NCBI GenBank assembly: GCA_028692545.1
Contig: JAQUXC010000005.1
Coordinates: 1 to 62,216 of the forward strand
Direction: 5' to 3'
Length of the DNA: 62,216 nucleotides
Source: Patescibacteria group bacterium
Lineage (GTDB): Bacteria; Patescibacteriota; Patescibacteriia; UBA1558; S5-K13
The number at the start of each line of letters is the position of its first letter. The first letter of the stretch is position 1. The notes beneath the pieces were generated by a model. That model was not told where the DNA came from, searched no databases, and worked only from the letters and a program-made list of their open reading frames with translations. Shown here piece by piece: positions 1 to 62,216 of the stretch. Position numbers and translations under genes: made by a program.

Positions 1-56
1 ACTCCTAAATACCATAAAACTCGCTTTTCTTTTGGATAACTTGGTTTTAAAGGCAT
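1..56 (-). CDS. Transposase, N-terminal fragment (partial, continues beyond the left edge)
   Basis: A minus-strand ATG at 56-54 opens MPLKPSYPKEKRVLWYLG.., which runs off the window. It sits about 40 nt inside the IS terminal repeat. Confidence 0.45.
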   Translation of the reverse strand, partial: MPLKPSYPKEKRVLWYLG

Positions 57-126
57 ATATTTGTTTATTAGTTAACAGTGTTACCCCTAAGTATACCAAG
101 TGTTACCTATTAGTGTTAACTGTACA
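1..126 (-). mobile_element. IS element fragment (transposase-start end) cut by the window edge. Its terminal inverted repeat lies at about 98-126.
   Basis: The reverse complement of 98-126 (TGTACAGTTAACACTAATAGGTAACACTT) matches 62092-62120 (TGTACAGTTAACAGTCAAGGGTTACACTT) at 24/29 positions, with the first 13 identical. A minus-strand ORF start lies inside the fragment. Confidence 0.7.
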
Positions 127-258
127 ACTCATTGACTTTATGTCAATAATATGATACTATTATATATTCTGTTATGTCCTGCTATTTGACAATAATATTT
201 CGATTTTAATCGAAAAAATATAGATAAAAAAACCAAAAAACTCTCATTGGAGGTAAAA

Positions 259-2097
259 ATGAGAAAACTATTCCTACTTGTCGCTATATTAGCGACTTTC
301 GTTTCCCTAAGTTCTGTCAATGCATACCTGACCAACATGGTCAACGGCGCAGAACAAACAACCACAGATGTTCTTACAACGGCGGATGATATTCCATTCG
401 TAACATTCACTGTGGAAAACAGTGAAACAGAACCGGTAATCCTGCAGCATGTAAGTTTCTCCTGCTGGAATATCAATCTTACGGCTCAAAACCCAAACAT
501 ACAATTTTCTATGTATAGTGATGATGGAATTTGGTACCCTACCGAACATTCCATATTCAACTTAAACTTCAACATCGCAAGCGTAATTAATCCCGGATCC
601 AGCAAAACCTTTGTAGTGATGGGTAACGTTTGGGAAAATTCCGACGGCGGAGCAAGGTTCTGCCTTGGATTGTGCAATTCCGGAAACTTCCAAGTGACCG
701 GACAAAACACTGGGGAAACCTACTTCGTCAACATGATCGGACCCTGCCAAGACAACATTTATCATATCATTAATGTCTGGCAATCTATGCACAAGTTGTC
801 CATGGCCCCATTTGTAAACCCGGTAGAAATTTATCAAAATTACTACCAGGACAACTTCTGGGTTTACCCTGGACAGAGTTTCTGGAGTTGTCTGACACTG
901 AACGCTCTTCCGAATTCAGTTGAAAACTCCGCAATTGCCTTTAACTCCCAGACTATATTTGGGGGTACTCTTGGACAAATCAATCCAGGTAATGGTAACT
1001 TTTTTGTTACAGATTATCTACCTGGTTTAGTTTGGGCATGGCATCCTGAATACAGCAATTTTCAGATGTCATGGACATCTCCTAATGTAACTGGAGTAGA
1101 CGCATCGTTTTTATATGAAACGGTGATACAAACCCATCTGAATCCCAACGAAATCCAAAGTGAATACACTTCGGCTACAATTGGGAACTACAGTTCATTG
1201 TTTGGGATGTCAACCGAATCTGCTCAATATGAGCGAGTCTATCACCCGTATCAAGCCATCAAGCTTGATGTAAATGGGGATTCCTTGTTTACTCAAGCTG
1301 ATCTGGATATGTGCCAACAATACAATGTTAATAACATAAATTTGTATGGGACGAATTTTAACAACAATTCTGCCCCAAACATATCCAGGTCATCGGTGAT
1401 TTTTTTCTACCCGAACAATATGTTCGACCAATGGTTGGGGAATGTATACCTCAATCATCCCCAAGAACCACTGGTGCAGAACCTTGGCATTGGCCTTCCG
1501 TATGACGGCACCTGGCCAAATGTCATCGGTTCTACATACACACAAACCGGGAATACCATAACAGTTGACACGAATGGCAATTGTATTGGTGTCTTCGGCC
1601 AGTTACCTAACGGAGAAGACTGGAATACAGTCATCTTCATGAACGGTGGTGAAAACCTCCGTTGGAGTAGTGAGTCTCAGACAATTGAACCTGAACGGAT
1701 ACAAATGGATCGAACTCAGATCCAATTCATAATCCCTGAAGGCTTGACTCGTATTGATGTCCAGGCGCGTAGCTTGGCTCAATATACCGCCAATGATGAT
1801 CCTTCCATTGTCACCCCTGCCACTCCGGTCTTACACCAAAACTTCCCGAATCCCTTCAACCCGGAAACTACCATTTCTTTCAATCTGCCCAAAGCAGGCA
1901 AAGCGTCCCTCAACATTTACAATGTGAAGGGACAGTTGGTAAAGACCTTGGTCAATGAAACCAAAACTGCCGGTACCCACCAGATAATCTGGAACGGTAC
2001 TGACAACTCCGGACAGTCTGTTTCCAGCGGTATATACTACTACAAATTGAATGCTGGAAAATACAGTTCCACCCGAAAGATGATCATGATGAAATAA
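259..2097 (+). CDS. Secreted protein with a T9SS (Por) type-A C-terminal sorting domain
   Basis: GGAGG lies 5 nt before ATG 259 (the track ORF starts at TTG 247). The signal peptide is MRKLFLLVAILATFVSLSSVNA. The C-terminus, FPNPFNPETTISFNLPKAGKASLNIYNVKGQLVKTL...GIYYYKLNAGKYSSTRKMIMMK, is the classic T9SS CTD pattern. GC is much higher than in the rest of the window. Confidence 0.85.
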   Translation: MRKLFLLVAILATFVSLSSVNAYLTNMVNGAEQTTTDVLTTADDIPFVTFTVENSETEPVILQHVSFSCWNINLTAQNPNIQFSMYSDDGIWYPTEHSIFNLNFNIASVINPGSSKTFVVMGNVWENSDGGARFCLGLCNSGNFQVTGQNTGETYFVNMIGPCQDNIYHIINVWQSMHKLSMAPFVNPVEIYQNYYQDNFWVYPGQSFWSCLTLNALPNSVENSAIAFNSQTIFGGTLGQINPGNGNFFVTDYLPGLVWAWHPEYSNFQMSWTSPNVTGVDASFLYETVIQTHLNPNEIQSEYTSATIGNYSSLFGMSTESAQYERVYHPYQAIKLDVNGDSLFTQADLDMCQQYNVNNINLYGTNFNNNSAPNISRSSVIFFYPNNMFDQWLGNVYLNHPQEPLVQNLGIGLPYDGTWPNVIGSTYTQTGNTITVDTNGNCIGVFGQLPNGEDWNTVIFMNGGENLRWSSESQTIEPERIQMDRTQIQFIIPEGLTRIDVQARSLAQYTANDDPSIVTPATPVLHQNFPNPFNPETTISFNLPKAGKASLNIYNVKGQLVKTLVNETKTAGTHQIIWNGTDNSGQSVSSGIYYYKLNAGKYSSTRKMIMMK

Positions 2098-2156
2098 CTC
2101 TTCATTCACTCATTTGCTTAAATACATAAGCGATTGAGTGATGAATACAAAACCTT

Positions 2157-2198
2157 GAAAACCCCAAGTCAGCAATTGACGAAGGGTTTTCTTTTTTT
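2157..2198 (+). terminator. Rho-independent terminator
   Basis: GAAAACCC (2157-2164) pairs with GGGTTTTC (2184-2191) and is followed by T7. Confidence 0.7.
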
Positions 2199-2262
2199 GC
2201 AAAACACTCCCGGGGTGAGCCACTCTGGGGGTGGACTTTATTTTACTCATAGGACTTTTATT

Positions 2263-2291
2263 TTGACATTGTTTATAAATTATGATAATAA
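2263..2291 (+). promoter_or_regulatory. Sigma70-like promoter (TTGACA, 17 nt spacer, TGaTAATAA extended -10)
   Basis: TTGACA at 2263-2268, TG at 2283-2284, TAATAA at 2286-2291, about 37 nt upstream of the 2328 ORF. Confidence 0.4.
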
Positions 2292-2327
2292 GAAATCAAA
2301 ATACAATTAAGATAATGGAGGATTATC

Positions 2328-2852
2328 ATGCATATCGTGAATAGCAAAAAACTTTTTCTTTTCTTTATGGTAATGTTTTTTTGTATTAGCCTCATGGCTA
2401 CAACAAAAACCTCAGAATACTATATGGGAATTACAATAGGCATTGTTGGATTAGTATGCCTAGTAGTATTTCTCTATATAGTGTTTCTACTTATCTGCAA
2501 GGCAAACTCCTGTTCACAAAGAATTCCATTTAGACCAGGTGAAAAATTAGAACTTAGAATGTCTTCATATTTCTTAGGAAATTATGTATTCAAGTTTGAA
2601 GTTCTTATAACAACAAAAAATCAATTTACAATGTTATGTGAGATATTCTCAGAAATTGAGGATAAAAAAAACAAATATGTAGATAAAATTGAGCTAAAAG
2701 GAGATATTTCAACTCCTATAGAAAAAACCATCAATATCCCGTTTTTATCTAAACTGTCTATTGGGTACGACGAAAATTCCAACTCTTTGGAAGTCTCAAT
2801 AGAAAGAATAATCTCTTTTTGCGATGAGACAGTTCAAAACCAAACAATATAA
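2328..2852 (+). CDS. Hypothetical membrane-associated protein
   Basis: 174-aa ORF with GGAGG 7 nt upstream. Two hydrophobic segments (FLFFMVMFFCISLMA; ITIGIVGLVCLVVFLYIVFLLI). No recognisable family. Confidence 0.6.
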   Translation: MHIVNSKKLFLFFMVMFFCISLMATTKTSEYYMGITIGIVGLVCLVVFLYIVFLLICKANSCSQRIPFRPGEKLELRMSSYFLGNYVFKFEVLITTKNQFTMLCEIFSEIEDKKNKYVDKIELKGDISTPIEKTINIPFLSKLSIGYDENSNSLEVSIERIISFCDETVQNQTI

Positions 2853-2871
2853 CAACAAAACACATTTTAAG

Positions 2872-2906
2872 GCCCGTGTAATTCATTTTACATGGGCTTC
2901 CTTTTT
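2872..2906 (+). terminator. Rho-independent terminator
   Basis: GCCCGTGTAA pairs with TTACATGGGC, followed by TTCCTTTTT. Confidence 0.65.
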
Positions 2907-3024
2907 GACTTTTATTGGCTTAGAATATAAAATAAACTCATTATTGTAATACCAATATACAAATGGCATGCCAATCATACAAATGCCAAATTTATATATA
3001 TTATAAATAATAATTTATAAAAAA

Positions 3025-3441
3025 ATGAAAAGCGATAAAGTGATTTTTAAAAATCTCTCTTATTCTGTTGTCGGTTTATGCTTTGAAACTCATAATGAAT
3101 TAGGTAAATATTGCAAAGAAAAACAATATGGAGATGCTTTAGAAAAAAAGTTAAAAGAAGCACATATAGAATATAAAAAAGAATTAATTTTTCCAGGTAC
3201 AAGAAATATTGTCGATTTTCTCATAGAGGACAAAATTATACTGGAATTAAAAGCAAAAGAGACAATAAACAAAGATGATTATTATCAAGTACAACGATAC
3301 TTACAAATGTTAAAAATAAAATTAGGAATATTAATTAATTTTAGAAGTCAATATTTAAGACCCAAAAGAATAGTGCGTATTGACACAGAATCACACAAAA
3401 AATTTTTATATCCATTCATTCGTATAATTGGTATAAATTAG
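3025..3441 (+). CDS. GxxExxY family protein (PD-(D/E)XK nuclease-like fold)
   Basis: The layout VVGLCFETHNELGKYCKEKQYGDALEKKLKEAHIEYKKE...VDFLIEDKIILELKAK...QVQRYLQMLKIKLGILINF fits the GxxExxY family, including the GxxExxY motif and D..ExK. Confidence 0.8.
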   Translation: MKSDKVIFKNLSYSVVGLCFETHNELGKYCKEKQYGDALEKKLKEAHIEYKKELIFPGTRNIVDFLIEDKIILELKAKETINKDDYYQVQRYLQMLKIKLGILINFRSQYLRPKRIVRIDTESHKKFLYPFIRIIGIN

Positions 3442-3498
3442 TATATTAGTATTATCCATTCATTCGTATAATTGGTATAAATTAGTATATTAGTATTA
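3411..3498. repeat. Perfect 44-bp tandem duplication (2 units) spanning the 3' end of the GxxExxY gene
   Basis: TCCATTCATTCGTATAATTGGTATAAATTAGTATATTAGTATTA occurs at 3411-3454 and again at 3455-3498. Confidence 0.9.
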
Positions 3499-3510
3499 TA
3501 ATTAGTATAT

Positions 3511-5289
3511 ATGCAATCACGAGAAATCCGACAAAAATACATAGAATTTTTTGTTGAACATGGACATGTAGAACTTCCTAGCGCTTCTCTAATTCCTGAA
3601 AATGACTCTACAACACTTTTCAATACTGCTGGAATGCAACCGCTTATTCCATTTCTTTTGGGTGAAGATCATCCTGCAAACAACGCGATTGTAAATTGCC
3701 AAAAATGTGTAAGAACTGGAGATATAGAATGTGTTGGAGATAATTCTCATCTTACTTTTTTTGAAATGCTTGGCAATTGGCCACTAGGAAAATATGGAAA
3801 ACAAGAAGCCATAAAATACAGCTTTGAATTTTTGACAAGTAAAAAATGGCTTGGAATTGATCCAAACAAATTATATGTCACAGTTTTTGAAGGTGACAAA
3901 GATATAGAAAAAGATATTGAAGCTATAAAAATTTGGCAAGAATGTTTTGACTCAATTGGAATAAAGGCAAATGAAAATGAAAAAATATTTGCACTTCCTA
4001 AAGATGATAATTTTTGGGGGCCAGTTGGTTCAAGTGGGCCATGTGGACCTGATAGTGAAATGTTTGTAGACACTGGATATGACAAATGCTCTGATAATTG
4101 CAAACCTGGATGTCACTGCGGAAAATACATAGAAATCTGGAATGATGTTTTTATGTTTTATTACAAAAATTTGGACGGAACTTACAAAAAACTAGACAAA
4201 CCACAAATTGATACTGGCTTTGGCTTGGAACGTGCAACAACAGTTCTAAATAATTTAGACAATGTTTATGATACAGATTTGTTTATTCCAATTGTTGATG
4301 AAATAAAAAATTTAGCAAATATTTCAAATCCAAATGATGAACAATTAAAATCAATTCGCATAATTTCAGATCATATCAGAAGTGCAGTTTTTGTAATGGG
4401 TGATGATTTGGGAATTGCTCCATCAAATGTAAATCAAGGTTATGTTGTTAGGCGTTTGATAAGAAATGCAATTCGTCATGGAAAATTATTAAATATAAAA
4501 GATGTTTTTTGTTTCAAAATTGCAGAAGTTGTTATTAATTTAATGAGCAATATTTATCCTGAATTAAAAAATAATAAAGACTTTATAATAAATCAAATAG
4601 TAAAAGAAGAAGAACAATTCAAAAAAACATTGGACAATGGTTTAAAAGAGTTTAACAAATTAGAAAAAATCACAGGTGCTGATGCTTTCAAACTTTATTC
4701 AACTTATGGATTTCCACTTGAAATGACAACAGACCTAATAAAAGAAAAAGGATTAAATTTTGATATAAATGAATTCAATTCTGAATTTAAAAAACATAAA
4801 GAGCTTTCACGCACAGCTTCTGAGGGTATGTTTAAAGGAGGACTTGCAGATCACAGTGAAATAGTGACAAAATACCACACTGCGACTCATCTACTTCACC
4901 AGGCACTTCGTGAGACCTTAGGAACTCATGTAGAACAACGTGGTTCAAATCTTACTGCTGAGAGAATGCGTTTTGACTTTTCTCATCCTAATAAATTAAC
5001 ACCTGATCAATTACAAATGATAGAAGATCTAGTAAATCAAAAGATAAATGAATCTCTCTCAATAATTTGTGAACTCAAACCAATTGAAGAAGCAAAAAAT
5101 AGTGGCGCAATAGGACTTTTTGGAAACAAATATGGAGACCAGGTAAATGTTTATGCAATAGGAAATTTTAGCAAAGAAATTTGTGGCGGTCCTCACGTAC
5201 AAAATACAAATGAGCTTGGACATTTTAGAATAATAAAAGAAGAAGCTTGTTCACAAGGAGTTAGAAGAATAAAAGCAGTGTTGGAATAA
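3511..5289 (+). CDS. alaS: Alanine--tRNA ligase, short form (catalytic plus editing domains, no C-Ala domain)
   Basis: Motifs seen: FNTAGMQP, FFEMLGNW, the editing-domain HTATHLLHQAL, and CGGPHV...GVRRIKAV at the very C-terminus. 592 aa. Confidence 0.92.
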   Translation: MQSREIRQKYIEFFVEHGHVELPSASLIPENDSTTLFNTAGMQPLIPFLLGEDHPANNAIVNCQKCVRTGDIECVGDNSHLTFFEMLGNWPLGKYGKQEAIKYSFEFLTSKKWLGIDPNKLYVTVFEGDKDIEKDIEAIKIWQECFDSIGIKANENEKIFALPKDDNFWGPVGSSGPCGPDSEMFVDTGYDKCSDNCKPGCHCGKYIEIWNDVFMFYYKNLDGTYKKLDKPQIDTGFGLERATTVLNNLDNVYDTDLFIPIVDEIKNLANISNPNDEQLKSIRIISDHIRSAVFVMGDDLGIAPSNVNQGYVVRRLIRNAIRHGKLLNIKDVFCFKIAEVVINLMSNIYPELKNNKDFIINQIVKEEEQFKKTLDNGLKEFNKLEKITGADAFKLYSTYGFPLEMTTDLIKEKGLNFDINEFNSEFKKHKELSRTASEGMFKGGLADHSEIVTKYHTATHLLHQALRETLGTHVEQRGSNLTAERMRFDFSHPNKLTPDQLQMIEDLVNQKINESLSIICELKPIEEAKNSGAIGLFGNKYGDQVNVYAIGNFSKEICGGPHVQNTNELGHFRIIKEEACSQGVRRIKAVLE

Positions 5290-5359
5290 TATTTATTTTA
5301 TACATAATAATATAATAATAAAATTAGAAAAGTATATTTAATAAATTAAAAATAAAAAA

Positions 5360-6676
5360 ATGAAAAAATTATTAGTATTCTCATTGTTATTGTTATTACT
5401 TATCACAATTTCAACAAAAAGTATATCGGCCTCAGATCTAATTTCAAATGTTCAAATTCAAACATCTCAAAATTCTACAACAATAACATGGAACTCAAAT
5501 GAATTAGATAAATCATATATTTTGTGGGGTATGAAAAATACAGATAATGATATAAACATAGTATCTCAAGACCCAACTTATACAACGGTTCATTCGATTA
5601 CAATAAACAATCTAGCTCCAAACACAACTTATTATTATAAAATTTTATCTAGAACAAATAGTAGTAATATAATGGAGTCTGCTGTGTATACCTTTACTAC
5701 ACTCGAAGATACAACATCTTCTGATTTAATCTATAATATACAAATTAATACAACCGAAAACTCTGCAAAAATAATTTGGGATTCAAATAATTTATATAAA
5801 TCGTATATTTTGTGGGGTATGAAAAATACAGATAATGATATAAACATAGTATCTCAAGACCCAACTTATACAAAAAATCACGAATTAACAATAAATAACC
5901 TTATACATAATTCAAAATATTACTTTAAAATACAATATGGAATTATTAATAACGGTGCAACTGAATCTCAAATATATGAATTTACTACACTTGATAAAGA
6001 ACTATCTTCAGATTTAATCTATAATATACAAATCAATACAACTAAAGACTCAGCAAAGATAACATGGAACTCCTACGAAGATGACCAATCATATTTATTA
6101 TATGGAACAAAAAATACAAATAATGACATAGGAACAGTTTCAAAAGATGATAATTTTTTAAAAAATCACGAATTACTTCTAAACCATCTAAATCCAAATA
6201 CAACATATTATTTTAGAATATATTCAAAAAGAAGTACTAATAGTATAGTAGAATCAGAAACATTTTCATTTACAACAAAAAAAATAATAAATCCAGATAA
6301 AGAATTATCTAATAAATTAAAAGGTAAATTATTATTAGGCGTAGAAGATAAGGGAAGAATATGGTACGTAAATCCAAGTAATCAACAAAAATATGAGGTA
6401 ACTTTTACTAATGCTTTATTGATATTTCAAAAATTATCACTTGGAATAACAAATAAAGATCTAAATCAAATATCAAATACAAAATCAACAACACTTGGCA
6501 ATAAATTAAAGGGGAAATTATTATTACAGGTGGAGGACAAAGGAAGAATATGGTATATAGATTCAAATGGCATAAAACACGAAGTTACTTGGGTAAATTT
6601 AATGGATTTATTTACAAGTTTGTCACTTGGAATAACAAATGATAATCTTGACAAAATTGAAGATGGTAATATTTAA
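5360..6676 (+). CDS. Secreted protein with 3 FN3-like repeats plus 2 copies of a C-terminal RLKG..LLLQVED.GRIWYV domain
   Basis: A signal peptide is present. Three units of about 96 aa each end in NTTYYY.I...FTT. The C-terminal twin repeats start LSNKLKGKLLLGVEDKGRIWYVNP and LGNKLKGKLLLQVEDKGRIWYIDS. Confidence 0.85.
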   Translation: MKKLLVFSLLLLLLITISTKSISASDLISNVQIQTSQNSTTITWNSNELDKSYILWGMKNTDNDINIVSQDPTYTTVHSITINNLAPNTTYYYKILSRTNSSNIMESAVYTFTTLEDTTSSDLIYNIQINTTENSAKIIWDSNNLYKSYILWGMKNTDNDINIVSQDPTYTKNHELTINNLIHNSKYYFKIQYGIINNGATESQIYEFTTLDKELSSDLIYNIQINTTKDSAKITWNSYEDDQSYLLYGTKNTNNDIGTVSKDDNFLKNHELLLNHLNPNTTYYFRIYSKRSTNSIVESETFSFTTKKIINPDKELSNKLKGKLLLGVEDKGRIWYVNPSNQQKYEVTFTNALLIFQKLSLGITNKDLNQISNTKSTTLGNKLKGKLLLQVEDKGRIWYIDSNGIKHEVTWVNLMDLFTSLSLGITNDNLDKIEDGNI

Positions 6677-6704
6677 AATAATCATTAAATTTGTGAGTTT
6701 ATCT

Positions 6705-6867
6705 GTGAGCTTACAAAAATTTTCAAAAATTTGAGTGTAATCAAGCGTAAAGAAACTTCAAGTTACCGATAGGTAACATTTGAAGTTTTAGCTTGACGAA
6801 ATGATAAATTTAAAAATTTTTGTACTCTCGCGACTTTTCTGCTCAACTCTTTTCTAGAAAAGAGTTG
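6705..6867. other. Structured intergenic element: a rod-like imperfect palindrome of about 127 nt plus a perfect 10-bp hairpin. It could be an sRNA or a MITE.
   Basis: 6705-6722 pairs with 6814-6831 at 16/18 positions. The nested stems are TCAAGC/GCTTGA and AAACTTCAAGTTACC/GGTAAC..TTGAAGTTT. The second hairpin is CAACTCTTTT-ctag-AAAAGAGTTG at 6844-6867. Confidence 0.35.
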
Positions 6868-6956
6868 AAAAATAACAAAACCTTTTTTAAATATTAAGTT
6901 TATTATGCTACAATTAATATAGATATTTTTATTTACAAATAATTAATGTAAAACTT

Positions 6957-8201
6957 ATGGCCACTATCAAAGCTTTCAAAGGACTTCGACCAAAACTAGA
7001 GCTAGTAAAAGAATTTTCAGCTCCACCTTATGACGTATTAAACTCAGATGAAGCAAGAGAATATGTAAAAGACAAACCAAATAGTTTTCTTCATGTTACA
7101 AAACCAGAAGTTGATTTAGAAAAAGATATTGACTTGTATGATGATAGAGTTTATGTAAAAGCAAAAGAAAATTTTCAAAAAATGGTAAGTGATGGAATAT
7201 TTGTACTTGATGATAAGCCATGTCTTTATATTTACAGACTCGTAATGGGTAATATCGATGAAACAGGAATTGTTGCATGTTCTAGCGTTTCCGATTATGA
7301 AAATAATATTATCAAAAAACACGAAAAAACTCGTGCTGACAAAGAAGCAGATCGCATAAGACATACTGATACAATAAATGCAAATGCTGGCCCAGTTTTT
7401 CTTACATACAAGGCAAGAGAAGATATAAATGAAATAGTAAACAGTTTTATGCAAGATAATTCTCCAGTTTATGATTTTGTAGCAGATAATGGTGTAGCAA
7501 ATTCATTTTGGAAAATAAGTGATGATGCGATTATTGCAAAAATCGTAAATATTTTTTCTAGAATTGATTATACCTATATTGCAGACGGTCATCACCGAGC
7601 TGCCTCCGGTGCACTTGTTGGAAAGCAAAGAAGAGAAGCAAATCCAAATCATAGAGGCGATGAAGAATATAATTTCTTTTTATCAGTACTTTTTCCACAC
7701 AATCATTTATACATAATGGACTACAATAGAATTGTAAAGGATTTAAATGGACTAAATAAAGAGGAATTTTTGGTAAATGTAAAAGAAAAATTTGAAGTCG
7801 AAGAGTTCTCAAAAGAAAATTCCTATAAACCAGAATCAATTCATACATTTGGAATGTATTTGGATCATACTTGGTACAAGATTAGCACAAAAGAAGGAAC
7901 TTATGACAAAAATGATGTTATAAAATCACTCGATGTTTCTATTTTGCAAGACAATTTATTAAATCCAATTCTAGGAATAGAGGATCCAAGAAAAGACAAA
8001 AGAATTGATTTTGTAGGTGGAATAAGAGGACTTGATGAATTAAAAAATAGAGTTGACAATGGTGAAGCAGTAGCTTTCTCAATGTTTCCTACTTCAATCG
8101 AAGAACTTATGAATATTGCTGATGCTGGAGAAATTATGCCACCAAAATCCACTTGGTTTGAACCAAAACTCCGTTCTGGAATGGTAATTCATTTGTATTA
8201 A
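6957..8201 (+). CDS. DUF1015 domain-containing protein
   Basis: The N-terminus IKAFKGLRP...APPYDVLNSDEAR, the ADGHHR motif and a length of about 414 aa are typical of DUF1015. Confidence 0.8.
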   Translation: MATIKAFKGLRPKLELVKEFSAPPYDVLNSDEAREYVKDKPNSFLHVTKPEVDLEKDIDLYDDRVYVKAKENFQKMVSDGIFVLDDKPCLYIYRLVMGNIDETGIVACSSVSDYENNIIKKHEKTRADKEADRIRHTDTINANAGPVFLTYKAREDINEIVNSFMQDNSPVYDFVADNGVANSFWKISDDAIIAKIVNIFSRIDYTYIADGHHRAASGALVGKQRREANPNHRGDEEYNFFLSVLFPHNHLYIMDYNRIVKDLNGLNKEEFLVNVKEKFEVEEFSKENSYKPESIHTFGMYLDHTWYKISTKEGTYDKNDVIKSLDVSILQDNLLNPILGIEDPRKDKRIDFVGGIRGLDELKNRVDNGEAVAFSMFPTSIEELMNIADAGEIMPPKSTWFEPKLRSGMVIHLY

Positions 8202-8227
8202 TTTGAGTTTAAAATAAAATAAACAAA

Positions 8228-10441
8228 ATGAAAAAAGTAAAATTTTTTGTTATCTTTCCGATTTTAATGATTTCGCTTTTTATAAGTTTGAAATCTATAA
8301 AGGCCGAAGAATATATAACAGATCCAAGCGAATTACCAAAACAAGATGCCTTCAAAGCAATTGTTCAAATTCATACATTTTATAATGATGAATCAAATTA
8401 TCTTACAAAATATGGATCTGGCTCTGGAATTATAATAAACAAAAACGGCCTTATACTTACAAATTATCATGTGATAATGCCTTTAGATAATTTTGATGGC
8501 ACTGAAATAGATACATCTTATCAAATATGTATTTCTCAAGAAATAGGCATTGAACCAGAATGTAAATATAGCGCTAAATTTATAGCAGGAAATGAAAATT
8601 TAGATATTGCACTTCTTCAATTAGAACAAATAGAAAATCTAAGTACTATAAATCAAAATTTTCCATATTTAAATTTAAATGAAACTGATACTACAAATAT
8701 AAACGATGAAGTAATAGCACTCGGCTATCCAGCGATAGGTGGAAATACTATAACTATTACAAAAGGCATTATAAGCGGAAAAGAAACAAAATATAATAAT
8801 AATTGGATAAAAACTGATGCAATAATATCATTTGGAAATTCAGGTGGTGCTGCAATAGATGAAAATGGAAACGTAATAGGAATAACGAGTGAAGTGGGTT
8901 CAGATACTGTTGGAAGTTTAGGATATATTATAAATATTATATCTCTAAATTCTTGGATAAATGAAAACAAAAACACTGTTCCAAAAACCAATAATTTATT
9001 AGACAAAACGAAAGACCTTATTAAAAAACAAAATATATTAAAAACTTCAAATTCATTCATTAATACATCTAATCCATATATAGTAATTGCAAAGCCTGAT
9101 GATTGGAAGTTTTTATTTGAACAAGAAAACATGGTAGCAATATACAATGAAAACGATGAAGATAGTGGAATGCTTATCCTACAAATATCAAATTATCCAT
9201 ATTTACTTGATTTAGATAGCATTGTTTCAATATACAAAAATACAATCACGATACCAACAGCTATAAATTTCAATAAAATAGAAGATATTACCATAAATGG
9301 AAGGCAAGGTAAAAAATTATTAATTTCTTCTATGGATGTGATGCAAAATATATACCTTTTACCAGTACAAAATAGATTAGTAGAAGTAACTTATAATTAT
9401 GGTACAGATGATAAAGATAAAACAATTATAGACAATATGATAAATTCTCTTATAACAAGAGATTCCAGTTTAGCATTTCTTGAAACTTATGAATACGTAA
9501 ATGAAAATCCAATATTTAGTATAAAGACAACAAACAATTTGCCAATTCAATTATTAAATTCAAAATCAAACCCAATAAAAATATTAAACAAAACCGACAA
9601 AGATTTTTTTGTAAATATTAGTATAGAAAAAACTGATGACAATACAAAAAATTTCAATAATGATGAATATTTGACATACGTACAACAAATATTACAGACA
9701 GCAAACCAAATGGGATCTTACTTTGATTTTGAGAACAAATTAATTACTTCAAATGCTCATTATAATTTGAATAAAGAGCTAACTGATGTAGTAATGATAG
9801 AATACGAAATTAACAAAGTAACTACAAATTCAAAAATAATTCACACATTAGAATATCTTATAAAAACAGAAAATGAATACATCGACATCTCACTTTCATT
9901 CTATGGAAATGATGCTTCAAAAATAAACAAAGCAAAAACAGAATTCAATGAAATGTTAAAAACATTCTCTCTTACAAATATTCCAAATGATAGTGAACCA
10001 ACAAACACAAACACAGAAACAAATAATAACACCGACACTTATAATAATAAAATTTATGATAAGAATCTTAGTAACAGATTAAAAGGTGAATTATTATTAC
10101 AAGTAGAGGATGGCGGAAGAATATGGTATGTAAATCCAAAAAATGGAAAAAGATATGAAGTCACATTTGCAAATGCCTTGAATTTATTTGAAACACTTGC
10201 TCTTGGTATCAACAACAATGATTTGGCTCAAATACCTGTATATACTGATAATTTCACTACAGCTACAGGAAATCGTTTAAAAGGCCAATTATTGCTACAG
10301 GTTGAAGATAAGGGACGCATATGGTATGTTGATATGGAAGGTAAAAGACATGAAGTAACTTGGGCAAATTTGATGGATTTATTTACAAGTTTGTCACTTG
10401 GAATAACAAATGCCAATCTTGACAAAATAGAAAAAAATTAG
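8228..10441 (+). CDS. Secreted trypsin-like (S1C) serine protease with the same C-terminal twin RLKG..GRIWYV domain
   Basis: A signal peptide is present. The catalytic triad context is LTNYHVI, DIALLQL and GNSGGAAIDENGNVIGITS. The C-terminal repeats start LSNRLKGELLLQVEDGGRIWYVNP and TGNRLKGQLLLQVEDKGRIWYVDM. Confidence 0.85.
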   Translation: MKKVKFFVIFPILMISLFISLKSIKAEEYITDPSELPKQDAFKAIVQIHTFYNDESNYLTKYGSGSGIIINKNGLILTNYHVIMPLDNFDGTEIDTSYQICISQEIGIEPECKYSAKFIAGNENLDIALLQLEQIENLSTINQNFPYLNLNETDTTNINDEVIALGYPAIGGNTITITKGIISGKETKYNNNWIKTDAIISFGNSGGAAIDENGNVIGITSEVGSDTVGSLGYIINIISLNSWINENKNTVPKTNNLLDKTKDLIKKQNILKTSNSFINTSNPYIVIAKPDDWKFLFEQENMVAIYNENDEDSGMLILQISNYPYLLDLDSIVSIYKNTITIPTAINFNKIEDITINGRQGKKLLISSMDVMQNIYLLPVQNRLVEVTYNYGTDDKDKTIIDNMINSLITRDSSLAFLETYEYVNENPIFSIKTTNNLPIQLLNSKSNPIKILNKTDKDFFVNISIEKTDDNTKNFNNDEYLTYVQQILQTANQMGSYFDFENKLITSNAHYNLNKELTDVVMIEYEINKVTTNSKIIHTLEYLIKTENEYIDISLSFYGNDASKINKAKTEFNEMLKTFSLTNIPNDSEPTNTNTETNNNTDTYNNKIYDKNLSNRLKGELLLQVEDGGRIWYVNPKNGKRYEVTFANALNLFETLALGINNNDLAQIPVYTDNFTTATGNRLKGQLLLQVEDKGRIWYVDMEGKRHEVTWANLMDLFTSLSLGITNANLDKIEKN

Positions 10442-10524
10442 TATTATTTAATTATAAGATTATAAATAAAAATAACATTTTGATTACAATTTCTGATTTT
10501 ATGTAATGTAGTCGTTAGATGTTC

Positions 10525-10552
10525 TTGACAATATTTTTAAATTGGTTATAAT
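10525..10552 (+). promoter_or_regulatory. Near-consensus sigma70 promoter for the infA / ribosomal-protein block
   Basis: TTGACA (10525-10530), a 16-nt spacer, then TATAAT (10547-10552). Confidence 0.65.
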
Positions 10553-10614
10553 CTATATAATAATAATTCATTTTTATTATTAATATTTTTGTTGAAAAAT
10601 ATTACTTATTTGCT

Positions 10615-10650
10615 ATCCGCTTGGCATTAAATGCGGAGGCGGATATTTTA
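10615..10650 (+). promoter_or_regulatory. GC-rich leader hairpin(s) upstream of infA followed by a T-rich run (possible attenuator)
   Basis: ATCCGC (10615-10620) can pair either with GCGGA (10633-10637) or with GCGGAT (10639-10644). ATTTTATTTAT follows. Confidence 0.3.
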
Positions 10651-10660
10651 TTTATAGCTA

Positions 10661-10900
10661 ATGAAACAAAACAAACAAACAAACAATACGAGTAAAGATT
10701 TTATAGAGTTAGATGGAGTTATATTAGAATCCTTACCTGCAACACAATTCAAAGTAGAGCTTGAAAATGGACATGAAATATTGGCATATTTATCAGGCAA
10801 AATGAGAATGTTTAAAATTAGACTTTTGCCTGGGGATAAGGTAAAAATACAAATGACACCATATGACTTGGATCATGGCAGAATAACATACAGATATTAA
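10661..10900 (+). CDS. infA: Translation initiation factor IF-1
   Basis: The S1-like IF-1 sequence [63 protein letters not shown]. Confidence 0.95.
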
Positions 10901-10948
10901 TAGACAATAAAATCAAAAAAATTAAGTAATTTATTATATTATAATAAT

Positions 10949-11062
10949 ATGAAGGTTAGACCATCAGTAAAAAAAATATGTAGAGATTGTAAAGTGATTA
11001 GAAGAGAAGGTCGCTTGGTTTGTATATGCAAAAATCCAAAGCACAAACAAAGACAAGGTTAA
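10949..11062 (+). CDS. rpmJ: 50S ribosomal protein L36
   Basis: Hand translation gives [37 protein letters not shown]. The ORF is below the track cutoff and sits in the canonical position between infA and rpsM. Confidence 0.93.
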
Positions 11063-11163
11063 AAATGATGAATGATGAGTTAAGAATTTTGAATGAATTT
11101 TAAAATTAATTAATTCAATAATTTATTAGAAATTAGAAATTAATAATTCAAAATTAAAATATT

Positions 11164-11553
11164 ATGGCTAGAATAGCAGGAATAAATTTACCAAATAATA
11201 AAAGAACAGAAATTGCTCTTACTTATGTTTATGGAATAGGAAAACAAACATCCAAAAAAATATTAGAAAAGACAAAAGTAAATCCAGATACTAGAGTAAA
11301 AGATTTATCAGAGGAAGATATAAATAAGCTAAGAGATGCTGTAGAAAAAGAACACAAAGTAGAAGGTGATTTGAGACGTGAAGTTATGATGAATATAAAA
11401 ATAATGAAAGATATAAAATCTTACAAAGGCACAAGACATGCAAAACATTTACCTGCAAGAGGACAAAGAACAAAGACAAATTCAAGAACAGTTAGAGGAA
11501 ATAAAAGAGGAGTTGCTACATCTGGAAAGAAAGGCGCTGCACAAAAAACATAA
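11164..11553 (+). CDS. rpsM: 30S ribosomal protein S13
   Basis: [14 protein letters not shown]...[13 protein letters not shown]...[20 protein letters not shown]. Confidence 0.95.
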
Positions 11554-11578
11554 AAATTATTAAAATTATACTTTAATT

Positions 11579-11965
11579 ATGATTAAAAATAAGACAACAA
11601 AAAAAAAGAAAAAAGTTGTAGTAAAAAAAGGACAAGCACATATTAGTGCAAGCTACAACAATACAATAATAACTCTTACCGATCAAAATGGTAATACTTT
11701 AGTTTGGGGTTCTGCTGGAGCTATGGGTTTCAAAGGTCCAAAAAAAGCAACTCCGTATGCAGCTGAAGTCATCTGCCGTGAAATAATAGCAAAAGCAAAA
11801 ACTGTTGGACTTGAAGAAGTAGATGTATTTGTAAAAGGAGTTGGTGCAGGAAGAGAAGGAGCAATAAGAGCACTTCATTCAAATGGATTAAATATTATGT
11901 CCATCAAAGATATTACTCCTATCCCACACAATGGTTGCAGACCACCAAAACCAAGAAGAGTTTAA
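11579..11965 (+). CDS. rpsK: 30S ribosomal protein S11
   Basis: GQAHISASYNNTIITLTDQNGNTLVWGSAGAMGFKG...PIPHNGCRPPKPRR. Confidence 0.95.
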   Translation: MIKNKTTKKKKKVVVKKGQAHISASYNNTIITLTDQNGNTLVWGSAGAMGFKGPKKATPYAAEVICREIIAKAKTVGLEEVDVFVKGVGAGREGAIRALHSNGLNIMSIKDITPIPHNGCRPPKPRRV

Positions 11966-12007
11966 TATAAAATAAAATAAATTATTTAATTAAAATAATT
12001 CAAATAA

Positions 12008-12640
12008 ATGAGAAAAATCAGTTCAAAATGTAAACTATGTAGAGCAGAAGGCCAAAAACTACTACTCAAAGGGGAAAGATGTATGTCTTCTAAATGTGCC
12101 ATGATCAAAAAAAATTATAAGCCAGGAGTTCATGGTCCAAAAAAATCAATGACAAAACTCTCAGCATATGGAAAACAGCTTAGAGAAAAGCAAAAAACAA
12201 AAAGAACTTACGGAATGTTGGAAAAACCATTTGCAATATTAGTAAAAAAAGCTTTACAAAGCAAAGGAGATGCAGGACGTATTATAACAAATAAATTGGA
12301 AAATAGATTTGACAACATAGTATATAGATGCAAATTAGCTAATTCTAGAAATACTGCAAAACAGATAATTAGTCATAATCATTTAAAAATAAATGACAAA
12401 AGTGTTAATATATCATCTTATGAATTGAGAATTGGAGATAAAATATCAGTAAAAGAAAATAAATTAAAGGATAAATATTGGGAAAAACTTAAAGAATCTC
12501 TAAAAAATGAAAAAGATATGCCAACATGGTTAAATGTAGATACAAAAAATCTTACTGCACAAGTTATTGGCAGTCCAGACTATGAAGAACTTGAAAAATC
12601 TATAAATACTTCTCTTATAATTGAGTTTTATTCTAGATAA
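12008..12640 (+). CDS. rpsD: 30S ribosomal protein S4
   Basis: N-terminal Cys cluster CKLCRAEGQKLLLKGERC..SKC, S4 domain, and operon position. Confidence 0.93.
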   Translation: MRKISSKCKLCRAEGQKLLLKGERCMSSKCAMIKKNYKPGVHGPKKSMTKLSAYGKQLREKQKTKRTYGMLEKPFAILVKKALQSKGDAGRIITNKLENRFDNIVYRCKLANSRNTAKQIISHNHLKINDKSVNISSYELRIGDKISVKENKLKDKYWEKLKESLKNEKDMPTWLNVDTKNLTAQVIGSPDYEELEKSINTSLIIEFYSR

Positions 12641-12678
12641 ATTTAATTTTTATAAATTACAAATTTAACAAAACAAAA

Positions 12679-13524
12679 ATGGACAATATAGCTTTACCAC
12701 AAAAAATAGAATATAAAAAAGTAAAAGAAAATCAAAAAGAAATAATAATAGAACCATTATTTCCTGGTTATGGAATAACCATTGCCAACTCACTTCGTAG
12801 AGTTCTTTTATCTTCTTTAGTTGGTTCTGCAATTACAAAAGTAAAAATAAAAGATGTAAGTCATGAATTTTCTACACTACCATATCTAAAAGAAGATATA
12901 GTAGAACTTATTTTAAATATAAAAAAAATTAGAGTAAAATCATATTCAGATGAACCTATAAAATTTAGATTAAAAATAACTGGAGAAAATGAAGTAAAAG
13001 CTGGTGATATAGAGAAAAATGCACAGTTAGAAGTTGTAAACCCTGATTTAGTAATAGCTCATCTTACAGATAAAAAAGCAGAGTTGGACATTGAATTTAC
13101 AGCTGAAAAAGGAAGAGGGTATGTAATGGTAGAAGAAAAAAGTGGATATGAAGATTTGGCAGTAAATGAAATAAGCTTAGATTCATTATTTAGTCCCATA
13201 GTAAATGTAAGTTTTAGTGTAGAAGCGGTTCGTGTTGGTAAAAAGACTGATTATGAAAAATTAGTCATGAAAGTAGAGACAGATGGATCTATTCAACCAG
13301 AAGAAGCAATATTAAGATCTATAAAGATATTAATGAGTCATTTCGCTCTTATTGATCAAAAAGAACCAGAAATTGAAGAACCAATAATTGAAAAAAAGGA
13401 AAAAGCAGAAAAGCCTACATCCGCTAAAGTTAAGGTAGACAAGAAAGAAAAAAAAGAAAAAGTTGAAAAAAAAGAAAAAAAAATAGACAAGATAGATAAG
13501 AAAGAAAAAAAATCTAAAAAATAA
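12679..13524 (+). CDS. rpoA: DNA-directed RNA polymerase alpha subunit. The N-terminal domain is followed by a Lys/Glu-rich tail, and no alpha-CTD is recognisable.
   Basis: The NTD motif is LFPGYGITIANSLRRVLLSSLVGSAITKVKI. The last 55 aa or so are EKKEKAEKPTSAKVKVDKKEKKEKVEKKEKKIDKIDKKEKKSKK. Confidence 0.9.
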   Translation: MDNIALPQKIEYKKVKENQKEIIIEPLFPGYGITIANSLRRVLLSSLVGSAITKVKIKDVSHEFSTLPYLKEDIVELILNIKKIRVKSYSDEPIKFRLKITGENEVKAGDIEKNAQLEVVNPDLVIAHLTDKKAELDIEFTAEKGRGYVMVEEKSGYEDLAVNEISLDSLFSPIVNVSFSVEAVRVGKKTDYEKLVMKVETDGSIQPEEAILRSIKILMSHFALIDQKEPEIEEPIIEKKEKAEKPTSAKVKVDKKEKKEKVEKKEKKIDKIDKKEKKSKK

Positions 13525-13596
13525 GGATGGCTATCAGTTATCAGCTATCAGCTTAGAAATGCTGACAGCTAAAAGCTAAAAGCTACAAGCTAATAT
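13525..13596. repeat. AGCT-rich imperfect palindromic element filling the rpoA-rplQ spacer (same family as 46144-46234)
   Basis: The sequence is GCTATCAGTTATCAGCTATCAGCTTA..AATGCTGACAGCTAAAAGCTAAAAGC. The right arm AATGCTGACAGCTAA.AGCTAAA recurs at 46208-46232, and both copies end a few nt before an r-protein ATG. Confidence 0.7.
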
Positions 13597-13950
13597 ATGA
13601 GACATCAAAACAAGAATAAAATTTTAGATAGAAAAATAGGACCTAGAACAGCATTAATAAAAAATCTAGCTGGTCAGGTTGTTTTATTTGAAAAAGTCAA
13701 AACAACATCCGCAAAAGCAAAAGTAATAAAATCTTATATAGAAAAGCTAATAACAAAATCATCAAAAAATAATCTTACCACTCAAAGATATTTAAAGACA
13801 AAATTAAATTCAAAACAAGCAATAAAAAAATTACTTGAAGTATATGGCCCAAAATTTGAAAATCAAAATGGTGGATATCTAAAAATAATAAAAGCAGAAA
13901 AAAGAATAGGTGATGGGGCTGAAATGGTTTATATAACATTTACAAAATAA
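13597..13950 (+). CDS. rplQ: 50S ribosomal protein L17
   Basis: MRHQNKNKILDRKIGPRTALIKNLA..., in the position after rpoA. Confidence 0.93.
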   Translation: MRHQNKNKILDRKIGPRTALIKNLAGQVVLFEKVKTTSAKAKVIKSYIEKLITKSSKNNLTTQRYLKTKLNSKQAIKKLLEVYGPKFENQNGGYLKIIKAEKRIGDGAEMVYITFTK

Positions 13951-13955
13951 ATAAT

Positions 13956-14312
13956 ATGGATATTAAAAGAGAAAAAATTACAATAGATGCAACAGATCAA
14001 AGCGTTGGAAGGCTAGCTACAAAAATTGCTATGCTTTTGATGGGTAAAACCAAGGTAGATTATCAACCTAATATAGATTCTGGTGCTGATGTAAATATTG
14101 AAAATGCTTCAAAAATAAAATTTACTGGTAATAAAATAGAAAAAAATATTTATCATAGACATACTGGCTATGTTGGTAATTTGAAATCAGAAAGGCTAAG
14201 AGATATGTTACCACAAAAAATTGATGTAATACTTAGAAAAGCAGTAAATAATATGTTACCAAAAAATAAGTTAAGAGCAAAAATGATAGCAAGATTAAAA
14301 ATTAACAAGTAA
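13956..14312 (+). CDS. rplM: 50S ribosomal protein L13 (short, 118 aa)
   Basis: IDATDQSVGRLATKIAMLLMGK...YHRHTGYVGNLK, followed by rpsI. Confidence 0.9.
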   Translation: MDIKREKITIDATDQSVGRLATKIAMLLMGKTKVDYQPNIDSGADVNIENASKIKFTGNKIEKNIYHRHTGYVGNLKSERLRDMLPQKIDVILRKAVNNMLPKNKLRAKMIARLKINK

Positions 14313-14389
14313 TACCAATATACAAAGGCGGATCAGCCTTGGGCTGAAGTATGAATTAGTATATTAGCATCACATATTAGTATAAAATT

Positions 14390-14800
14390 ATGGAAAATAA
14401 AGAAAAAACAACAGACACATATATATATGCAGTAGGCAAAAGAAAAACATCTATAGCTACTGTAAGGATTTATCATGAAAAAGGTGATGTAACTTTAAAT
14501 GATAAAACTGTAGATGACTATTTCAAAGATAGTGCCATGAGTGAAATTGTTGTAGAATCATTAAACTTATTAAGTCAAACAGGAAAAAATAAAATAACCA
14601 TAAAAGTAAAAGGTGGTGGAAAAAATAGTCAAGCAGAAGCTATAAGACTTGGTATATCTAGATGTCTTGTAAAAATGGATCCTGAGGCTAGAAAATCTCT
14701 AAAAAGTCAAGGATTTTTAACAAGAGATCCAAGAGCAAAAGAAAGAAAGAAACCAGGATTAAAAAGAGCAAGAAAAGCACCACAGTGGGCAAAACGTTAA
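14390..14800 (+). CDS. rpsI: 30S ribosomal protein S9
   Basis: YAVGKRKTSIATVRI...GGGKNSQAEAIRLGISRCL...RDPRAKERKKPGLKRARKAPQWAKR. Confidence 0.95.
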   Translation: MENKEKTTDTYIYAVGKRKTSIATVRIYHEKGDVTLNDKTVDDYFKDSAMSEIVVESLNLLSQTGKNKITIKVKGGGKNSQAEAIRLGISRCLVKMDPEARKSLKSQGFLTRDPRAKERKKPGLKRARKAPQWAKR

Positions 14801-14814
14801 ATATATAATATACA

Positions 14815-14850
14815 CAAAAAACTCTATAAAAATAGAGTTTTTTGTTTGTT
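14815..14850 (+). terminator. Rho-independent terminator ending the r-protein block
   Basis: AAAAAACTCTA-taaaaa-TAGAGTTTTTT followed by GTTTGTT. Confidence 0.7.
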
Positions 14851-14868
14851 GTGTGATATAATAAAAAA

Positions 14869-16311
14869 ATGAATAATTCACCATCAAATAAATTAATAAA
14901 AAATACAGGTTATTATACAATAGCCCTTGTTATACAAAAAGTAATCTCATTTACATATTTTTCTTATTTAGCATCAAAAATAGGCTCAATAGGTACTGCA
15001 AAATATTTTTTTGCTGTTTCTTTTGTAACTATTTTTTCTGTATTTATAGATCTTGGATTATCAAGTCTTATAAATAGAGAAATAGCAAAAAATAAAGAGT
15101 CACATCAAAAATTACTTAGTAATGTATTGGGGGTAAAAATATTAAGCACACTTTTAATAATCATTGCAATATTTATATTTTCCAATATTCTAAATTACAA
15201 TCAATATTTGAAAAATATGATATATTTATCAATGATTACAATGATCATTGATAGTTTTACTATTACTTTTTTTGCTGTAATAAGAGGAAAACACAACTTA
15301 AAATATGAAAGTATTTCTTCTATATTATTTCAATTAATAGTAATAACAACTGGATATTTCATGCTACAAAAGACGCAAGAACCACTTTTATTGCTCATAG
15401 TATTATTAGTTGCAAGTATATTTAATTTTATATATTCCTCAATAATTCTTATAAAAAAATATAAAATAAATATTAGCCCTAAATTTGACAAAGAATTCAT
15501 AAAATTATTACTAGTAACAACTTGTCCATTTGCAATTGCTGGAATTTTTATGAGAATATCTGGAAGTATAGATTCTGTATTTTTGTCAAAATTAGCAACT
15601 GAAAAAGCTCTTGGATATTATGGCTTAGCATATAAAATCACTTTTGCATTTCAATTTATTCCATTAGCTTTTTCTGCATCACTATACCCAGCGTTTACAC
15701 ACTTTTTCCATTATGAAAAAGAAAAATTAGAGAATATATTTAATAAAAGTATTATATATCTTTTGATAATAAGTTTTCCTATATCAGTAGGAATAATTTC
15801 CCTTACAAATCCAATTATATTAAAAATTTATGGATATGACTTTTATGGTGCAATACTTACATTACAAATTTTAATTTCTAGTATCCCATTTTTATTTGTT
15901 ACGTTTCCAATGGGAGCACTTTTAAATGCTACAAATTTACAAAAAAAACACACTATAAATATAGGTATAACAATGCTTGTAAGTATAATATTCAACTTTA
16001 CTCTTATAAAATTATATTCACAAAATGGAGCAGCTATGGCATCAATAATATCAACTCTTACATACCTTATTCTAAATACAATAACCTGCAAAAAAATTAT
16101 AAATATTCATTACAAGGAAATTATAATAAATATTATAAAAATACTAATAGCTTGTACAATTATGGTATTGTCAATAAAATATCTTGAAAATAAAATTAAT
16201 TTACTCTTTGTTATAACTATAGGAGCTACAATTTACACATTAACAGCTTATATATTAAAAATATTCACAAAAAAAGATTTATCTTATATAAAAAGTCTCA
16301 GAAAAACATAA
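14869..16311 (+). CDS. Oligosaccharide/polysaccharide flippase (MOP superfamily, Wzx-like)
   Basis: 480 aa with about 12-14 TM segments and the typical N-terminal NTGYYTIALVIQKVISF..YLA...G. It heads a glycan gene cluster. Confidence 0.75.
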   Translation: MNNSPSNKLIKNTGYYTIALVIQKVISFTYFSYLASKIGSIGTAKYFFAVSFVTIFSVFIDLGLSSLINREIAKNKESHQKLLSNVLGVKILSTLLIIIAIFIFSNILNYNQYLKNMIYLSMITMIIDSFTITFFAVIRGKHNLKYESISSILFQLIVITTGYFMLQKTQEPLLLLIVLLVASIFNFIYSSIILIKKYKINISPKFDKEFIKLLLVTTCPFAIAGIFMRISGSIDSVFLSKLATEKALGYYGLAYKITFAFQFIPLAFSASLYPAFTHFFHYEKEKLENIFNKSIIYLLIISFPISVGIISLTNPIILKIYGYDFYGAILTLQILISSIPFLFVTFPMGALLNATNLQKKHTINIGITMLVSIIFNFTLIKLYSQNGAAMASIISTLTYLILNTITCKKIINIHYKEIIINIIKILIACTIMVLSIKYLENKINLLFVITIGATIYTLTAYILKIFTKKDLSYIKSLRKT

Positions 16312-16401
16312 ACAAAACCACAAAAATAACCTATAAATAAACAAGAAAAATGTGTTTATCTATTTTTGCTATTAAATAAAAAATATCGTATAATCAAGTA
16401 T

Positions 16402-18591
16402 ATGAAGCCTGTTTTAAAAAATAAAATCAGGAAGTTTTTGGTAGTATTACCGATTATATATATATTGGGATTTTTTTGTGTAAATGCAGAAAATCAGGAC
16501 ACAAAAGAAATACTTATAAAACTAAAAAATTCTAATCAAATATATAAAATTAAATTTGATAATAATGAGAGTATTCAGAAGATAAAGTCAGAATATGAAA
16601 AAAATGATGATGTAGAAATAGTATCTGAAAATCATAACTATAATATAGCAATATTACCAAATGATGCTATTTTTTCAGAACAAAAATATTTAAAAGATAC
16701 AAATATAGATCTTGCTTGGACATTTGCTAGAAATACTCAAAATATAACAATAGCTGTTATAGATACTGGAGTAGATTTAAAACATCCTGATCTAAAAAAC
16801 AATATATGGATCAATAAATACGAAATCCCGAATGACGGAATAGATAATGATCAAAATGGATATGTAGATGATGTTTATGGATGGGATTTTGTAAATAATA
16901 CATCTGACAATAATGTAAAAATTAGTGTTGGCTATAAAGAATATGCTGTAAATCATGGAACCATTATAGCAGGAATAGTATCTGCCGTTACAAATAATAA
17001 AGAGGGTATTGCAGGAGCTTCATGGGGAGCAAAAATAATGTCTCTTAGAGCTATTGATAGTCAAGGACAAGGAAATACTTATAACGTAGCAAGAGCAATT
17101 GATTATGCTACAAAAAACGGAGCTGATATTATTAATCTAAGTTTTGTCGGTAAAAACAACGATGAAATATTATCAGATGCAATTAGACGTGCATATAAAG
17201 CTGGAGTGGCTGTTATAGCAGCATCTGGCAATGAAAATTCAATAGGTATAGATTTAGATTTAGACCCGAGATATCCAATATGCAATGATTTTAATGACAA
17301 TACCGTATTTGGCGTAGGATCTATAAATAATGAAAATAAAATATCTTTTTTTTCAAATTACGGAGAAAAATGTATTGATATTATGGCTCCTGGTGAAAAC
17401 TTTGTAAGCACACAGGTTTATCAACCAACTATAAGAGGATTTACTGAAAAATATATAAAAAATTTGTCTGGTACTTCTGTTTCAACTCCACTCGTAAGTG
17501 CTACTGTTGCCCTTATAAAATCAATAGACCCAAGTTTTTCAATTTCTGAAATATATAAAATAATAAAAGATAGTGCAAAAGATATATCTTTTACAAATTT
17601 TAGCAAAAGAAATAAAATAGGCGCTGGACTTCTTGATGCCAACAAAGCTGTAATATTGGCACGAAAAATAGCAATGAATAAAATTATATCCATTATTACT
17701 ATACCTAGTACTGGAACAAATTTTGAAATCAAAAACTTCAATCAAAAAACAGACAAAAACGAAACATACAAAATAGATGATGATAATAAATTCTATACCT
17801 ACAACATAGCCTCGGGAGATTTAAATGGTGATGGAAAACAAGAATTAATATTATCAAAAACAGATCAGAAAGGAACAAATATATCCATATATGATCAAAA
17901 ATGGAATCTGATAAATAATTTTACAATAGATTATAAAAATCCCATTAGCATAACAACGGGAGACCTTTATTCAAATAGAAGAGACAAAATAATAATAGGA
18001 TCTTCATCTGGATATAAGCCAGAAGTGTCAATATATGATATAAGTGGAAATTTATTAAATAAATTTCTTGTTTATGGTGAAAATTTTAGAGGTGGTGTAA
18101 ATGTTGCATTATGTGATCCAGATGGAGATTTTAATAATGAAATAGTCGTAACTGCAAAAACTGGTGGTGGCCCGCATGTAAGAATATTTAATAAAGATGG
18201 AAAATTAAAGGGTCAATTTTTTGCTGGAAAAACTAGTTTTAGAGGTGGTCTCAATATATCTTGTGGAGATTTAGATAAAGATAAAAAAGATGAAATAGTT
18301 TTAAGTCCAATGCAAGATGACGAACCAATGATTTCAATATATGATGCAAATGGTGAAATTATAATGAATTTTCTATCTTATGCAAATGACTTAAGAAAAG
18401 AAATAAAAACACAAGTAATTGACATAAATGCAGATTATGAAAAAGAAATAATTACTTACATTGGTACTGGAGCAAAATCACATATAAGAATTTTTAATAT
18501 GAACGGTGATTTAATAAAACAATTTTTTGCATATGAAAATAATAATTTAAAGGGTATAAATTTAACAACATACATTCAAAATGAACATTAA
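16402..18591 (+). CDS. Secreted subtilisin-like S8 protease with C-terminal FG-GAP/VCBS-like repeats
   Basis: Catalytic context: AVIDTGVDLKHPDL (Asp), HGTIIAGIV (His), SGTSVSTPLVSA (Ser). The C-terminal half has repeated GDLNGDGKQELI / CDPDGDFNNEIVV / CGDLDKDKKDEIVL units. ATG 16402 precedes the signal peptide; the track start 16366 is a TTG. Confidence 0.88.
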   Translation: MKPVLKNKIRKFLVVLPIIYILGFFCVNAENQDTKEILIKLKNSNQIYKIKFDNNESIQKIKSEYEKNDDVEIVSENHNYNIAILPNDAIFSEQKYLKDTNIDLAWTFARNTQNITIAVIDTGVDLKHPDLKNNIWINKYEIPNDGIDNDQNGYVDDVYGWDFVNNTSDNNVKISVGYKEYAVNHGTIIAGIVSAVTNNKEGIAGASWGAKIMSLRAIDSQGQGNTYNVARAIDYATKNGADIINLSFVGKNNDEILSDAIRRAYKAGVAVIAASGNENSIGIDLDLDPRYPICNDFNDNTVFGVGSINNENKISFFSNYGEKCIDIMAPGENFVSTQVYQPTIRGFTEKYIKNLSGTSVSTPLVSATVALIKSIDPSFSISEIYKIIKDSAKDISFTNFSKRNKIGAGLLDANKAVILARKIAMNKIISIITIPSTGTNFEIKNFNQKTDKNETYKIDDDNKFYTYNIASGDLNGDGKQELILSKTDQKGTNISIYDQKWNLINNFTIDYKNPISITTGDLYSNRRDKIIIGSSSGYKPEVSIYDISGNLLNKFLVYGENFRGGVNVALCDPDGDFNNEIVVTAKTGGGPHVRIFNKDGKLKGQFFAGKTSFRGGLNISCGDLDKDKKDEIVLSPMQDDEPMISIYDANGEIIMNFLSYANDLRKEIKTQVIDINADYEKEIITYIGTGAKSHIRIFNMNGDLIKQFFAYENNNLKGINLTTYIQNEH

Positions 18592-19021
18592 CAACCTTAA
18601 TAAATATAAAAAATTATTATTTCAGATTATAAAATTTGGTATAATTGGATTAATAAATGCTAGTATTGATTTTTCTATATATATTATTCTTACTAGAGGA
18701 TTTGATATACAAAAAAAATATTATTTAATTGCAAATTTTATATCATTTTTATGTGCAAATATAATAAGTTTTATTTTAAATAAAAAATTCGCATTTGAAG
18801 ATCAAAGTAAAAACAATAATAATATAAAATATATAAAATTTTTTACAATAACATTAGTATCTTTGATAATTTATCAAATATCATTATTTATTTTTATAAA
18901 TTATATAGGAATACAAAATAATGATATATATGGTAAAATAGTTGGTGTAATAATAGGTGCTATATGGAACTTTTCTATGTATAAAATATTAATTTTTAAA
19001 AATATAAAAGATAATAAATAA
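18581..19021 (+). CDS. GtrA family membrane protein
   Basis: 146 aa with 4 TM segments and the GtrA-like pattern FGIIGLINASIDFSIYIIL...NFISFLCANIISFILNKKFAFE. Confidence 0.8.
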   Translation: MNINNLNKYKKLLFQIIKFGIIGLINASIDFSIYIILTRGFDIQKKYYLIANFISFLCANIISFILNKKFAFEDQSKNNNNIKYIKFFTITLVSLIIYQISLFIFINYIGIQNNDIYGKIVGVIIGAIWNFSMYKILIFKNIKDNK

Positions 19022-19070
19022 ATTTATTCAGATCAATCGAACTAAACTCGATTAACTGGACAATAAAAAT

Positions 19071-20099
19071 ATGACTAAAAAACAAGTAATATTTGACAAA
19101 AAAAACATATTGGTAATAGGAGGTGCTGGATTTATAGGATCAAATTTGATAGAACATTTACTGCAAAATAATAAAGTGATATGCATAGATAGTTTTGTTA
19201 CTGGAAATTATGAAAATATACATTCCGTACTACAATTTCCTGATTTTGAACTTATAAAACATGATATGAGTGAAAAAATAGATCTTGAAAAAATAGAAGA
19301 ATTAAAAAAATTTAGGATAGAATTCCAAGGTATACAAGATATAATATATCTTGCATGTCCTACGTCATATAAAGATTCTGACAAATATTCAATAGAAACT
19401 ATAGATGCAAATTCTATTGCTTTAAAAAATTCATTAGAATTAGCAAAAAAATATGAATCTAGGTTTCTATTTACTTCAACATCTGCAGTATATGGAGACG
19501 CTGAAGATGTAGATGGTCTTGTAGATGAATCTTATATTGGAAAAATAAATCATTTAGAATCTCGTGCACCATATAATGAAGGAAAAAAATTTGCCGAAAT
19601 GATGGTGTATAATTATCATAAAAAGTATAATTTAGATATAAGTATTGTAAGAATTTTTTATACATATGGACCAAAAATGATAACAAATGATGGAAGACTC
19701 ATTCCTGATTTTATAAATTGTGCATTTGAAAACAAAGATTTAGTAATCTATGGTTCTGAAAACAAAACAAGCACATTTTGTTACATAGAAGATGTAATAG
19801 ACGCACTACTAAAAGATATGGATACTCCTTTTTTTGAACCACTAAATATTGGAAATCCAGAAGAAATAGAAATAAAAAAAGTAGCAGAAAAAATAATAGA
19901 ATTAATTGGCTCAAAATCAAAAATCGTGTTTGAGAATGATTTAGATAATATTCAAAGAAGATTAATTCCAGATATTACAAAAGCAAAAGAACTCTTTGGA
20001 TGGATGCCTATGACAAGACTAGAAGATGGACTTAGAAAAACAATAGATCATATCCAAAGAGAAAGAACTATGCTTACACCTAACAAATTAAACTTATAA
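19071..20099 (+). CDS. NAD-dependent sugar-nucleotide epimerase/dehydratase (UDP-glucuronate decarboxylase-like SDR)
   Basis: Rossmann motif VIGGAGFIGSNL, catalytic YNEGKKFAE (YxxxK), then IVRIFYTYGPKM. Confidence 0.7.
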   Translation: MTKKQVIFDKKNILVIGGAGFIGSNLIEHLLQNNKVICIDSFVTGNYENIHSVLQFPDFELIKHDMSEKIDLEKIEELKKFRIEFQGIQDIIYLACPTSYKDSDKYSIETIDANSIALKNSLELAKKYESRFLFTSTSAVYGDAEDVDGLVDESYIGKINHLESRAPYNEGKKFAEMMVYNYHKKYNLDISIVRIFYTYGPKMITNDGRLIPDFINCAFENKDLVIYGSENKTSTFCYIEDVIDALLKDMDTPFFEPLNIGNPEEIEIKKVAEKIIELIGSKSKIVFENDLDNIQRRLIPDITKAKELFGWMPMTRLEDGLRKTIDHIQRERTMLTPNKLNL

Positions 20100-20152
20100 A
20101 TAATATAATAAATCTAGATTATTGACTTTAACTCAACTAGATAAAGAAACAT

Positions 20153-21310
20153 ATGACAAAATATTTTTTTACATCAGAATCAGTAACAGAAGGTCACCCA
20201 GATAAAATTTGTGACCAAATAAGCGACAAAGTATTAGACACAATATTAGAACAGGATCCACATGGACATTGTTGTTGTGAATCTTTTACAACTACCGGAT
20301 TGGTACTAGTAGGAGGAGAAATCACTACAAATATATATGTAGATATAAGAAAAATAGTAAGAGATACTTTGAAAGAAATAGGTTACAACAATCCAAATTA
20401 TGGTATTGATTATCAGAGTTGTTCTGTACTTACAGCTATTGATCCACAATCACCAGACATCGCTCAAGGCGAAGATGAAAATCAAGGTGATCACAAAAGC
20501 ATGGGTGCAGGAGATCAAGGAATGATGTTTGGTTATGCTTGTAATGAAACCCCAGAACTTATGCCACTTCCAATAACTTTGGCTCATAGACTTACAAAAA
20601 AACTTGCGGAAGTAAGAAAAAATGGAACTTTGGCATATCTAAGGCCAGATGGAAAATCTCAGGTTACAGTAGAATATGAGGACGGAAAACCAAAATCTGT
20701 AAATACAGTTGTAGTAGCTGCTCAACATAATCCAGATGTAGATTTGACAAAATTAAGAGCTGATATTGTTGAACATGTTATAAAACCAATACTTGGAGAA
20801 TATTTTGTTGAAGATACAAAAATTTTAATAAATGAAACTGGAAGATTTGTAAGTGGTGGTCCTGCTGCAGATACTGGACTTACTGGAAGAAAAATAATAG
20901 TAGATAGCTATGGAGGAATGGGTCGCCACGGTGGTGGATGTTTCTCTGGAAAAAGTCCAAACAAACAAGATAGAAGTGGTGCTTATATGGCTAGATATGT
21001 AGCAAAAAATGTAGTAGCTGCTGGACTCGCAGATAGAGTAGAAATAGAAATATCTTATGCAATAGGATATCCAGAACCAGTTTCTATAATGGTAAATACA
21101 TTTGGAACAAGCAAATTATCTGATGAAGAATTAGAACAAATAGTAAAGAAACATTTTGACTTTACCCCTTCTGGAATTATAAATAATCTAGATCTTCTAA
21201 GACCAATATATGCTCAGACAGCAACTTATGGTCATTTTGGAAGAAATGATTTAAATCTTCCTTGGGAAAAATTGGATAAAGTAAATGAATTAAAACAATA
21301 CATAAAATAA
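20153..21310 (+). CDS. metK: S-adenosylmethionine synthase
   Basis: [51 protein letters not shown]. Confidence 0.97.
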
Positions 21311-21413
21311 ATTCACATTTTTTAATTTTCAATTTGAATTGAATTTCCAATTATCAATAATTCAAATACATTTAGTAAATTATAAATTGAAAATTGTTAA
21401 TTAATAAGAATAT

Positions 21414-21504
21414 ATGAAATCCGTTAGATAATGTATTTAAATAAATAATACAAAATTTAAATGGGTCAAAATAAAGTTATATGACACACAATAACAAAAA
21501 AATA
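21414..21504. repeat. Direct repeat copy 1 (about 91 bp), paired with 23534-23624
   Basis: ATGAAATCCGTTAGATAATGTATTTAAATAAATAATACAAAAT...ATGACACACAATAACAAAAAAATA aligns with copy 2 with a handful of mismatches and indels. The offset is exactly 2120 bp. Confidence 0.85.
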
Positions 21505-22536
21505 TCTAACGGATTGAAAATATTAATTACTGGTGGCACGGGCTATATAGGATCTCACACTATTGTAGAATTACAAAATAGTGGTTTTGATGTTGTTATA
21601 ATTGATAATTTATCAAATTCTAATATCAAAGTACTTGATGGTATAAAAAAAATTACTGGCAAAAAACCAAAATTTGAAAAATTAGATATATTAGATACGA
21701 AAAAATTAAAAAATTTTTTTGATAAAAACCAAGACATAGAAGCTATTATACATTTTGCGGCCTACAAATCTGTAGCTGAATCTATAGAACAACCACTAAA
21801 ATATTATAGAAATAATGTTTTGGGATTAGTAAATATATTAGAAGAAATGAAAAATCACAAAATATCAAATTTTATTTTTTCATCTTCCGCAACTGTATAT
21901 GGAGAAGCTGATAAATTTCCTGTCACAGAAAATAGTCCTACAAAAAAAGCAACTTGTCCTTATGGAAGTACAAAAATAATGAGTGAGCAAATTTTGGAAG
22001 ATTTATCAAAAACTGATAAAAATTTTAATATAATTTCACTTAGATATTTCAATCCTATAGGATCTCACGATTCATCACTTATTGGAGAATTGCCAATAGG
22101 CACACCTGCAAATTTGATACCATTTATAACTCAAACTGCTATTGGTAAAAGAAAAGAGCTAAAAATTTTTGGAAATGATTACAATACTCCTGATGGATCA
22201 TGCATAAGAGATTATATTCATATAGTAGATTTAGCACATGCACATATATCAGCGTTGAATAGATTAATTCAAAACAAAAACAAAAATAATTATGAAGTAT
22301 TTAATATTGGAACAGGACAAGGAACTTCTGTACTTGAAATAATAAAAATATTTGAAAAAGTAAGTGGTACAAAATTAAATTATTCTATAACAGAAAGACG
22401 TGATGGAGATATAGCTATTTCATATGCCGATGTAAGTCTTGCAAATAAAGAACTTAATTGGAAAGCAGAAAAGACAATAGATGAGGCATTACTTTCTGCA
22501 TGGAATTGGGAAAAATATATTAATGAACAAAGATAA
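21481..22536 (+). CDS. galE: UDP-glucose 4-epimerase
   Basis: ILITGGTGYIGSHT, YGSTKIMSEQIL (YxxxK), DGSCIRDYIHIVDLA. Confidence 0.93.
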   Translation: MTHNNKKISNGLKILITGGTGYIGSHTIVELQNSGFDVVIIDNLSNSNIKVLDGIKKITGKKPKFEKLDILDTKKLKNFFDKNQDIEAIIHFAAYKSVAESIEQPLKYYRNNVLGLVNILEEMKNHKISNFIFSSSATVYGEADKFPVTENSPTKKATCPYGSTKIMSEQILEDLSKTDKNFNIISLRYFNPIGSHDSSLIGELPIGTPANLIPFITQTAIGKRKELKIFGNDYNTPDGSCIRDYIHIVDLAHAHISALNRLIQNKNKNNYEVFNIGTGQGTSVLEIIKIFEKVSGTKLNYSITERRDGDIAISYADVSLANKELNWKAEKTIDEALLSAWNWEKYINEQR

Positions 22537-23200
22537 TCCAAAAATTTTTATTGTAATACCAGCTTGGAATGAAGAAAAAAACATTGCTCCTGTTTTGGAT
22601 AAATTAATTCAAAAATATAACAATGTTGTAGTAATAGATGACTCATCATCTGACAATACATCAGAAATAATAAAAAAATATCCAGTAGTACTTTTGAAAC
22701 ATATTATAAACAGAGATCAAGGCGCATCACTTCAAACTGGAAATGATTATGCTTTAAAAAATGGAGCTGATATTATAGTTCACTTTGATGCAGATGGACA
22801 ATTTTTAGTAGAAGAAATAAGTGACTTAATAAATCCAATTATAAATGATGATTATGATATTGTTTTTGGATCAAGATTTTTGGAAAAGAAATCAAAAATA
22901 CCATTATTAAAAGAAAAAATTCTTTTTCCAATGGCTAGAATAACAAATAAATTAATAATGGGAATAAATACCACAGATCCTCAAAGTGGATTTCGTGCTA
23001 TGACAGCTGATGCCGCAAGAAAAATAATTATAAAACAAGACAGAAAAGCACATTGCAGCGAAATATTACACAAAGCATTTAAATATAAATTGAAAATAAA
23101 AGAAGTTCCAATGACTGTGATATACAATAGATTTGGACAAAATTTTTCAGGAGGAATTGATATAGTAAAAGATTTATTAATAAAAAAAATAATAAAATGA
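22523..23200 (+). CDS. GT2 glycosyltransferase, polyprenol-phosphate sugar synthase (GtrB/DPM1-like)
   Basis: IFIVIPAWNEEKNI, VVVIDDSSSDNT, HFDADGQ, and about 225 aa. The start was chosen at ATG 22523 (MNKDNPK); the track start is 22481. The stop codon is TGA. Confidence 0.82.
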   Translation: MNKDNPKIFIVIPAWNEEKNIAPVLDKLIQKYNNVVVIDDSSSDNTSEIIKKYPVVLLKHIINRDQGASLQTGNDYALKNGADIIVHFDADGQFLVEEISDLINPIINDDYDIVFGSRFLEKKSKIPLLKEKILFPMARITNKLIMGINTTDPQSGFRAMTADAARKIIIKQDRKAHCSEILHKAFKYKLKIKEVPMTVIYNRFGQNFSGGIDIVKDLLIKKIIK

Positions 23201-23547
23201 TATTTTTAAGAATAATAATAACAATATTTATACTATCAACACTTATAAAATTATTCCAAACCAAAAAGTCTGGAAAAATTTCAACTTTGAATTTCCTATT
23301 ATGGAGTATATTATGGATAAGTGTTGGAATAGTTTTTTACAAACCAGAATTATCTACGCAATTTGCAAAAACACTTGGTATAGGTCGTGGTGCTGATTTG
23401 ATGATTTATGCTTCAATAATAGTAATATTTTATTTAATATTCAAAATTCTTGCCAAATTTGAAAGAATAAATGCAGATATTACAAAAATTACAAGAAGTA
23501 TTGCAATTTCAAAAGCAGAGGACAATAGAAAAGATGAAACCCGTTAG
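23197..23547 (+). CDS. DUF2304 family small membrane protein
   Basis: 116 aa with 3-4 TM segments and the motif TLGIGRGADLMIYASI. It overlaps the GT2 stop (ATGA), which is the usual GT2-DUF2304 pairing. Confidence 0.7.
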   Translation: MIFLRIIITIFILSTLIKLFQTKKSGKISTLNFLLWSILWISVGIVFYKPELSTQFAKTLGIGRGADLMIYASIIVIFYLIFKILAKFERINADITKITRSIAISKAEDNRKDETR

Positions 23548-23624
23548 ATAATGTATTTAATAAATAATACAAAATCTAAATAGATCAAAATAAAAATTAT
23601 GTGACACACAATAACAAAAAAATA
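23534..23624. repeat. Direct repeat copy 2, paired with 21414-21504
   Basis: It contains the real 3' end of the DUF2304 gene and a dead copy of the galE start (GTGACACACAATAACAAAAAAATAATTTAA). Confidence 0.85.
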
Positions 23625-23647
23625 ATTTAAAAATAATCTAAACTAGT

Positions 23648-24706
23648 ATGGAATTTGACAAAAAAGTAGCCGTAATAGTAGTAAACTACAATGGCAAAAA
23701 ATTTTTAGATGATCTTTTTGAATCATTAAAAATCACAAAGTATCCAGCAGACAAATGGAAACTTGTATTTGTAGACAACAATTCCGCCGATGATTCTCTA
23801 GAATACGCAAAAGAAAAATATCCTTTCGCACATTTTATAGAAAACAAAGAAAATTTAGGATTTACTGGTGGAAATAATTGTGGAAGCGATTGGGCTATAG
23901 AAAACAATTATGATTATATATTTTTGCTAAATCAAGACACGATAGTTACATCAGACTGGCTAAATATATTAGTAGAGACAATGGAAAATGATTTGACGAT
24001 TGCATGTCTTCAACCAAAAATATTACTTCACCCAGAAGTAGAAAAAATAAACACAGCTGGAAACAAAATAAATTTTCTTGGTTTTGGATATAGCACATTA
24101 AATGGAATAAAAGATGAAGGACAAATAAAATATTTAAGCGATATAAATTACTGCTCAGGAGCTGGTGTTCTTATAAGAGTTGATTTTATAAAAAAAGTTG
24201 GACTTTTTGATGATGAAATGTTTTTTGACTTGGAAGATTTGGATCTTGGCTGGAAAGCACAAATGTTGGGATATAGAAATGTAATAAATCCTCGTGCCAT
24301 AATGTACCACAAATACAAATTTGGTGGCGCAGGAAAAAGAATGTATTTTACAGAAAGAAATAGATTTATAGTATTTTATAAAAATTACAAAACAGCAACT
24401 AGAATTTTGCTTTTGCCAATGTCTATAGTAATGGAATTTGGAATTTTGCTTTTTGCACTAAAAAATAAATGGTTGAAATACAAAATACAAAGTTATTTTT
24501 ATTTTCTAAATCCAAAAAATTGGAAATACCTTAGAAGAGCAAAGAAAAAAATTCAATCACTTAGAACTGTAAAAGATGTCGATATAATGAAAAAGTTTAC
24601 TCCTGTAATAAATTTTCAAGAAATAGACAATCCACTTCTAAAATATGTTGGAAATCCTATAATGAAACTTTATTATTGGCTTATGATACTAATTATAAAA
24701 TGGTAG
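23648..24706 (+). CDS. GT2 glycosyltransferase (rhamnosyltransferase-like) with C-terminal TM segments
   Basis: VAVIVVNYNGKKFL, FVDNNSADDS, FLLNQDT, DLEDLDLGWKAQMLGY. Confidence 0.85.
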   Translation: MEFDKKVAVIVVNYNGKKFLDDLFESLKITKYPADKWKLVFVDNNSADDSLEYAKEKYPFAHFIENKENLGFTGGNNCGSDWAIENNYDYIFLLNQDTIVTSDWLNILVETMENDLTIACLQPKILLHPEVEKINTAGNKINFLGFGYSTLNGIKDEGQIKYLSDINYCSGAGVLIRVDFIKKVGLFDDEMFFDLEDLDLGWKAQMLGYRNVINPRAIMYHKYKFGGAGKRMYFTERNRFIVFYKNYKTATRILLLPMSIVMEFGILLFALKNKWLKYKIQSYFYFLNPKNWKYLRRAKKKIQSLRTVKDVDIMKKFTPVINFQEIDNPLLKYVGNPIMKLYYWLMILIIKW

Positions 24707-25857
24707 AAAATACAAAAAAAATATCTCACATAGTTTGTGTATTTCCACCTTACAATGGTGGAATAGGTACAGCAGCTCAAAAACAAGCTAAAATTGGCCA
24801 AAAATTTGGCTATAATGTCTCTGTATATACCCCAAATTATCAAAAAACAGGCGATATTAGAGACGTAATAGAAAATATAGATATATACAGACTAAACCCA
24901 AAATTTACACTAGGAAACGCAGGATATATTAATATTTCAAAATATTTAAAAGATGCTGATATTATTCATCTCCACTATCCATTTTATTTTTCAATGATTC
25001 CTGTAATATTGTTTGCCAAAAAACACAAAATAAAAGTTTTGACTTTCTGGCATATGAATCCAAAAGATGTTGGACTAAAAGGATTATTTTTTGTGCTTTA
25101 TGAAAAATTTGTTACGCCTTGGATATTCAAAAATTCTGACAAAACATTAGTAAGCACAAGTGATTATTTTTTGAATAGTTCTACAAAAAAATTATTTGAA
25201 AAAAATAAAAATAAAATACAAGAATTAGCTTTTAGTGTAAACACAGAAAATTTTAAACCGCGAGAAAAAAATTTTGAATTAATTGAAAAATATAATTTGA
25301 TTGGAAAAAAAGTTTGTATATTTGTTGGTGGACTGGACAGGGCACATTATTTCAAAGGACTTGAAATAATACTTCATGCATTTACAAAATTAAATGATAA
25401 TTATAGATTGCTTGTTGTAGGCATTGGAGATATGAAAGAATATTATAAAAATCTTACAAAAGAATTAAAAATTGAAGAAAAAATAATATTTCTAGATTCT
25501 ATACAAAACAACGCACTTCATAAATACTATAATTTGGCTGATTGTCTTATACTTGCTTCTATAAATCAAGGTGAAGCATTTGGAATAGTGCAACTTGAAG
25601 CAATGTCTAGTGCAATCCCTGTAATAGCATCTGATTTACCAGGGGTAAGAACAGTTCTAAAAGACAATGAGACTGGATTTACTTTCAAAACTGGCAATGC
25701 AAATGATTTATCTGATAAAATAAAAAAACTTTTTGAAACAGAGGATTTGCTTATAAAATTTGGTAACAACGCGAGAGAAAGAGTATTAGAAAATTATAGT
25801 GATGAAATAATTTCACAAAAATTGAATTCAATATATGAAAATATGCTTAATAAATAG
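24700..25857 (+). CDS. GT4 (GT-B) glycosyltransferase
   Basis: The EAFGIVQLEAMSSAIPVIASDLPG (E-x7-E region) is present. ATG 24700 overlaps the upstream stop (ATGGTAG); the track start 24676 is a TTG. Confidence 0.85.
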   Translation: MVENTKKISHIVCVFPPYNGGIGTAAQKQAKIGQKFGYNVSVYTPNYQKTGDIRDVIENIDIYRLNPKFTLGNAGYINISKYLKDADIIHLHYPFYFSMIPVILFAKKHKIKVLTFWHMNPKDVGLKGLFFVLYEKFVTPWIFKNSDKTLVSTSDYFLNSSTKKLFEKNKNKIQELAFSVNTENFKPREKNFELIEKYNLIGKKVCIFVGGLDRAHYFKGLEIILHAFTKLNDNYRLLVVGIGDMKEYYKNLTKELKIEEKIIFLDSIQNNALHKYYNLADCLILASINQGEAFGIVQLEAMSSAIPVIASDLPGVRTVLKDNETGFTFKTGNANDLSDKIKKLFETEDLLIKFGNNARERVLENYSDEIISQKLNSIYENMLNK

Positions 25858-26995
25858 CTTTTTCTATCCAGATAAAAAAGGTGGCGCTGAGACAGTAGTG
25901 TACAATATTGCAAATGAACTGAAAAATAGAAACTACAAAGTAGTTGTAATATGCGCAGGATTAGAAAAAGAAAAAACAACCGAAGAATATTTGGATGGTT
26001 TTAAAATATATAGAGTAGGCTTCGATAAATATTTTCCATTTCATAATATTGATAATGAAAATATATTTTCTAGACTCTTATGGAGAATACATCAATTCAA
26101 TAACAAATTCTCATCAAAAAATATACAAACTATAATAACAAAAGAAAATCCAGATTTAATTCTTACTCATAATGTTTTGGGACTTGGATATAATATCATA
26201 AAAGATATAAATAAATTCAAGAAGAAACACATCACAACGATTCATGACGTACAACTTGTAATTCCATCCGGTGTAATGACGAAAGAAGCAAAAATAAATG
26301 ATATAAATAAAATTTATATGTTTTTTACAAAAAATATATATAGAAAATGTAAGTACATTATAAGTCCATCTCAAAAATTAGTAGATTTTTATTCAAAATA
26401 CAAATTTTTCCAAGATGCAAAAATAAATATATTACCAAACCCAATACAATTGCAAAAAATAAGTACACAAGAAAAAAAACATGATGAATTAAAAGTTTTG
26501 TATATTGGACAACTTGAAGAGCATAAAGGATTATCTGATCTTATAAAAACATTCAAAAAATTGGACGCAAAAAAATTTCATCTTACAATAGCTGGTCGTG
26601 GACAAATGGCAGAAAAAATAAATAATATTGCCTATACTGTAAGTAATATAGATTTTGTAGGAGAATACTACGCTCAAAAAAGAATAAAATTACTAGAAGA
26701 AAGTGATATAGTTGCAATTCCATCAAAATGTTTTGAAAATTCACCAATGGTAATGTATGAATCATGGCTTTCTGGTGTTCCTGTAATTGTTTCAGATTTT
26801 GGTGGATTACCAGAATTAATAAAAGAATACAAAAATGGCTGGACTTTTGAAATGGGAAATATTGATGATTTGAAATTAAAGTTAGAAGATATATACAAAA
26901 ACAAGGAAAAATTAGATGAAATATCAAAATATTGTCTAGAATATGTAAAAAAGTTTGATGTTTCTAAATATGTAGATAAAATATTAAATATTTAA
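25835..26995 (+). CDS. GT4 (GT-B) glycosyltransferase
   Basis: MKICLINSFFYPDKKGGAE and ENSPMVMYESWLSGVPVIVSDFGGLPELI. Confidence 0.85.
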   Translation: MKICLINSFFYPDKKGGAETVVYNIANELKNRNYKVVVICAGLEKEKTTEEYLDGFKIYRVGFDKYFPFHNIDNENIFSRLLWRIHQFNNKFSSKNIQTIITKENPDLILTHNVLGLGYNIIKDINKFKKKHITTIHDVQLVIPSGVMTKEAKINDINKIYMFFTKNIYRKCKYIISPSQKLVDFYSKYKFFQDAKINILPNPIQLQKISTQEKKHDELKVLYIGQLEEHKGLSDLIKTFKKLDAKKFHLTIAGRGQMAEKINNIAYTVSNIDFVGEYYAQKRIKLLEESDIVAIPSKCFENSPMVMYESWLSGVPVIVSDFGGLPELIKEYKNGWTFEMGNIDDLKLKLEDIYKNKEKLDEISKYCLEYVKKFDVSKYVDKILNI

Positions 26996-27003
26996 CCCCC
27001 CCC
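26996..27003. repeat. Homopolymeric C8 tract immediately after the GT4 stop codon
   Basis: TTTAA-CCCCCCCC-TGCAAAGCGGG, 23 nt upstream of the GtrA-like ATG. Confidence 0.95.
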
Positions 27004-27026
27004 TGCAAAGCGGGACAAGAAAAAAG

Positions 27027-27464
27027 ATGGAAAATATTTTTGAAAAAATAGAAAAAAAAGATAAATTCTTCTCAAAAAAAACAGGAGTACATTTTTTTAC
27101 ATATTTGCTTGTGGGTGGTATTGGAAATTGTATTGAGATAGTAATTCTTCTTATGCTTGTAGAAATATTTAATATTTGGTATCTATATGCATCTATTATT
27201 ACATTTACATTAGGAACCATACTTTCTTTTGGCATGAGAAAAATTTTTATTTTCAAAAATAAAGGATTTAAAAAAATACACAAACAAATAGCTTCTTATA
27301 TTTTTATGTTTATTATAGAACTTTGTATAAATTATTTTATAATGACTTTTTTTGTAGAAATATTTAAACTACACTATTTAATGGCTTATATAACATCTAT
27401 TTTGATAGCTAGCGTAACTGGTATAGCAGGTTTTTTATGGAATAAAAATGTCACTTTTAGATAA
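27027..27464 (+). CDS. GtrA-like membrane protein (second copy in the window)
   Basis: 145 aa with 4 TM segments and the pattern FFTYLLVGGIGNCIEIVILLML...FGMRKIFIFKNKG. Confidence 0.72.
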   Translation: MENIFEKIEKKDKFFSKKTGVHFFTYLLVGGIGNCIEIVILLMLVEIFNIWYLYASIITFTLGTILSFGMRKIFIFKNKGFKKIHKQIASYIFMFIIELCINYFIMTFFVEIFKLHYLMAYITSILIASVTGIAGFLWNKNVTFR

Positions 27465-27473
27465 AAATACCTA

Positions 27474-27482
27474 CCCCCCCCC
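27474..27482. repeat. Homopolymeric C9 tract in the promoter region of the large surface-protein gene
   Basis: CTA-CCCCCCCCC-TCATATTT. The tract ends 13 nt upstream of TATAAT. Confidence 0.95.
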
Positions 27483-27492
27483 TCATATTTTG

Positions 27493-27501
27493 TGATATAA
27501 T
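27493..27501 (+). promoter_or_regulatory. Extended -10 promoter element (TGaTATAAT)
   Basis: TG at 27493-27494 and TATAAT at 27496-27501, 53 nt upstream of ATG 27555. The expected -35 position falls inside the C9 tract. Confidence 0.5.
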
Positions 27502-27554
27502 TAATATTATTAAAATGATTAATATTATTTTAAAAAAATATTAATAATAACATT

Positions 27555-29930
27555 ATGAAAAAAATAAACAAATATATAATACTATCATTTTTTGTATTTC
27601 TATTTTTTATAATAAATACAAATACTACAAAAGCAGCAACAAGCACTATAGATAGTATTCAAGATCTATACAATATAAGAAATAATTTATCAGGAAATTA
27701 TGAATTAGGTGCTAATCTAGATTTTGATGATATAAATAGTTATGATGTAACGACTTCAACAACAGGATATGATACAGTGGCAGAATTCAAAACAGCAATG
27801 ACTAGCGGAACCGGGTGGTTGCCGATTGGAGATTATGATAATAAATTTATGGGAAATTTAGATGGAAACAGTTATACAATATCCAATCTATTTATAAATA
27901 GACCAACAACTGATTCTATAGGATTATTCGGATATACAAATGGAGCAAGTATTACAAATATATTTTTAGAAAATGTTGAAATAACGGGAAGAAATGGTGT
28001 TGGTGGATTGATTGGTGTAGCTTACATGATAAGCAGTCTTTATGTAGAAAATTGTGGTGTCCAAGGAAATGTAAACAGTACTCACATGAGTGTGGGGGGA
28101 CTCATAGGTGTAGCTCAGTTATTAGGTATAAAACAAATATTAAATTCATATGCTATAGTAGATGTAACAGGTAGTGCAACACAAAATATTGGTGGACTTG
28201 TAGGAGAAAATTCAGCTACTATATCAAACTCCTATTCTTCTGGTAATGTAAGTGGAACAGGGACCTATATAGGTGGATTGGTTGGCTACAATACTGATTT
28301 TGGAAATATTATAAATTCCTATGCAACAGGACGTATAAGTAAAAAAGATGGAGGCTCAGGTGGATTAATTGGACGCAACCAAGGGACAGTCATAAATAGT
28401 TATTATAATTCAGAAACAACTGGACAAATTGATACCAGAAAAGGAGATTCCAAGACAACGCTACAAATGACAAGTAGTTCTACATTTATTGGTTGGGACT
28501 TTGACACTATTTGGAATATTGAAGAAGGTTCAAGTTATCCATATCTAAGACATCAGAACGATATTTTATTATACAATTATCCTATTATTGTTACTTTGGA
28601 AAAAGATATATCGGTCAGTGATTCGGACTATATATTAACATTATCCTGGAATCCAGTAATTACTCCTTCTGATTATACATTTTTAGGATATGATATATAT
28701 CGTAATGATATAAAAATAGTTGATTATACCTTTGAAACCGAGTATATAGATAATATACTTGAAATAGAAACTGATTATAATTATTATGTAAAAGCAACAT
28801 TTCAAAAAGACCCAGAGCAACTTATAACAACTTCAAATATTGTTTCATTTAAATTATATGAGGTTTCCTCTGCTGATGATCTAAATAATATAAGAAGTGA
28901 TTTAAATGGCTATTATATACAAACTACAAATATAAATTTAGCTGTATCTCCATACAACGAAGGAACTGGATGGGTTCCCATAGGAAATAGTAGTACTAAA
29001 TTTTCTGGAACATTTGATGGAAATAACCACACAATTTCTAATCTTTTTATTAATAGTGCTGATAGTTATGGTGTTGGTTTATTTGGTATTAATTCATATC
29101 TTGCTACGCTAAAGAATGTATCTTTAGAAAATATTGATATTACAAATGGTGTTAATTGGGCTTGGGCTATTGGTGGATTGGTGGGGGAAAATAATGGTAG
29201 TATAATAAATTCATATACAACTGGTAATTTACATGAAACAGACGAAAGTGGAGAGGGTATTGGTGGATTGGTGGGGGATAATTATTTTTTAATTGATAGA
29301 TCATATTCAAATGTAAATGTTATTGGTGGTGATTGGGCTATTGGTGGACTTGTAGGAGAGAATCGTGGTATTATTCTAAATTCTTATTCTACTGGAAGTG
29401 TTAGTGGGGTTCTAGATTCTGTAGGTGGATTGGTGGGGGCAAATTATGATGGTATTATAGAAAATTCCTATTCTACAGGTTTAGTCACTGGGCTTACAAA
29501 TGTGGGTGGATTAGTTGGGGATCATGATGATGACTATATCACATCCTCCTACTACAACTCACAAACATCAGGTCAATCAGATGATGATGGAAGAGGTACT
29601 CCTAGAACTACATTAGAGATGACATATCCATATGATGATAGTGAAAATGATACTTATGTAGATTGGGATTTTGTTGATACTTGGCATAGCGATATAAATT
29701 TAAATGTTAACAATGGTTATCCAGTTAACTATACTTATATAGATTCTGTAGGACCAGTCATAACAATTCTAGGATCAAATCCATTATCAATATACAAAGG
29801 AGATAGTTATTATGATGAAGGAGCTACAGCTATAGATGCAGTAGATGGAGATATAACAAATGATATATGTAGATATAAATACAGTAGGATCATATACTGT
29901 CACATATGTAGTATCAGATTCTGCTACTAA
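27555..29930 (+). CDS. Large secreted GLUG-motif repeat surface protein, N-terminal part. Its frame is broken near 29860-29870.
   Basis: A signal peptide is present. GLUG-type repeats recur (VGGLIGV, IGGLVGEN, IGGLVGYN, SGGLIGRNQGTVINSYYNSETTGQ), and there is a second such block. The ORF ends inside an Ig-like GDSYYDEGATAIDAVDGDITND module. Confidence 0.85.
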   Translation: MKKINKYIILSFFVFLFFIINTNTTKAATSTIDSIQDLYNIRNNLSGNYELGANLDFDDINSYDVTTSTTGYDTVAEFKTAMTSGTGWLPIGDYDNKFMGNLDGNSYTISNLFINRPTTDSIGLFGYTNGASITNIFLENVEITGRNGVGGLIGVAYMISSLYVENCGVQGNVNSTHMSVGGLIGVAQLLGIKQILNSYAIVDVTGSATQNIGGLVGENSATISNSYSSGNVSGTGTYIGGLVGYNTDFGNIINSYATGRISKKDGGSGGLIGRNQGTVINSYYNSETTGQIDTRKGDSKTTLQMTSSSTFIGWDFDTIWNIEEGSSYPYLRHQNDILLYNYPIIVTLEKDISVSDSDYILTLSWNPVITPSDYTFLGYDIYRNDIKIVDYTFETEYIDNILEIETDYNYYVKATFQKDPEQLITTSNIVSFKLYEVSSADDLNNIRSDLNGYYIQTTNINLAVSPYNEGTGWVPIGNSSTKFSGTFDGNNHTISNLFINSADSYGVGLFGINSYLATLKNVSLENIDITNGVNWAWAIGGLVGENNGSIINSYTTGNLHETDESGEGIGGLVGDNYFLIDRSYSNVNVIGGDWAIGGLVGENRGIILNSYSTGSVSGVLDSVGGLVGANYDGIIENSYSTGLVTGLTNVGGLVGDHDDDYITSSYYNSQTSGQSDDDGRGTPRTTLEMTYPYDDSENDTYVDWDFVDTWHSDINLNVNNGYPVNYTYIDSVGPVITILGSNPLSIYKGDSYYDEGATAIDAVDGDITNDICRYKYSRIIYCHICSIRFCY

Positions 29931-30900
29931 TACAAGTACATCTACAAGAGTAGTAAATGTATTAGCAAGACCGTCATCTGGATCAACAGGTGGAGGTGGT
30001 GGATCAACTGTTGTTGTACCACCAACTATACCAACATATTCTACAACTGTTACACCAGCAAATGGTGGAACACTTAATTATACATTTTCTGATAGTTCTG
30101 CTATTACTGTTGTAGTACCAGCTAATACTGTAACATCTAATACTACAATTACTGTAAGCGAAGTGTCATTAAGTACTGATAATACACCAGGCAGTGGTAC
30201 TGGTGCATTTATGATAGGAGGAAGTGTATTTAATATTACAGCAATAGATATTAATAATAGTTCTATTACATCATTTACTAATAATCTAACTATATCAATA
30301 ACATTATCTAGTCTACCATCTGATACATCTAATCTAGGAGTATATTATTATGATTCAATATCTGATAGTTGGATATTAATAGAAAATGCTGTATTTGATA
30401 CAACTACAAACAAAGTAACATTTACTGTAAATCATCTAACCATATTTGCAATATTTAATATTGCAGGAATACCATCTACTATTGATACAACAAGTGTTGA
30501 AAGTGATATACCACAATCATTCTGGACTACTGGTAAATGGGTAAAGACAGAGGATAGATCTACTGTATATTTTGTAGATAGTAATAATGATAGACATGCA
30601 TATCCAAATGAAAGTATATGGTATTCATACTTTAATGATGATTTTTCATTTGTAAGTACAATAACCAAAGAAGAACTAGCTACTTATACATTAAAGAATA
30701 ATGTTCCATATAATACTGGTATACTATTTAAAATACCAACAATAGCAAAAGTATATGTTGTAGGAGTAAATGGACTTATACAATGGATAGAGACAGAAGA
30801 AAAAGCAATAGAATTATATGGTACTAATTGGAATAAACTAGTTCATGATTTACCAGATGAATTGTTTGGGGATTATGTATTAGGAGATGATATTGAATAA
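29860..30900 (+). CDS. C-terminal part of the same surface protein (+1 frame). It contains an Ig-like module, a Ser/Thr-rich region and a C-terminal domain.
   Basis: YVDINTVGSYTVTYVVSDSATNTSTSTRVVNV continues the domain interrupted in the previous ORF. This frame is open only from 29857. Confidence 0.8.
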   Translation: MIYVDINTVGSYTVTYVVSDSATNTSTSTRVVNVLARPSSGSTGGGGGSTVVVPPTIPTYSTTVTPANGGTLNYTFSDSSAITVVVPANTVTSNTTITVSEVSLSTDNTPGSGTGAFMIGGSVFNITAIDINNSSITSFTNNLTISITLSSLPSDTSNLGVYYYDSISDSWILIENAVFDTTTNKVTFTVNHLTIFAIFNIAGIPSTIDTTSVESDIPQSFWTTGKWVKTEDRSTVYFVDSNNDRHAYPNESIWYSYFNDDFSFVSTITKEELATYTLKNNVPYNTGILFKIPTIAKVYVVGVNGLIQWIETEEKAIELYGTNWNKLVHDLPDELFGDYVLGDDIE

Positions 30901-31005
30901 TTGCAAAATAGTATAATATAAAATCTCACCTATGTAATAGTTTAATTAACTAATAGGGTAATTATTAATCGATACAAAAAATAGAGTTTTTTATATGTAA
31001 AAAAA

Positions 31006-33123
31006 CTAGTAATTTACAGGCACGTTATACTCAAATATAAAGGCTTTTCCAGAATCTACTTCTACCCAATTGTTGGCCAATTTTTTATGCTCATCAATAA
31101 GTTTATCAGTAAACTCCCAATAATCATTCAAAACTACAAATATAGTATTTACTTCAACTTTTTTTGCAGTATTAACGGCTGCCTCTTTTTTATTTTTTTC
31201 TTCTTTTGTCATATCAAGAAAATCTGAATAAATATTATCTTTTATTTTTGTAGGAAGTGAATAATAAAATTCATTTTTATAATATTTTCTAAATCCATAC
31301 TTACTTATAACAGTTGCTCCAAGTGTTTGATCGCCCAATACTACATAATTTCTATTATCAAAATTTTGTTCTATATAATCTACTATTTTTATATGAGTAT
31401 CAGACATACTGTATCCATGAAAATTCTCATATTTATCCACTCTAGGATAACTAAAATAAAAAGAAATAGATAAAAACAAAGACAAAGATACAAAAACAAA
31501 TATTCTAAAAATATGCTTATTTTCTACAAAGCTCTTTATGAGAAGAACTATTCCCACCATAAAAAATGGCAATAAAAAATAAAAACTTAAATTAAATATA
31601 CGCTCAGAGAAATCAGATAAAAATGGAAATTTTATATAAGTTATAACTATAATATAATTTACAATAAGAATAAAAAACATCATTAAATAAGTAAAATAGG
31701 TTTTTAATTGCCTATAATATATAACAAAAATTATTCCCAAAATACTTATTATAAGAATAACTAAATTAACATTTCTTCCATACAAATATACAAGATCAAA
31801 AAAATTTACAAATCTTGGCCAAAAAATATTTTCAGGAACAAGATTCATAAGTAAATTATTTCCCATCATTTGCTCTAAACTTGAAAAATTTATTTTCTTT
31901 ATAAAACCATAAATCCAAAAAGCAACTGGCAGTGCAAAACATGATGAAATTGCAATAATCCAAAATGCAAAATTTTTAAATATTGTCTTTATAATCATTC
32001 CTTTTTCTTCAAACATGTGATAAATCCAGGTAAGTAATATAAAAAGAATAATTGGCAAACCACTAAGTGGATGAATAAAACAAGTTGCAATTCCTAAAAT
32101 GAAAAGTGGCCAAACACTAGAAAATCTATTATTTATAAAGGAAATTGCAAAAAATATTATTATCAAAACAAATATATTTGCAAGAGATTGAGGTGTAGTG
32201 TATGTAAAATTTGCAAATGGTATAAGAAGAAAGGAAAGTACTGATACAAAAATTATATTATTTTTTATAAAAAGATTTTCCTTTAGGCTCTGATAAATAA
32301 CAACTGGTAAAAATAATGAAGCTACTACTGGCACCAAAAGCTTATCAAAAAATACAACTGATTGAGCAAAAATTTTACTCAAAATAACTACCAAACTATA
32401 TTGCCCCAAATAATAAAAAGGTTTTGGTGAAAAAGTACCAACTTGCATCATAAGTTTTTCTGACGCTTGATGAAGATAAGGATCGTACCCAAAACCAAGT
32501 TTATATACAAAAATTATCACACAAAAAGAAAGAAAATAGTGCAAAGAAACAAAAAAAATGAAAACATCATTTTTACTAATAAGAAGTAATAATATCAAAA
32601 TAAATGTTGATAATCCATATATAAAAAATATATTTGGAGACAATACTTGCCAAGGTGAATTTATGCTAAGCTCTATTGCCTTTGAAATAAAATATTTAAA
32701 CTGTGTATAACACAAAAATAAATATATTGCAGAAAATATCGCTTGCAACAAAACTATAAACGATAATTCTGGAAAAGAAAATTCCAGAATAAATGGTTCT
32801 TTTATTAATTTAAATCCCAAAAACAAAGGAGCAAAAATTAATATTATGGATACGGCAATATTTGACAATATAAACAAATAATAAAAAATACTTCCAAAAA
32901 TCATAAAATAAGCAAATATCATCAAAACACCAAAAAACAATTTTGATATAAACTTATATTTAGAAAAAAAGTAATGCCCGGAAAATATTCCAAAATAAAT
33001 AATATAAATAAAGCCTACAATTATGGATAAATTCGTATTTTGAAAAACAAAAAAATTAACAAGTAATGTCGATATTATCAAACAAGTAAATATATAATAC
33101 ATTTTCCAAGAAACCTTCAACAT
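31006..33123 (-). CDS. Large polytopic membrane protein (about 15 or more TM segments plus a C-terminal soluble domain). It may be a GT-C/YfhO-like glycosyltransferase or polymerase.
   Basis: 705-aa ORF, extremely hydrophobic, divergent from the GT-C-like gene at 33208. No family motif was recognised with certainty. Confidence 0.7.
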   Translation of the reverse strand: MLKVSWKMYYIFTCLIISTLLVNFFVFQNTNLSIIVGFIYIIYFGIFSGHYFFSKYKFISKLFFGVLMIFAYFMIFGSIFYYLFILSNIAVSIILIFAPLFLGFKLIKEPFILEFSFPELSFIVLLQAIFSAIYLFLCYTQFKYFISKAIELSINSPWQVLSPNIFFIYGLSTFILILLLLISKNDVFIFFVSLHYFLSFCVIIFVYKLGFGYDPYLHQASEKLMMQVGTFSPKPFYYLGQYSLVVILSKIFAQSVVFFDKLLVPVVASLFLPVVIYQSLKENLFIKNNIIFVSVLSFLLIPFANFTYTTPQSLANIFVLIIIFFAISFINNRFSSVWPLFILGIATCFIHPLSGLPIILFILLTWIYHMFEEKGMIIKTIFKNFAFWIIAISSCFALPVAFWIYGFIKKINFSSLEQMMGNNLLMNLVPENIFWPRFVNFFDLVYLYGRNVNLVILIISILGIIFVIYYRQLKTYFTYLMMFFILIVNYIIVITYIKFPFLSDFSERIFNLSFYFLLPFFMVGIVLLIKSFVENKHIFRIFVFVSLSLFLSISFYFSYPRVDKYENFHGYSMSDTHIKIVDYIEQNFDNRNYVVLGDQTLGATVISKYGFRKYYKNEFYYSLPTKIKDNIYSDFLDMTKEEKNKKEAAVNTAKKVEVNTIFVVLNDYWEFTDKLIDEHKKLANNWVEVDSGKAFIFEYNVPVNY

Positions 33124-33207
33124 AATAATATTTTAACACATTTTTAAACTAAATTATATCATTAACCCTACTTTTACAAAAACCATATCCTTCGCTATAA
33201 TAAAAGC

Positions 33208-34782
33208 ATGAATAAGAAAAAAATTATCTTTTATTTTTTATATTTTTTAATTTTAGGCATATTTTTCTATTTCTATAATTATCTAAATATTGAGAATGGT
33301 TCACAACCACTTATTTTCAATTCTCCAGATGAAACTTCAAATTATTATTTTACAGAACACTTTTCCAAAAATCTAAATTTCAAAGAATATAATAGTTATT
33401 TATCAATATCAAACGATATTCACCCAAGAAGCACAAAAGTATCAGGAAATTATATTATGCCAAGCAGTTTTATAGGGCTTCCTATGATATATGGATTTAT
33501 TTCAAAATTCACAGGGATCTGGACTATTCCGTACATGACTCCTATTTTTGCAATAATAGGAATTATATTCTTTTTTCTTTTGATAAAAGAAATATTTGAC
33601 AAAAAAACTGCAATAATTTCTTCTTTATTATTACTTGTACTACCTAGTTATTGGTATTTTTCTGTAAAATCAATGATGCATAATATATTGTTTATCGTGC
33701 TTTTTATAATTTCTACATATTATTTTTTATTGGCGATAAAATACAAAAAAATTCTATTTTATTTAATATTCCCTATATTTCTGGCATTATCTTTAATGAC
33801 AAGAACATCTGAAATTGTTTGGATATCTTTTATATACTTAATTATTACTATATTTTCAATAAAAAAAATCGATTGGAAAAAATTTATATTGAGCGGAATT
33901 ATTTTTTTAATATTTCTAACACCGCTATTTTATTTCAACAAACAAAATCAAGGATCGGTTACGACCCCAGCTTATCTAAATGATTCAACAGATTCAAATA
34001 ATTTAAGCGCATTACAATTAGTAGAAAAAATAATTTTACCCTTTGGGTTTCATCCAAAAAATATGCAATACACTATTTGGAATTATATTTTCAAATTAGT
34101 ATGGTTTTATAGTTTATTATTCTTGGTAGGAATTATATATTTTATATGGAAAAGAAATAATATTGATAAAATTAAAAATTTATATTTTTTATTGTGGATA
34201 CTTTTAAGTGGATTTTTATTTACATATTATGGAAGCTGGCTATTCTATGACAACCCGACTCCTACATCAGTAACAATTGGAAGTTCTTATCTTAGATATT
34301 TATTACCATATTTTGTATTTGGAATACCAATTGCGGGATTTTTTATTTCAAAAATAAATTTCAAAAAAACATATATAAATACAATAATTATATCTCTAAT
34401 TCTTATTTTTATATTTATAAATTCGTATATGATAGTAATGAAAGATAATGAAGAAGGTATAATAAAAATTGGAAATGATTTGAATATTTATAAAAATAGA
34501 ACAGAAAAAATTATACAAGACACTCCAAAAAATGCAATTATAATTACTAATATGGCTGACAAATACATATTTCCTTATAGAAATGTAATACATTTTGAAA
34601 ATGAAATTTATTTATACAACAATTTTGATAAATTATTTGAAAACAACATTCCATTATATTACTTTGGTTTTACATTTAAAGATTTATATATTAATTCAAA
34701 ATTTGAAAATGAAAACATAAAAATTAGTGAACCTATTTTTACAGATGGAGATCATTCTTTATATAAGATTTATCGTGAATAA
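33208..34782 (+). CDS. GT-C fold glycosyltransferase-like membrane protein (PMT/ArnT-like)
   Basis: 524 aa and polytopic. The first extracytoplasmic loop, directly after TM1, carries SPDETSNYYF, which resembles the DE..Y motif of GT39/GT83 enzymes. Confidence 0.6.
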   Translation: MNKKKIIFYFLYFLILGIFFYFYNYLNIENGSQPLIFNSPDETSNYYFTEHFSKNLNFKEYNSYLSISNDIHPRSTKVSGNYIMPSSFIGLPMIYGFISKFTGIWTIPYMTPIFAIIGIIFFFLLIKEIFDKKTAIISSLLLLVLPSYWYFSVKSMMHNILFIVLFIISTYYFLLAIKYKKILFYLIFPIFLALSLMTRTSEIVWISFIYLIITIFSIKKIDWKKFILSGIIFLIFLTPLFYFNKQNQGSVTTPAYLNDSTDSNNLSALQLVEKIILPFGFHPKNMQYTIWNYIFKLVWFYSLLFLVGIIYFIWKRNNIDKIKNLYFLLWILLSGFLFTYYGSWLFYDNPTPTSVTIGSSYLRYLLPYFVFGIPIAGFFISKINFKKTYINTIIISLILIFIFINSYMIVMKDNEEGIIKIGNDLNIYKNRTEKIIQDTPKNAIIITNMADKYIFPYRNVIHFENEIYLYNNFDKLFENNIPLYYFGFTFKDLYINSKFENENIKISEPIFTDGDHSLYKIYRE

Positions 34783-34785
34783 ATT

Positions 34786-36300
34786 ATGAAAAAAATTACA
34801 AAAATTAGAATATTTATAAACCTAGTTGGAATATTAGGAATAGTTTTATTATTCTCATGGCTTATAAAAAAAGATTTGATTCTTGATGGGAAATTAATTA
34901 TAAATTCAGATTTAACAAAAACTACTCCAATGATATCTATAATATATCCCGAACATAGAGTAGAAAAAGGCAACGAATATTATAATATAATAGAAGAACC
35001 AGTATATTTCAATCTTCGAAGTCCAATAAAATTTGATGAAGCAAATATAGAGATAGAATTTCAAAATGAAGGAGCTAATATTATACAACTATCAGTAGCA
35101 GACAATGGTGAAGGTTGGTCTTATATAGATCATACCCTATACAATAAAACACTAGACGACATAACGTGGCCACAGATAAGTGATAACATAAATACTCTAT
35201 GGCAAAAAGAAACAAAATTTGATTCAATAAATGGATTTATAAATGAAATACATTCATTAGATGGTGTAGGAGCATATGATTTTAATCTTGGAGAAAATTT
35301 TACAATATCAAACTATGAAGCAAAAAAAAATGAGCTTATAATAAATAATTGTATCCGAGGAGAACACAAACTATACACATATATAAAAAATGAAGCCTTG
35401 AATTTCACATTTACAATACAAGACATAAATAGAACCGATGGTTCAGATCCTATATCTATAGAAATTTTCAATATAAATAATAAAAAAATATACTCAAAAA
35501 TAATCTCTGACGATGGAATGATATCAAGTAAAGATCCGGCAAGCGACCCAAGATATATTTCTTTATATATACCAAATTTGGAAGAGGGCGTTTATAGAAT
35601 AGAATTTCTCACAAACGATGATGTTTTAATAAGACAAATAAAAACAAATCAGCAAAAAATTTCTTTTATAGATAGATTATATTTATGCGACAATCCAGAG
35701 TATAGTGATGGACTAGTAGATTTAAAATATCTTCCTACAACGATTTATACAAATGCAAGAACTATATCATTTTATACTGCTCATGATAAAGGTTTGCAAA
35801 CAGTTACTATAGATGATAAAACTATAAACATAAACAAAAAACACGAGTGGATAAAAACAGAAAGCGGTCCAAAACTTTCCAAAATTTATATACCCAAAAA
35901 TGATCTAAAAATATCTGGAAGAGGAGTATTTGCTTTAAATAAAGAACAATATTTTAATCCTGAGATTGTAAATTCAAAAGATTATTCTGATTCAGAAAAT
36001 ATGAATTATATTATAGCTCAATACCAAAAACCTGAGATAATAGAAAATAATGAAAATGAAACTTGGTTTAAAGGAATTGTTCACTTTTCTCTTAATGATG
36101 CAAAAATAGAAGATGGAAATCTAAAATTTATGGTATCATCTCCAAATCTCAATCTAGAAAAAAATAAAATAAAAATAAGATCTATAAAAGTTGAACTTAT
36201 AAAAAATAAAAAACAAAATGAAAATGAGGCTTATGAACAATTTTGGAACATTATAAAACAAAAAATTAAAAGTTATATAAATTTATTTAATAAGATTTAA
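34786..36300 (+). CDS. Hypothetical N-terminally anchored extracytoplasmic protein
   Basis: 504-aa ORF that starts 4 nt after the GT-C-like gene, with a single N-terminal TM segment (IFINLVGILGIVLLFSWLI). Confidence 0.7.
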   Translation: MKKITKIRIFINLVGILGIVLLFSWLIKKDLILDGKLIINSDLTKTTPMISIIYPEHRVEKGNEYYNIIEEPVYFNLRSPIKFDEANIEIEFQNEGANIIQLSVADNGEGWSYIDHTLYNKTLDDITWPQISDNINTLWQKETKFDSINGFINEIHSLDGVGAYDFNLGENFTISNYEAKKNELIINNCIRGEHKLYTYIKNEALNFTFTIQDINRTDGSDPISIEIFNINNKKIYSKIISDDGMISSKDPASDPRYISLYIPNLEEGVYRIEFLTNDDVLIRQIKTNQQKISFIDRLYLCDNPEYSDGLVDLKYLPTTIYTNARTISFYTAHDKGLQTVTIDDKTININKKHEWIKTESGPKLSKIYIPKNDLKISGRGVFALNKEQYFNPEIVNSKDYSDSENMNYIIAQYQKPEIIENNENETWFKGIVHFSLNDAKIEDGNLKFMVSSPNLNLEKNKIKIRSIKVELIKNKKQNENEAYEQFWNIIKQKIKSYINLFNKI

Positions 36301-36310
36301 CTAATTTTTT

Positions 36311-36526
36311 ATGGAAGGAGACATAAAACAAACAAAAAGTAATGGTAATAAAATATTATTTGATCTTTTCTATTTATCAATAGTGTTGTATATTGCAAGT
36401 ATAATACTAGAAAATTTAAAACCTGGACTAATATCAAATTATCTTGATATAAATAAAATATTATTTATAATAATACCATTAGGCATAATATGTGTATTAA
36501 TAAGCAATAAAAAATCTAATAATTAA
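36311..36526 (+). CDS. Hypothetical small membrane protein
   Basis: 71 aa with two hydrophobic segments. No homology was recognised. Confidence 0.45.
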   Translation: MEGDIKQTKSNGNKILFDLFYLSIVLYIASIILENLKPGLISNYLDINKILFIIIPLGIICVLISNKKSNN

Positions 36527-36556
36527 TTATTCCAGTTTAGCTGGGGAGAAAAAAAT

Positions 36557-37009
36557 ATGATAAAAGATGTAATAATCAAAGAACTCACAAAATACAGTGA
36601 CCAAAGAGGTTGGCTCGCTGAAATATTTAGAGAAGATGAATCCAATTTAAAACCAGTTATGAGTTACATTTCTGTAACATTACCAAGTGTCTCTCGTGGC
36701 CCTCATGAACATTTAAAACAATCAGATTTTTTCGTATTTGTAGGACCTGGAACATTTAAAGTATATTTATGGGATAATAGAAAAGACAGCCCAACGTATG
36801 AAGAAAAGATGGAAATAGAAGTAGGCGAAGATAAACCTGCAACTATTATAGTTCCACCAGGAGTTGTACATGGTTATAAATGTATTTCCGATATTCCAGC
36901 ATGGTCAGTAAATTTACCAGACAAATTATATAAAGGTACAAATAAGACAGAAGAAGTAGACGAAGTAAGATGGGAACAAATAGAAGACTCACCATTTAAA
37001 ATAGAATAA
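36557..37009 (+). CDS. rfbC: dTDP-4-dehydrorhamnose 3,5-epimerase-like cupin
   Basis: DQRGWLAEIFRED..., RGPHEHLKQSDFFVFV.G.FKVYLWDNR, VPPGVVHGYK. Confidence 0.8.
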   Translation: MIKDVIIKELTKYSDQRGWLAEIFREDESNLKPVMSYISVTLPSVSRGPHEHLKQSDFFVFVGPGTFKVYLWDNRKDSPTYEEKMEIEVGEDKPATIIVPPGVVHGYKCISDIPAWSVNLPDKLYKGTNKTEEVDEVRWEQIEDSPFKIE

Positions 37010-37018
37010 TACAAAAAA

Positions 37019-37591
37019 ATGATAATAATAATTATAAAAGCAATATATATATTTGTACTAGCAACAGTTCTAGCAGCACTTGAAGTACAAATAGAAGCAG
37101 GAAATGGTTGGGCAAAAAATATTCCGACATGGCGCCCAGATCCAAAAAAATGGTACGCAAAAACATACAAAAAAATAATGAGCGGAAAAGAGTTAACTGG
37201 ATATCATTTATTTATGTTTACTTTTGTAGCTCTTATATTTCATTTACCATTTTTCTTTGGGGTTAATTGGAATATGGCAAAAGAATTAGATATATTATGT
37301 ATCTTCCTTATATTTGTTGTAATATGGGATTATTTATGGTTTATAATAAATCCACATTTTACAATAAAAAATTTCAAGGGTGATCATATTTTTTGGCATA
37401 GCAAATGGTTTTTAGGATTACCAACAGATTATTGGGGTGCAGCTCTAATTTCTCTTGTTCTTGCTTTTATAAATGATAAATTCTTTAATTCAACATATAT
37501 AAAGGAATGGTTTATATTTTCTATAACAATGCTAATACTTACAATTATTGAAAAATGGTTTATAAAAACATTTAAACCAGGATGGGAATAA
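37019..37591 (+). CDS. Hypothetical polytopic membrane protein
   Basis: 190-aa ORF with 4-5 TM segments. No family was recognised. Confidence 0.6.
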   Translation: MIIIIIKAIYIFVLATVLAALEVQIEAGNGWAKNIPTWRPDPKKWYAKTYKKIMSGKELTGYHLFMFTFVALIFHLPFFFGVNWNMAKELDILCIFLIFVVIWDYLWFIINPHFTIKNFKGDHIFWHSKWFLGLPTDYWGAALISLVLAFINDKFFNSTYIKEWFIFSITMLILTIIEKWFIKTFKPGWE

Positions 37592-37720
37592 ACAATTTTA
37601 AATTTTGATTGCTGAATTTTAAATAAATTTCATAATTCACTAATTAAATAATTTATTCATCATTCCATTCGGCCCGAGCTCATGGCCGAGGGCAAAATTC
37701 TTCATTAAATAATTAAAAAT

Positions 37721-38125
37721 ATGGACTGTGTATTCTGCAAAATTATAAAAGGAGAAATTCCATCATTAAAAATTTATGAAGATGATGATTGCTTGGCATT
37801 TCTAGATATAAATCCTATAAATGAGGGACATACTCTTGTTGTACCAAAAAAACATTATGATACATTCCTAAACACACCTATAGAAGAAATTGAAAAGTTA
37901 ATAAATGTAATATACAAAATAGCACCAAAGATAAAAAAATCTCTAAATGCAGATGCTTTTAATATTGGATTAAACAATGGAAAAGAGGCTGGACAAATCA
38001 TATTCCATACACATTTTCATATAATTCCTAGATTTAATGACGATAATTTGGCTAATTGGGAAAACAAAACTATGAATCAAGAAGAATTAGAAAATATATC
38101 AAAAAAAATTCAAAATAATATTTAA
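37721..38125 (+). CDS. HIT family protein (histidine triad nucleotide hydrolase/transferase)
   Basis: CVFCKII.GEIPS...D..PINEGHTLVVPKKH and the histidine triad HTHFHIIPR. Confidence 0.9.
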   Translation: MDCVFCKIIKGEIPSLKIYEDDDCLAFLDINPINEGHTLVVPKKHYDTFLNTPIEEIEKLINVIYKIAPKIKKSLNADAFNIGLNNGKEAGQIIFHTHFHIIPRFNDDNLANWENKTMNQEELENISKKIQNNI

Positions 38126-38128
38126 TTT

Positions 38129-38476
38129 ATGCTTAAATTAAAATCAAAACCAACTTTAAAAGAAATTCAAAAATATGTAGAAAAAATGGAAACTGAACGT
38201 GGTTTTGTAAAAGAACATGTTATACAAAAATGTCTTTTATTAGGCGAAGAAGTTGGAGAATTATTCAAAGCAGTTAGAAAACAAATTGGAATAAAAGTTG
38301 ACAAAAAATCTACGGAATACATGATAGAAAATGAATTAGCAGATGTGCTAATTTATTTATGTGAAATAGCAAATAGATATAATATTGATTTGGAAAAAGC
38401 ACTAAGAAGAAAAGAAGAAATAAATAAAAAAAGAGTGTGGGAAAAAACAACTAACAAAAAAATAACAATATATTAA
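38129..38476 (+). CDS. MazG-like nucleotide pyrophosphohydrolase
   Basis: LLLGEEVGELFKAVRK and ENELADVLIYLCEIANRYNIDLEKAL (EExxE/ExxD helices). Confidence 0.8.
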   Translation: MLKLKSKPTLKEIQKYVEKMETERGFVKEHVIQKCLLLGEEVGELFKAVRKQIGIKVDKKSTEYMIENELADVLIYLCEIANRYNIDLEKALRRKEEINKKRVWEKTTNKKITIY

Positions 38477-38493
38477 AAAATAATTTTAAAAAT

Positions 38494-39504
38494 ATGAAAA
38501 TATTTATAACAGGTGGTGCGGGTTTTATAGGTACGAACTTCATCTATTATATGATGAAAAAATACCCGGATTATAAAATAGTAAATTTTGATAAACTTAC
38601 TTATGCTGGAAATTTGAATAATTTAAAAAGCATAGAAAATAACCCAAATTATAAATTCATAAAAGGAGATATTGCAGAAGAAAATGATGTAAAAAATGCA
38701 ATGACTGGTTGTGATACTGTTGTACATTTTGCTGCAGAGAGTCATGTTGATAGATCAATTATGGATCCAGATACTTTTGTAAGAACAAACATACTTGGAA
38801 CAAATGTACTTCTTCGAATTGCAAAAGAGCTTAGAATTAATAGATTTCACCATGTTTCAACTGACGAAGTATTTGGGGCTTTGAAGCCAAATGATTCTAA
38901 ATTCAATGAAGATACCATCTATGACCCAAAAAGTCCTTATTCGGCATCAAAAGCGGCCTCAGATCACCTTGTAAGAGCATATTATCACACATTTGCACTT
39001 CCTATTACAATATCAAATTGTTCAAATAATTATGGCCCATATCAATTCCCTGAAAAATTTATTCCACTTTTTGCCACAAATTTAATAGAAGGAAAAAAAG
39101 TACCTGTGTACGGAGAAGGGTTAAATATTAGAGATTGGATTCATGTTGATGATCACTCTAGTGCTGTAGATTTGATTCTTCACAATGGAAAAATAGGAAG
39201 TACATATTGTATAGGAGCTGACTGCGAAAAAACAAATATTGATATTGTACATTTGATTTTGAAACATTTTGGAAAAGATGAAGAAATGATTGAATATGTT
39301 CAAGATAGATTGGGTCATGATTTTAGATATGCAATTGATTCTTCAAAAATTCAAAATGAATTGGGGTGGAAACCTCAAATTAGTTTTGAAGATGGATTAA
39401 AGCAAACTCTAAAATGGTATGAAGACAACGAGTATTGGTGGAGAGAAATAAAATCAGGTGATTATCAAAAGTATTACGAAAATCAGTATGTAAATAGAAA
39501 ATAA
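38494..39504 (+). CDS. rfbB: dTDP-glucose 4,6-dehydratase
   Basis: ITGGAGFIGTNF, VHFAAESHVDRS, YSASKAASDHLV, RDWIHVDDH. Confidence 0.95.
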   Translation: MKIFITGGAGFIGTNFIYYMMKKYPDYKIVNFDKLTYAGNLNNLKSIENNPNYKFIKGDIAEENDVKNAMTGCDTVVHFAAESHVDRSIMDPDTFVRTNILGTNVLLRIAKELRINRFHHVSTDEVFGALKPNDSKFNEDTIYDPKSPYSASKAASDHLVRAYYHTFALPITISNCSNNYGPYQFPEKFIPLFATNLIEGKKVPVYGEGLNIRDWIHVDDHSSAVDLILHNGKIGSTYCIGADCEKTNIDIVHLILKHFGKDEEMIEYVQDRLGHDFRYAIDSSKIQNELGWKPQISFEDGLKQTLKWYEDNEYWWREIKSGDYQKYYENQYVNRK

Positions 39505-39549
39505 ATAATTTTTAATTTATAATTCAAATTGTCACTAATCATATTTATC

Positions 39550-40179
39550 ATGTCTAATAAAAATATCATTGAGCAGTATTGGAATAAAGTATATAGCAAA
39601 CATCCTTCAAATCAGTTACCATGGTTTAATATAAAAATTCCAAAAATAATTATTGCAAACATTAATAAATTAGATAAAAATAAAAAATTACTTATTCCCG
39701 GATGCGGAACAGGGGAAACAGTAAAGTTTATTAAAAATTTAGGTTTTAATGATATAATTGGTACAGATATCTCAAGTACGGCTATTAAAATTGCTAAAAA
39801 ACAATTTTCTAATATAGTTTTTTATAAAATTGAAACAGAAAAACTTGATCAAAACAGATTTTTAAACTCAAATATTTTTGATTGGCTAAATCTTCATCAA
39901 ATTAGCCCAAAGAAATTGAATAAGTATTTATTGACTCTACAAAAAATTTCCAACTTCTTAATAATTACATATATATTTGAACCAGAGTTAGGTAAAGTCA
40001 GAAATTCATATATAACTGAGGCTAAAGTTTATAATCATGATCCAGAAAAAATTATAAAAATATTAAAAGGTTTGGCTTTAAAACATAGATTTAATTTTGT
40101 TTTTTCTATTAATAAAAAATTTGGAACAAAAAAACATAATGCCGAATGCTTAATATTTGAAAAGTGTATAAAATTTTAA
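39550..40179 (+). CDS. SAM-dependent methyltransferase (TPMT-like)
   Basis: LLIPGCGTGETVKFIKNLGFNDIIGTDIS (motif I). ATG 39550 is preferred over the TTG at 39529. Confidence 0.7.
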   Translation: MSNKNIIEQYWNKVYSKHPSNQLPWFNIKIPKIIIANINKLDKNKKLLIPGCGTGETVKFIKNLGFNDIIGTDISSTAIKIAKKQFSNIVFYKIETEKLDQNRFLNSNIFDWLNLHQISPKKLNKYLLTLQKISNFLIITYIFEPELGKVRNSYITEAKVYNHDPEKIIKILKGLALKHRFNFVFSINKKFGTKKHNAECLIFEKCIKF

Positions 40180-40220
40180 ATTTATTTATTTAATAAAAAA
40201 TAATTAATAATTACAAAAAT

Positions 40221-41057
40221 ATGAAAATACTCATAACCGGTGCAAAAGGAATGCTTGGAAAAGACATTTCTGAAATATTATCAAATCACGATCTAATTTT
40301 ACTAGACAAAGAAGAATTAGATTTGACTGACTTTACAAAAACTGAAGAAGAAATTACAAAATTACATCCAGAATTAATAATAAATTGTGCAGCTTTTACG
40401 GATGTAGATAAAGCAGAAGAAAGTCCTGAAATAGCAAATCTTATAAATGGAGAAGTTCCTGGAAATTTGGCAAAAATATGTAAAAAATTATCTATAATAC
40501 TTTTACAAATTAGCACTGAGTATGTTTTTGATGGAAAAGATATAAATGGATACAGCGAAGATGCAATTACAAGTGCAATAAATGAATATGGGAAGTCGAA
40601 AGCACTGGGAGAAAAATTAATACAAGAAAATTGTAAAATGTATTATATTGTAAGAAGTTCATGGCTTTATGGACACAACTTACAAAGAGGTAAAGAAAGA
40701 GGAATAAACTTTGTAGATAGAATTATAGAATTGGCGGGTGAAAGAGATGAATTAAATATGGTAAATGACCAATTTAGTAAACCTACTTTTACAAAGGATT
40801 TAGCAAATGGAATAAAAACCTTGATTGAAGAAAAATATCCATGCGGAATATATCATATGACAAATGAAGATGCTACAGTTCCTTATGAATTTGCAAATGA
40901 AATATTTAAAATTAAAGGAATAAATACAAAAACAAGCCCTATTAGTTATAGTGCATATCCATCAAAAGTTGAAAGACCAATAAATGCAATACTGGTAAAT
41001 ACAAAATTTCCAAAACTCAGAAGTTGGCATGAGGCAATAAAGGAATATTTAAAATAA
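40221..41057 (+). CDS. rfbD: dTDP-4-dehydrorhamnose reductase
   Basis: MKILITGAKGMLG, NCAAFTDVDKAE, YGKSKALGE, and about 280 aa. Confidence 0.9.
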   Translation: MKILITGAKGMLGKDISEILSNHDLILLDKEELDLTDFTKTEEEITKLHPELIINCAAFTDVDKAEESPEIANLINGEVPGNLAKICKKLSIILLQISTEYVFDGKDINGYSEDAITSAINEYGKSKALGEKLIQENCKMYYIVRSSWLYGHNLQRGKERGINFVDRIIELAGERDELNMVNDQFSKPTFTKDLANGIKTLIEEKYPCGIYHMTNEDATVPYEFANEIFKIKGINTKTSPISYSAYPSKVERPINAILVNTKFPKLRSWHEAIKEYLK

Positions 41058-41066
41058 AACAATTCA

Positions 41067-41115
41067 AAACACCACGTCCGACGTTAAAAACGTCGGACGT
41101 GGTGTTTTATTTTTC
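41067..41115 (+). terminator. Strong rho-independent terminator
   Basis: An 18-bp perfect stem, AACACCACGTCCGACGTT-aaa-AACGTCGGACGTGGTGTT, followed by TTATTTTT. Confidence 0.9.
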
Positions 41116-41176
41116 CACTTGCAAATTCAAAAAAATGTGTTAAGATACTTAATAATTTAAAAATAATATTAAATAT

Positions 41177-42136
41177 ATGAAAGGTGTTATTTTAGCAGGT
41201 GGAACTGGATCTAGATTATATCCTTTAACAAAAATAACAAATAAACATTTATTACCAGTTTACAACAAACCAATGATTCTTTATCCTATAGAATCACTTA
41301 TAAAGGCTGGTATAAAAGATATTATGATAATCTCTGGAAAAGGTCATGCTGGAGACTTTTTAGAGCTACTTGGTTCAGGGCAAAAATATGGAGCTCATTT
41401 TTCATATGCAATTCAAGAAGAAGCTGGTGGGATAGCACAAGCATTAGGGCTAGCAGAAAACTTTGTAGATAATGAAAAAGCTGTAGTATATCTTGGAGAT
41501 AATATCTTACAAGATGATATTACAGAAGCAGTAGAAGAATTTAAAAAAGTCACTCTTGGGGGAAGAATATTTCTAAAACAAGTAGACAATCCAAGTTCAT
41601 ATGGTGTAGCAAAAGTAGAAGATGAAAAAATAGTAGAAATTATAGAAAAACCACAAGAATTTATAAGTGATTTAGCTGTAATTGGTGTATATATGTATGA
41701 TAATCAAGTTTGGGATATTATAAAGACACTAAAACCTTCTGGAAGAGGTGAGCTTGAAATTACGGATGTAAATAATTTTTATATAAAACAAGGTACTATG
41801 AAATACAGTGTTTTAAAGGGTTGGTGGGGTGATTGCGGAGAATCTATTGACAGCTGGCTTGATGCCAATAATATGGTTGCAAATGATAAACCAATAGAAA
41901 AAAGCATAATATCAGAAGACCAAAAACAAAAAATTAGAGATATAACTGAAGAAATAATAAATGATACATTAAAAATAGTAAAAAATACAGCAAAAGAAGC
42001 TTCTGAAAAACCAAAAAAATCTGGTTACAAAAAAGCATATGAACCAGAAAATTTAACACTTGAAAATATAGTAAAAGATGATGATGAAGGGTACACTGGA
42101 GATACTTTTGATATAAATAATTATTATTCAAAATAA
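41177..42136 (+). CDS. rfbA: Glucose-1-phosphate thymidylyltransferase-like sugar nucleotidyltransferase with a C-terminal extension of about 80 aa rich in Lys, Glu and Asp
   Basis: MKGVILAGGTGSRLYPLTKITNKHLLPVYNKPMI and YLGDNI. The tail is ...KEASEKPKKSGYKKAYEPENL...DDDEGY. Confidence 0.85.
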   Translation: MKGVILAGGTGSRLYPLTKITNKHLLPVYNKPMILYPIESLIKAGIKDIMIISGKGHAGDFLELLGSGQKYGAHFSYAIQEEAGGIAQALGLAENFVDNEKAVVYLGDNILQDDITEAVEEFKKVTLGGRIFLKQVDNPSSYGVAKVEDEKIVEIIEKPQEFISDLAVIGVYMYDNQVWDIIKTLKPSGRGELEITDVNNFYIKQGTMKYSVLKGWWGDCGESIDSWLDANNMVANDKPIEKSIISEDQKQKIRDITEEIINDTLKIVKNTAKEASEKPKKSGYKKAYEPENLTLENIVKDDDEGYTGDTFDINNYYSK

Positions 42137-42137
42137 A

Positions 42138-43514
42138 TTATTGTATAGTTTCTTTTATAAGTCCTTCTGGGGTAATATGATACAAAATATTACCCTTTTT
42201 GTTTGCTAAAAATATATTCGAAGATTTTATAGAGCTTAAATCAAATACATTTTTTTTATCTCTATTATCCATTTCTATAACATATAGTTTATTATCTAGA
42301 CTATAAAATATGTGATTATTATTTCTATGCCAAAAAGCATCTAAAATTTTTGTACTAAACCTATTTACAATACTTTGTTCATTTGTTTCTAAATCATAAT
42401 AAGATATTTCATAATCATTTTTTAATAAAAGAATTCTATTATACAAATCCCAATCAACACTATTTATACCATAAAAAGTTTTTACAAGATATTTATCCAA
42501 ATTAGGATCTATTAAATATAAAATTTTCATATCAGTATCAAACAAACAAAAATAATCTCTATGTGGTAACAAAAATTCATAATTGTTTGTATTTTCAAAA
42601 CTAAATATTTTTTCATTTTGATTTTTATCTATATCAAATACATAAAAATTTGTAATTCCATTCTCTTGTGATGCATAAAATATTTTTGATTTCTCTGGTT
42701 TTACAGCTGAAACGTTTTTAATATTCATTAATTTCAAAACTTTTTTATCTATATTAAATGAATATAAATTTAAACTTGAATCGGTAATATACAACAAACT
42801 AGAATCAAATTTATCCCAAACACATTCTTTGATATCAAATTTTATATAATCACTCAATCTTAAAATAGGAGAATTTAAAAACGTAAATGAAACAAAATAT
42901 TCAGCATTTTGATTCAATGAACTATATTTCACAGGTAAAAAGTCTGTAGATTCATTTATTTTTAAAAGTATTTTTTGATTATCAGATGACCAAATATTTT
43001 TTTCAATATTTCCTATATTTCTTTCAACGGATATTATCTGATTATCAGAAATACTAAAAAAACTAAGCTCATCATTATCCTTATCATAAAATAAAAGTTT
43101 TTCTTTGTCTGGAGATATTGACAATTCTTCAAAACTTCCTGATTTCAAAATTTCTGATTCTGGTTTTTGTAAAAACAAAGATATATCTTCTATAAAAATA
43201 GACTCATCTGGTCTTACAAGAAATTGTTTCTCCCATGTTTGATAATCAGCTTTTGAAACTTTTATATCATACAAATCTGGATTTAAATGTGTAATTCTAG
43301 CAGGAGTTGAATTGCTGTAATTCTTACTATTTAATGTTATAGTGGCATCTTTTGGATATGATTTTATATACAAAATACTTGTTTTTTCAAATTTATGTTT
43401 TGAAAAACTATATTTATATCCCAATGCTAGAGATATTAAAAAAGTAGATACCAACAAAAAAATAAAAACTATTAAAACCAAATAAATTCTTCTGACCCAA
43501 ATATTTATTTTCAT
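42138..43514 (-). CDS. Membrane-anchored PEGA domain protein with a beta-propeller-like C-terminal region
   Basis: N-terminal TM segment, then the PEGA-like segment LYIKSYPKDATITLNSKNYSNSTPARITHLNPDLYDIKVSKADYQTWEKQFLV. Confidence 0.75.
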   Translation of the reverse strand: MKINIWVRRIYLVLIVFIFLLVSTFLISLALGYKYSFSKHKFEKTSILYIKSYPKDATITLNSKNYSNSTPARITHLNPDLYDIKVSKADYQTWEKQFLVRPDESIFIEDISLFLQKPESEILKSGSFEELSISPDKEKLLFYDKDNDELSFFSISDNQIISVERNIGNIEKNIWSSDNQKILLKINESTDFLPVKYSSLNQNAEYFVSFTFLNSPILRLSDYIKFDIKECVWDKFDSSLLYITDSSLNLYSFNIDKKVLKLMNIKNVSAVKPEKSKIFYASQENGITNFYVFDIDKNQNEKIFSFENTNNYEFLLPHRDYFCLFDTDMKILYLIDPNLDKYLVKTFYGINSVDWDLYNRILLLKNDYEISYYDLETNEQSIVNRFSTKILDAFWHRNNNHIFYSLDNKLYVIEMDNRDKKNVFDLSSIKSSNIFLANKKGNILYHITPEGLIKETIQ

Positions 43515-43597
43515 AATTTATATTAAAATATAAGCTATTGTGTATATTATCTTTTTCTAGTAAAATTATCAATAATAATTACTAATATAAATATAAT

Positions 43598-44854
43598 ATG
43601 TCCAAGTTTATTATTCAAGGCAATACTAAATTATCTGGCGAAATATCAGTAAAAGGAGCAAAAAATAATGCTCTAAAAATTATTCCGGCAATACTTCTTA
43701 CAAGCGATAAGGTTACAATACACAATGTACCAAATATAATAGATGTAAATTTATCACTCGATATATTAAAAAGTTTGGGTGCTGATATAAAAAAAATAGG
43801 CAATTCATCTTTTGAAATAGAAGCAAAAAATATAAATCCAAAAAATTTCAATCTGGATTTGGCAAAAAAAATCAGAGCATCTTTGATGTTTGTAGCTCCA
43901 CTTCTCCACAGATTCAAAGAAGTGAGTATTCCTCATCCTGGAGGTTGTGTAATAGGAAAAAGACCTATAGATTTTTTTATAGATTTTTTTCAAACTCTTG
44001 GGGTAGAAATAGTAGAAGACGGATTAAATTATAAATTTATAAATAATGGACTCAAAGGATCAAAATATATTTTCCCACAAATAAGTCATACTGGGACAGA
44101 AAGTTTGATACTCGCAGCAGTTCTTACTCCAGGAACAACAGAAATAGTAAATGCAGCATGTGAACCAGAAGTAGAAGCTTTGGCAGAATTTCTAAATAAT
44201 ATGGGTGCAAAAATTAATGGTGCAGGAACAAACAATATAATTATAACTGGAGTAAAAAAACTTCATGGAACAGAATTTACAATTATCCCAGATAGAATAG
44301 AAGCTGGCAGTTTCTTATGTATAGGTGTTGCCACAAAAAGTTTGATAAAAATAAAAAATTGTAATCCAAAACATTTAGAGGTGCCAATAAAATTATTACA
44401 AAAAATGGGGGTTGCTATGGAGATTGGAAAAAATTATATAAAAATATTAAAAGTCAATAAATTAAAATCAGAAAATATTACAACTCATGAATATCCAGGA
44501 CTTCCTACAGATTTACAAAGTTGTTTTACAATACTTCTTACTCAAGCGAATGGTATGAGCCTTGTTCATGAAACAATATATGAAAGTAGATTATTTTTTA
44601 CAGATTTACTTTCTAGAATGGGTGCCAGTATTGTACTTTGCGATCCACACAGAGCTGTAATAAATGGTCCTTCAAAATTATATGGTAAAAAAGTAGAAAG
44701 TCCAGATATAAGGGCGGGGCTTGCAATGCTTATAGCAGGGCTTATTGCGAATGGACAAACAGAAATAGATTATATAGAACAAATAGATAGAGGATATGAA
44801 AATATAGATAAGAGATTAAATAAATTAGGAGCAAAAATAAAAAGAATAAACTAA
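43598..44854 (+). CDS. murA: UDP-N-acetylglucosamine 1-carboxyvinyltransferase
   Basis: KFIIQGNTKLSGEISVKGAKNNALKI, the active-site segment PGGCVIGKRPIDFF, and DRGYENIDKRL. Confidence 0.95.
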   Translation: MSKFIIQGNTKLSGEISVKGAKNNALKIIPAILLTSDKVTIHNVPNIIDVNLSLDILKSLGADIKKIGNSSFEIEAKNINPKNFNLDLAKKIRASLMFVAPLLHRFKEVSIPHPGGCVIGKRPIDFFIDFFQTLGVEIVEDGLNYKFINNGLKGSKYIFPQISHTGTESLILAAVLTPGTTEIVNAACEPEVEALAEFLNNMGAKINGAGTNNIIITGVKKLHGTEFTIIPDRIEAGSFLCIGVATKSLIKIKNCNPKHLEVPIKLLQKMGVAMEIGKNYIKILKVNKLKSENITTHEYPGLPTDLQSCFTILLTQANGMSLVHETIYESRLFFTDLLSRMGASIVLCDPHRAVINGPSKLYGKKVESPDIRAGLAMLIAGLIANGQTEIDYIEQIDRGYENIDKRLNKLGAKIKRIN

Positions 44855-44889
44855 TCAAAATAAAAAATATTTTTTGATAAAATAAATTT

Positions 44890-46143
44890 ATGATAGAAGA
44901 TTTTTATTTATTAAATAAACAAAAAAAAGTTTTAGAAAAAAAGAAAACTATAAATATAATTATTATTATCTCAGTGATAATTATTAGCTTTTTTATTGGT
45001 GTTATAACTGGCGCTACAAATATTGAAAAAAACCCAAATGGAAATATAGGCAGATTGTTAAACAAAGATGCTGATAAATCAAATTATCTTTCAAAAGATG
45101 TAAATTTCAAACTTTTTTGGGAAGTCTGGGATCTTATAAGAGAAAAATATATAAACCAAGATATTACTGATTCAGAAATGTTCTATGGCGCTGAAGCTGG
45201 TCTTGTAGCATCACTAAAAGATCCTTATTCTGTATTTTTACCACCAGATGTATCAAGTGACTTCAATGATGAATTAGAGGGCAAATTTGAAGGCATAGGA
45301 GCTGAAATTGGAATTAAAAATGATAAATTAACAGTTGTAGCACCTCTTTCAGATAGTCCAGCAGAAAAGGCAGGGATAAAAGCAGGGGATATTATATTAA
45401 AAATAGATGATTTTGACACTACTGGAATTTCACTCAGCAAAGCTGTTTCTATGATAAGAGGGGATAAAGGCACTGAGGTTATATTAAAAGTTCTACACAA
45501 AAATAATGAAGAAGAAACTATCAAAATTAACCGAGATCAAATACATTATGAAAGTGTAAAATGGACTACAAGGGAAAATAATATAGGATACATACAAATC
45601 ACACATTTCAATCAAGATACAGAAAAACTATTTGATAATGCAGTAAATGAAGTATTAAATAAAAATGTAAATTCTATTATATTAGATCTTAGAAATAACC
45701 CTGGAGGATATTTATCAACAGCAATAAAAATTTCAAGTTATTGGATAGAGGATGGAGTAATAGTAAAAGAACAATCACAAAACAAAGAAAAGATGCAAAA
45801 CTATTCTGCAAGTGGGCAAGCAAAACTTAAAAACAAAAAAACTATAGTTTTGGTAAATGGAGGATCTGCATCTGCTTCTGAAATAGTCGCAGGAGCATTA
45901 CAAGATTACGAAATAGCTCAAATTGTAGGAGAAAAAACATTCGGAAAAGGAAGTGTCCAAGATCTTACACAATTAAGTGATGGATCTTCTGTAAAACTTA
46001 CAATAGCAAAATGGCTCACACCAAAAGATAGATCTATAAATGAAGAAGGAATTGAACCTGATATAACAATAGAATTGACTGCGGAAGACTATAATGCGGA
46101 TAGAGACCCACAAATGGACAAAGCAATAGAATTATTGAAATAG
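44890..46143 (+). CDS. ctpA: Carboxy-terminal processing protease (S41) with a PDZ domain
   Basis: GIGAEIG, SPAEKAGIKAGDIILKID (PDZ), LDLRNNPGGYL, GGSASASEIVAGALQD, TFGKGSVQ. Confidence 0.92.
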   Translation: MIEDFYLLNKQKKVLEKKKTINIIIIISVIIISFFIGVITGATNIEKNPNGNIGRLLNKDADKSNYLSKDVNFKLFWEVWDLIREKYINQDITDSEMFYGAEAGLVASLKDPYSVFLPPDVSSDFNDELEGKFEGIGAEIGIKNDKLTVVAPLSDSPAEKAGIKAGDIILKIDDFDTTGISLSKAVSMIRGDKGTEVILKVLHKNNEEETIKINRDQIHYESVKWTTRENNIGYIQITHFNQDTEKLFDNAVNEVLNKNVNSIILDLRNNPGGYLSTAIKISSYWIEDGVIVKEQSQNKEKMQNYSASGQAKLKNKKTIVLVNGGSASASEIVAGALQDYEIAQIVGEKTFGKGSVQDLTQLSDGSSVKLTIAKWLTPKDRSINEEGIEPDITIELTAEDYNADRDPQMDKAIELLK

Positions 46144-46234
46144 CGATCAGCTTTTAGCTGTTAGCTATTAGGATAAATACAGATAAATAATAAATCTGCT
46201 GAAAGCTTAATGCTGACAGCTAATAGCTAAATAT
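46144..46234. repeat. AGCT-rich imperfect palindromic element filling the ctpA-rplI spacer (same family as 13525-13596)
   Basis: The left arm GATCAGCTTTTAGCTGTTAGCTATT pairs with the right arm AATGCTGACAGCTAATAGCTAAA. The element ends 2 nt before the rplI ATG region. Confidence 0.7.
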
Positions 46235-46687
46235 ATGAAAGTAATATTTATAAAAGACCTAGATTCAAAAAATAAAAAAAATGACATAAAAGATGTATCA
46301 AGCGGTTATGCTATAAACTTTTTATTTCCTAAAAAATTTGCTATACCAGTTACACGAGAAAAATTAGAAGAAGTAAAATCAAAAAATATAAAAAATCAAA
46401 AAGAAAAAGATAAAGAAAAAGAAATTATAGAAAAACTCTCAAAAAAAATTCAATCTCTAAATATAATAATTGAAGAAAAGGCAAATGATGAAGGACACTT
46501 GTTTGGTAGTGTAGATAGCAATGAAATAAGTAAAATACTAAAAGAAAAACATAAGTTAGATATAGATAAAAATAAAATAGATTTACCTCACCATATAAAA
46601 AATATTGGTGAACACAAAATACCAATCAAATTATCAAATAATGAAACACCTTTTTTAAAAGTAACAATAAAAAATAAATCGAGCTGA
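46235..46687 (+). CDS. rplI: 50S ribosomal protein L9
   Basis: MKVIFIKDL....K.DIKDVSSGYAINFLFPKKFAIP. 150 aa, TGA stop. Confidence 0.9.
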   Translation: MKVIFIKDLDSKNKKNDIKDVSSGYAINFLFPKKFAIPVTREKLEEVKSKNIKNQKEKDKEKEIIEKLSKKIQSLNIIIEEKANDEGHLFGSVDSNEISKILKEKHKLDIDKNKIDLPHHIKNIGEHKIPIKLSNNETPFLKVTIKNKSS

Positions 46688-46731
46688 TCGAGTTTAACCC
46701 GACTAAGCTCAAAAACTTTAAAAAACATCCT

Positions 46732-48435
46732 ATGGAAAATACAAAAAAGATAACAAACAAAACAAAATCAATTAATGCAAAATATATATTTGTATCCGGT
46801 GGTGTACTTTCAGGTCTTGGAAAAGGAGTAACTGCAGCATCAATAGGTTTACTTTTGAAAAGTAGAGGATATTCTGTAGGTGTTTTGAAATGTGAAAATT
46901 ATATAAATTTGGATTCTGGAACAATAAATCCAATAGAGCATGGAGATCCATTTTTGTGTGAAGATGGACTTGAGGCAGATATGGACCTTGGAACTTATGA
47001 AAGATTTCTAAATGAAGAAATGGGTCAAAAAAACTTTACAACAATGGGTCAAATTTATAATACTGTAATTCAACGTGAAAGATCATTTGGCTACAATGGT
47101 GAAGATGTAGAGGCAATTCCACATGTATCAAATGAAATAATAGGACGCATAAAAGAAGTTGCAAAGGGAAAAGAAATTGTAGTAATAGAACTTGGTGGAA
47201 CTGCTGGAGAATATCAAAATATGTTGTATTATGAGGCTTGTAGAATAATGAAAACAGAAAATCCAAGAGATGTAATAAATATTCATGTCACCTATGTTCC
47301 TATTCCAAATCATCTTGGCGAACCAAAAACAATGCCTACTCAAATGTCCGTAAGAACTCTCATGTCTATGGGAATACTTCCTGATTTTCTTGTACTTCGT
47401 GGAAATATGACAATAGATAAAAGAAGAAGATATCTATTAGGATTAAAATGCGGAATAGCTGGTGATAATGTTATTATGGCACCTGATTTGGATAATATTT
47501 ATGAGCTCCCACTTTTATTTGAAAAACAAAAATTTGACTTCAAAATACTCAAAAAATTAAATTTAAATCTAAAAACCTTGAATATAAGTAAATGGAAACA
47601 ATTAAATAAATTAATAAGGATAGATCACAAAAAAGAAATAATTATATATGTAATAGGAAAATATATTTCAACAGGAGATTTTGAACTACTTGATTCATAC
47701 GCATCTCTTATAGAGGCAATTCATCATGCATCATGGCACAACAGCTTGAATGTAAAGATAAAATTTATAAATAGTGAAGAAATAGAAAAACATGGAATAA
47801 AACTTATAAAAAATGATGCCTCAGGAATAATAGTGCCAATAGGTTGGGGATCACGAGGCACAGAAGGAAAAATAAAAACCATACAATATGCAAGAGAAAA
47901 CAAAATACCATATTTAGGACTTTGTTTTGGAATGCAATTAGCTTGTATAGAATATGCAAAAAATGTAATAAATATGAGTGATGCCTCATCAAGTGAAATA
48001 AATCCAAAATCAAAAAATCATATTATTCATGACATTCCAATGGAAGAAAAATATCAAACTATAAAAGGTAAAGGAACATCTATGAGACTTGGTGGATTTG
48101 ATTGTATAATAAAAAAAAATACTCTTGCCTATCAATGCTACATAAAACACAATGAGGGTAAAAAGATGAAAGATAATAATTTGAAAATATCTGAAAGACA
48201 CAGACATAGATATGAATTCAATAATAAGTATAGGGAAATATTAGAAAAAGCTGGAATGATATTCTCAGGCACTTCTCCAGATAATTTCTTTGTAGAAATA
48301 ATAGAGCTTCCAAAGAAAAAACATCCATTCTTTATAGCTACTCAAGGACATCCAGAATATAAATCAAGACCACTTTCTCCACATCCTTTATTTATGGAAT
48401 TTATGAAAGCTTCTTCTGAATACAAAAACAAATAA
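46732..48435 (+). CDS. pyrG: CTP synthase
   Basis: KYIFVSGGVLSGLGKGVTAAS, the GATase segment LGLCFGMQLACIEYA, and HRHRYEFN. Confidence 0.96.
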   Translation: MENTKKITNKTKSINAKYIFVSGGVLSGLGKGVTAASIGLLLKSRGYSVGVLKCENYINLDSGTINPIEHGDPFLCEDGLEADMDLGTYERFLNEEMGQKNFTTMGQIYNTVIQRERSFGYNGEDVEAIPHVSNEIIGRIKEVAKGKEIVVIELGGTAGEYQNMLYYEACRIMKTENPRDVINIHVTYVPIPNHLGEPKTMPTQMSVRTLMSMGILPDFLVLRGNMTIDKRRRYLLGLKCGIAGDNVIMAPDLDNIYELPLLFEKQKFDFKILKKLNLNLKTLNISKWKQLNKLIRIDHKKEIIIYVIGKYISTGDFELLDSYASLIEAIHHASWHNSLNVKIKFINSEEIEKHGIKLIKNDASGIIVPIGWGSRGTEGKIKTIQYARENKIPYLGLCFGMQLACIEYAKNVINMSDASSSEINPKSKNHIIHDIPMEEKYQTIKGKGTSMRLGGFDCIIKKNTLAYQCYIKHNEGKKMKDNNLKISERHRHRYEFNNKYREILEKAGMIFSGTSPDNFFVEIIELPKKKHPFFIATQGHPEYKSRPLSPHPLFMEFMKASSEYKNK

Positions 48436-48452
48436 AAATATATTACAATAAA

Positions 48453-48485
48453 AATCTCCAGGCCATTTGGCCTGGAGATTTTTTA
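48453..48485. terminator. Bidirectional rho-independent terminator between convergent genes
   Basis: AATCTCCAGGCC-attt-GGCCTGGAGATT is flanked by an A-run upstream and TTTTT downstream. Confidence 0.85.
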
Positions 48486-48509
48486 TAAAATTAATACTTT
48501 GTTATTAAT

Positions 48510-48836
48510 CTACAATCCACAAACTTCTGTCATAGAGGGACAATCAATAGCATTTATCATACAATCAACTTTTTCACTATCCCAATTTTTACATTCTTTT
48601 AAACAAGACTCATGTCCTTCAGTAAAAAATGCTTCATTTGCATTTGGAACTAAGGTCAAACAATTTTTTACATACTTATCGCAAGCAGCTCCACAATCAT
48701 TAGAAGCTTTATTTTCTATAATTTTTACTGTACTTGTAGAAAATTCATCTTGTTTTTCAACATATTTTTTGGAAGAACACGCACTCAAAGTAAAAACCAT
48801 AAACAACAACACAATTGAAAGAATAACTTTTTTCAT
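48510..48836 (-). CDS. Cysteine-rich lipoprotein (hypothetical)
   Basis: A lipobox signal, MKKVILSIVLLFMVFTLSAC. The mature part has 8 Cys. It is preferred over the overlapping plus-strand ORF 48499-48858, which has no such features. Confidence 0.7.
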   Translation of the reverse strand: MKKVILSIVLLFMVFTLSACSSKKYVEKQDEFSTSTVKIIENKASNDCGAACDKYVKNCLTLVPNANEAFFTEGHESCLKECKNWDSEKVDCMINAIDCPSMTEVCGL

Positions 48837-48873
48837 AAATTTTTTAATCCTATTTTAATTAATATTTTAAAAT

Positions 48874-49407
48874 CTAATTTAAAAAATTATTTAATTTTTC
48901 CAAAATCTGATCACTATAAGAACTATCAAGAAGATCTGATTCTTTTATTCCTAATATTTCTAAATATTTATTACATTGCTCAAGTAAATTTTCTCCAACA
49001 ATACCATCATCACCATCAATTGCCTCTATCTCTACAAAAGTTCCAAGTCCACTCACAGTATCCAAATGAAATTTCACATTATCTATAAAATATATTTCTC
49101 TTTGTTTATCGACTACTACCAATACTCCTAATGATTTCTCTAATACTTTTTTAAGTCCTGAATCTTTTTGAAATTCACAAAAAGTTACATTTGATTGTTT
49201 TGGACCACTTTTATCTTCACGTTCATAAAATATCAAATGATTTTCAATATTTCCTTCTCTAAGCTTCAATCTGCCTTTTGAAACTTTGAAATATGTATCT
49301 ATTTGGTGATCTGTACCAATAAATTTTGCATCATATGATTTAAGAATATCTCTTATTTTATCTTGATTTATACACTTTGCTTTGATTTCTATATTTGTAT
49401 GTTTCAT
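48874..49407 (-). CDS. CYTH domain protein (class IV adenylate cyclase / triphosphate tunnel metalloenzyme family)
   Basis: The N-terminal ExExK signature (NIEIKAK), then DTYF, RLKLRE and FVEIE beta-strand motifs. 177 aa. Confidence 0.8.
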   Translation of the reverse strand: MKHTNIEIKAKCINQDKIRDILKSYDAKFIGTDHQIDTYFKVSKGRLKLREGNIENHLIFYEREDKSGPKQSNVTFCEFQKDSGLKKVLEKSLGVLVVVDKQREIYFIDNVKFHLDTVSGLGTFVEIEAIDGDDGIVGENLLEQCNKYLEILGIKESDLLDSSYSDQILEKLNNFLN

Positions 49408-49429
49408 ATATTTAAAACTCTTTATTTTT

Positions 49430-50353
49430 TTACAAAAAGTTAAAACTCATTACAATTTTTTCAAAAATTTCTGTAATTTTTACTTTATCAAATTCTATAA
49501 TTCCTTGATCAGGAGAATAATTTCCTATATTTGTTGAGTGAATTGTGTATTCAATTGCATAGCACTCATCATTATAAATTGTTCTATAAGTTGTAGTCTC
49601 ATAAAAATTTCCAGCTCCTGCGTCAGCGAAACTGATTTTTGTAAATTCATGATTATTTATTGTAGCTTTTGTTGTACTTGTAGAATTTCCCAAATTATAT
49701 ATTAAACAATTTTTAACTGCATCAGTGTCAGCACTTACGCCAACTGTAAATTTTGCTTCAGAAAAATTTGTACTTTGTATAAATTCTCTAGGAATGACAA
49801 TTTGCGCAAGTACAAGTCCCAAATTTGTAGATTGCTGTGCCCAATTTTGACTATATCCAATTTCTCCACCTGACAATACAAATTCACTGGGAAATGAAAA
49901 TGAAAATATTTCAGAATTATCAATAAATATACTTGTACTGGTTGAAATTTTATCAAATTTAATATTTCCAGATACACAATTTGTATAAGTTTTAATATTA
50001 TTTTCTGTAAGATATGCATTATCACCTTTACTGAAAAATACTATTGATCCGAGTTCATAACGAACACCAGATGCAGAAATTGTTTGAAATAATGTAATTA
50101 TATTTCCATCTTTTAAAGTTAAATCTACTGTATTTGTAGTGTTTTCAGTTATATTATAATCTGCTTTTAAAAGTCCTTCTTGACAGTAATAATTCACTTC
50201 TTTAATTATTTTTATATGAGAAGGACTTATTACAGAATTTTGATTTGATTTTGTAAAAATATAAATTCCCAAAGCAACAAATACCAAAACTAATACAATT
50301 ACAATTATACGTAATAATTTTTTATTTAACCTATTAGATATATTTTTTCTCAT
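49430..50353 (-). CDS. Membrane-anchored protein with an MliC-like (C-type lysozyme inhibitor) domain plus an unknown C-terminal domain
   Basis: N-terminal TM segment. The Cys-bounded segment C..LTLKDGNIITLFQTISASGVRYELGSIVFFSKGDNAYLTENN...C resembles the MliC pattern (SASGxRY ... KGdeA). Confidence 0.55.
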   Translation of the reverse strand: MRKNISNRLNKKLLRIIVIVLVLVFVALGIYIFTKSNQNSVISPSHIKIIKEVNYYCQEGLLKADYNITENTTNTVDLTLKDGNIITLFQTISASGVRYELGSIVFFSKGDNAYLTENNIKTYTNCVSGNIKFDKISTSTSIFIDNSEIFSFSFPSEFVLSGGEIGYSQNWAQQSTNLGLVLAQIVIPREFIQSTNFSEAKFTVGVSADTDAVKNCLIYNLGNSTSTTKATINNHEFTKISFADAGAGNFYETTTYRTIYNDECYAIEYTIHSTNIGNYSPDQGIIEFDKVKITEIFEKIVMSFNFL

Positions 50354-50479
50354 ATATTTATTTTTAAAATACTGTTAATTAATTGAAATTACTAATTAGA
50401 TAATTATATTTATATAATGGGTTTCATAGATTTACTCATTATTTAATATATATTTTTTATTATACCCTCAAAACAAAAA

Positions 50480-51097
50480 TTATTGATTTATAATATTTTT
50501 TAATTGATCTAGATTATTTATCAAAAAATCTGGTTTTAGAGATTCAAGTCTCTCTTTGGTGGAAAACCCCCAAGTCACAGCACCAGTTTTTACCCCTACA
50601 ATTTTTCCTTCCTGTATTTCATGATTTGAATCTCCGATAAAAATTGTTTCTTCTATTTTGAAATTATTTCTCTTTATCAAATCCTTAAGTCCTTCTGATT
50701 TGTCATGAGCATCAGCTATCATATCAACAAATTCATTTTCCAATCCAAAACTTTTCATTTCGGATAAAAGTATTTCTGGTAAATCAGAACTGAGAATGGC
50801 CATTTGCAATCCTTGTGTTTTAAAATCTTTTATAACTTCATCAATTTTTGGATATAATTTTGCTTTTAGATATTTCAAAAAATATTTTTTGTAAGAATTT
50901 CGTACTTCTTCCACTGTTATATTTGGTAAATATATATTATAAAAACGTATATATGGTTGTTCCCAAGTATTTTTGAATTCTTCTATAGATATTTCTCGTG
51001 CGCCAAATTCTTTTAATATTTCATTTGTTACCAAAAGATTATTCTCAGCAGAGTCATTTATTACCCCAGACCAATCAAAAATTATATTTTTTATCAT
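50480..51097 (-). CDS. HAD superfamily hydrolase (phosphatase-like)
   Basis: Motif I is IIFDWSGVI. Other motifs are ILSSD and the C-terminal FIGDSNHEIQEGK. Confidence 0.75.
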   Translation of the reverse strand: MIKNIIFDWSGVINDSAENNLLVTNEILKEFGAREISIEEFKNTWEQPYIRFYNIYLPNITVEEVRNSYKKYFLKYLKAKLYPKIDEVIKDFKTQGLQMAILSSDLPEILLSEMKSFGLENEFVDMIADAHDKSEGLKDLIKRNNFKIEETIFIGDSNHEIQEGKIVGVKTGAVTWGFSTKERLESLKPDFLINNLDQLKNIINQ

Positions 51098-51101
51098 AAA
51101 T

Positions 51102-51587
51102 TTAATTTATTTGCGCCAAAAGTACTATATAATTCTTTCCATATACTTTTGCACATTTTGGACAGGTTGTATAGTAAAAATATATATTTTTTATTTCTTT
51201 GTTTTTATTTTTTACATATTCTTCCATTTCCTTTATCCATTTTGGAACATTTTGATATGATCCTTCAAAAACTTTTGTCAAAAATATACCCGTTAGTTTT
51301 GTCATTTGTGCACCTGGTACATCTTTTGTAACATCAATGTAAAGATCAGCACCCCAAAGCGATTTTTCATCAGTTATCATAATTTGATTATGCATTTTAG
51401 CATCAGCTTTTTCAATTAAATGCATATTTTTTACAATTTTATTTCCCATACCAAGAGGAATATGAAAAAAACTGACAACATGATCTTTGACAAAAATTTT
51501 ATCATTCCAGATTATTTCTTTTTCTTGCCATAGTTCTAGACTAAATGGTTCACAACAACCAGTAGATTTTACTATTTGTTCATTCAT
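51102..51587 (-). CDS. Conserved hypothetical Cys-motif protein (CC near the N-terminus, CPKC near the C-terminus)
   Basis: 161-aa ORF with STGCCEPF and YYTTCPKCAKVYGKNYIVLLAQI. It ends 4 nt before the HAD gene start. Confidence 0.65.
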   Translation of the reverse strand: MNEQIVKSTGCCEPFSLELWQEKEIIWNDKIFVKDHVVSFFHIPLGMGNKIVKNMHLIEKADAKMHNQIMITDEKSLWGADLYIDVTKDVPGAQMTKLTGIFLTKVFEGSYQNVPKWIKEMEEYVKNKNKEIKNIYFYYTTCPKCAKVYGKNYIVLLAQIN

Positions 51588-51673
51588 ATTTTTACTTGCC
51601 CTACCGTTTATTAATAATGTTTTTATTATACATCAAATAAGAAACAGACACCAAACACAACATTATTTAACTT

Positions 51674-51703
51674 TTGATATAGACATTTTCATCTAAATAT
51701 GAT
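51674..51703 (+). promoter_or_regulatory. Possible promoter of the tRNA cluster (TTGATA, 18 nt spacer, TATGAT)
   Basis: TTGATA at 51674-51679 and TATGAT at 51698-51703. Confidence 0.3.
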
Positions 51704-51839
51704 AACATTTTTTATTATTGGGTCGTAGCCCTACCTTTGCTATTTCTTTAGCTAAAGCTTCGAGAGTTAAAAGGCTACGGTAGGTAGGCAAAAGTGGTTT
51801 CATATCTCATCCAAAGTACATTTAAATTTTATTGAACAT

Positions 51840-51914
51840 TGGGTCGTAGCCAAGTGGTAAGGCAACGGGTTTTGATCCCGTCATTCGTAGGTTCGAACCC
51901 TACCGACCCAGCCA
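51840..51914 (+). tRNA. tRNA-Gln (anticodon TTG), CCA encoded
   Basis: The acceptor TGGGTCG pairs with CGACCCA. The anticodon arm is ACGGG-ttTTGat-CCCGT and the T-arm is GGTTCGAACCC. The gene ends GCCA. Confidence 0.9.
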
Positions 51915-52083
51915 CCCTTCGACAAACTCAGGGTGTCAAAATATCTATTTATTAAATTAATACATTTTTTATAAATATGTCTTATTGGATGTCCTAAGTT
52001 TATATAAGGATATTCAATTCGTTCCGCAATATGGGACTCACTCATGATTTCCATTTAAAAATACAAAAATTAATATCAAACAC

Positions 52084-52173
<90 letters not shown>

Positions 52174-52217
52174 ACACAATTTAGTATCGGTGTCAACCCT
52201 TTTACCTATGAGAGAAG

Positions 52218-52254
52218 GGCGACCTTAGTGGTTCGAATCCGTTCTGGCTCGCCA
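52218..52254 (+). other. tRNA-like 3' fragment (T-arm plus acceptor 3' strand plus CCA) with no matching 5' half
   Basis: AGTGG-TTCGAAT-CCGTT is followed by CTGGCTC-G-CCA. No complementary GAGCCAG-type 5' strand, D arm or 7-nt anticodon loop could be found upstream. Confidence 0.45.
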
Positions 52255-52257
52255 TGA

Positions 52258-52290
52258 CAAATCCATATACATATGGATTTTTGTTTTTTT
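52258..52290 (+). terminator. Rho-independent terminator closing the tRNA cluster
   Basis: AAATCCATAT-acat-ATGGATTT followed by TTGTTTTTTT. Confidence 0.8.
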
Positions 52291-52335
52291 AAAATCAAAA
52301 GAGTATTTTTTTATATTTTATGATAAAATATATTA

Positions 52336-53070
52336 ATGTTAATAATAGGTCACAGAGGCGCAATGGGTCATGAACCAGAAAACACACTGGTTTCTTTTGA
52401 AAAAGCTATAAAATTTGGCTTAAAAATGATTGAATTTGACGTTTATAAGTGTAAAAGTGAGGATATAGTAATAATACACGACGACACACTAAATAGGACT
52501 ACAAATGGAAGTGGTTATATCTGGAATAAGACATTAAAAGAATTAAAAGGTTTAAAAATAAAAAATAATATAAAGAGCTCAACTAGTACATCCCGTTCAA
52601 TTGGACAAGAAATTCCTACACTTATAGAAGCTCTTAATTTAATAGACAGAAAATGCAAAGTAAATATAGAATTAAAAGGTAAAAACACTGCAAAACCAGT
52701 ATTTGAAATTATAAAAAGACAGATAGAAGAAGAAAAATGGAAATATAGTGATTTTCTAATATCTTCATTTAGTAAAAAAGAAATAATAGAATTTCAAAAA
52801 TTTACAAAAAAAATAAAAACAGCAATCTGTATTAAAAAAACATCACTTGAAATTATAGAATTTGCAAAAAAAGAAAAACTTTATTCAATTCACCCAGGAC
52901 TAAAATGTGTAAATGAAAAATTTGTAAATCTAGCACATAAAAATAATTTCAAAATATATGTTTGGACTGTAAATGAAAAAGATGATTTTGAAAAAATGAA
53001 AAAAATAAAAGTTGATGGAATATTTACAAATTATCCAGACAAATTTTTAAAAAACATTAAATCAAAATAA
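52336..53070 (+). CDS. Glycerophosphodiester phosphodiesterase family protein
   Basis: IIGHRGAMGHEPENTLVSFEKAI..G..MIEFDV and IHDDTLNRTTNGSG. Confidence 0.88.
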   Translation: MLIIGHRGAMGHEPENTLVSFEKAIKFGLKMIEFDVYKCKSEDIVIIHDDTLNRTTNGSGYIWNKTLKELKGLKIKNNIKSSTSTSRSIGQEIPTLIEALNLIDRKCKVNIELKGKNTAKPVFEIIKRQIEEEKWKYSDFLISSFSKKEIIEFQKFTKKIKTAICIKKTSLEIIEFAKKEKLYSIHPGLKCVNEKFVNLAHKNNFKIYVWTVNEKDDFEKMKKIKVDGIFTNYPDKFLKNIKSK

Positions 53071-53071
53071 T

Positions 53072-53602
53072 ATGCAAATAAAAGGCAATAAAATAAATCT
53101 CCGACCAATGAAAATTTCTGATGTAGATTCTATTGTAGAAAATATAAATGATAAATTAATAGCACGATACACACAAAGATTACCTTATCCATATTTTAAA
53201 AAAGATGCTATTGATTTTATTAAAAAACAAAAAATAGGAAAAGATACAAAATTAAATCTTGGAATACAGGACAAAAAATCAGGAAAAATAATTGGTGGGA
53301 TAGGACTTGATGAAATAAATCAAAAAAACAAAAGCGCTGTTTTGGGATATTGGCTTGGAAAGAAATATTGGGGAAATAAAATAATGACAGAAGCTACAAA
53401 ACTAATCATAAATTATGCTTTCAAAAATCTAAAACTTCAAAGAATACAAGCTACTGTAATGCATCCAAATATTGTATCTATGAAAGTTTTGGAAAAAAAT
53501 GGCTTTAAATGTGAAGGAATACTTAGAAAAAAAATATTAAAAAATAATAAGTGGATGGATATTCATGTTTTTGGATTATTAAAAAATGAATTTAGAAAAT
53601 AA
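53072..53602 (+). CDS. GNAT family N-acetyltransferase (RimJ/RimL-like)
   Basis: LRPMKISD, LGYWLGKKYWGNKIMTEA, NGFKCEGILRK. Confidence 0.85.
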   Translation: MQIKGNKINLRPMKISDVDSIVENINDKLIARYTQRLPYPYFKKDAIDFIKKQKIGKDTKLNLGIQDKKSGKIIGGIGLDEINQKNKSAVLGYWLGKKYWGNKIMTEATKLIINYAFKNLKLQRIQATVMHPNIVSMKVLEKNGFKCEGILRKKILKNNKWMDIHVFGLLKNEFRK

Positions 53603-53605
53603 AAT

Positions 53606-54811
53606 ATGTCAGATAATGATAAGAAAAAAATATTAATAACAACATCAACTTTTCCAAAATGGGAAATGGATACAACACCACCATTCGTCTATGAATTATC
53701 CAAAAGACTAGTAGATGATTTTCAAATATTTATTTTAGCTCCGTACTCAACTGGCTCAAAAAAATACGAAAAAATTGATGGAATGGATATATATAGGTAT
53801 AAATACTGGTTTAACTCAAAAAATAATCTATCAGATGGAGCAATACTCCCAAATTTAAAAAAAAATAAATTATTTTATTTACAAATACCATTCTTTTTAT
53901 TATTTCAATTTTTAGCCATAAAAAAGATAGTAAAAAAAGAAAAAATAAACACCATTCATGCACATTGGATAATTCCACAAGGATTTGTTGCCGTTTTGTA
54001 TAAAAAAATTATAAATAAAAATATCAAAATACTATGCACAAGTCATGGTGCGGATATTTTTGGTTTACAAAAATTTAATTTTTTAAAAAAATGGATATTA
54101 AATAATTGCACAAGACTAACAGTTGTAAGTAATGCTATAAAAAATGAAGCTTTAAAAATTGGAAGTAAAATAAATACTGAAGTTTTACCTATGGGGGTTG
54201 ATCTTGATATATTTAATCCCAAAAACTATTCAGAAGAAATAAAAAGTAAATATAATATCAATGGTTCATTTTTATTATTTGTAGGTAGATTAAGCGAAAA
54301 AAAAGGAATAAAATATTTAATTGAAGCAATGCCAAGAATAATAGAAAAATTTCCTACAACAAAATTATTAATAATTGGAAACGGAGAAGAAAAAAACAAA
54401 TTAGAAAAATTATCAAAAACATTAAATTTAGAAAATAATATTATTTTTACTGGAGCGATTCATAATTTAGAATTACCAAAATATTATGCAACAGCTGATA
54501 TATTTATAGGTCCATCAATCATTACTAAAAATGGAGATAGAGAAGGATTACCAGTAACATACATGGAAGCTATGGCTTCTGGATCTGTATTAATAGGAAC
54601 AAATTTAGATGGAAATTATGATATACTTGATCATGAAAAAACTGGAATAATGATAAAACAACATAATTCTGTAGAGATAAGTAAATATGTTATAGAATTA
54701 CTAGATAATAAAGACTACAGAGAAAAATTAATTAAAAATTCAATACTTAAAATTGAAAATAATTATAATTGGAAAATTATTTCTAAAAAATATAAAGAAT
54801 TATTAAAATGA
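53606..54811 (+). CDS. GT4 (GT-B) glycosyltransferase
   Basis: FVGRLSEKKGIKYLIEA and REGLPVTYMEAMASGSVLIGTNLDG. TGA stop. Confidence 0.85.
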   Translation: MSDNDKKKILITTSTFPKWEMDTTPPFVYELSKRLVDDFQIFILAPYSTGSKKYEKIDGMDIYRYKYWFNSKNNLSDGAILPNLKKNKLFYLQIPFFLLFQFLAIKKIVKKEKINTIHAHWIIPQGFVAVLYKKIINKNIKILCTSHGADIFGLQKFNFLKKWILNNCTRLTVVSNAIKNEALKIGSKINTEVLPMGVDLDIFNPKNYSEEIKSKYNINGSFLLFVGRLSEKKGIKYLIEAMPRIIEKFPTTKLLIIGNGEEKNKLEKLSKTLNLENNIIFTGAIHNLELPKYYATADIFIGPSIITKNGDREGLPVTYMEAMASGSVLIGTNLDGNYDILDHEKTGIMIKQHNSVEISKYVIELLDNKDYREKLIKNSILKIENNYNWKIISKKYKELLK

Positions 54812-55542
54812 AAGAAGAAAAAGAAATTTATAATGAATTGCATAAAATTTGGGACTCAGGTCACAACTCTGGATCACCAACTTATTTAGTTAGAAAACAA
54901 TTATTAGACAAACAAATCAAAAAAATATTAAACAATAAAGTTAGTGTCAAAATTTTAGACTTAGGATGTGGAACTGGAGATTATATAAAAACTTTTGAGA
55001 AATATAATATAGATTATACCGGATTAGATCTGTCTGATTATGCTATAGAAAAATTGAAACAAAAATATAAATCTTACAAATTTATATGCGATGATTTATT
55101 AAAAATTGAAGGTAATTCTAAATATGATTTAATATTTATGAGTGAAGTTTTAGAACACATTGAAAATGAAAATTTATTTTTAGAAAAAATATACACATTA
55201 TTAAATAATAATGGAATTCTTATATTAAGCGTTCCTTATGATCCTAAATTATGGAATTATTCTGATGAACAAGCGCAACACAAAAGAAGATATACTAAAA
55301 AATATTTAAATGATAAATTAAAAGAAAACAAATTTAAACCCATAAATCTAATTTGTTATGGATTTCCATTTCTAAGAATATATTGGTTTCTTACTAAAAA
55401 TTATAGAAAAAATATACAGACTAGAAAATACAATAAACATTCATTATTAATAAAAATTATCGGAAAAATATTTCTATTAGATAAACTTTTTATTAAAACA
55501 AATTATGGAATTGGTCTTATATCTATTTCTAAAAAAAATTAA
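54808..55542 (+). CDS. Class I SAM-dependent methyltransferase
   Basis: ILDLGCGTGDY (motif I) and DLIFMSEVLEHI. The start overlaps the upstream stop (ATGA). Confidence 0.82.
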   Translation: MKEEKEIYNELHKIWDSGHNSGSPTYLVRKQLLDKQIKKILNNKVSVKILDLGCGTGDYIKTFEKYNIDYTGLDLSDYAIEKLKQKYKSYKFICDDLLKIEGNSKYDLIFMSEVLEHIENENLFLEKIYTLLNNNGILILSVPYDPKLWNYSDEQAQHKRRYTKKYLNDKLKENKFKPINLICYGFPFLRIYWFLTKNYRKNIQTRKYNKHSLLIKIIGKIFLLDKLFIKTNYGIGLISISKKN

Positions 55543-55552
55543 TTTTAATTAT

Positions 55553-56650
55553 ATGAAAAAACAAACAATAGCAATACTCTTCGGTGGAAAATCCGCAGAG
55601 CACGAAATATCACTCATTTCTGCAAAAAATATTATAAATTCAATAGACAAGGCAAGATATAATACAATTCTTATAGGAATTGATAAAAATGGCGAATGGT
55701 TTTTGTGCGACAAAAACAATTATCTTATAAATCCAAATGATCCAAAAAAAGTAAAACTTATAAAATCAGAAGTACCGCTTGCTATAATAGTTGGGAAATA
55801 TGATAACCAAATAATAAGATTAAAGGATAAAAAATCTATTGGAAAAATTGATGCAGTATTTCCAGTATTACACGGAACATTTGGTGAAGATGGAACAGTT
55901 CAAGGAATGCTAAAATTATTAAATCTTCCATTTGTAGGAGTTGATATGACAGGCTCTGCAATTTGTATGGATAAAGATATCACAAAAAGATTATTAACTG
56001 AAGCAAAAATTCCAAATTCAAAGTTTATTGTTTTTAAAAATTATGAAAAATCAAAAATAAAGTTTAGTGATATAAAAAAACAATTAGGCATGCCTTTGTT
56101 TGTAAAACCAGCAAATGCAGGATCTTCTGTTGGAATAAGTAAAGTTAAAAACGAAATAGACTTCAAAAATGGAATAAATGAAGCATTTAAATATGACAAC
56201 AAAATATTAATTGAAGAATTTATCAGTGGCAGAGAAATAGAATGCGCAGTACTTGGAAATGACAAACCACGTGCATCTTTGATTGGAGAAATTATTTCTG
56301 TAGATGAATTTTATTCTTACAAGGCGAAGTATATTGATGAGAAAGGAGCTATTTTAAAAGCTCCTACAAAATTAAACAAAACAACTCTAAAAAAAGTTCA
56401 AAGCTTAGCAATACAAACTTATAAAACACTAGTTTGTGAAGGAATGAGTAGAGTTGATATGTTTCTTACGAAAAATGGAAAAATTGTAATAAATGAAGTA
56501 AATACAATTCCTGGATTTACAAAAATATCAATGTATCCAAAACTATGGGAACAAACTGGAATTCCACAAAAAAAACTCATAGACAATCTAATACAACTAG
56601 CGATTGAAAGATTTGAAAATAGTAAAAAGATAAAAACTACTTTTGATTAA
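55553..56650 (+). CDS. ddl: D-alanine--D-alanine ligase
   Basis: IAILFGGKSAEHEISLISA, HGTFGEDGTVQGMLKLLNLPFVG, VKPANAGSSVGISKV, EVNTIPGFT. ATG 55553 is preferred over 55505. Confidence 0.93.
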   Translation: MKKQTIAILFGGKSAEHEISLISAKNIINSIDKARYNTILIGIDKNGEWFLCDKNNYLINPNDPKKVKLIKSEVPLAIIVGKYDNQIIRLKDKKSIGKIDAVFPVLHGTFGEDGTVQGMLKLLNLPFVGVDMTGSAICMDKDITKRLLTEAKIPNSKFIVFKNYEKSKIKFSDIKKQLGMPLFVKPANAGSSVGISKVKNEIDFKNGINEAFKYDNKILIEEFISGREIECAVLGNDKPRASLIGEIISVDEFYSYKAKYIDEKGAILKAPTKLNKTTLKKVQSLAIQTYKTLVCEGMSRVDMFLTKNGKIVINEVNTIPGFTKISMYPKLWEQTGIPQKKLIDNLIQLAIERFENSKKIKTTFD

Positions 56651-56693
56651 TTAATATGCTATAATAAAGCTATAAATTATAATTAAAAACACT

Positions 56694-57242
56694 ATGGAAA
56701 AAGTAATAACAAAAAATAAAAATATAACAAACAATATAAGTGGAGCAATATCTGAAACTTTTATATTTATTGGATTATCTCTTATAGCATTTTTTACACC
56801 AATAATATTGCGACATCCTCAAATGTTAATTGGGATTATAGTAAATATGATGCTTATAAAAGGAGCTTTGACTTTGAAGCAAAACAAATTAATAGCTCTT
56901 AGCATATTTCCATCACTTGGAGTACTAGCATCAGGAATATTATTCGGAAATCTTACAAATTTTATAATTTATCTTATTCCATTTATTTGGATATCAAATT
57001 ATATTCTTACTTATATTATTAAAAAATTTGCAGACAAAAATTATTTTAGAGCAATTGTATTATCAACATTTTTAAAAACAACATTTTTGTTTTCTATAAC
57101 ATTTTTGCTTTTTAGTTTAAATATACTACCAAAAATATTTTTGGTAAGTATGGGTTATATGCAATTTGTTACAGCAATGATAGCGGGAATAATAATATTT
57201 TTTGAATTAAAAACAGAAAAATGGCTAAAAAAGAAAAATTAA
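56694..57242 (+). CDS. Hypothetical polytopic membrane protein overlapping the hydC-like start
   Basis: 182 aa with 5-6 TM segments. It overlaps the next gene by 22 nt, which suggests co-transcription. Confidence 0.65.
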   Translation: MEKVITKNKNITNNISGAISETFIFIGLSLIAFFTPIILRHPQMLIGIIVNMMLIKGALTLKQNKLIALSIFPSLGVLASGILFGNLTNFIIYLIPFIWISNYILTYIIKKFADKNYFRAIVLSTFLKTTFLFSITFLLFSLNILPKIFLVSMGYMQFVTAMIAGIIIFFELKTEKWLKKKN

Positions 57243-57637
57243 TAATAAATAGTTTTCACGAAATTCAAGACAAAAATGGTTTTATATCTGAACAAGATAT
57301 AAAAAATGTTGCAACTGAATTTCACAAATCTGATGCTGAAATATACGAAGCAATTTCTTCTTATGCAAATTTTAATTTATTCAAATCAAAAAAAAGAATA
57401 GTAAAAATTTGTGATAGCCCAAGTTGTCATATAAAAAATGGCGAAAAATTAATAAAAAAAGCATCTGAAATATTAAATGTGAAAGTTGGAAATGAACATG
57501 GTAAAGTAATAATAGAAGCATGTCAATGTCTTAGTTTATGCGACAAAGGACCTATTATGATGATAGATAATAAAATTTATACAAAAGTTAGTGAGGAAAA
57601 ATTAGAGCAAATATTTAAAAAAGAAGGATTAGTATAG
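57221..57637 (+). CDS. hydC: NuoE/HydC-like thioredoxin-fold [2Fe-2S] subunit
   Basis: The Cys pattern is CDSPSC ... CQCLSLC (Cx4C...Cx3C), with a GPIMMID-type ending. Confidence 0.8.
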   Translation: MAKKEKLIINSFHEIQDKNGFISEQDIKNVATEFHKSDAEIYEAISSYANFNLFKSKKRIVKICDSPSCHIKNGEKLIKKASEILNVKVGNEHGKVIIEACQCLSLCDKGPIMMIDNKIYTKVSEEKLEQIFKKEGLV

Positions 57638-57661
57638 AAAAGCAAAAAATTATAAATAAGT

Positions 57662-57759
57662 AGTCATTTCGAGCGGAGGAACGAAGTCGAAAAATCTCGT
57701 AGTTCTGAAAATTTAACTTCAAGACCTCTCCATTTTGTGAGACTCCAGTCGAGGTGACT
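57662..57759. other. GC-enriched imperfect palindrome of about 100 nt inside the hydC-hydB spacer. It could be a structured RNA or a miniature repeat element.
   Basis: AGTCATTTCGAGCGGAG (57662-57678) pairs with CTCCAGTCGAGGTGACT (57743-57759) at 15/17 positions, counting two G-U pairs. Confidence 0.4.
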
Positions 57760-57790
57760 TCATAATTACAAAAGATTTTTAATTAAAAAC

Positions 57791-58870
57791 ATGCAAATAC
57801 TAAGAAAAATAAATTTTAAAAATTTAGAAAAGGCAAAAAAATTGTCTCCACTAAAATTAATACAAAAAATAAAAAAATCAGGACTTATGGGTAGAGGTGG
57901 AGCAAATTTTTCTATTGGAAAAAAATTTCAAATGACAAATCCTGCAAAATATTTGATCTGTAATGCAGATGAAAGTGAACCAGGAAGATTCAAAGACAGA
58001 TTTATATTAGAAAATAATCCAGAATTAGTAATAGAAGGAATTTATATCGCAATGTATGCGCTCAGCGCAAAAAAATGTTTTATATATTTAAGAGAAGAAT
58101 ATAAGGAATTTAAGGATAAACTTCAAAAAATTATAAACGAAAGAAACGAATTTGATATAGATATCGTAATTGGAGCTGGATCATATATTTGTGGTGAAGA
58201 AACTGCAATTTTAAACAGTATTGAAGGAAAAAGAACTGAGTCACGCCAAAAACCACCATACCCATCACAATTTGGTTTATATGGCAAAAAAACTTGTGTA
58301 AATAATATAGAAACTCTTACAAGACTTCCCCTTATATTTGAGCATGACTTTGATAAAGATTTATTGCTTTTTTCACTATCAGGAGATATTGCAAAACCAG
58401 GTGTCTATGAAGAAAAACAAGGAATCACAATAGGAAGTATTGCAAAAAAATATAAAGCAACAAATACAAAGGCAATATTTTTTTGTGCATCAGGAGGGGT
58501 TATTCCATTTAATAAAAATCAAATTTTATCATATGAAGAAATAGAAAAAACAGGTGCCTATTTTGAAACAGGAATTATATTTTTGAATAAATCAAGAAGT
58601 ATACCAGACATATCAAGATCAATAATTCAATTTTTTAATGATGAAAATTGTGGAAAATGCCTTCCTTGTAGAGAAGGAAACTTTAGATTATTACAATTAT
58701 TTCAAGTAATACTAAAACGTAAATGGAGAAAAGAAGAGTTTGAAATGATAAAAGATTTAGTTGATTTTATACCAAATGGATCCCAATGTGCTCTTGGTAA
58801 AAGCTCTACAATACATTTAAAAACTGCTATTAAATATTTTGAAAATGAATTTCAAGAATTAACAAATTAA
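57791..58870 (+). CDS. hydB: NuoF/HydB-like NADH-binding flavoprotein subunit (compact, 359 aa)
   Basis: GLMGRGGANFSIGKKF (FMN site), CNADESEPG, GAGSYICGEETAILNSIEG, CGKCLPCREG (4Fe-4S). Confidence 0.88.
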   Translation: MQILRKINFKNLEKAKKLSPLKLIQKIKKSGLMGRGGANFSIGKKFQMTNPAKYLICNADESEPGRFKDRFILENNPELVIEGIYIAMYALSAKKCFIYLREEYKEFKDKLQKIINERNEFDIDIVIGAGSYICGEETAILNSIEGKRTESRQKPPYPSQFGLYGKKTCVNNIETLTRLPLIFEHDFDKDLLLFSLSGDIAKPGVYEEKQGITIGSIAKKYKATNTKAIFFCASGGVIPFNKNQILSYEEIEKTGAYFETGIIFLNKSRSIPDISRSIIQFFNDENCGKCLPCREGNFRLLQLFQVILKRKWRKEEFEMIKDLVDFIPNGSQCALGKSSTIHLKTAIKYFENEFQELTN

Positions 58871-58876
58871 ATACTT

Positions 58877-58964
58877 AGTTATAAAGCACCATTCCTACGG
58901 GCAAGTTATAAAGAAAACATAAACAATAAAACTTTATAACAATAAAACTTTATAACTTTATAAC
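58877..58964. repeat. Array of AGTTATAAAG (x2) and its complement CTTTATAAC(T) (x3) immediately upstream of hydA
   Basis: AGTTATAAAG occurs at 58877-58886 and 58904-58913. CTTTATAAC occurs at 58932-58940 and 58948-58956, and TTTATAAC at 57957+1000 (58957-58964). The hydA ATG is at 58969. Confidence 0.8.
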
Positions 58965-58968
58965 TCCT

Positions 58969-60663
58969 ATGCAAATAACAATAGACGGAAAAAAAATAAA
59001 TGTAAAAAATGGAATAACTATTCTAGAAGCAGCAGAAAAAGCAGGAATAAAAATTCCAACACTTTGTTATCATCCCGATTTGAAACCAGAGGGAAGATGT
59101 GGAATTTGTATAGTTGAAGCAAATGGAAAAATAATGACAAGTTGCAATAACAAAGTTTCTAATGGAATGATTATACAAACAAATACAGAAAATATAAAAA
59201 AACAAAGAAAAATAAATGCTCAACTTATTGGTTGTAATTTCGAAAAAGAAGAAGAATTTAGAAAATGGCTCGCACTTGAAGAACTCCCAGATATAGATGA
59301 ATTAAAATTCAAATCAAAACCATCAGAATTAATTGATGAATCCTGTCATGATATAGTCATGGATTTTACAAAATGTATAATGTGCGGAAGATGCGTACAA
59401 AAATGTCGCGACTTACAAACTGTAAATGCAATTTGTTATTCCAAAAGAGCAAATGGAACAATAGTAGGAAAATCTCTAGGTAAAAAATTAATAGAAACAA
59501 CTTGTGTTGGTTGTGGACAATGCTCACTTGTTTGTCCAACAGGAGCAATAAAAGAAAAAGAATATATAGAAGATATAAAAAAATTATTAAAAGATAAAAA
59601 ATATCATATCATAGCTCAAACCGCACCATCAATAAGAGTTGCAATTGGAGAAGAATTTGGCATGCCAGCAGGATCTCTTGTAACTGGAAAAATGGTTTCA
59701 GCACTTCGAAAAGTAGGATTTGATAAAATTTTCGATACAAATTTTGGAGCAGATCTTACAATCATGGAAGAAGCATCAGAGCTCATTGATAGAATAAAAA
59801 ACAAAAAATTACTACCACAAATTACATCATGCTGTCCTGGTTGGGTAAATTTTATAGAAACATTCTATCCAGAAATGCTTCCTCATTTATCATCTTGCAA
59901 ATCTCCACATCAAATGTTTGGAGCAATTTTAAAAACATATTATGCAAAAAAAGTAGGAATAAATCCAAAAAATATTATTCTCGTTAGTATAATGCCTTGC
60001 ACTGCAAAAAAATATGAATCATGCCGAGAAGAAATGATAATAGATGGAGTAAAAGATGTTGACTATGTAATAACTACAAGAGAAGCAGCAAAACTTATAA
60101 AAAGTTTTAATATAGATTTGAGTAAAGAAGAAGATAGTGAATTTGACAATCCAATGGGCAAAGGTTCTGGAGGTGGTGCAATATTTGGAACAAGTGGTGG
60201 AGTAATGGAATCAGCTATAAGAACTGCATATTACTTTTTAACTGGATATGATTATCCAAAAATAGAATTCAGATCTATAAGAGGAGATAAAGGTATTAGA
60301 GAAACTAGCATAAAAATAGGAGATACAAAATTGAATTTAGCAATAGTTCACACTCTATCAAATGCTAGAAAAGTAATAGAAACTATCAAAAAAAATCCAA
60401 ACAAATATCATTTTATTGAAATAATGGCATGCCCTGGTGGATGTATTGGAGGTGGAGGACAACCAAAACCAACAACTAGAGATATTATCAAAAAAAGATC
60501 AGAGGCTATTTACAAAGAAGACAAAAACCTCAAAATAAGACAAGCTCACAAAAATCCACAAATTATGGAGCTTTACAAAACTTTTTTAGACAAACCACTG
60601 AGCGAAAAATCTCGCAAATATTTACACACAAATTACCATGATAGATCAAAATGTAGTAGATAA
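58969..60663 (+). CDS. hydA: [FeFe]-hydrogenase catalytic subunit with N-terminal 2Fe-2S and 4Fe-4S ferredoxin domains
   Basis: The three H-cluster motifs are TSCCPGW, MPCTAKKYE and MACPGGCIGGGGQP. The N-terminal motifs are CYHPDL..EGRCGIC and CxxCxxCxxxC. Confidence 0.95.
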   Translation: MQITIDGKKINVKNGITILEAAEKAGIKIPTLCYHPDLKPEGRCGICIVEANGKIMTSCNNKVSNGMIIQTNTENIKKQRKINAQLIGCNFEKEEEFRKWLALEELPDIDELKFKSKPSELIDESCHDIVMDFTKCIMCGRCVQKCRDLQTVNAICYSKRANGTIVGKSLGKKLIETTCVGCGQCSLVCPTGAIKEKEYIEDIKKLLKDKKYHIIAQTAPSIRVAIGEEFGMPAGSLVTGKMVSALRKVGFDKIFDTNFGADLTIMEEASELIDRIKNKKLLPQITSCCPGWVNFIETFYPEMLPHLSSCKSPHQMFGAILKTYYAKKVGINPKNIILVSIMPCTAKKYESCREEMIIDGVKDVDYVITTREAAKLIKSFNIDLSKEEDSEFDNPMGKGSGGGAIFGTSGGVMESAIRTAYYFLTGYDYPKIEFRSIRGDKGIRETSIKIGDTKLNLAIVHTLSNARKVIETIKKNPNKYHFIEIMACPGGCIGGGGQPKPTTRDIIKKRSEAIYKEDKNLKIRQAHKNPQIMELYKTFLDKPLSEKSRKYLHTNYHDRSKCSR

Positions 60664-60677
60664 ATTCAAATAAAATT

Positions 60678-60717
60678 AAAGGGTTTGCTTTTGTAAAAAT
60701 TTGCAAACCCTTTTTTT
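60678..60717 (+). terminator. Rho-independent terminator after hydA
   Basis: AAAGGGTTTGC...GCAAACCCTTT followed by TTTTT. Confidence 0.85.
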
Positions 60718-60735
60718 GATTGTGACTAATTCTTT

Positions 60736-60897
60736 TCATGCCTTTTCTCCTTTGTCATATTTTGTATGACTTTTTTTGAGGCGATGATGTTTTTGTTTTT
60801 TAACTTTTTTCTGGTTAGCACTGTTTCCAAACGCATTTGTCTGTTGCTTTTTGCGTTTTTTCTTCTTTTCATCTTTGAAGTTGGTTTTGTTTTTCAT
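60736..60897 (-). CDS. Possible 53-aa highly basic small protein
   Basis: Hand translation of the minus strand gives MKNKTNFKDEKKKKRKKQQTNAFGNSANQKKVKKQKHHRLKKSHTKYDKGEKA*. GGAGGA lies 5-6 nt upstream of the ATG. The ORF is below the track cutoff. Confidence 0.4.
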   Translation of the reverse strand: MKNKTNFKDEKKKKRKKQQTNAFGNSANQKKVKKQKHHRLKKSHTKYDKGEKA

Positions 60898-61005
60898 TTT
60901 TTCCTCCTTGCAAGCATTAAATTGCTTGTTTGCTAGAAAAAACTCTTTATGTTAAATTGAATATGTCTTATATTTTTATATTAACTCTAAAATAAAAAAA
61001 ATCAA

Positions 61006-62091
61006 ATGGACGAAATAATAGAAAAAATAAAAGAGCTCCAAAAAAAAATAGCAAATGCTATATCATTTTTTGATATAAAAAAAATTACCAAAGAAATTGA
61101 AATTATTGAAAGTGAAATGAATAAAAAAGATTTTTGGAATGATCAAGAAAATGCAACAAAAAAATCTCAAAAATTAAAAAATATAAAAGAACAATTGGAA
61201 AATTGGCAATTCTTAAGTAAAGAAACGAGTGATACTCTTGAAATAGCAAATTTAGACAAAGATGAAAAAAATATAACTCTTTTAAAAGAAATTACTGACA
61301 AATACTATGAACTTGAAAAAAAATTCAAAACAAATGAAATTACATTATTTTTTCAAGAAAAATATGGTGAAAATAATGTGATAATGACTATTTTTGCAGG
61401 AGCTGGTGGAACAGAATCACAAGATTGGGTTTCAATGCTACTTCGAATGTATTTGAGATTTTGTGAAAGAATGAACTGGAATACAAAAATAATAGACGAA
61501 TCACGTGGCGAAGAAGTTGGATATAAAAGCGTCACAATAGAAATAAACGGAAATTATGTCTATGGATATATGAAAGTAGAGGACGGAGTCCATAGATTAG
61601 TAAGACTTTCACCATTTGATGGAGATCATGCAAGACATACTTCTTTTGCAATGATAGAAATATTTCCAGAAATAGAAAGTACTGAAATAAATATAAAAGA
61701 TGATGAATTAAAAATTGATGTTTATAGAGCTTCTGGAAAAGGAGGACAAGGAGTAAATACTACTGACTCTGCAGTACGAATTACACATTTACCAACTGGT
61801 ATTGTAGTTACATGTCAAAATGAAAGATCTCAGTCCCAAAACAAAGAACAAGCAATGAAATACTTGAAAGCAAAACTCACAAAATATTATGAAGAGCAAT
61901 CCGAAGAAGAGAGAAAAAAAATAAAAGGCGAAATAAAAGAAGCTGCTTGGGGAAATCAAATAAGATCTTATGTACTTCATCCATATAAAATGATAAAAGA
62001 TTTGCGAAGTAAATATGAAACAGATAATGTAGATAAAATTTTAGATGGCGACATACTAGACTTCATAGAAAGCGTACTCAGAATAAAATAA
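61006..62091 (+). CDS. prfB: Peptide chain release factor 2, uninterrupted ORF
   Basis: The RF2-specific SPFD motif, GGQGVNTTDSAVRITHLPTG, and no internal in-frame stop near codon 25. Confidence 0.93.
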   Translation: MDEIIEKIKELQKKIANAISFFDIKKITKEIEIIESEMNKKDFWNDQENATKKSQKLKNIKEQLENWQFLSKETSDTLEIANLDKDEKNITLLKEITDKYYELEKKFKTNEITLFFQEKYGENNVIMTIFAGAGGTESQDWVSMLLRMYLRFCERMNWNTKIIDESRGEEVGYKSVTIEINGNYVYGYMKVEDGVHRLVRLSPFDGDHARHTSFAMIEIFPEIESTEINIKDDELKIDVYRASGKGGQGVNTTDSAVRITHLPTGIVVTCQNERSQSQNKEQAMKYLKAKLTKYYEEQSEEERKKIKGEIKEAAWGNQIRSYVLHPYKMIKDLRSKYETDNVDKILDGDILDFIESVLRIK

Positions 62092-62216
62092 TGTACAGTT
62101 AACAGTCAAGGGTTACACTTTCTAAATACTTTTCATGAGGAGTAAGTCCGTTAAGGGTTAAATGTATTCTTTTAAAATTGTAATAATTTAGCCATTCATA
62201 AGGAGTGTTCCAAATT
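62092..62216 (-). mobile_element. IS element fragment (transposase-stop end) cut by the window edge. Its terminal inverted repeat lies at 62092-62120.
   Basis: The TIR matches the reverse complement of 98-126. The element begins 1 nt after the prfB stop codon. Confidence 0.7.
62099..62216 (-). CDS. DDE (rve/integrase-core) transposase, C-terminal fragment (partial, begins beyond the right edge)
   Basis: Hand translation of the minus strand gives ..IWNTPYEWLNYYNFKRIHLTLNGLTPHEKYLESVTLDC*. The W..YN..R.H..L.G.TP pattern is the C-terminal signature of IS481/IS3-type transposases. Confidence 0.7.
   Translation of the reverse strand, partial: IWNTPYEWLNYYNFKRIHLTLNGLTPHEKYLESVTLDC

Follow-up and report, generated by a model that had tools for sequence, protein, structure and literature searches.

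In Neisseria meningitidis, transcription of the outer-surface protein gene opc is reportedly controlled by a poly-C tract in its promoter, with functional lengths of about 11 to 14 C. For this promoter, PMC5084427 refers to Sarkari et al. 1994. We describe a run of nine C residues in a 62,216-nucleotide stretch of DNA (the window, meaning the whole stretch that was analysed) from a bacterium of the Candidate Phyla Radiation (CPR). The two tracts occupy the same place, immediately upstream of the -10 element and at the position of a -35 hexamer. Both are also linked to surface proteins: opc encodes the outer-surface protein under control, and here a surface-protein gene, presumably the controlled one, lies downstream. 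The differences concern the organism, the copy number, and the tract itself. The opc promoter is a single locus in a host-adapted proteobacterium, whereas the tract described here belongs to a multi-copy module in a CPR genome; the genes are unrelated; and tracts of 6 to 10 C, whose effect on expression is presumed, stand against the 11 to 14 C of opc.

The vlp family of Mycoplasma hyorhinis provides a multigene precedent, in which each gene has a conserved promoter containing a poly-A tract, according to the account in PMC10502178 that cites Citti and Wise 1995. There, as here, a reduced genome carries a family of surface-protein genes, each with a conserved homopolymer-containing promoter followed by a conserved signal peptide. 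The vlp layout allows combinatorial ON/OFF expression, and the family described here likewise has one SSR promoter per member. The architecture differs: the vlp poly-A lies between the -35 and the -10, whereas the poly-C lies upstream of an extended -10 that has no -35. In addition, the vlp genes encode lipoproteins and are clustered in one locus, in contrast to genes on at least three contigs whose signal peptide has no lipobox cysteine.

Helicobacter pylori and Campylobacter jejuni offer two further comparisons. The T-tract of the H. pylori sabA promoter acts as a “rheostat”: experiments showed that tract length alters how UP-like DNA aligns with the core promoter (PMC4081817). The homopolymer again sits at or upstream of the -35 position and not in the spacer, the proposed action is through UP-like A/T-rich DNA, and the organism has few classical regulators. 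The sabA tract consists of T/A and not of C, and its mechanism comes from experiment where ours comes from analogy. In C. jejuni, the tracts of the poly-G/C phasome are concentrated in loci for surface glycosylation and surface structures, and a minority are intergenic (PMC8355987, PMC8437040). The likeness lies in G/C homopolymers that stand out in an A/T-rich genome at surface-glycosylation loci; the difference is that most Campylobacter tracts are intragenic frameshift switches, whereas both tracts of the window are intergenic and one sits in a duplicated promoter module. By analogy, the opc poly-C promoter and the sabA rheostat would be the nearest mechanistic precedents, and in function the locus looks like a promoter contingency locus.

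The poly-C tract and its promoter

The C9 tract occupies positions 27474 to 27482 of the forward strand, at the 5′ edge of a conserved promoter module. The forward strand reads ...GATAAAAATACCTA-CCCCCCCCC-TCATATTTTGTGATATAAT-TAATATT..., the stop codon of the upstream gene being at 27462 to 27464 and the next ATG, which opens a good signal peptide, at 27555. The original prediction of a C9 tract and of the extended -10 TGATATAAT (27493-27501) was exact in both coordinates. Its placement of the C residues at the -35 position also holds, as the hexamer at a 17-bp spacer would be ACCCCC (27473-27478).

That such a run is unlikely by chance is clear from the base composition. The window is 27% G+C, and its counts of C runs of lengths 1 to 5 fall as 5701, 869, 124, 15, and 1; the distribution then jumps to one C8 and one C9, the only C runs longer than five in the 62 kb. 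A first-order Markov model predicts 0.11 G/C runs of at least 8 and 0.022 of at least 9 in 62 kb. Because of this distribution and this expectation, we regard the tract as real and beyond chance; C9 and C8 are both uninterrupted SSRs of the kind found at contingency loci.

Downstream of the tract lies the conserved promoter core (27483-27501, forward strand). It comprises a T-rich stretch, a TRTG (-16) element, and the -10 hexamer TATAAT (27496-27501), and is near-invariant in six copies of the module. Between the end of C9 and the -10 hexamer of TGTGATATAAT (27491-27501) there are 13 nt, so the repeat lies next to the predicted promoter, as at contingency loci. The evidence for a promoter comes from the longer form of the motif. 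By itself TGNTATAAT is not above chance in the window, with 10 occurrences found against 11.9 expected. TRTGnTAnAAT, a Gram-positive-type “-16” extended -10, has eight matches in the window, six of them intergenic even though intergenic DNA makes up 9.4% of bases. All six are in the sense orientation, 6 to 53 nt before a start codon. This concentration upstream of genes, together with conservation in relatives, upholds the predicted promoter.

The same analysis revises the role given to the tract. We found no -35-like hexamer at any workable distance from the -10 at 27491 to 27501, and no recognisable -35 in the sister TRTGnTAnAAT promoters of the window. The 27491-27501 element is very probably a real, -35-independent promoter; the poly-C would therefore be an addition upstream of it and not a substitute for a needed -35. 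The tract had been read as part of a -35/-10 spacer, where slippage would re-space the two hexamers as in porA and vlp, with the repeat between them. No repeat lies between a -35 and a -10 here, nothing upstream is conserved among the copies, and promoters of this type generally lack a -35. Since there is neither conserved upstream DNA nor a -35, we reject the classic re-spacing mechanism as stated.

The predicted 5′ leader spans 27502 to 27554 (forward strand), with a transcription start that would fall near 27508, and is almost the same as the leader of a paralog (L020). At three other genes of the window, exactly 6 nt separate the ATG from the end of a TRTGnTAnAAT match (14852-14862, 33130-33140 on the reverse strand, and 52319-52329). 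Shine-Dalgarno sequences are absent before the genes of the window. This spacing, with no Shine-Dalgarno sequence, suggests that leaderless mRNAs are frequent in the organism.

RNA and DNA structures were also considered as explanations and rejected. RNA folding leaves the C9 region unstructured. The small hairpin at the second tract (C8, described below) is no better than those of shuffled sequences (z = -0.8), and an A/U-rich hairpin at 27483 to 27558 (-15.2 kcal/mol, z = -4.7) is not conserved in the related locus L004. In read-through transcripts, the latter would pair UCAUA, just past the C tract, with UAUGA at the start codon. We therefore discard a terminator or RNA-structure role for the tracts; the terminator reading is further weakened by a paralog (L021) in which a separate terminator-like hairpin, rich in G+C, precedes the tract by 11 nt. 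An invertible promoter (inverton) is rejected as well, with no convincing inverted repeats around 27400-27600 and no recombinase among the annotated neighbouring genes. The Rfam matches in the window are two tRNAs.

A module repeated before surface-protein genes

The gene downstream encodes a GLUG-repeat surface protein. Its first ORF (27555-29930, forward strand; 791 aa) has an N-terminal signal peptide, five Pfam Glug matches, Peptidase_M26_N, and the first half of Bact_surface_Ig-like. A second ORF (29860-30900, forward strand; 346 aa) continues the gene in another frame, so that the Ig-like domain (PF16403) is split between the two, with the frameshift at about 29866-29868. The original prediction of a gene of roughly 1100 aa thus stands as regards the surface protein and fails as regards a single ORF: there are two overlapping ORFs, of 791 and 346 aa, in different frames. 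Compared with the intact L020 paralog, a 14-nt gap lies at about 29866; it could be a pseudogene lesion or a repeat-induced misassembly. The contig of a fourth paralog, P0102, ends at the same motif as the gap site (DITNDIVTTSN).

The product is of the surface-exposed type usual for contingency loci, with a signal peptide and GLUG and Ig-like repeats, and with gtrA and glycosyltransferase genes as neighbours. The signal peptide, MKKINKYIILSFFVFLFFIINTNTTKAATS, has no lipobox cysteine, and the protein does not qualify as a lipoprotein. The wider family is a domain mosaic (L020 6001-8838, P0098; L021 6001-8759, P0106; L004 4442-7564). Its parts are “YTSIAIDxTGTPYVVY” propeller-like repeats, GLUG repeats, an Ig-like domain, and a common C-terminal domain, combined differently in each member behind similar signal peptides (MKK[IL]NKY...).

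Tract, promoter, and surface-protein gene form a replaceable cassette (27465-31005, forward strand) between gtrA and a convergent 705-aa gene. Across relatives, the slot lies after the last GT4 gene and upstream of a convergent gene of about 700 aa; in the window, L004, and L006 it is downstream of gtrA. Its content varies: the GLUG gene in the window, a propeller-repeat protein gene in L004 (4315-7566), nothing after gtrA in L006 (1624-1630), and a 276-aa gene directly after the GT4 gene in L018 (9168-10150).

A separate observation concerns the beginning of the window. Positions 1 to 2100 are 41% G+C, against about 27% elsewhere, and encode a protein with a T9SS Por_Secre_tail sorting domain; the L018 relative likewise encodes a Por_Secre_tail protein. 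The first 2 kb could reflect horizontal transfer or a chimeric contig end.

The module recurs within one genome. A 17-kb stretch of the MAG GCA_028708725.1 (JAQVYI010000009.1) is identical to the window, and the same MAG holds the closest homologs of the window GLUG protein: P0098 (contig 1, JAQVYI010000001.1, L020) and P0106 (contig 22, JAQVYI010000022.1, L021). Upstream of P0098 we find C10 (L020 5919-5928) followed by TCATATTTTGTGATACAAT, with a leader and first codons almost identical to those of the window; upstream of P0106 we find C9 (L021 5943-5951) followed by TCATAATTTTGTGATATAAT. Three surface-protein paralogs in this MAG (window/L001, L020, and L021) thus each have their own SSR promoter, as in the vlp family. 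The suggestion that such tracts form a theme in a reduced genome gains support accordingly, with at least three GLUG genes of the same genome carrying the module. In about 86 kb of sampled genome, which is a small sample biased towards GLUG genes, the four C runs of at least 8 are the three promoter tracts and the gtrA tract.

Beyond this genome, a GTDB scan with N-terminal alignment places C9 before the GLUG gene of L023 and C6 before that of L022 (Ca. Komeilibacteria S5_K13). In L022 we take the run to be an interrupted one (C-A-C6), and the core is slightly degraded. The related loci L004 and L005 carry the module with C7 before a different, non-homologous surface gene. Two other close homologs, L024 and L025, have no module before them. 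L023 (CAZWVD010000064.1) is labelled “uncultured Gammaproteobacteria bacterium”; at 30% G+C and collinear with L022, including the poly-C module, it is probably mislabelled. The lineage was reached through proteins: exact and degenerate DNA pattern scans for the tract and promoter gave no match in GTDB genomes, JGI metagenomes, or IMG/VR. Single-protein scans of genome contigs with GtrA and CTP synthase found no relatives.

The six copies share a clear design. Their upstream flanks are unrelated, all of them A/T-rich, and the conserved block begins at the tract. The -10 hexamer follows the tract at 13 to 14 nt, and the ATG follows it at 48 to 111 nt. The tract therefore belongs, as had been claimed, to a genuine promoter region of a surface-protein gene, and is conserved as a tract.

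An uninterrupted run kept at a fixed distance to the -10 in six copies, despite unrelated upstream flanks, could also mean that the poly-C is a fixed cis-regulatory element. It would then be a regulator site, or be recognised by an RNA polymerase subunit or an alternative sigma factor; selection would act on C-richness, and length differences would be tolerated drift. That there is no -35 to re-space, that lengths cluster at 9 to 10 in the one genome sampled, and that the consensus length is stable in three assemblies all agree with this explanation. We nevertheless consider it unlikely. The lengths range from 6 to 10; the second tract has no promoter module, so that C-richness beside a promoter cannot explain both tracts; and that second tract changed by 2 nt within DNA otherwise about 99.9% identical (see below). 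In addition, no promoter element or regulator site of bacteria is known to us to be a plain C homopolymer.

GLUG-family genes in other phyla provide a side observation. Long G/C homopolymers lie at or just upstream of the 5′ ends of some of these genes: G12 in Eubacteriales (L073 2989-3000; 139 nt upstream), and C12 and G20 in Dehalococcoidia (L089 205-216; L091 2492-2511). These could be independent SSR switches or two-colour-chemistry poly-G artefacts.

Tract lengths at related loci and a second tract

The first reading overlooked a second run, C8, at 26996 to 27003 (forward strand). It directly follows the GT4 glycosyltransferase gene (25835-26995, forward strand; Pfam Glycos_transf_1 and Glyco_transf_4), whose TAA stop abuts it, and ends 23 nt before the ATG of gtrA. 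The latter (27027-27464, forward strand) encodes a small membrane protein of 145 aa (Pfam GtrA_DPMS_TM, E = 3e-18), and is thus bracketed by two poly-C tracts. These genes belong to a surface-glycosylation cluster of GT2, GT4, GT4, and gtrA; a PMT_2-type transferase, epimerases, and a flippase are encoded close by. The C8 before gtrA may be a second slippage site; no promoter module is attached to it. Starting from a weak promoter-like sequence, TTGATG-16-TAAAAT (26955-26982), a gtrA transcript would carry C8 at its extreme 5′ end. Translational read-through from GT4 into gtrA, or a fusion of the two, by way of this tract is rejected, as the TAA stop precedes it.

Two orthologous loci, L004 (ENA) and L005 (Logan, from another study), are about 90% identical to 23215-27514. 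Both tracts are present at the same positions, as C6 and C7, and the extended -10 (TATGGTATAAT) is again 13 nt from the tract. At 27514 the homology of L004 ends; beyond this point lies a repeat-protein gene that is not homologous and whose signal peptide is similar. The window and L004 form a recombination mosaic, in which 739 bp (26315-27053) are near-identical and neighbouring DNA is 67 to 90% identical. Within these 739 bp, L004 and L005 differ from the window by one substitution and by C8 versus C6; the segment is otherwise about 99.9% identical. Because the C8/C6 difference sits in a segment with a single substitution, the length of the gtrA tract has changed on a timescale when almost nothing else did.

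More distant loci set the limits of this distribution. In L006, 82 to 85% identical, both tracts are absent and 27462-31006 is missing altogether. Among the distant syntenic relatives L015 to L019, we found no G/C runs of at least 6 in 4.5 to 17 kb. The gene that follows GT4 in L015 and L018 is instead preceded by a TTGACA hexamer and a GGAGG. A syntenic relative (Ga0233431_1000003) lies on a 952-kb contig.

These loci make up a consistent pattern of length polymorphism between conserved flanks: C9 versus C7 and C8 versus C6 between the window and L004/L005, and C9 versus C6 between L023 and L022. Comparison with related genomes, proposed at the outset, bears out the expected variation, with promoter tracts of C9 in the window, C7 in L004/L005, C10 in L020, C9 in L021, C9 in L023, and C6 in L022, next to a near-invariant core. 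As a sequence comparison, such length variation beside a near-invariant core is the signature used to nominate SSR phase-variable loci. Ordinary indel drift in a homopolymer retained for some other reason could also account for the differences among lineages and paralogs.

A present-or-absent, swappable unit of tract, promoter, and gene raises the possibility that the tract is the edge of a surface-protein cassette that is mobile or undergoes gene conversion, as a recombination or template-switch hot spot or an insulator, and is kept for cassette exchange. Paralog homology does start at the tract, and the window and L004 are a recombination mosaic. The boundaries themselves argue otherwise. 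Relative to L006, the indel starts on its left side at the gtrA stop (27461/27462), with 12 nt still to go to the tract; the divergence of L004 starts past the -10, at 27514, and not at the tract; the C8 lies inside the near-identical recombinant segment and not at its edge; and no recombinase, inverted repeats, or other repeats flank the cassette. We judge this explanation improbable.

The ends of two assembly contigs bear on the same question. The Logan contigs L012 and L013 (SRR22315503 and SRR22315505) both stop at base 27500, 18 nt past C9, as expected under the cassette explanation if the k-mers of the module repeat in the graph. The final 31-mer of each begins at 27470, a C/T site at which L004 differs. 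In an assembly graph with k = 31, pure tract-length polymorphism would end paths at 27503-27504. Since the observed end is at 27500, we do not read these ends as a sign of tract heterogeneity; we infer instead branching at the repeated promoter module or co-occurring strains. Length variation within the population did not appear: three assemblies from a single study (the MAG contig and the Logan assemblies of SRR22315503 and SRR22315505) all have C8 and C9, as consensus sequences that would hide minor variants. Their identical lengths neither support nor exclude minority variants.

Homopolymers are error-prone, and several related contigs break nearby; a sequencing or assembly artefact, through two-colour-chemistry poly-G or a homopolymer miscall, must also be weighed. 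It has a negligible probability. The tracts are short and internal, flanked by conserved coding and promoter sequence. They appear at homologous positions in the NCBI MAG, in the Logan assemblies of two SRR runs, and in the ENA and Logan assemblies of ERR1193289, each length recurring in independent assemblies while differing between lineages, and homologous tracts occur in two GTDB representative genomes. This cross-study reproducibility effectively refutes the artefact.

A candidate contingency locus in CPR bacteria

We put the probability that C9 is a copy of a repeated poly-C promoter module, whose slippage tunes or switches surface-protein genes, at about 50%. The tract and the multi-copy module exist, the motif behaves like a promoter signature, and tract length is polymorphic between lineages. 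The target genes encode secreted repeat proteins and sit in a replaceable cassette beside a glycosylation cluster, the usual context of contingency loci. On these sequence grounds, the locus is a good candidate for a promoter contingency locus in a CPR bacterium.

The proposed mechanism runs as follows. A module consists of an uninterrupted poly-C tract (6 to 10 C) and, at a fixed 13 to 14 nt, a -35-independent extended -10 (TTTTGTGATATAAT); it precedes, by 48 to 111 nt, the start codons of secreted surface proteins of the GLUG family or with propeller repeats. The tract would gain and lose C residues by slipped-strand mispairing during replication, through slippage presumed to be frequent and reversible. 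Tract length would in turn alter how the core promoter and the A/T-rich DNA upstream of it are positioned relative to each other, and thereby change transcription. As no conserved upstream element exists to be re-spaced, the sabA T-tract rheostat serves as the analogy for this presumed effect on promoter output. Tuning or switching would then act on each surface-protein gene independently and generate combinatorial surface variation. At the window copy switching may be moot, because the downstream gene is frameshifted.

A broader proposal, which we make tentatively and as a possibility somewhat short of probable, extends this mechanism to the lineage. Komeilibacteria-related CPR bacteria would carry a “phasome” of dispersed mosaic GLUG/propeller adhesin genes with their own poly-C promoters, plus the gtrA poly-C site, and slippage would produce combinatorial surface variants for host attachment or phage escape. 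The label CPR-like, used at first, is borne out by protein names: those of GCA_028708725.1 are “Patescibacteria group bacterium,” and GT4 homologs are named Komeilibacteria, Uhrbacteria, and Magasanikbacteria. Ca. Komeilibacteria is a member of the Parcubacteria/Patescibacteria group.

The claim that contingency loci are undescribed in CPR-like genomes agrees with the literature searched: we found no link there between SSR phase variation and Patescibacteria. A single paper, on an unrelated subject, uses both “Patescibacteria” and “phase variation,” and the group goes unmentioned in a 2025 review of the field. As far as that literature shows, promoter contingency loci have not previously been described in this lineage. 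To our knowledge, work on phase variation has dealt almost exclusively with pathogens and commensals. CPR bacteria combine tiny genomes and a small set of regulators with an attached (episymbiotic) way of life, in which surface proteins and glycans decide which hosts are bound and which phages bind. If the proposed reading is true, the Candidate Phyla Radiation would gain its first contingency-locus system, and the carrier would be a non-pathogen from environmental samples. Promoter homopolymers that switch an adhesin-like family would give these bacteria bet-hedging without regulators, as in Mycoplasma, Campylobacter, and Helicobacter.
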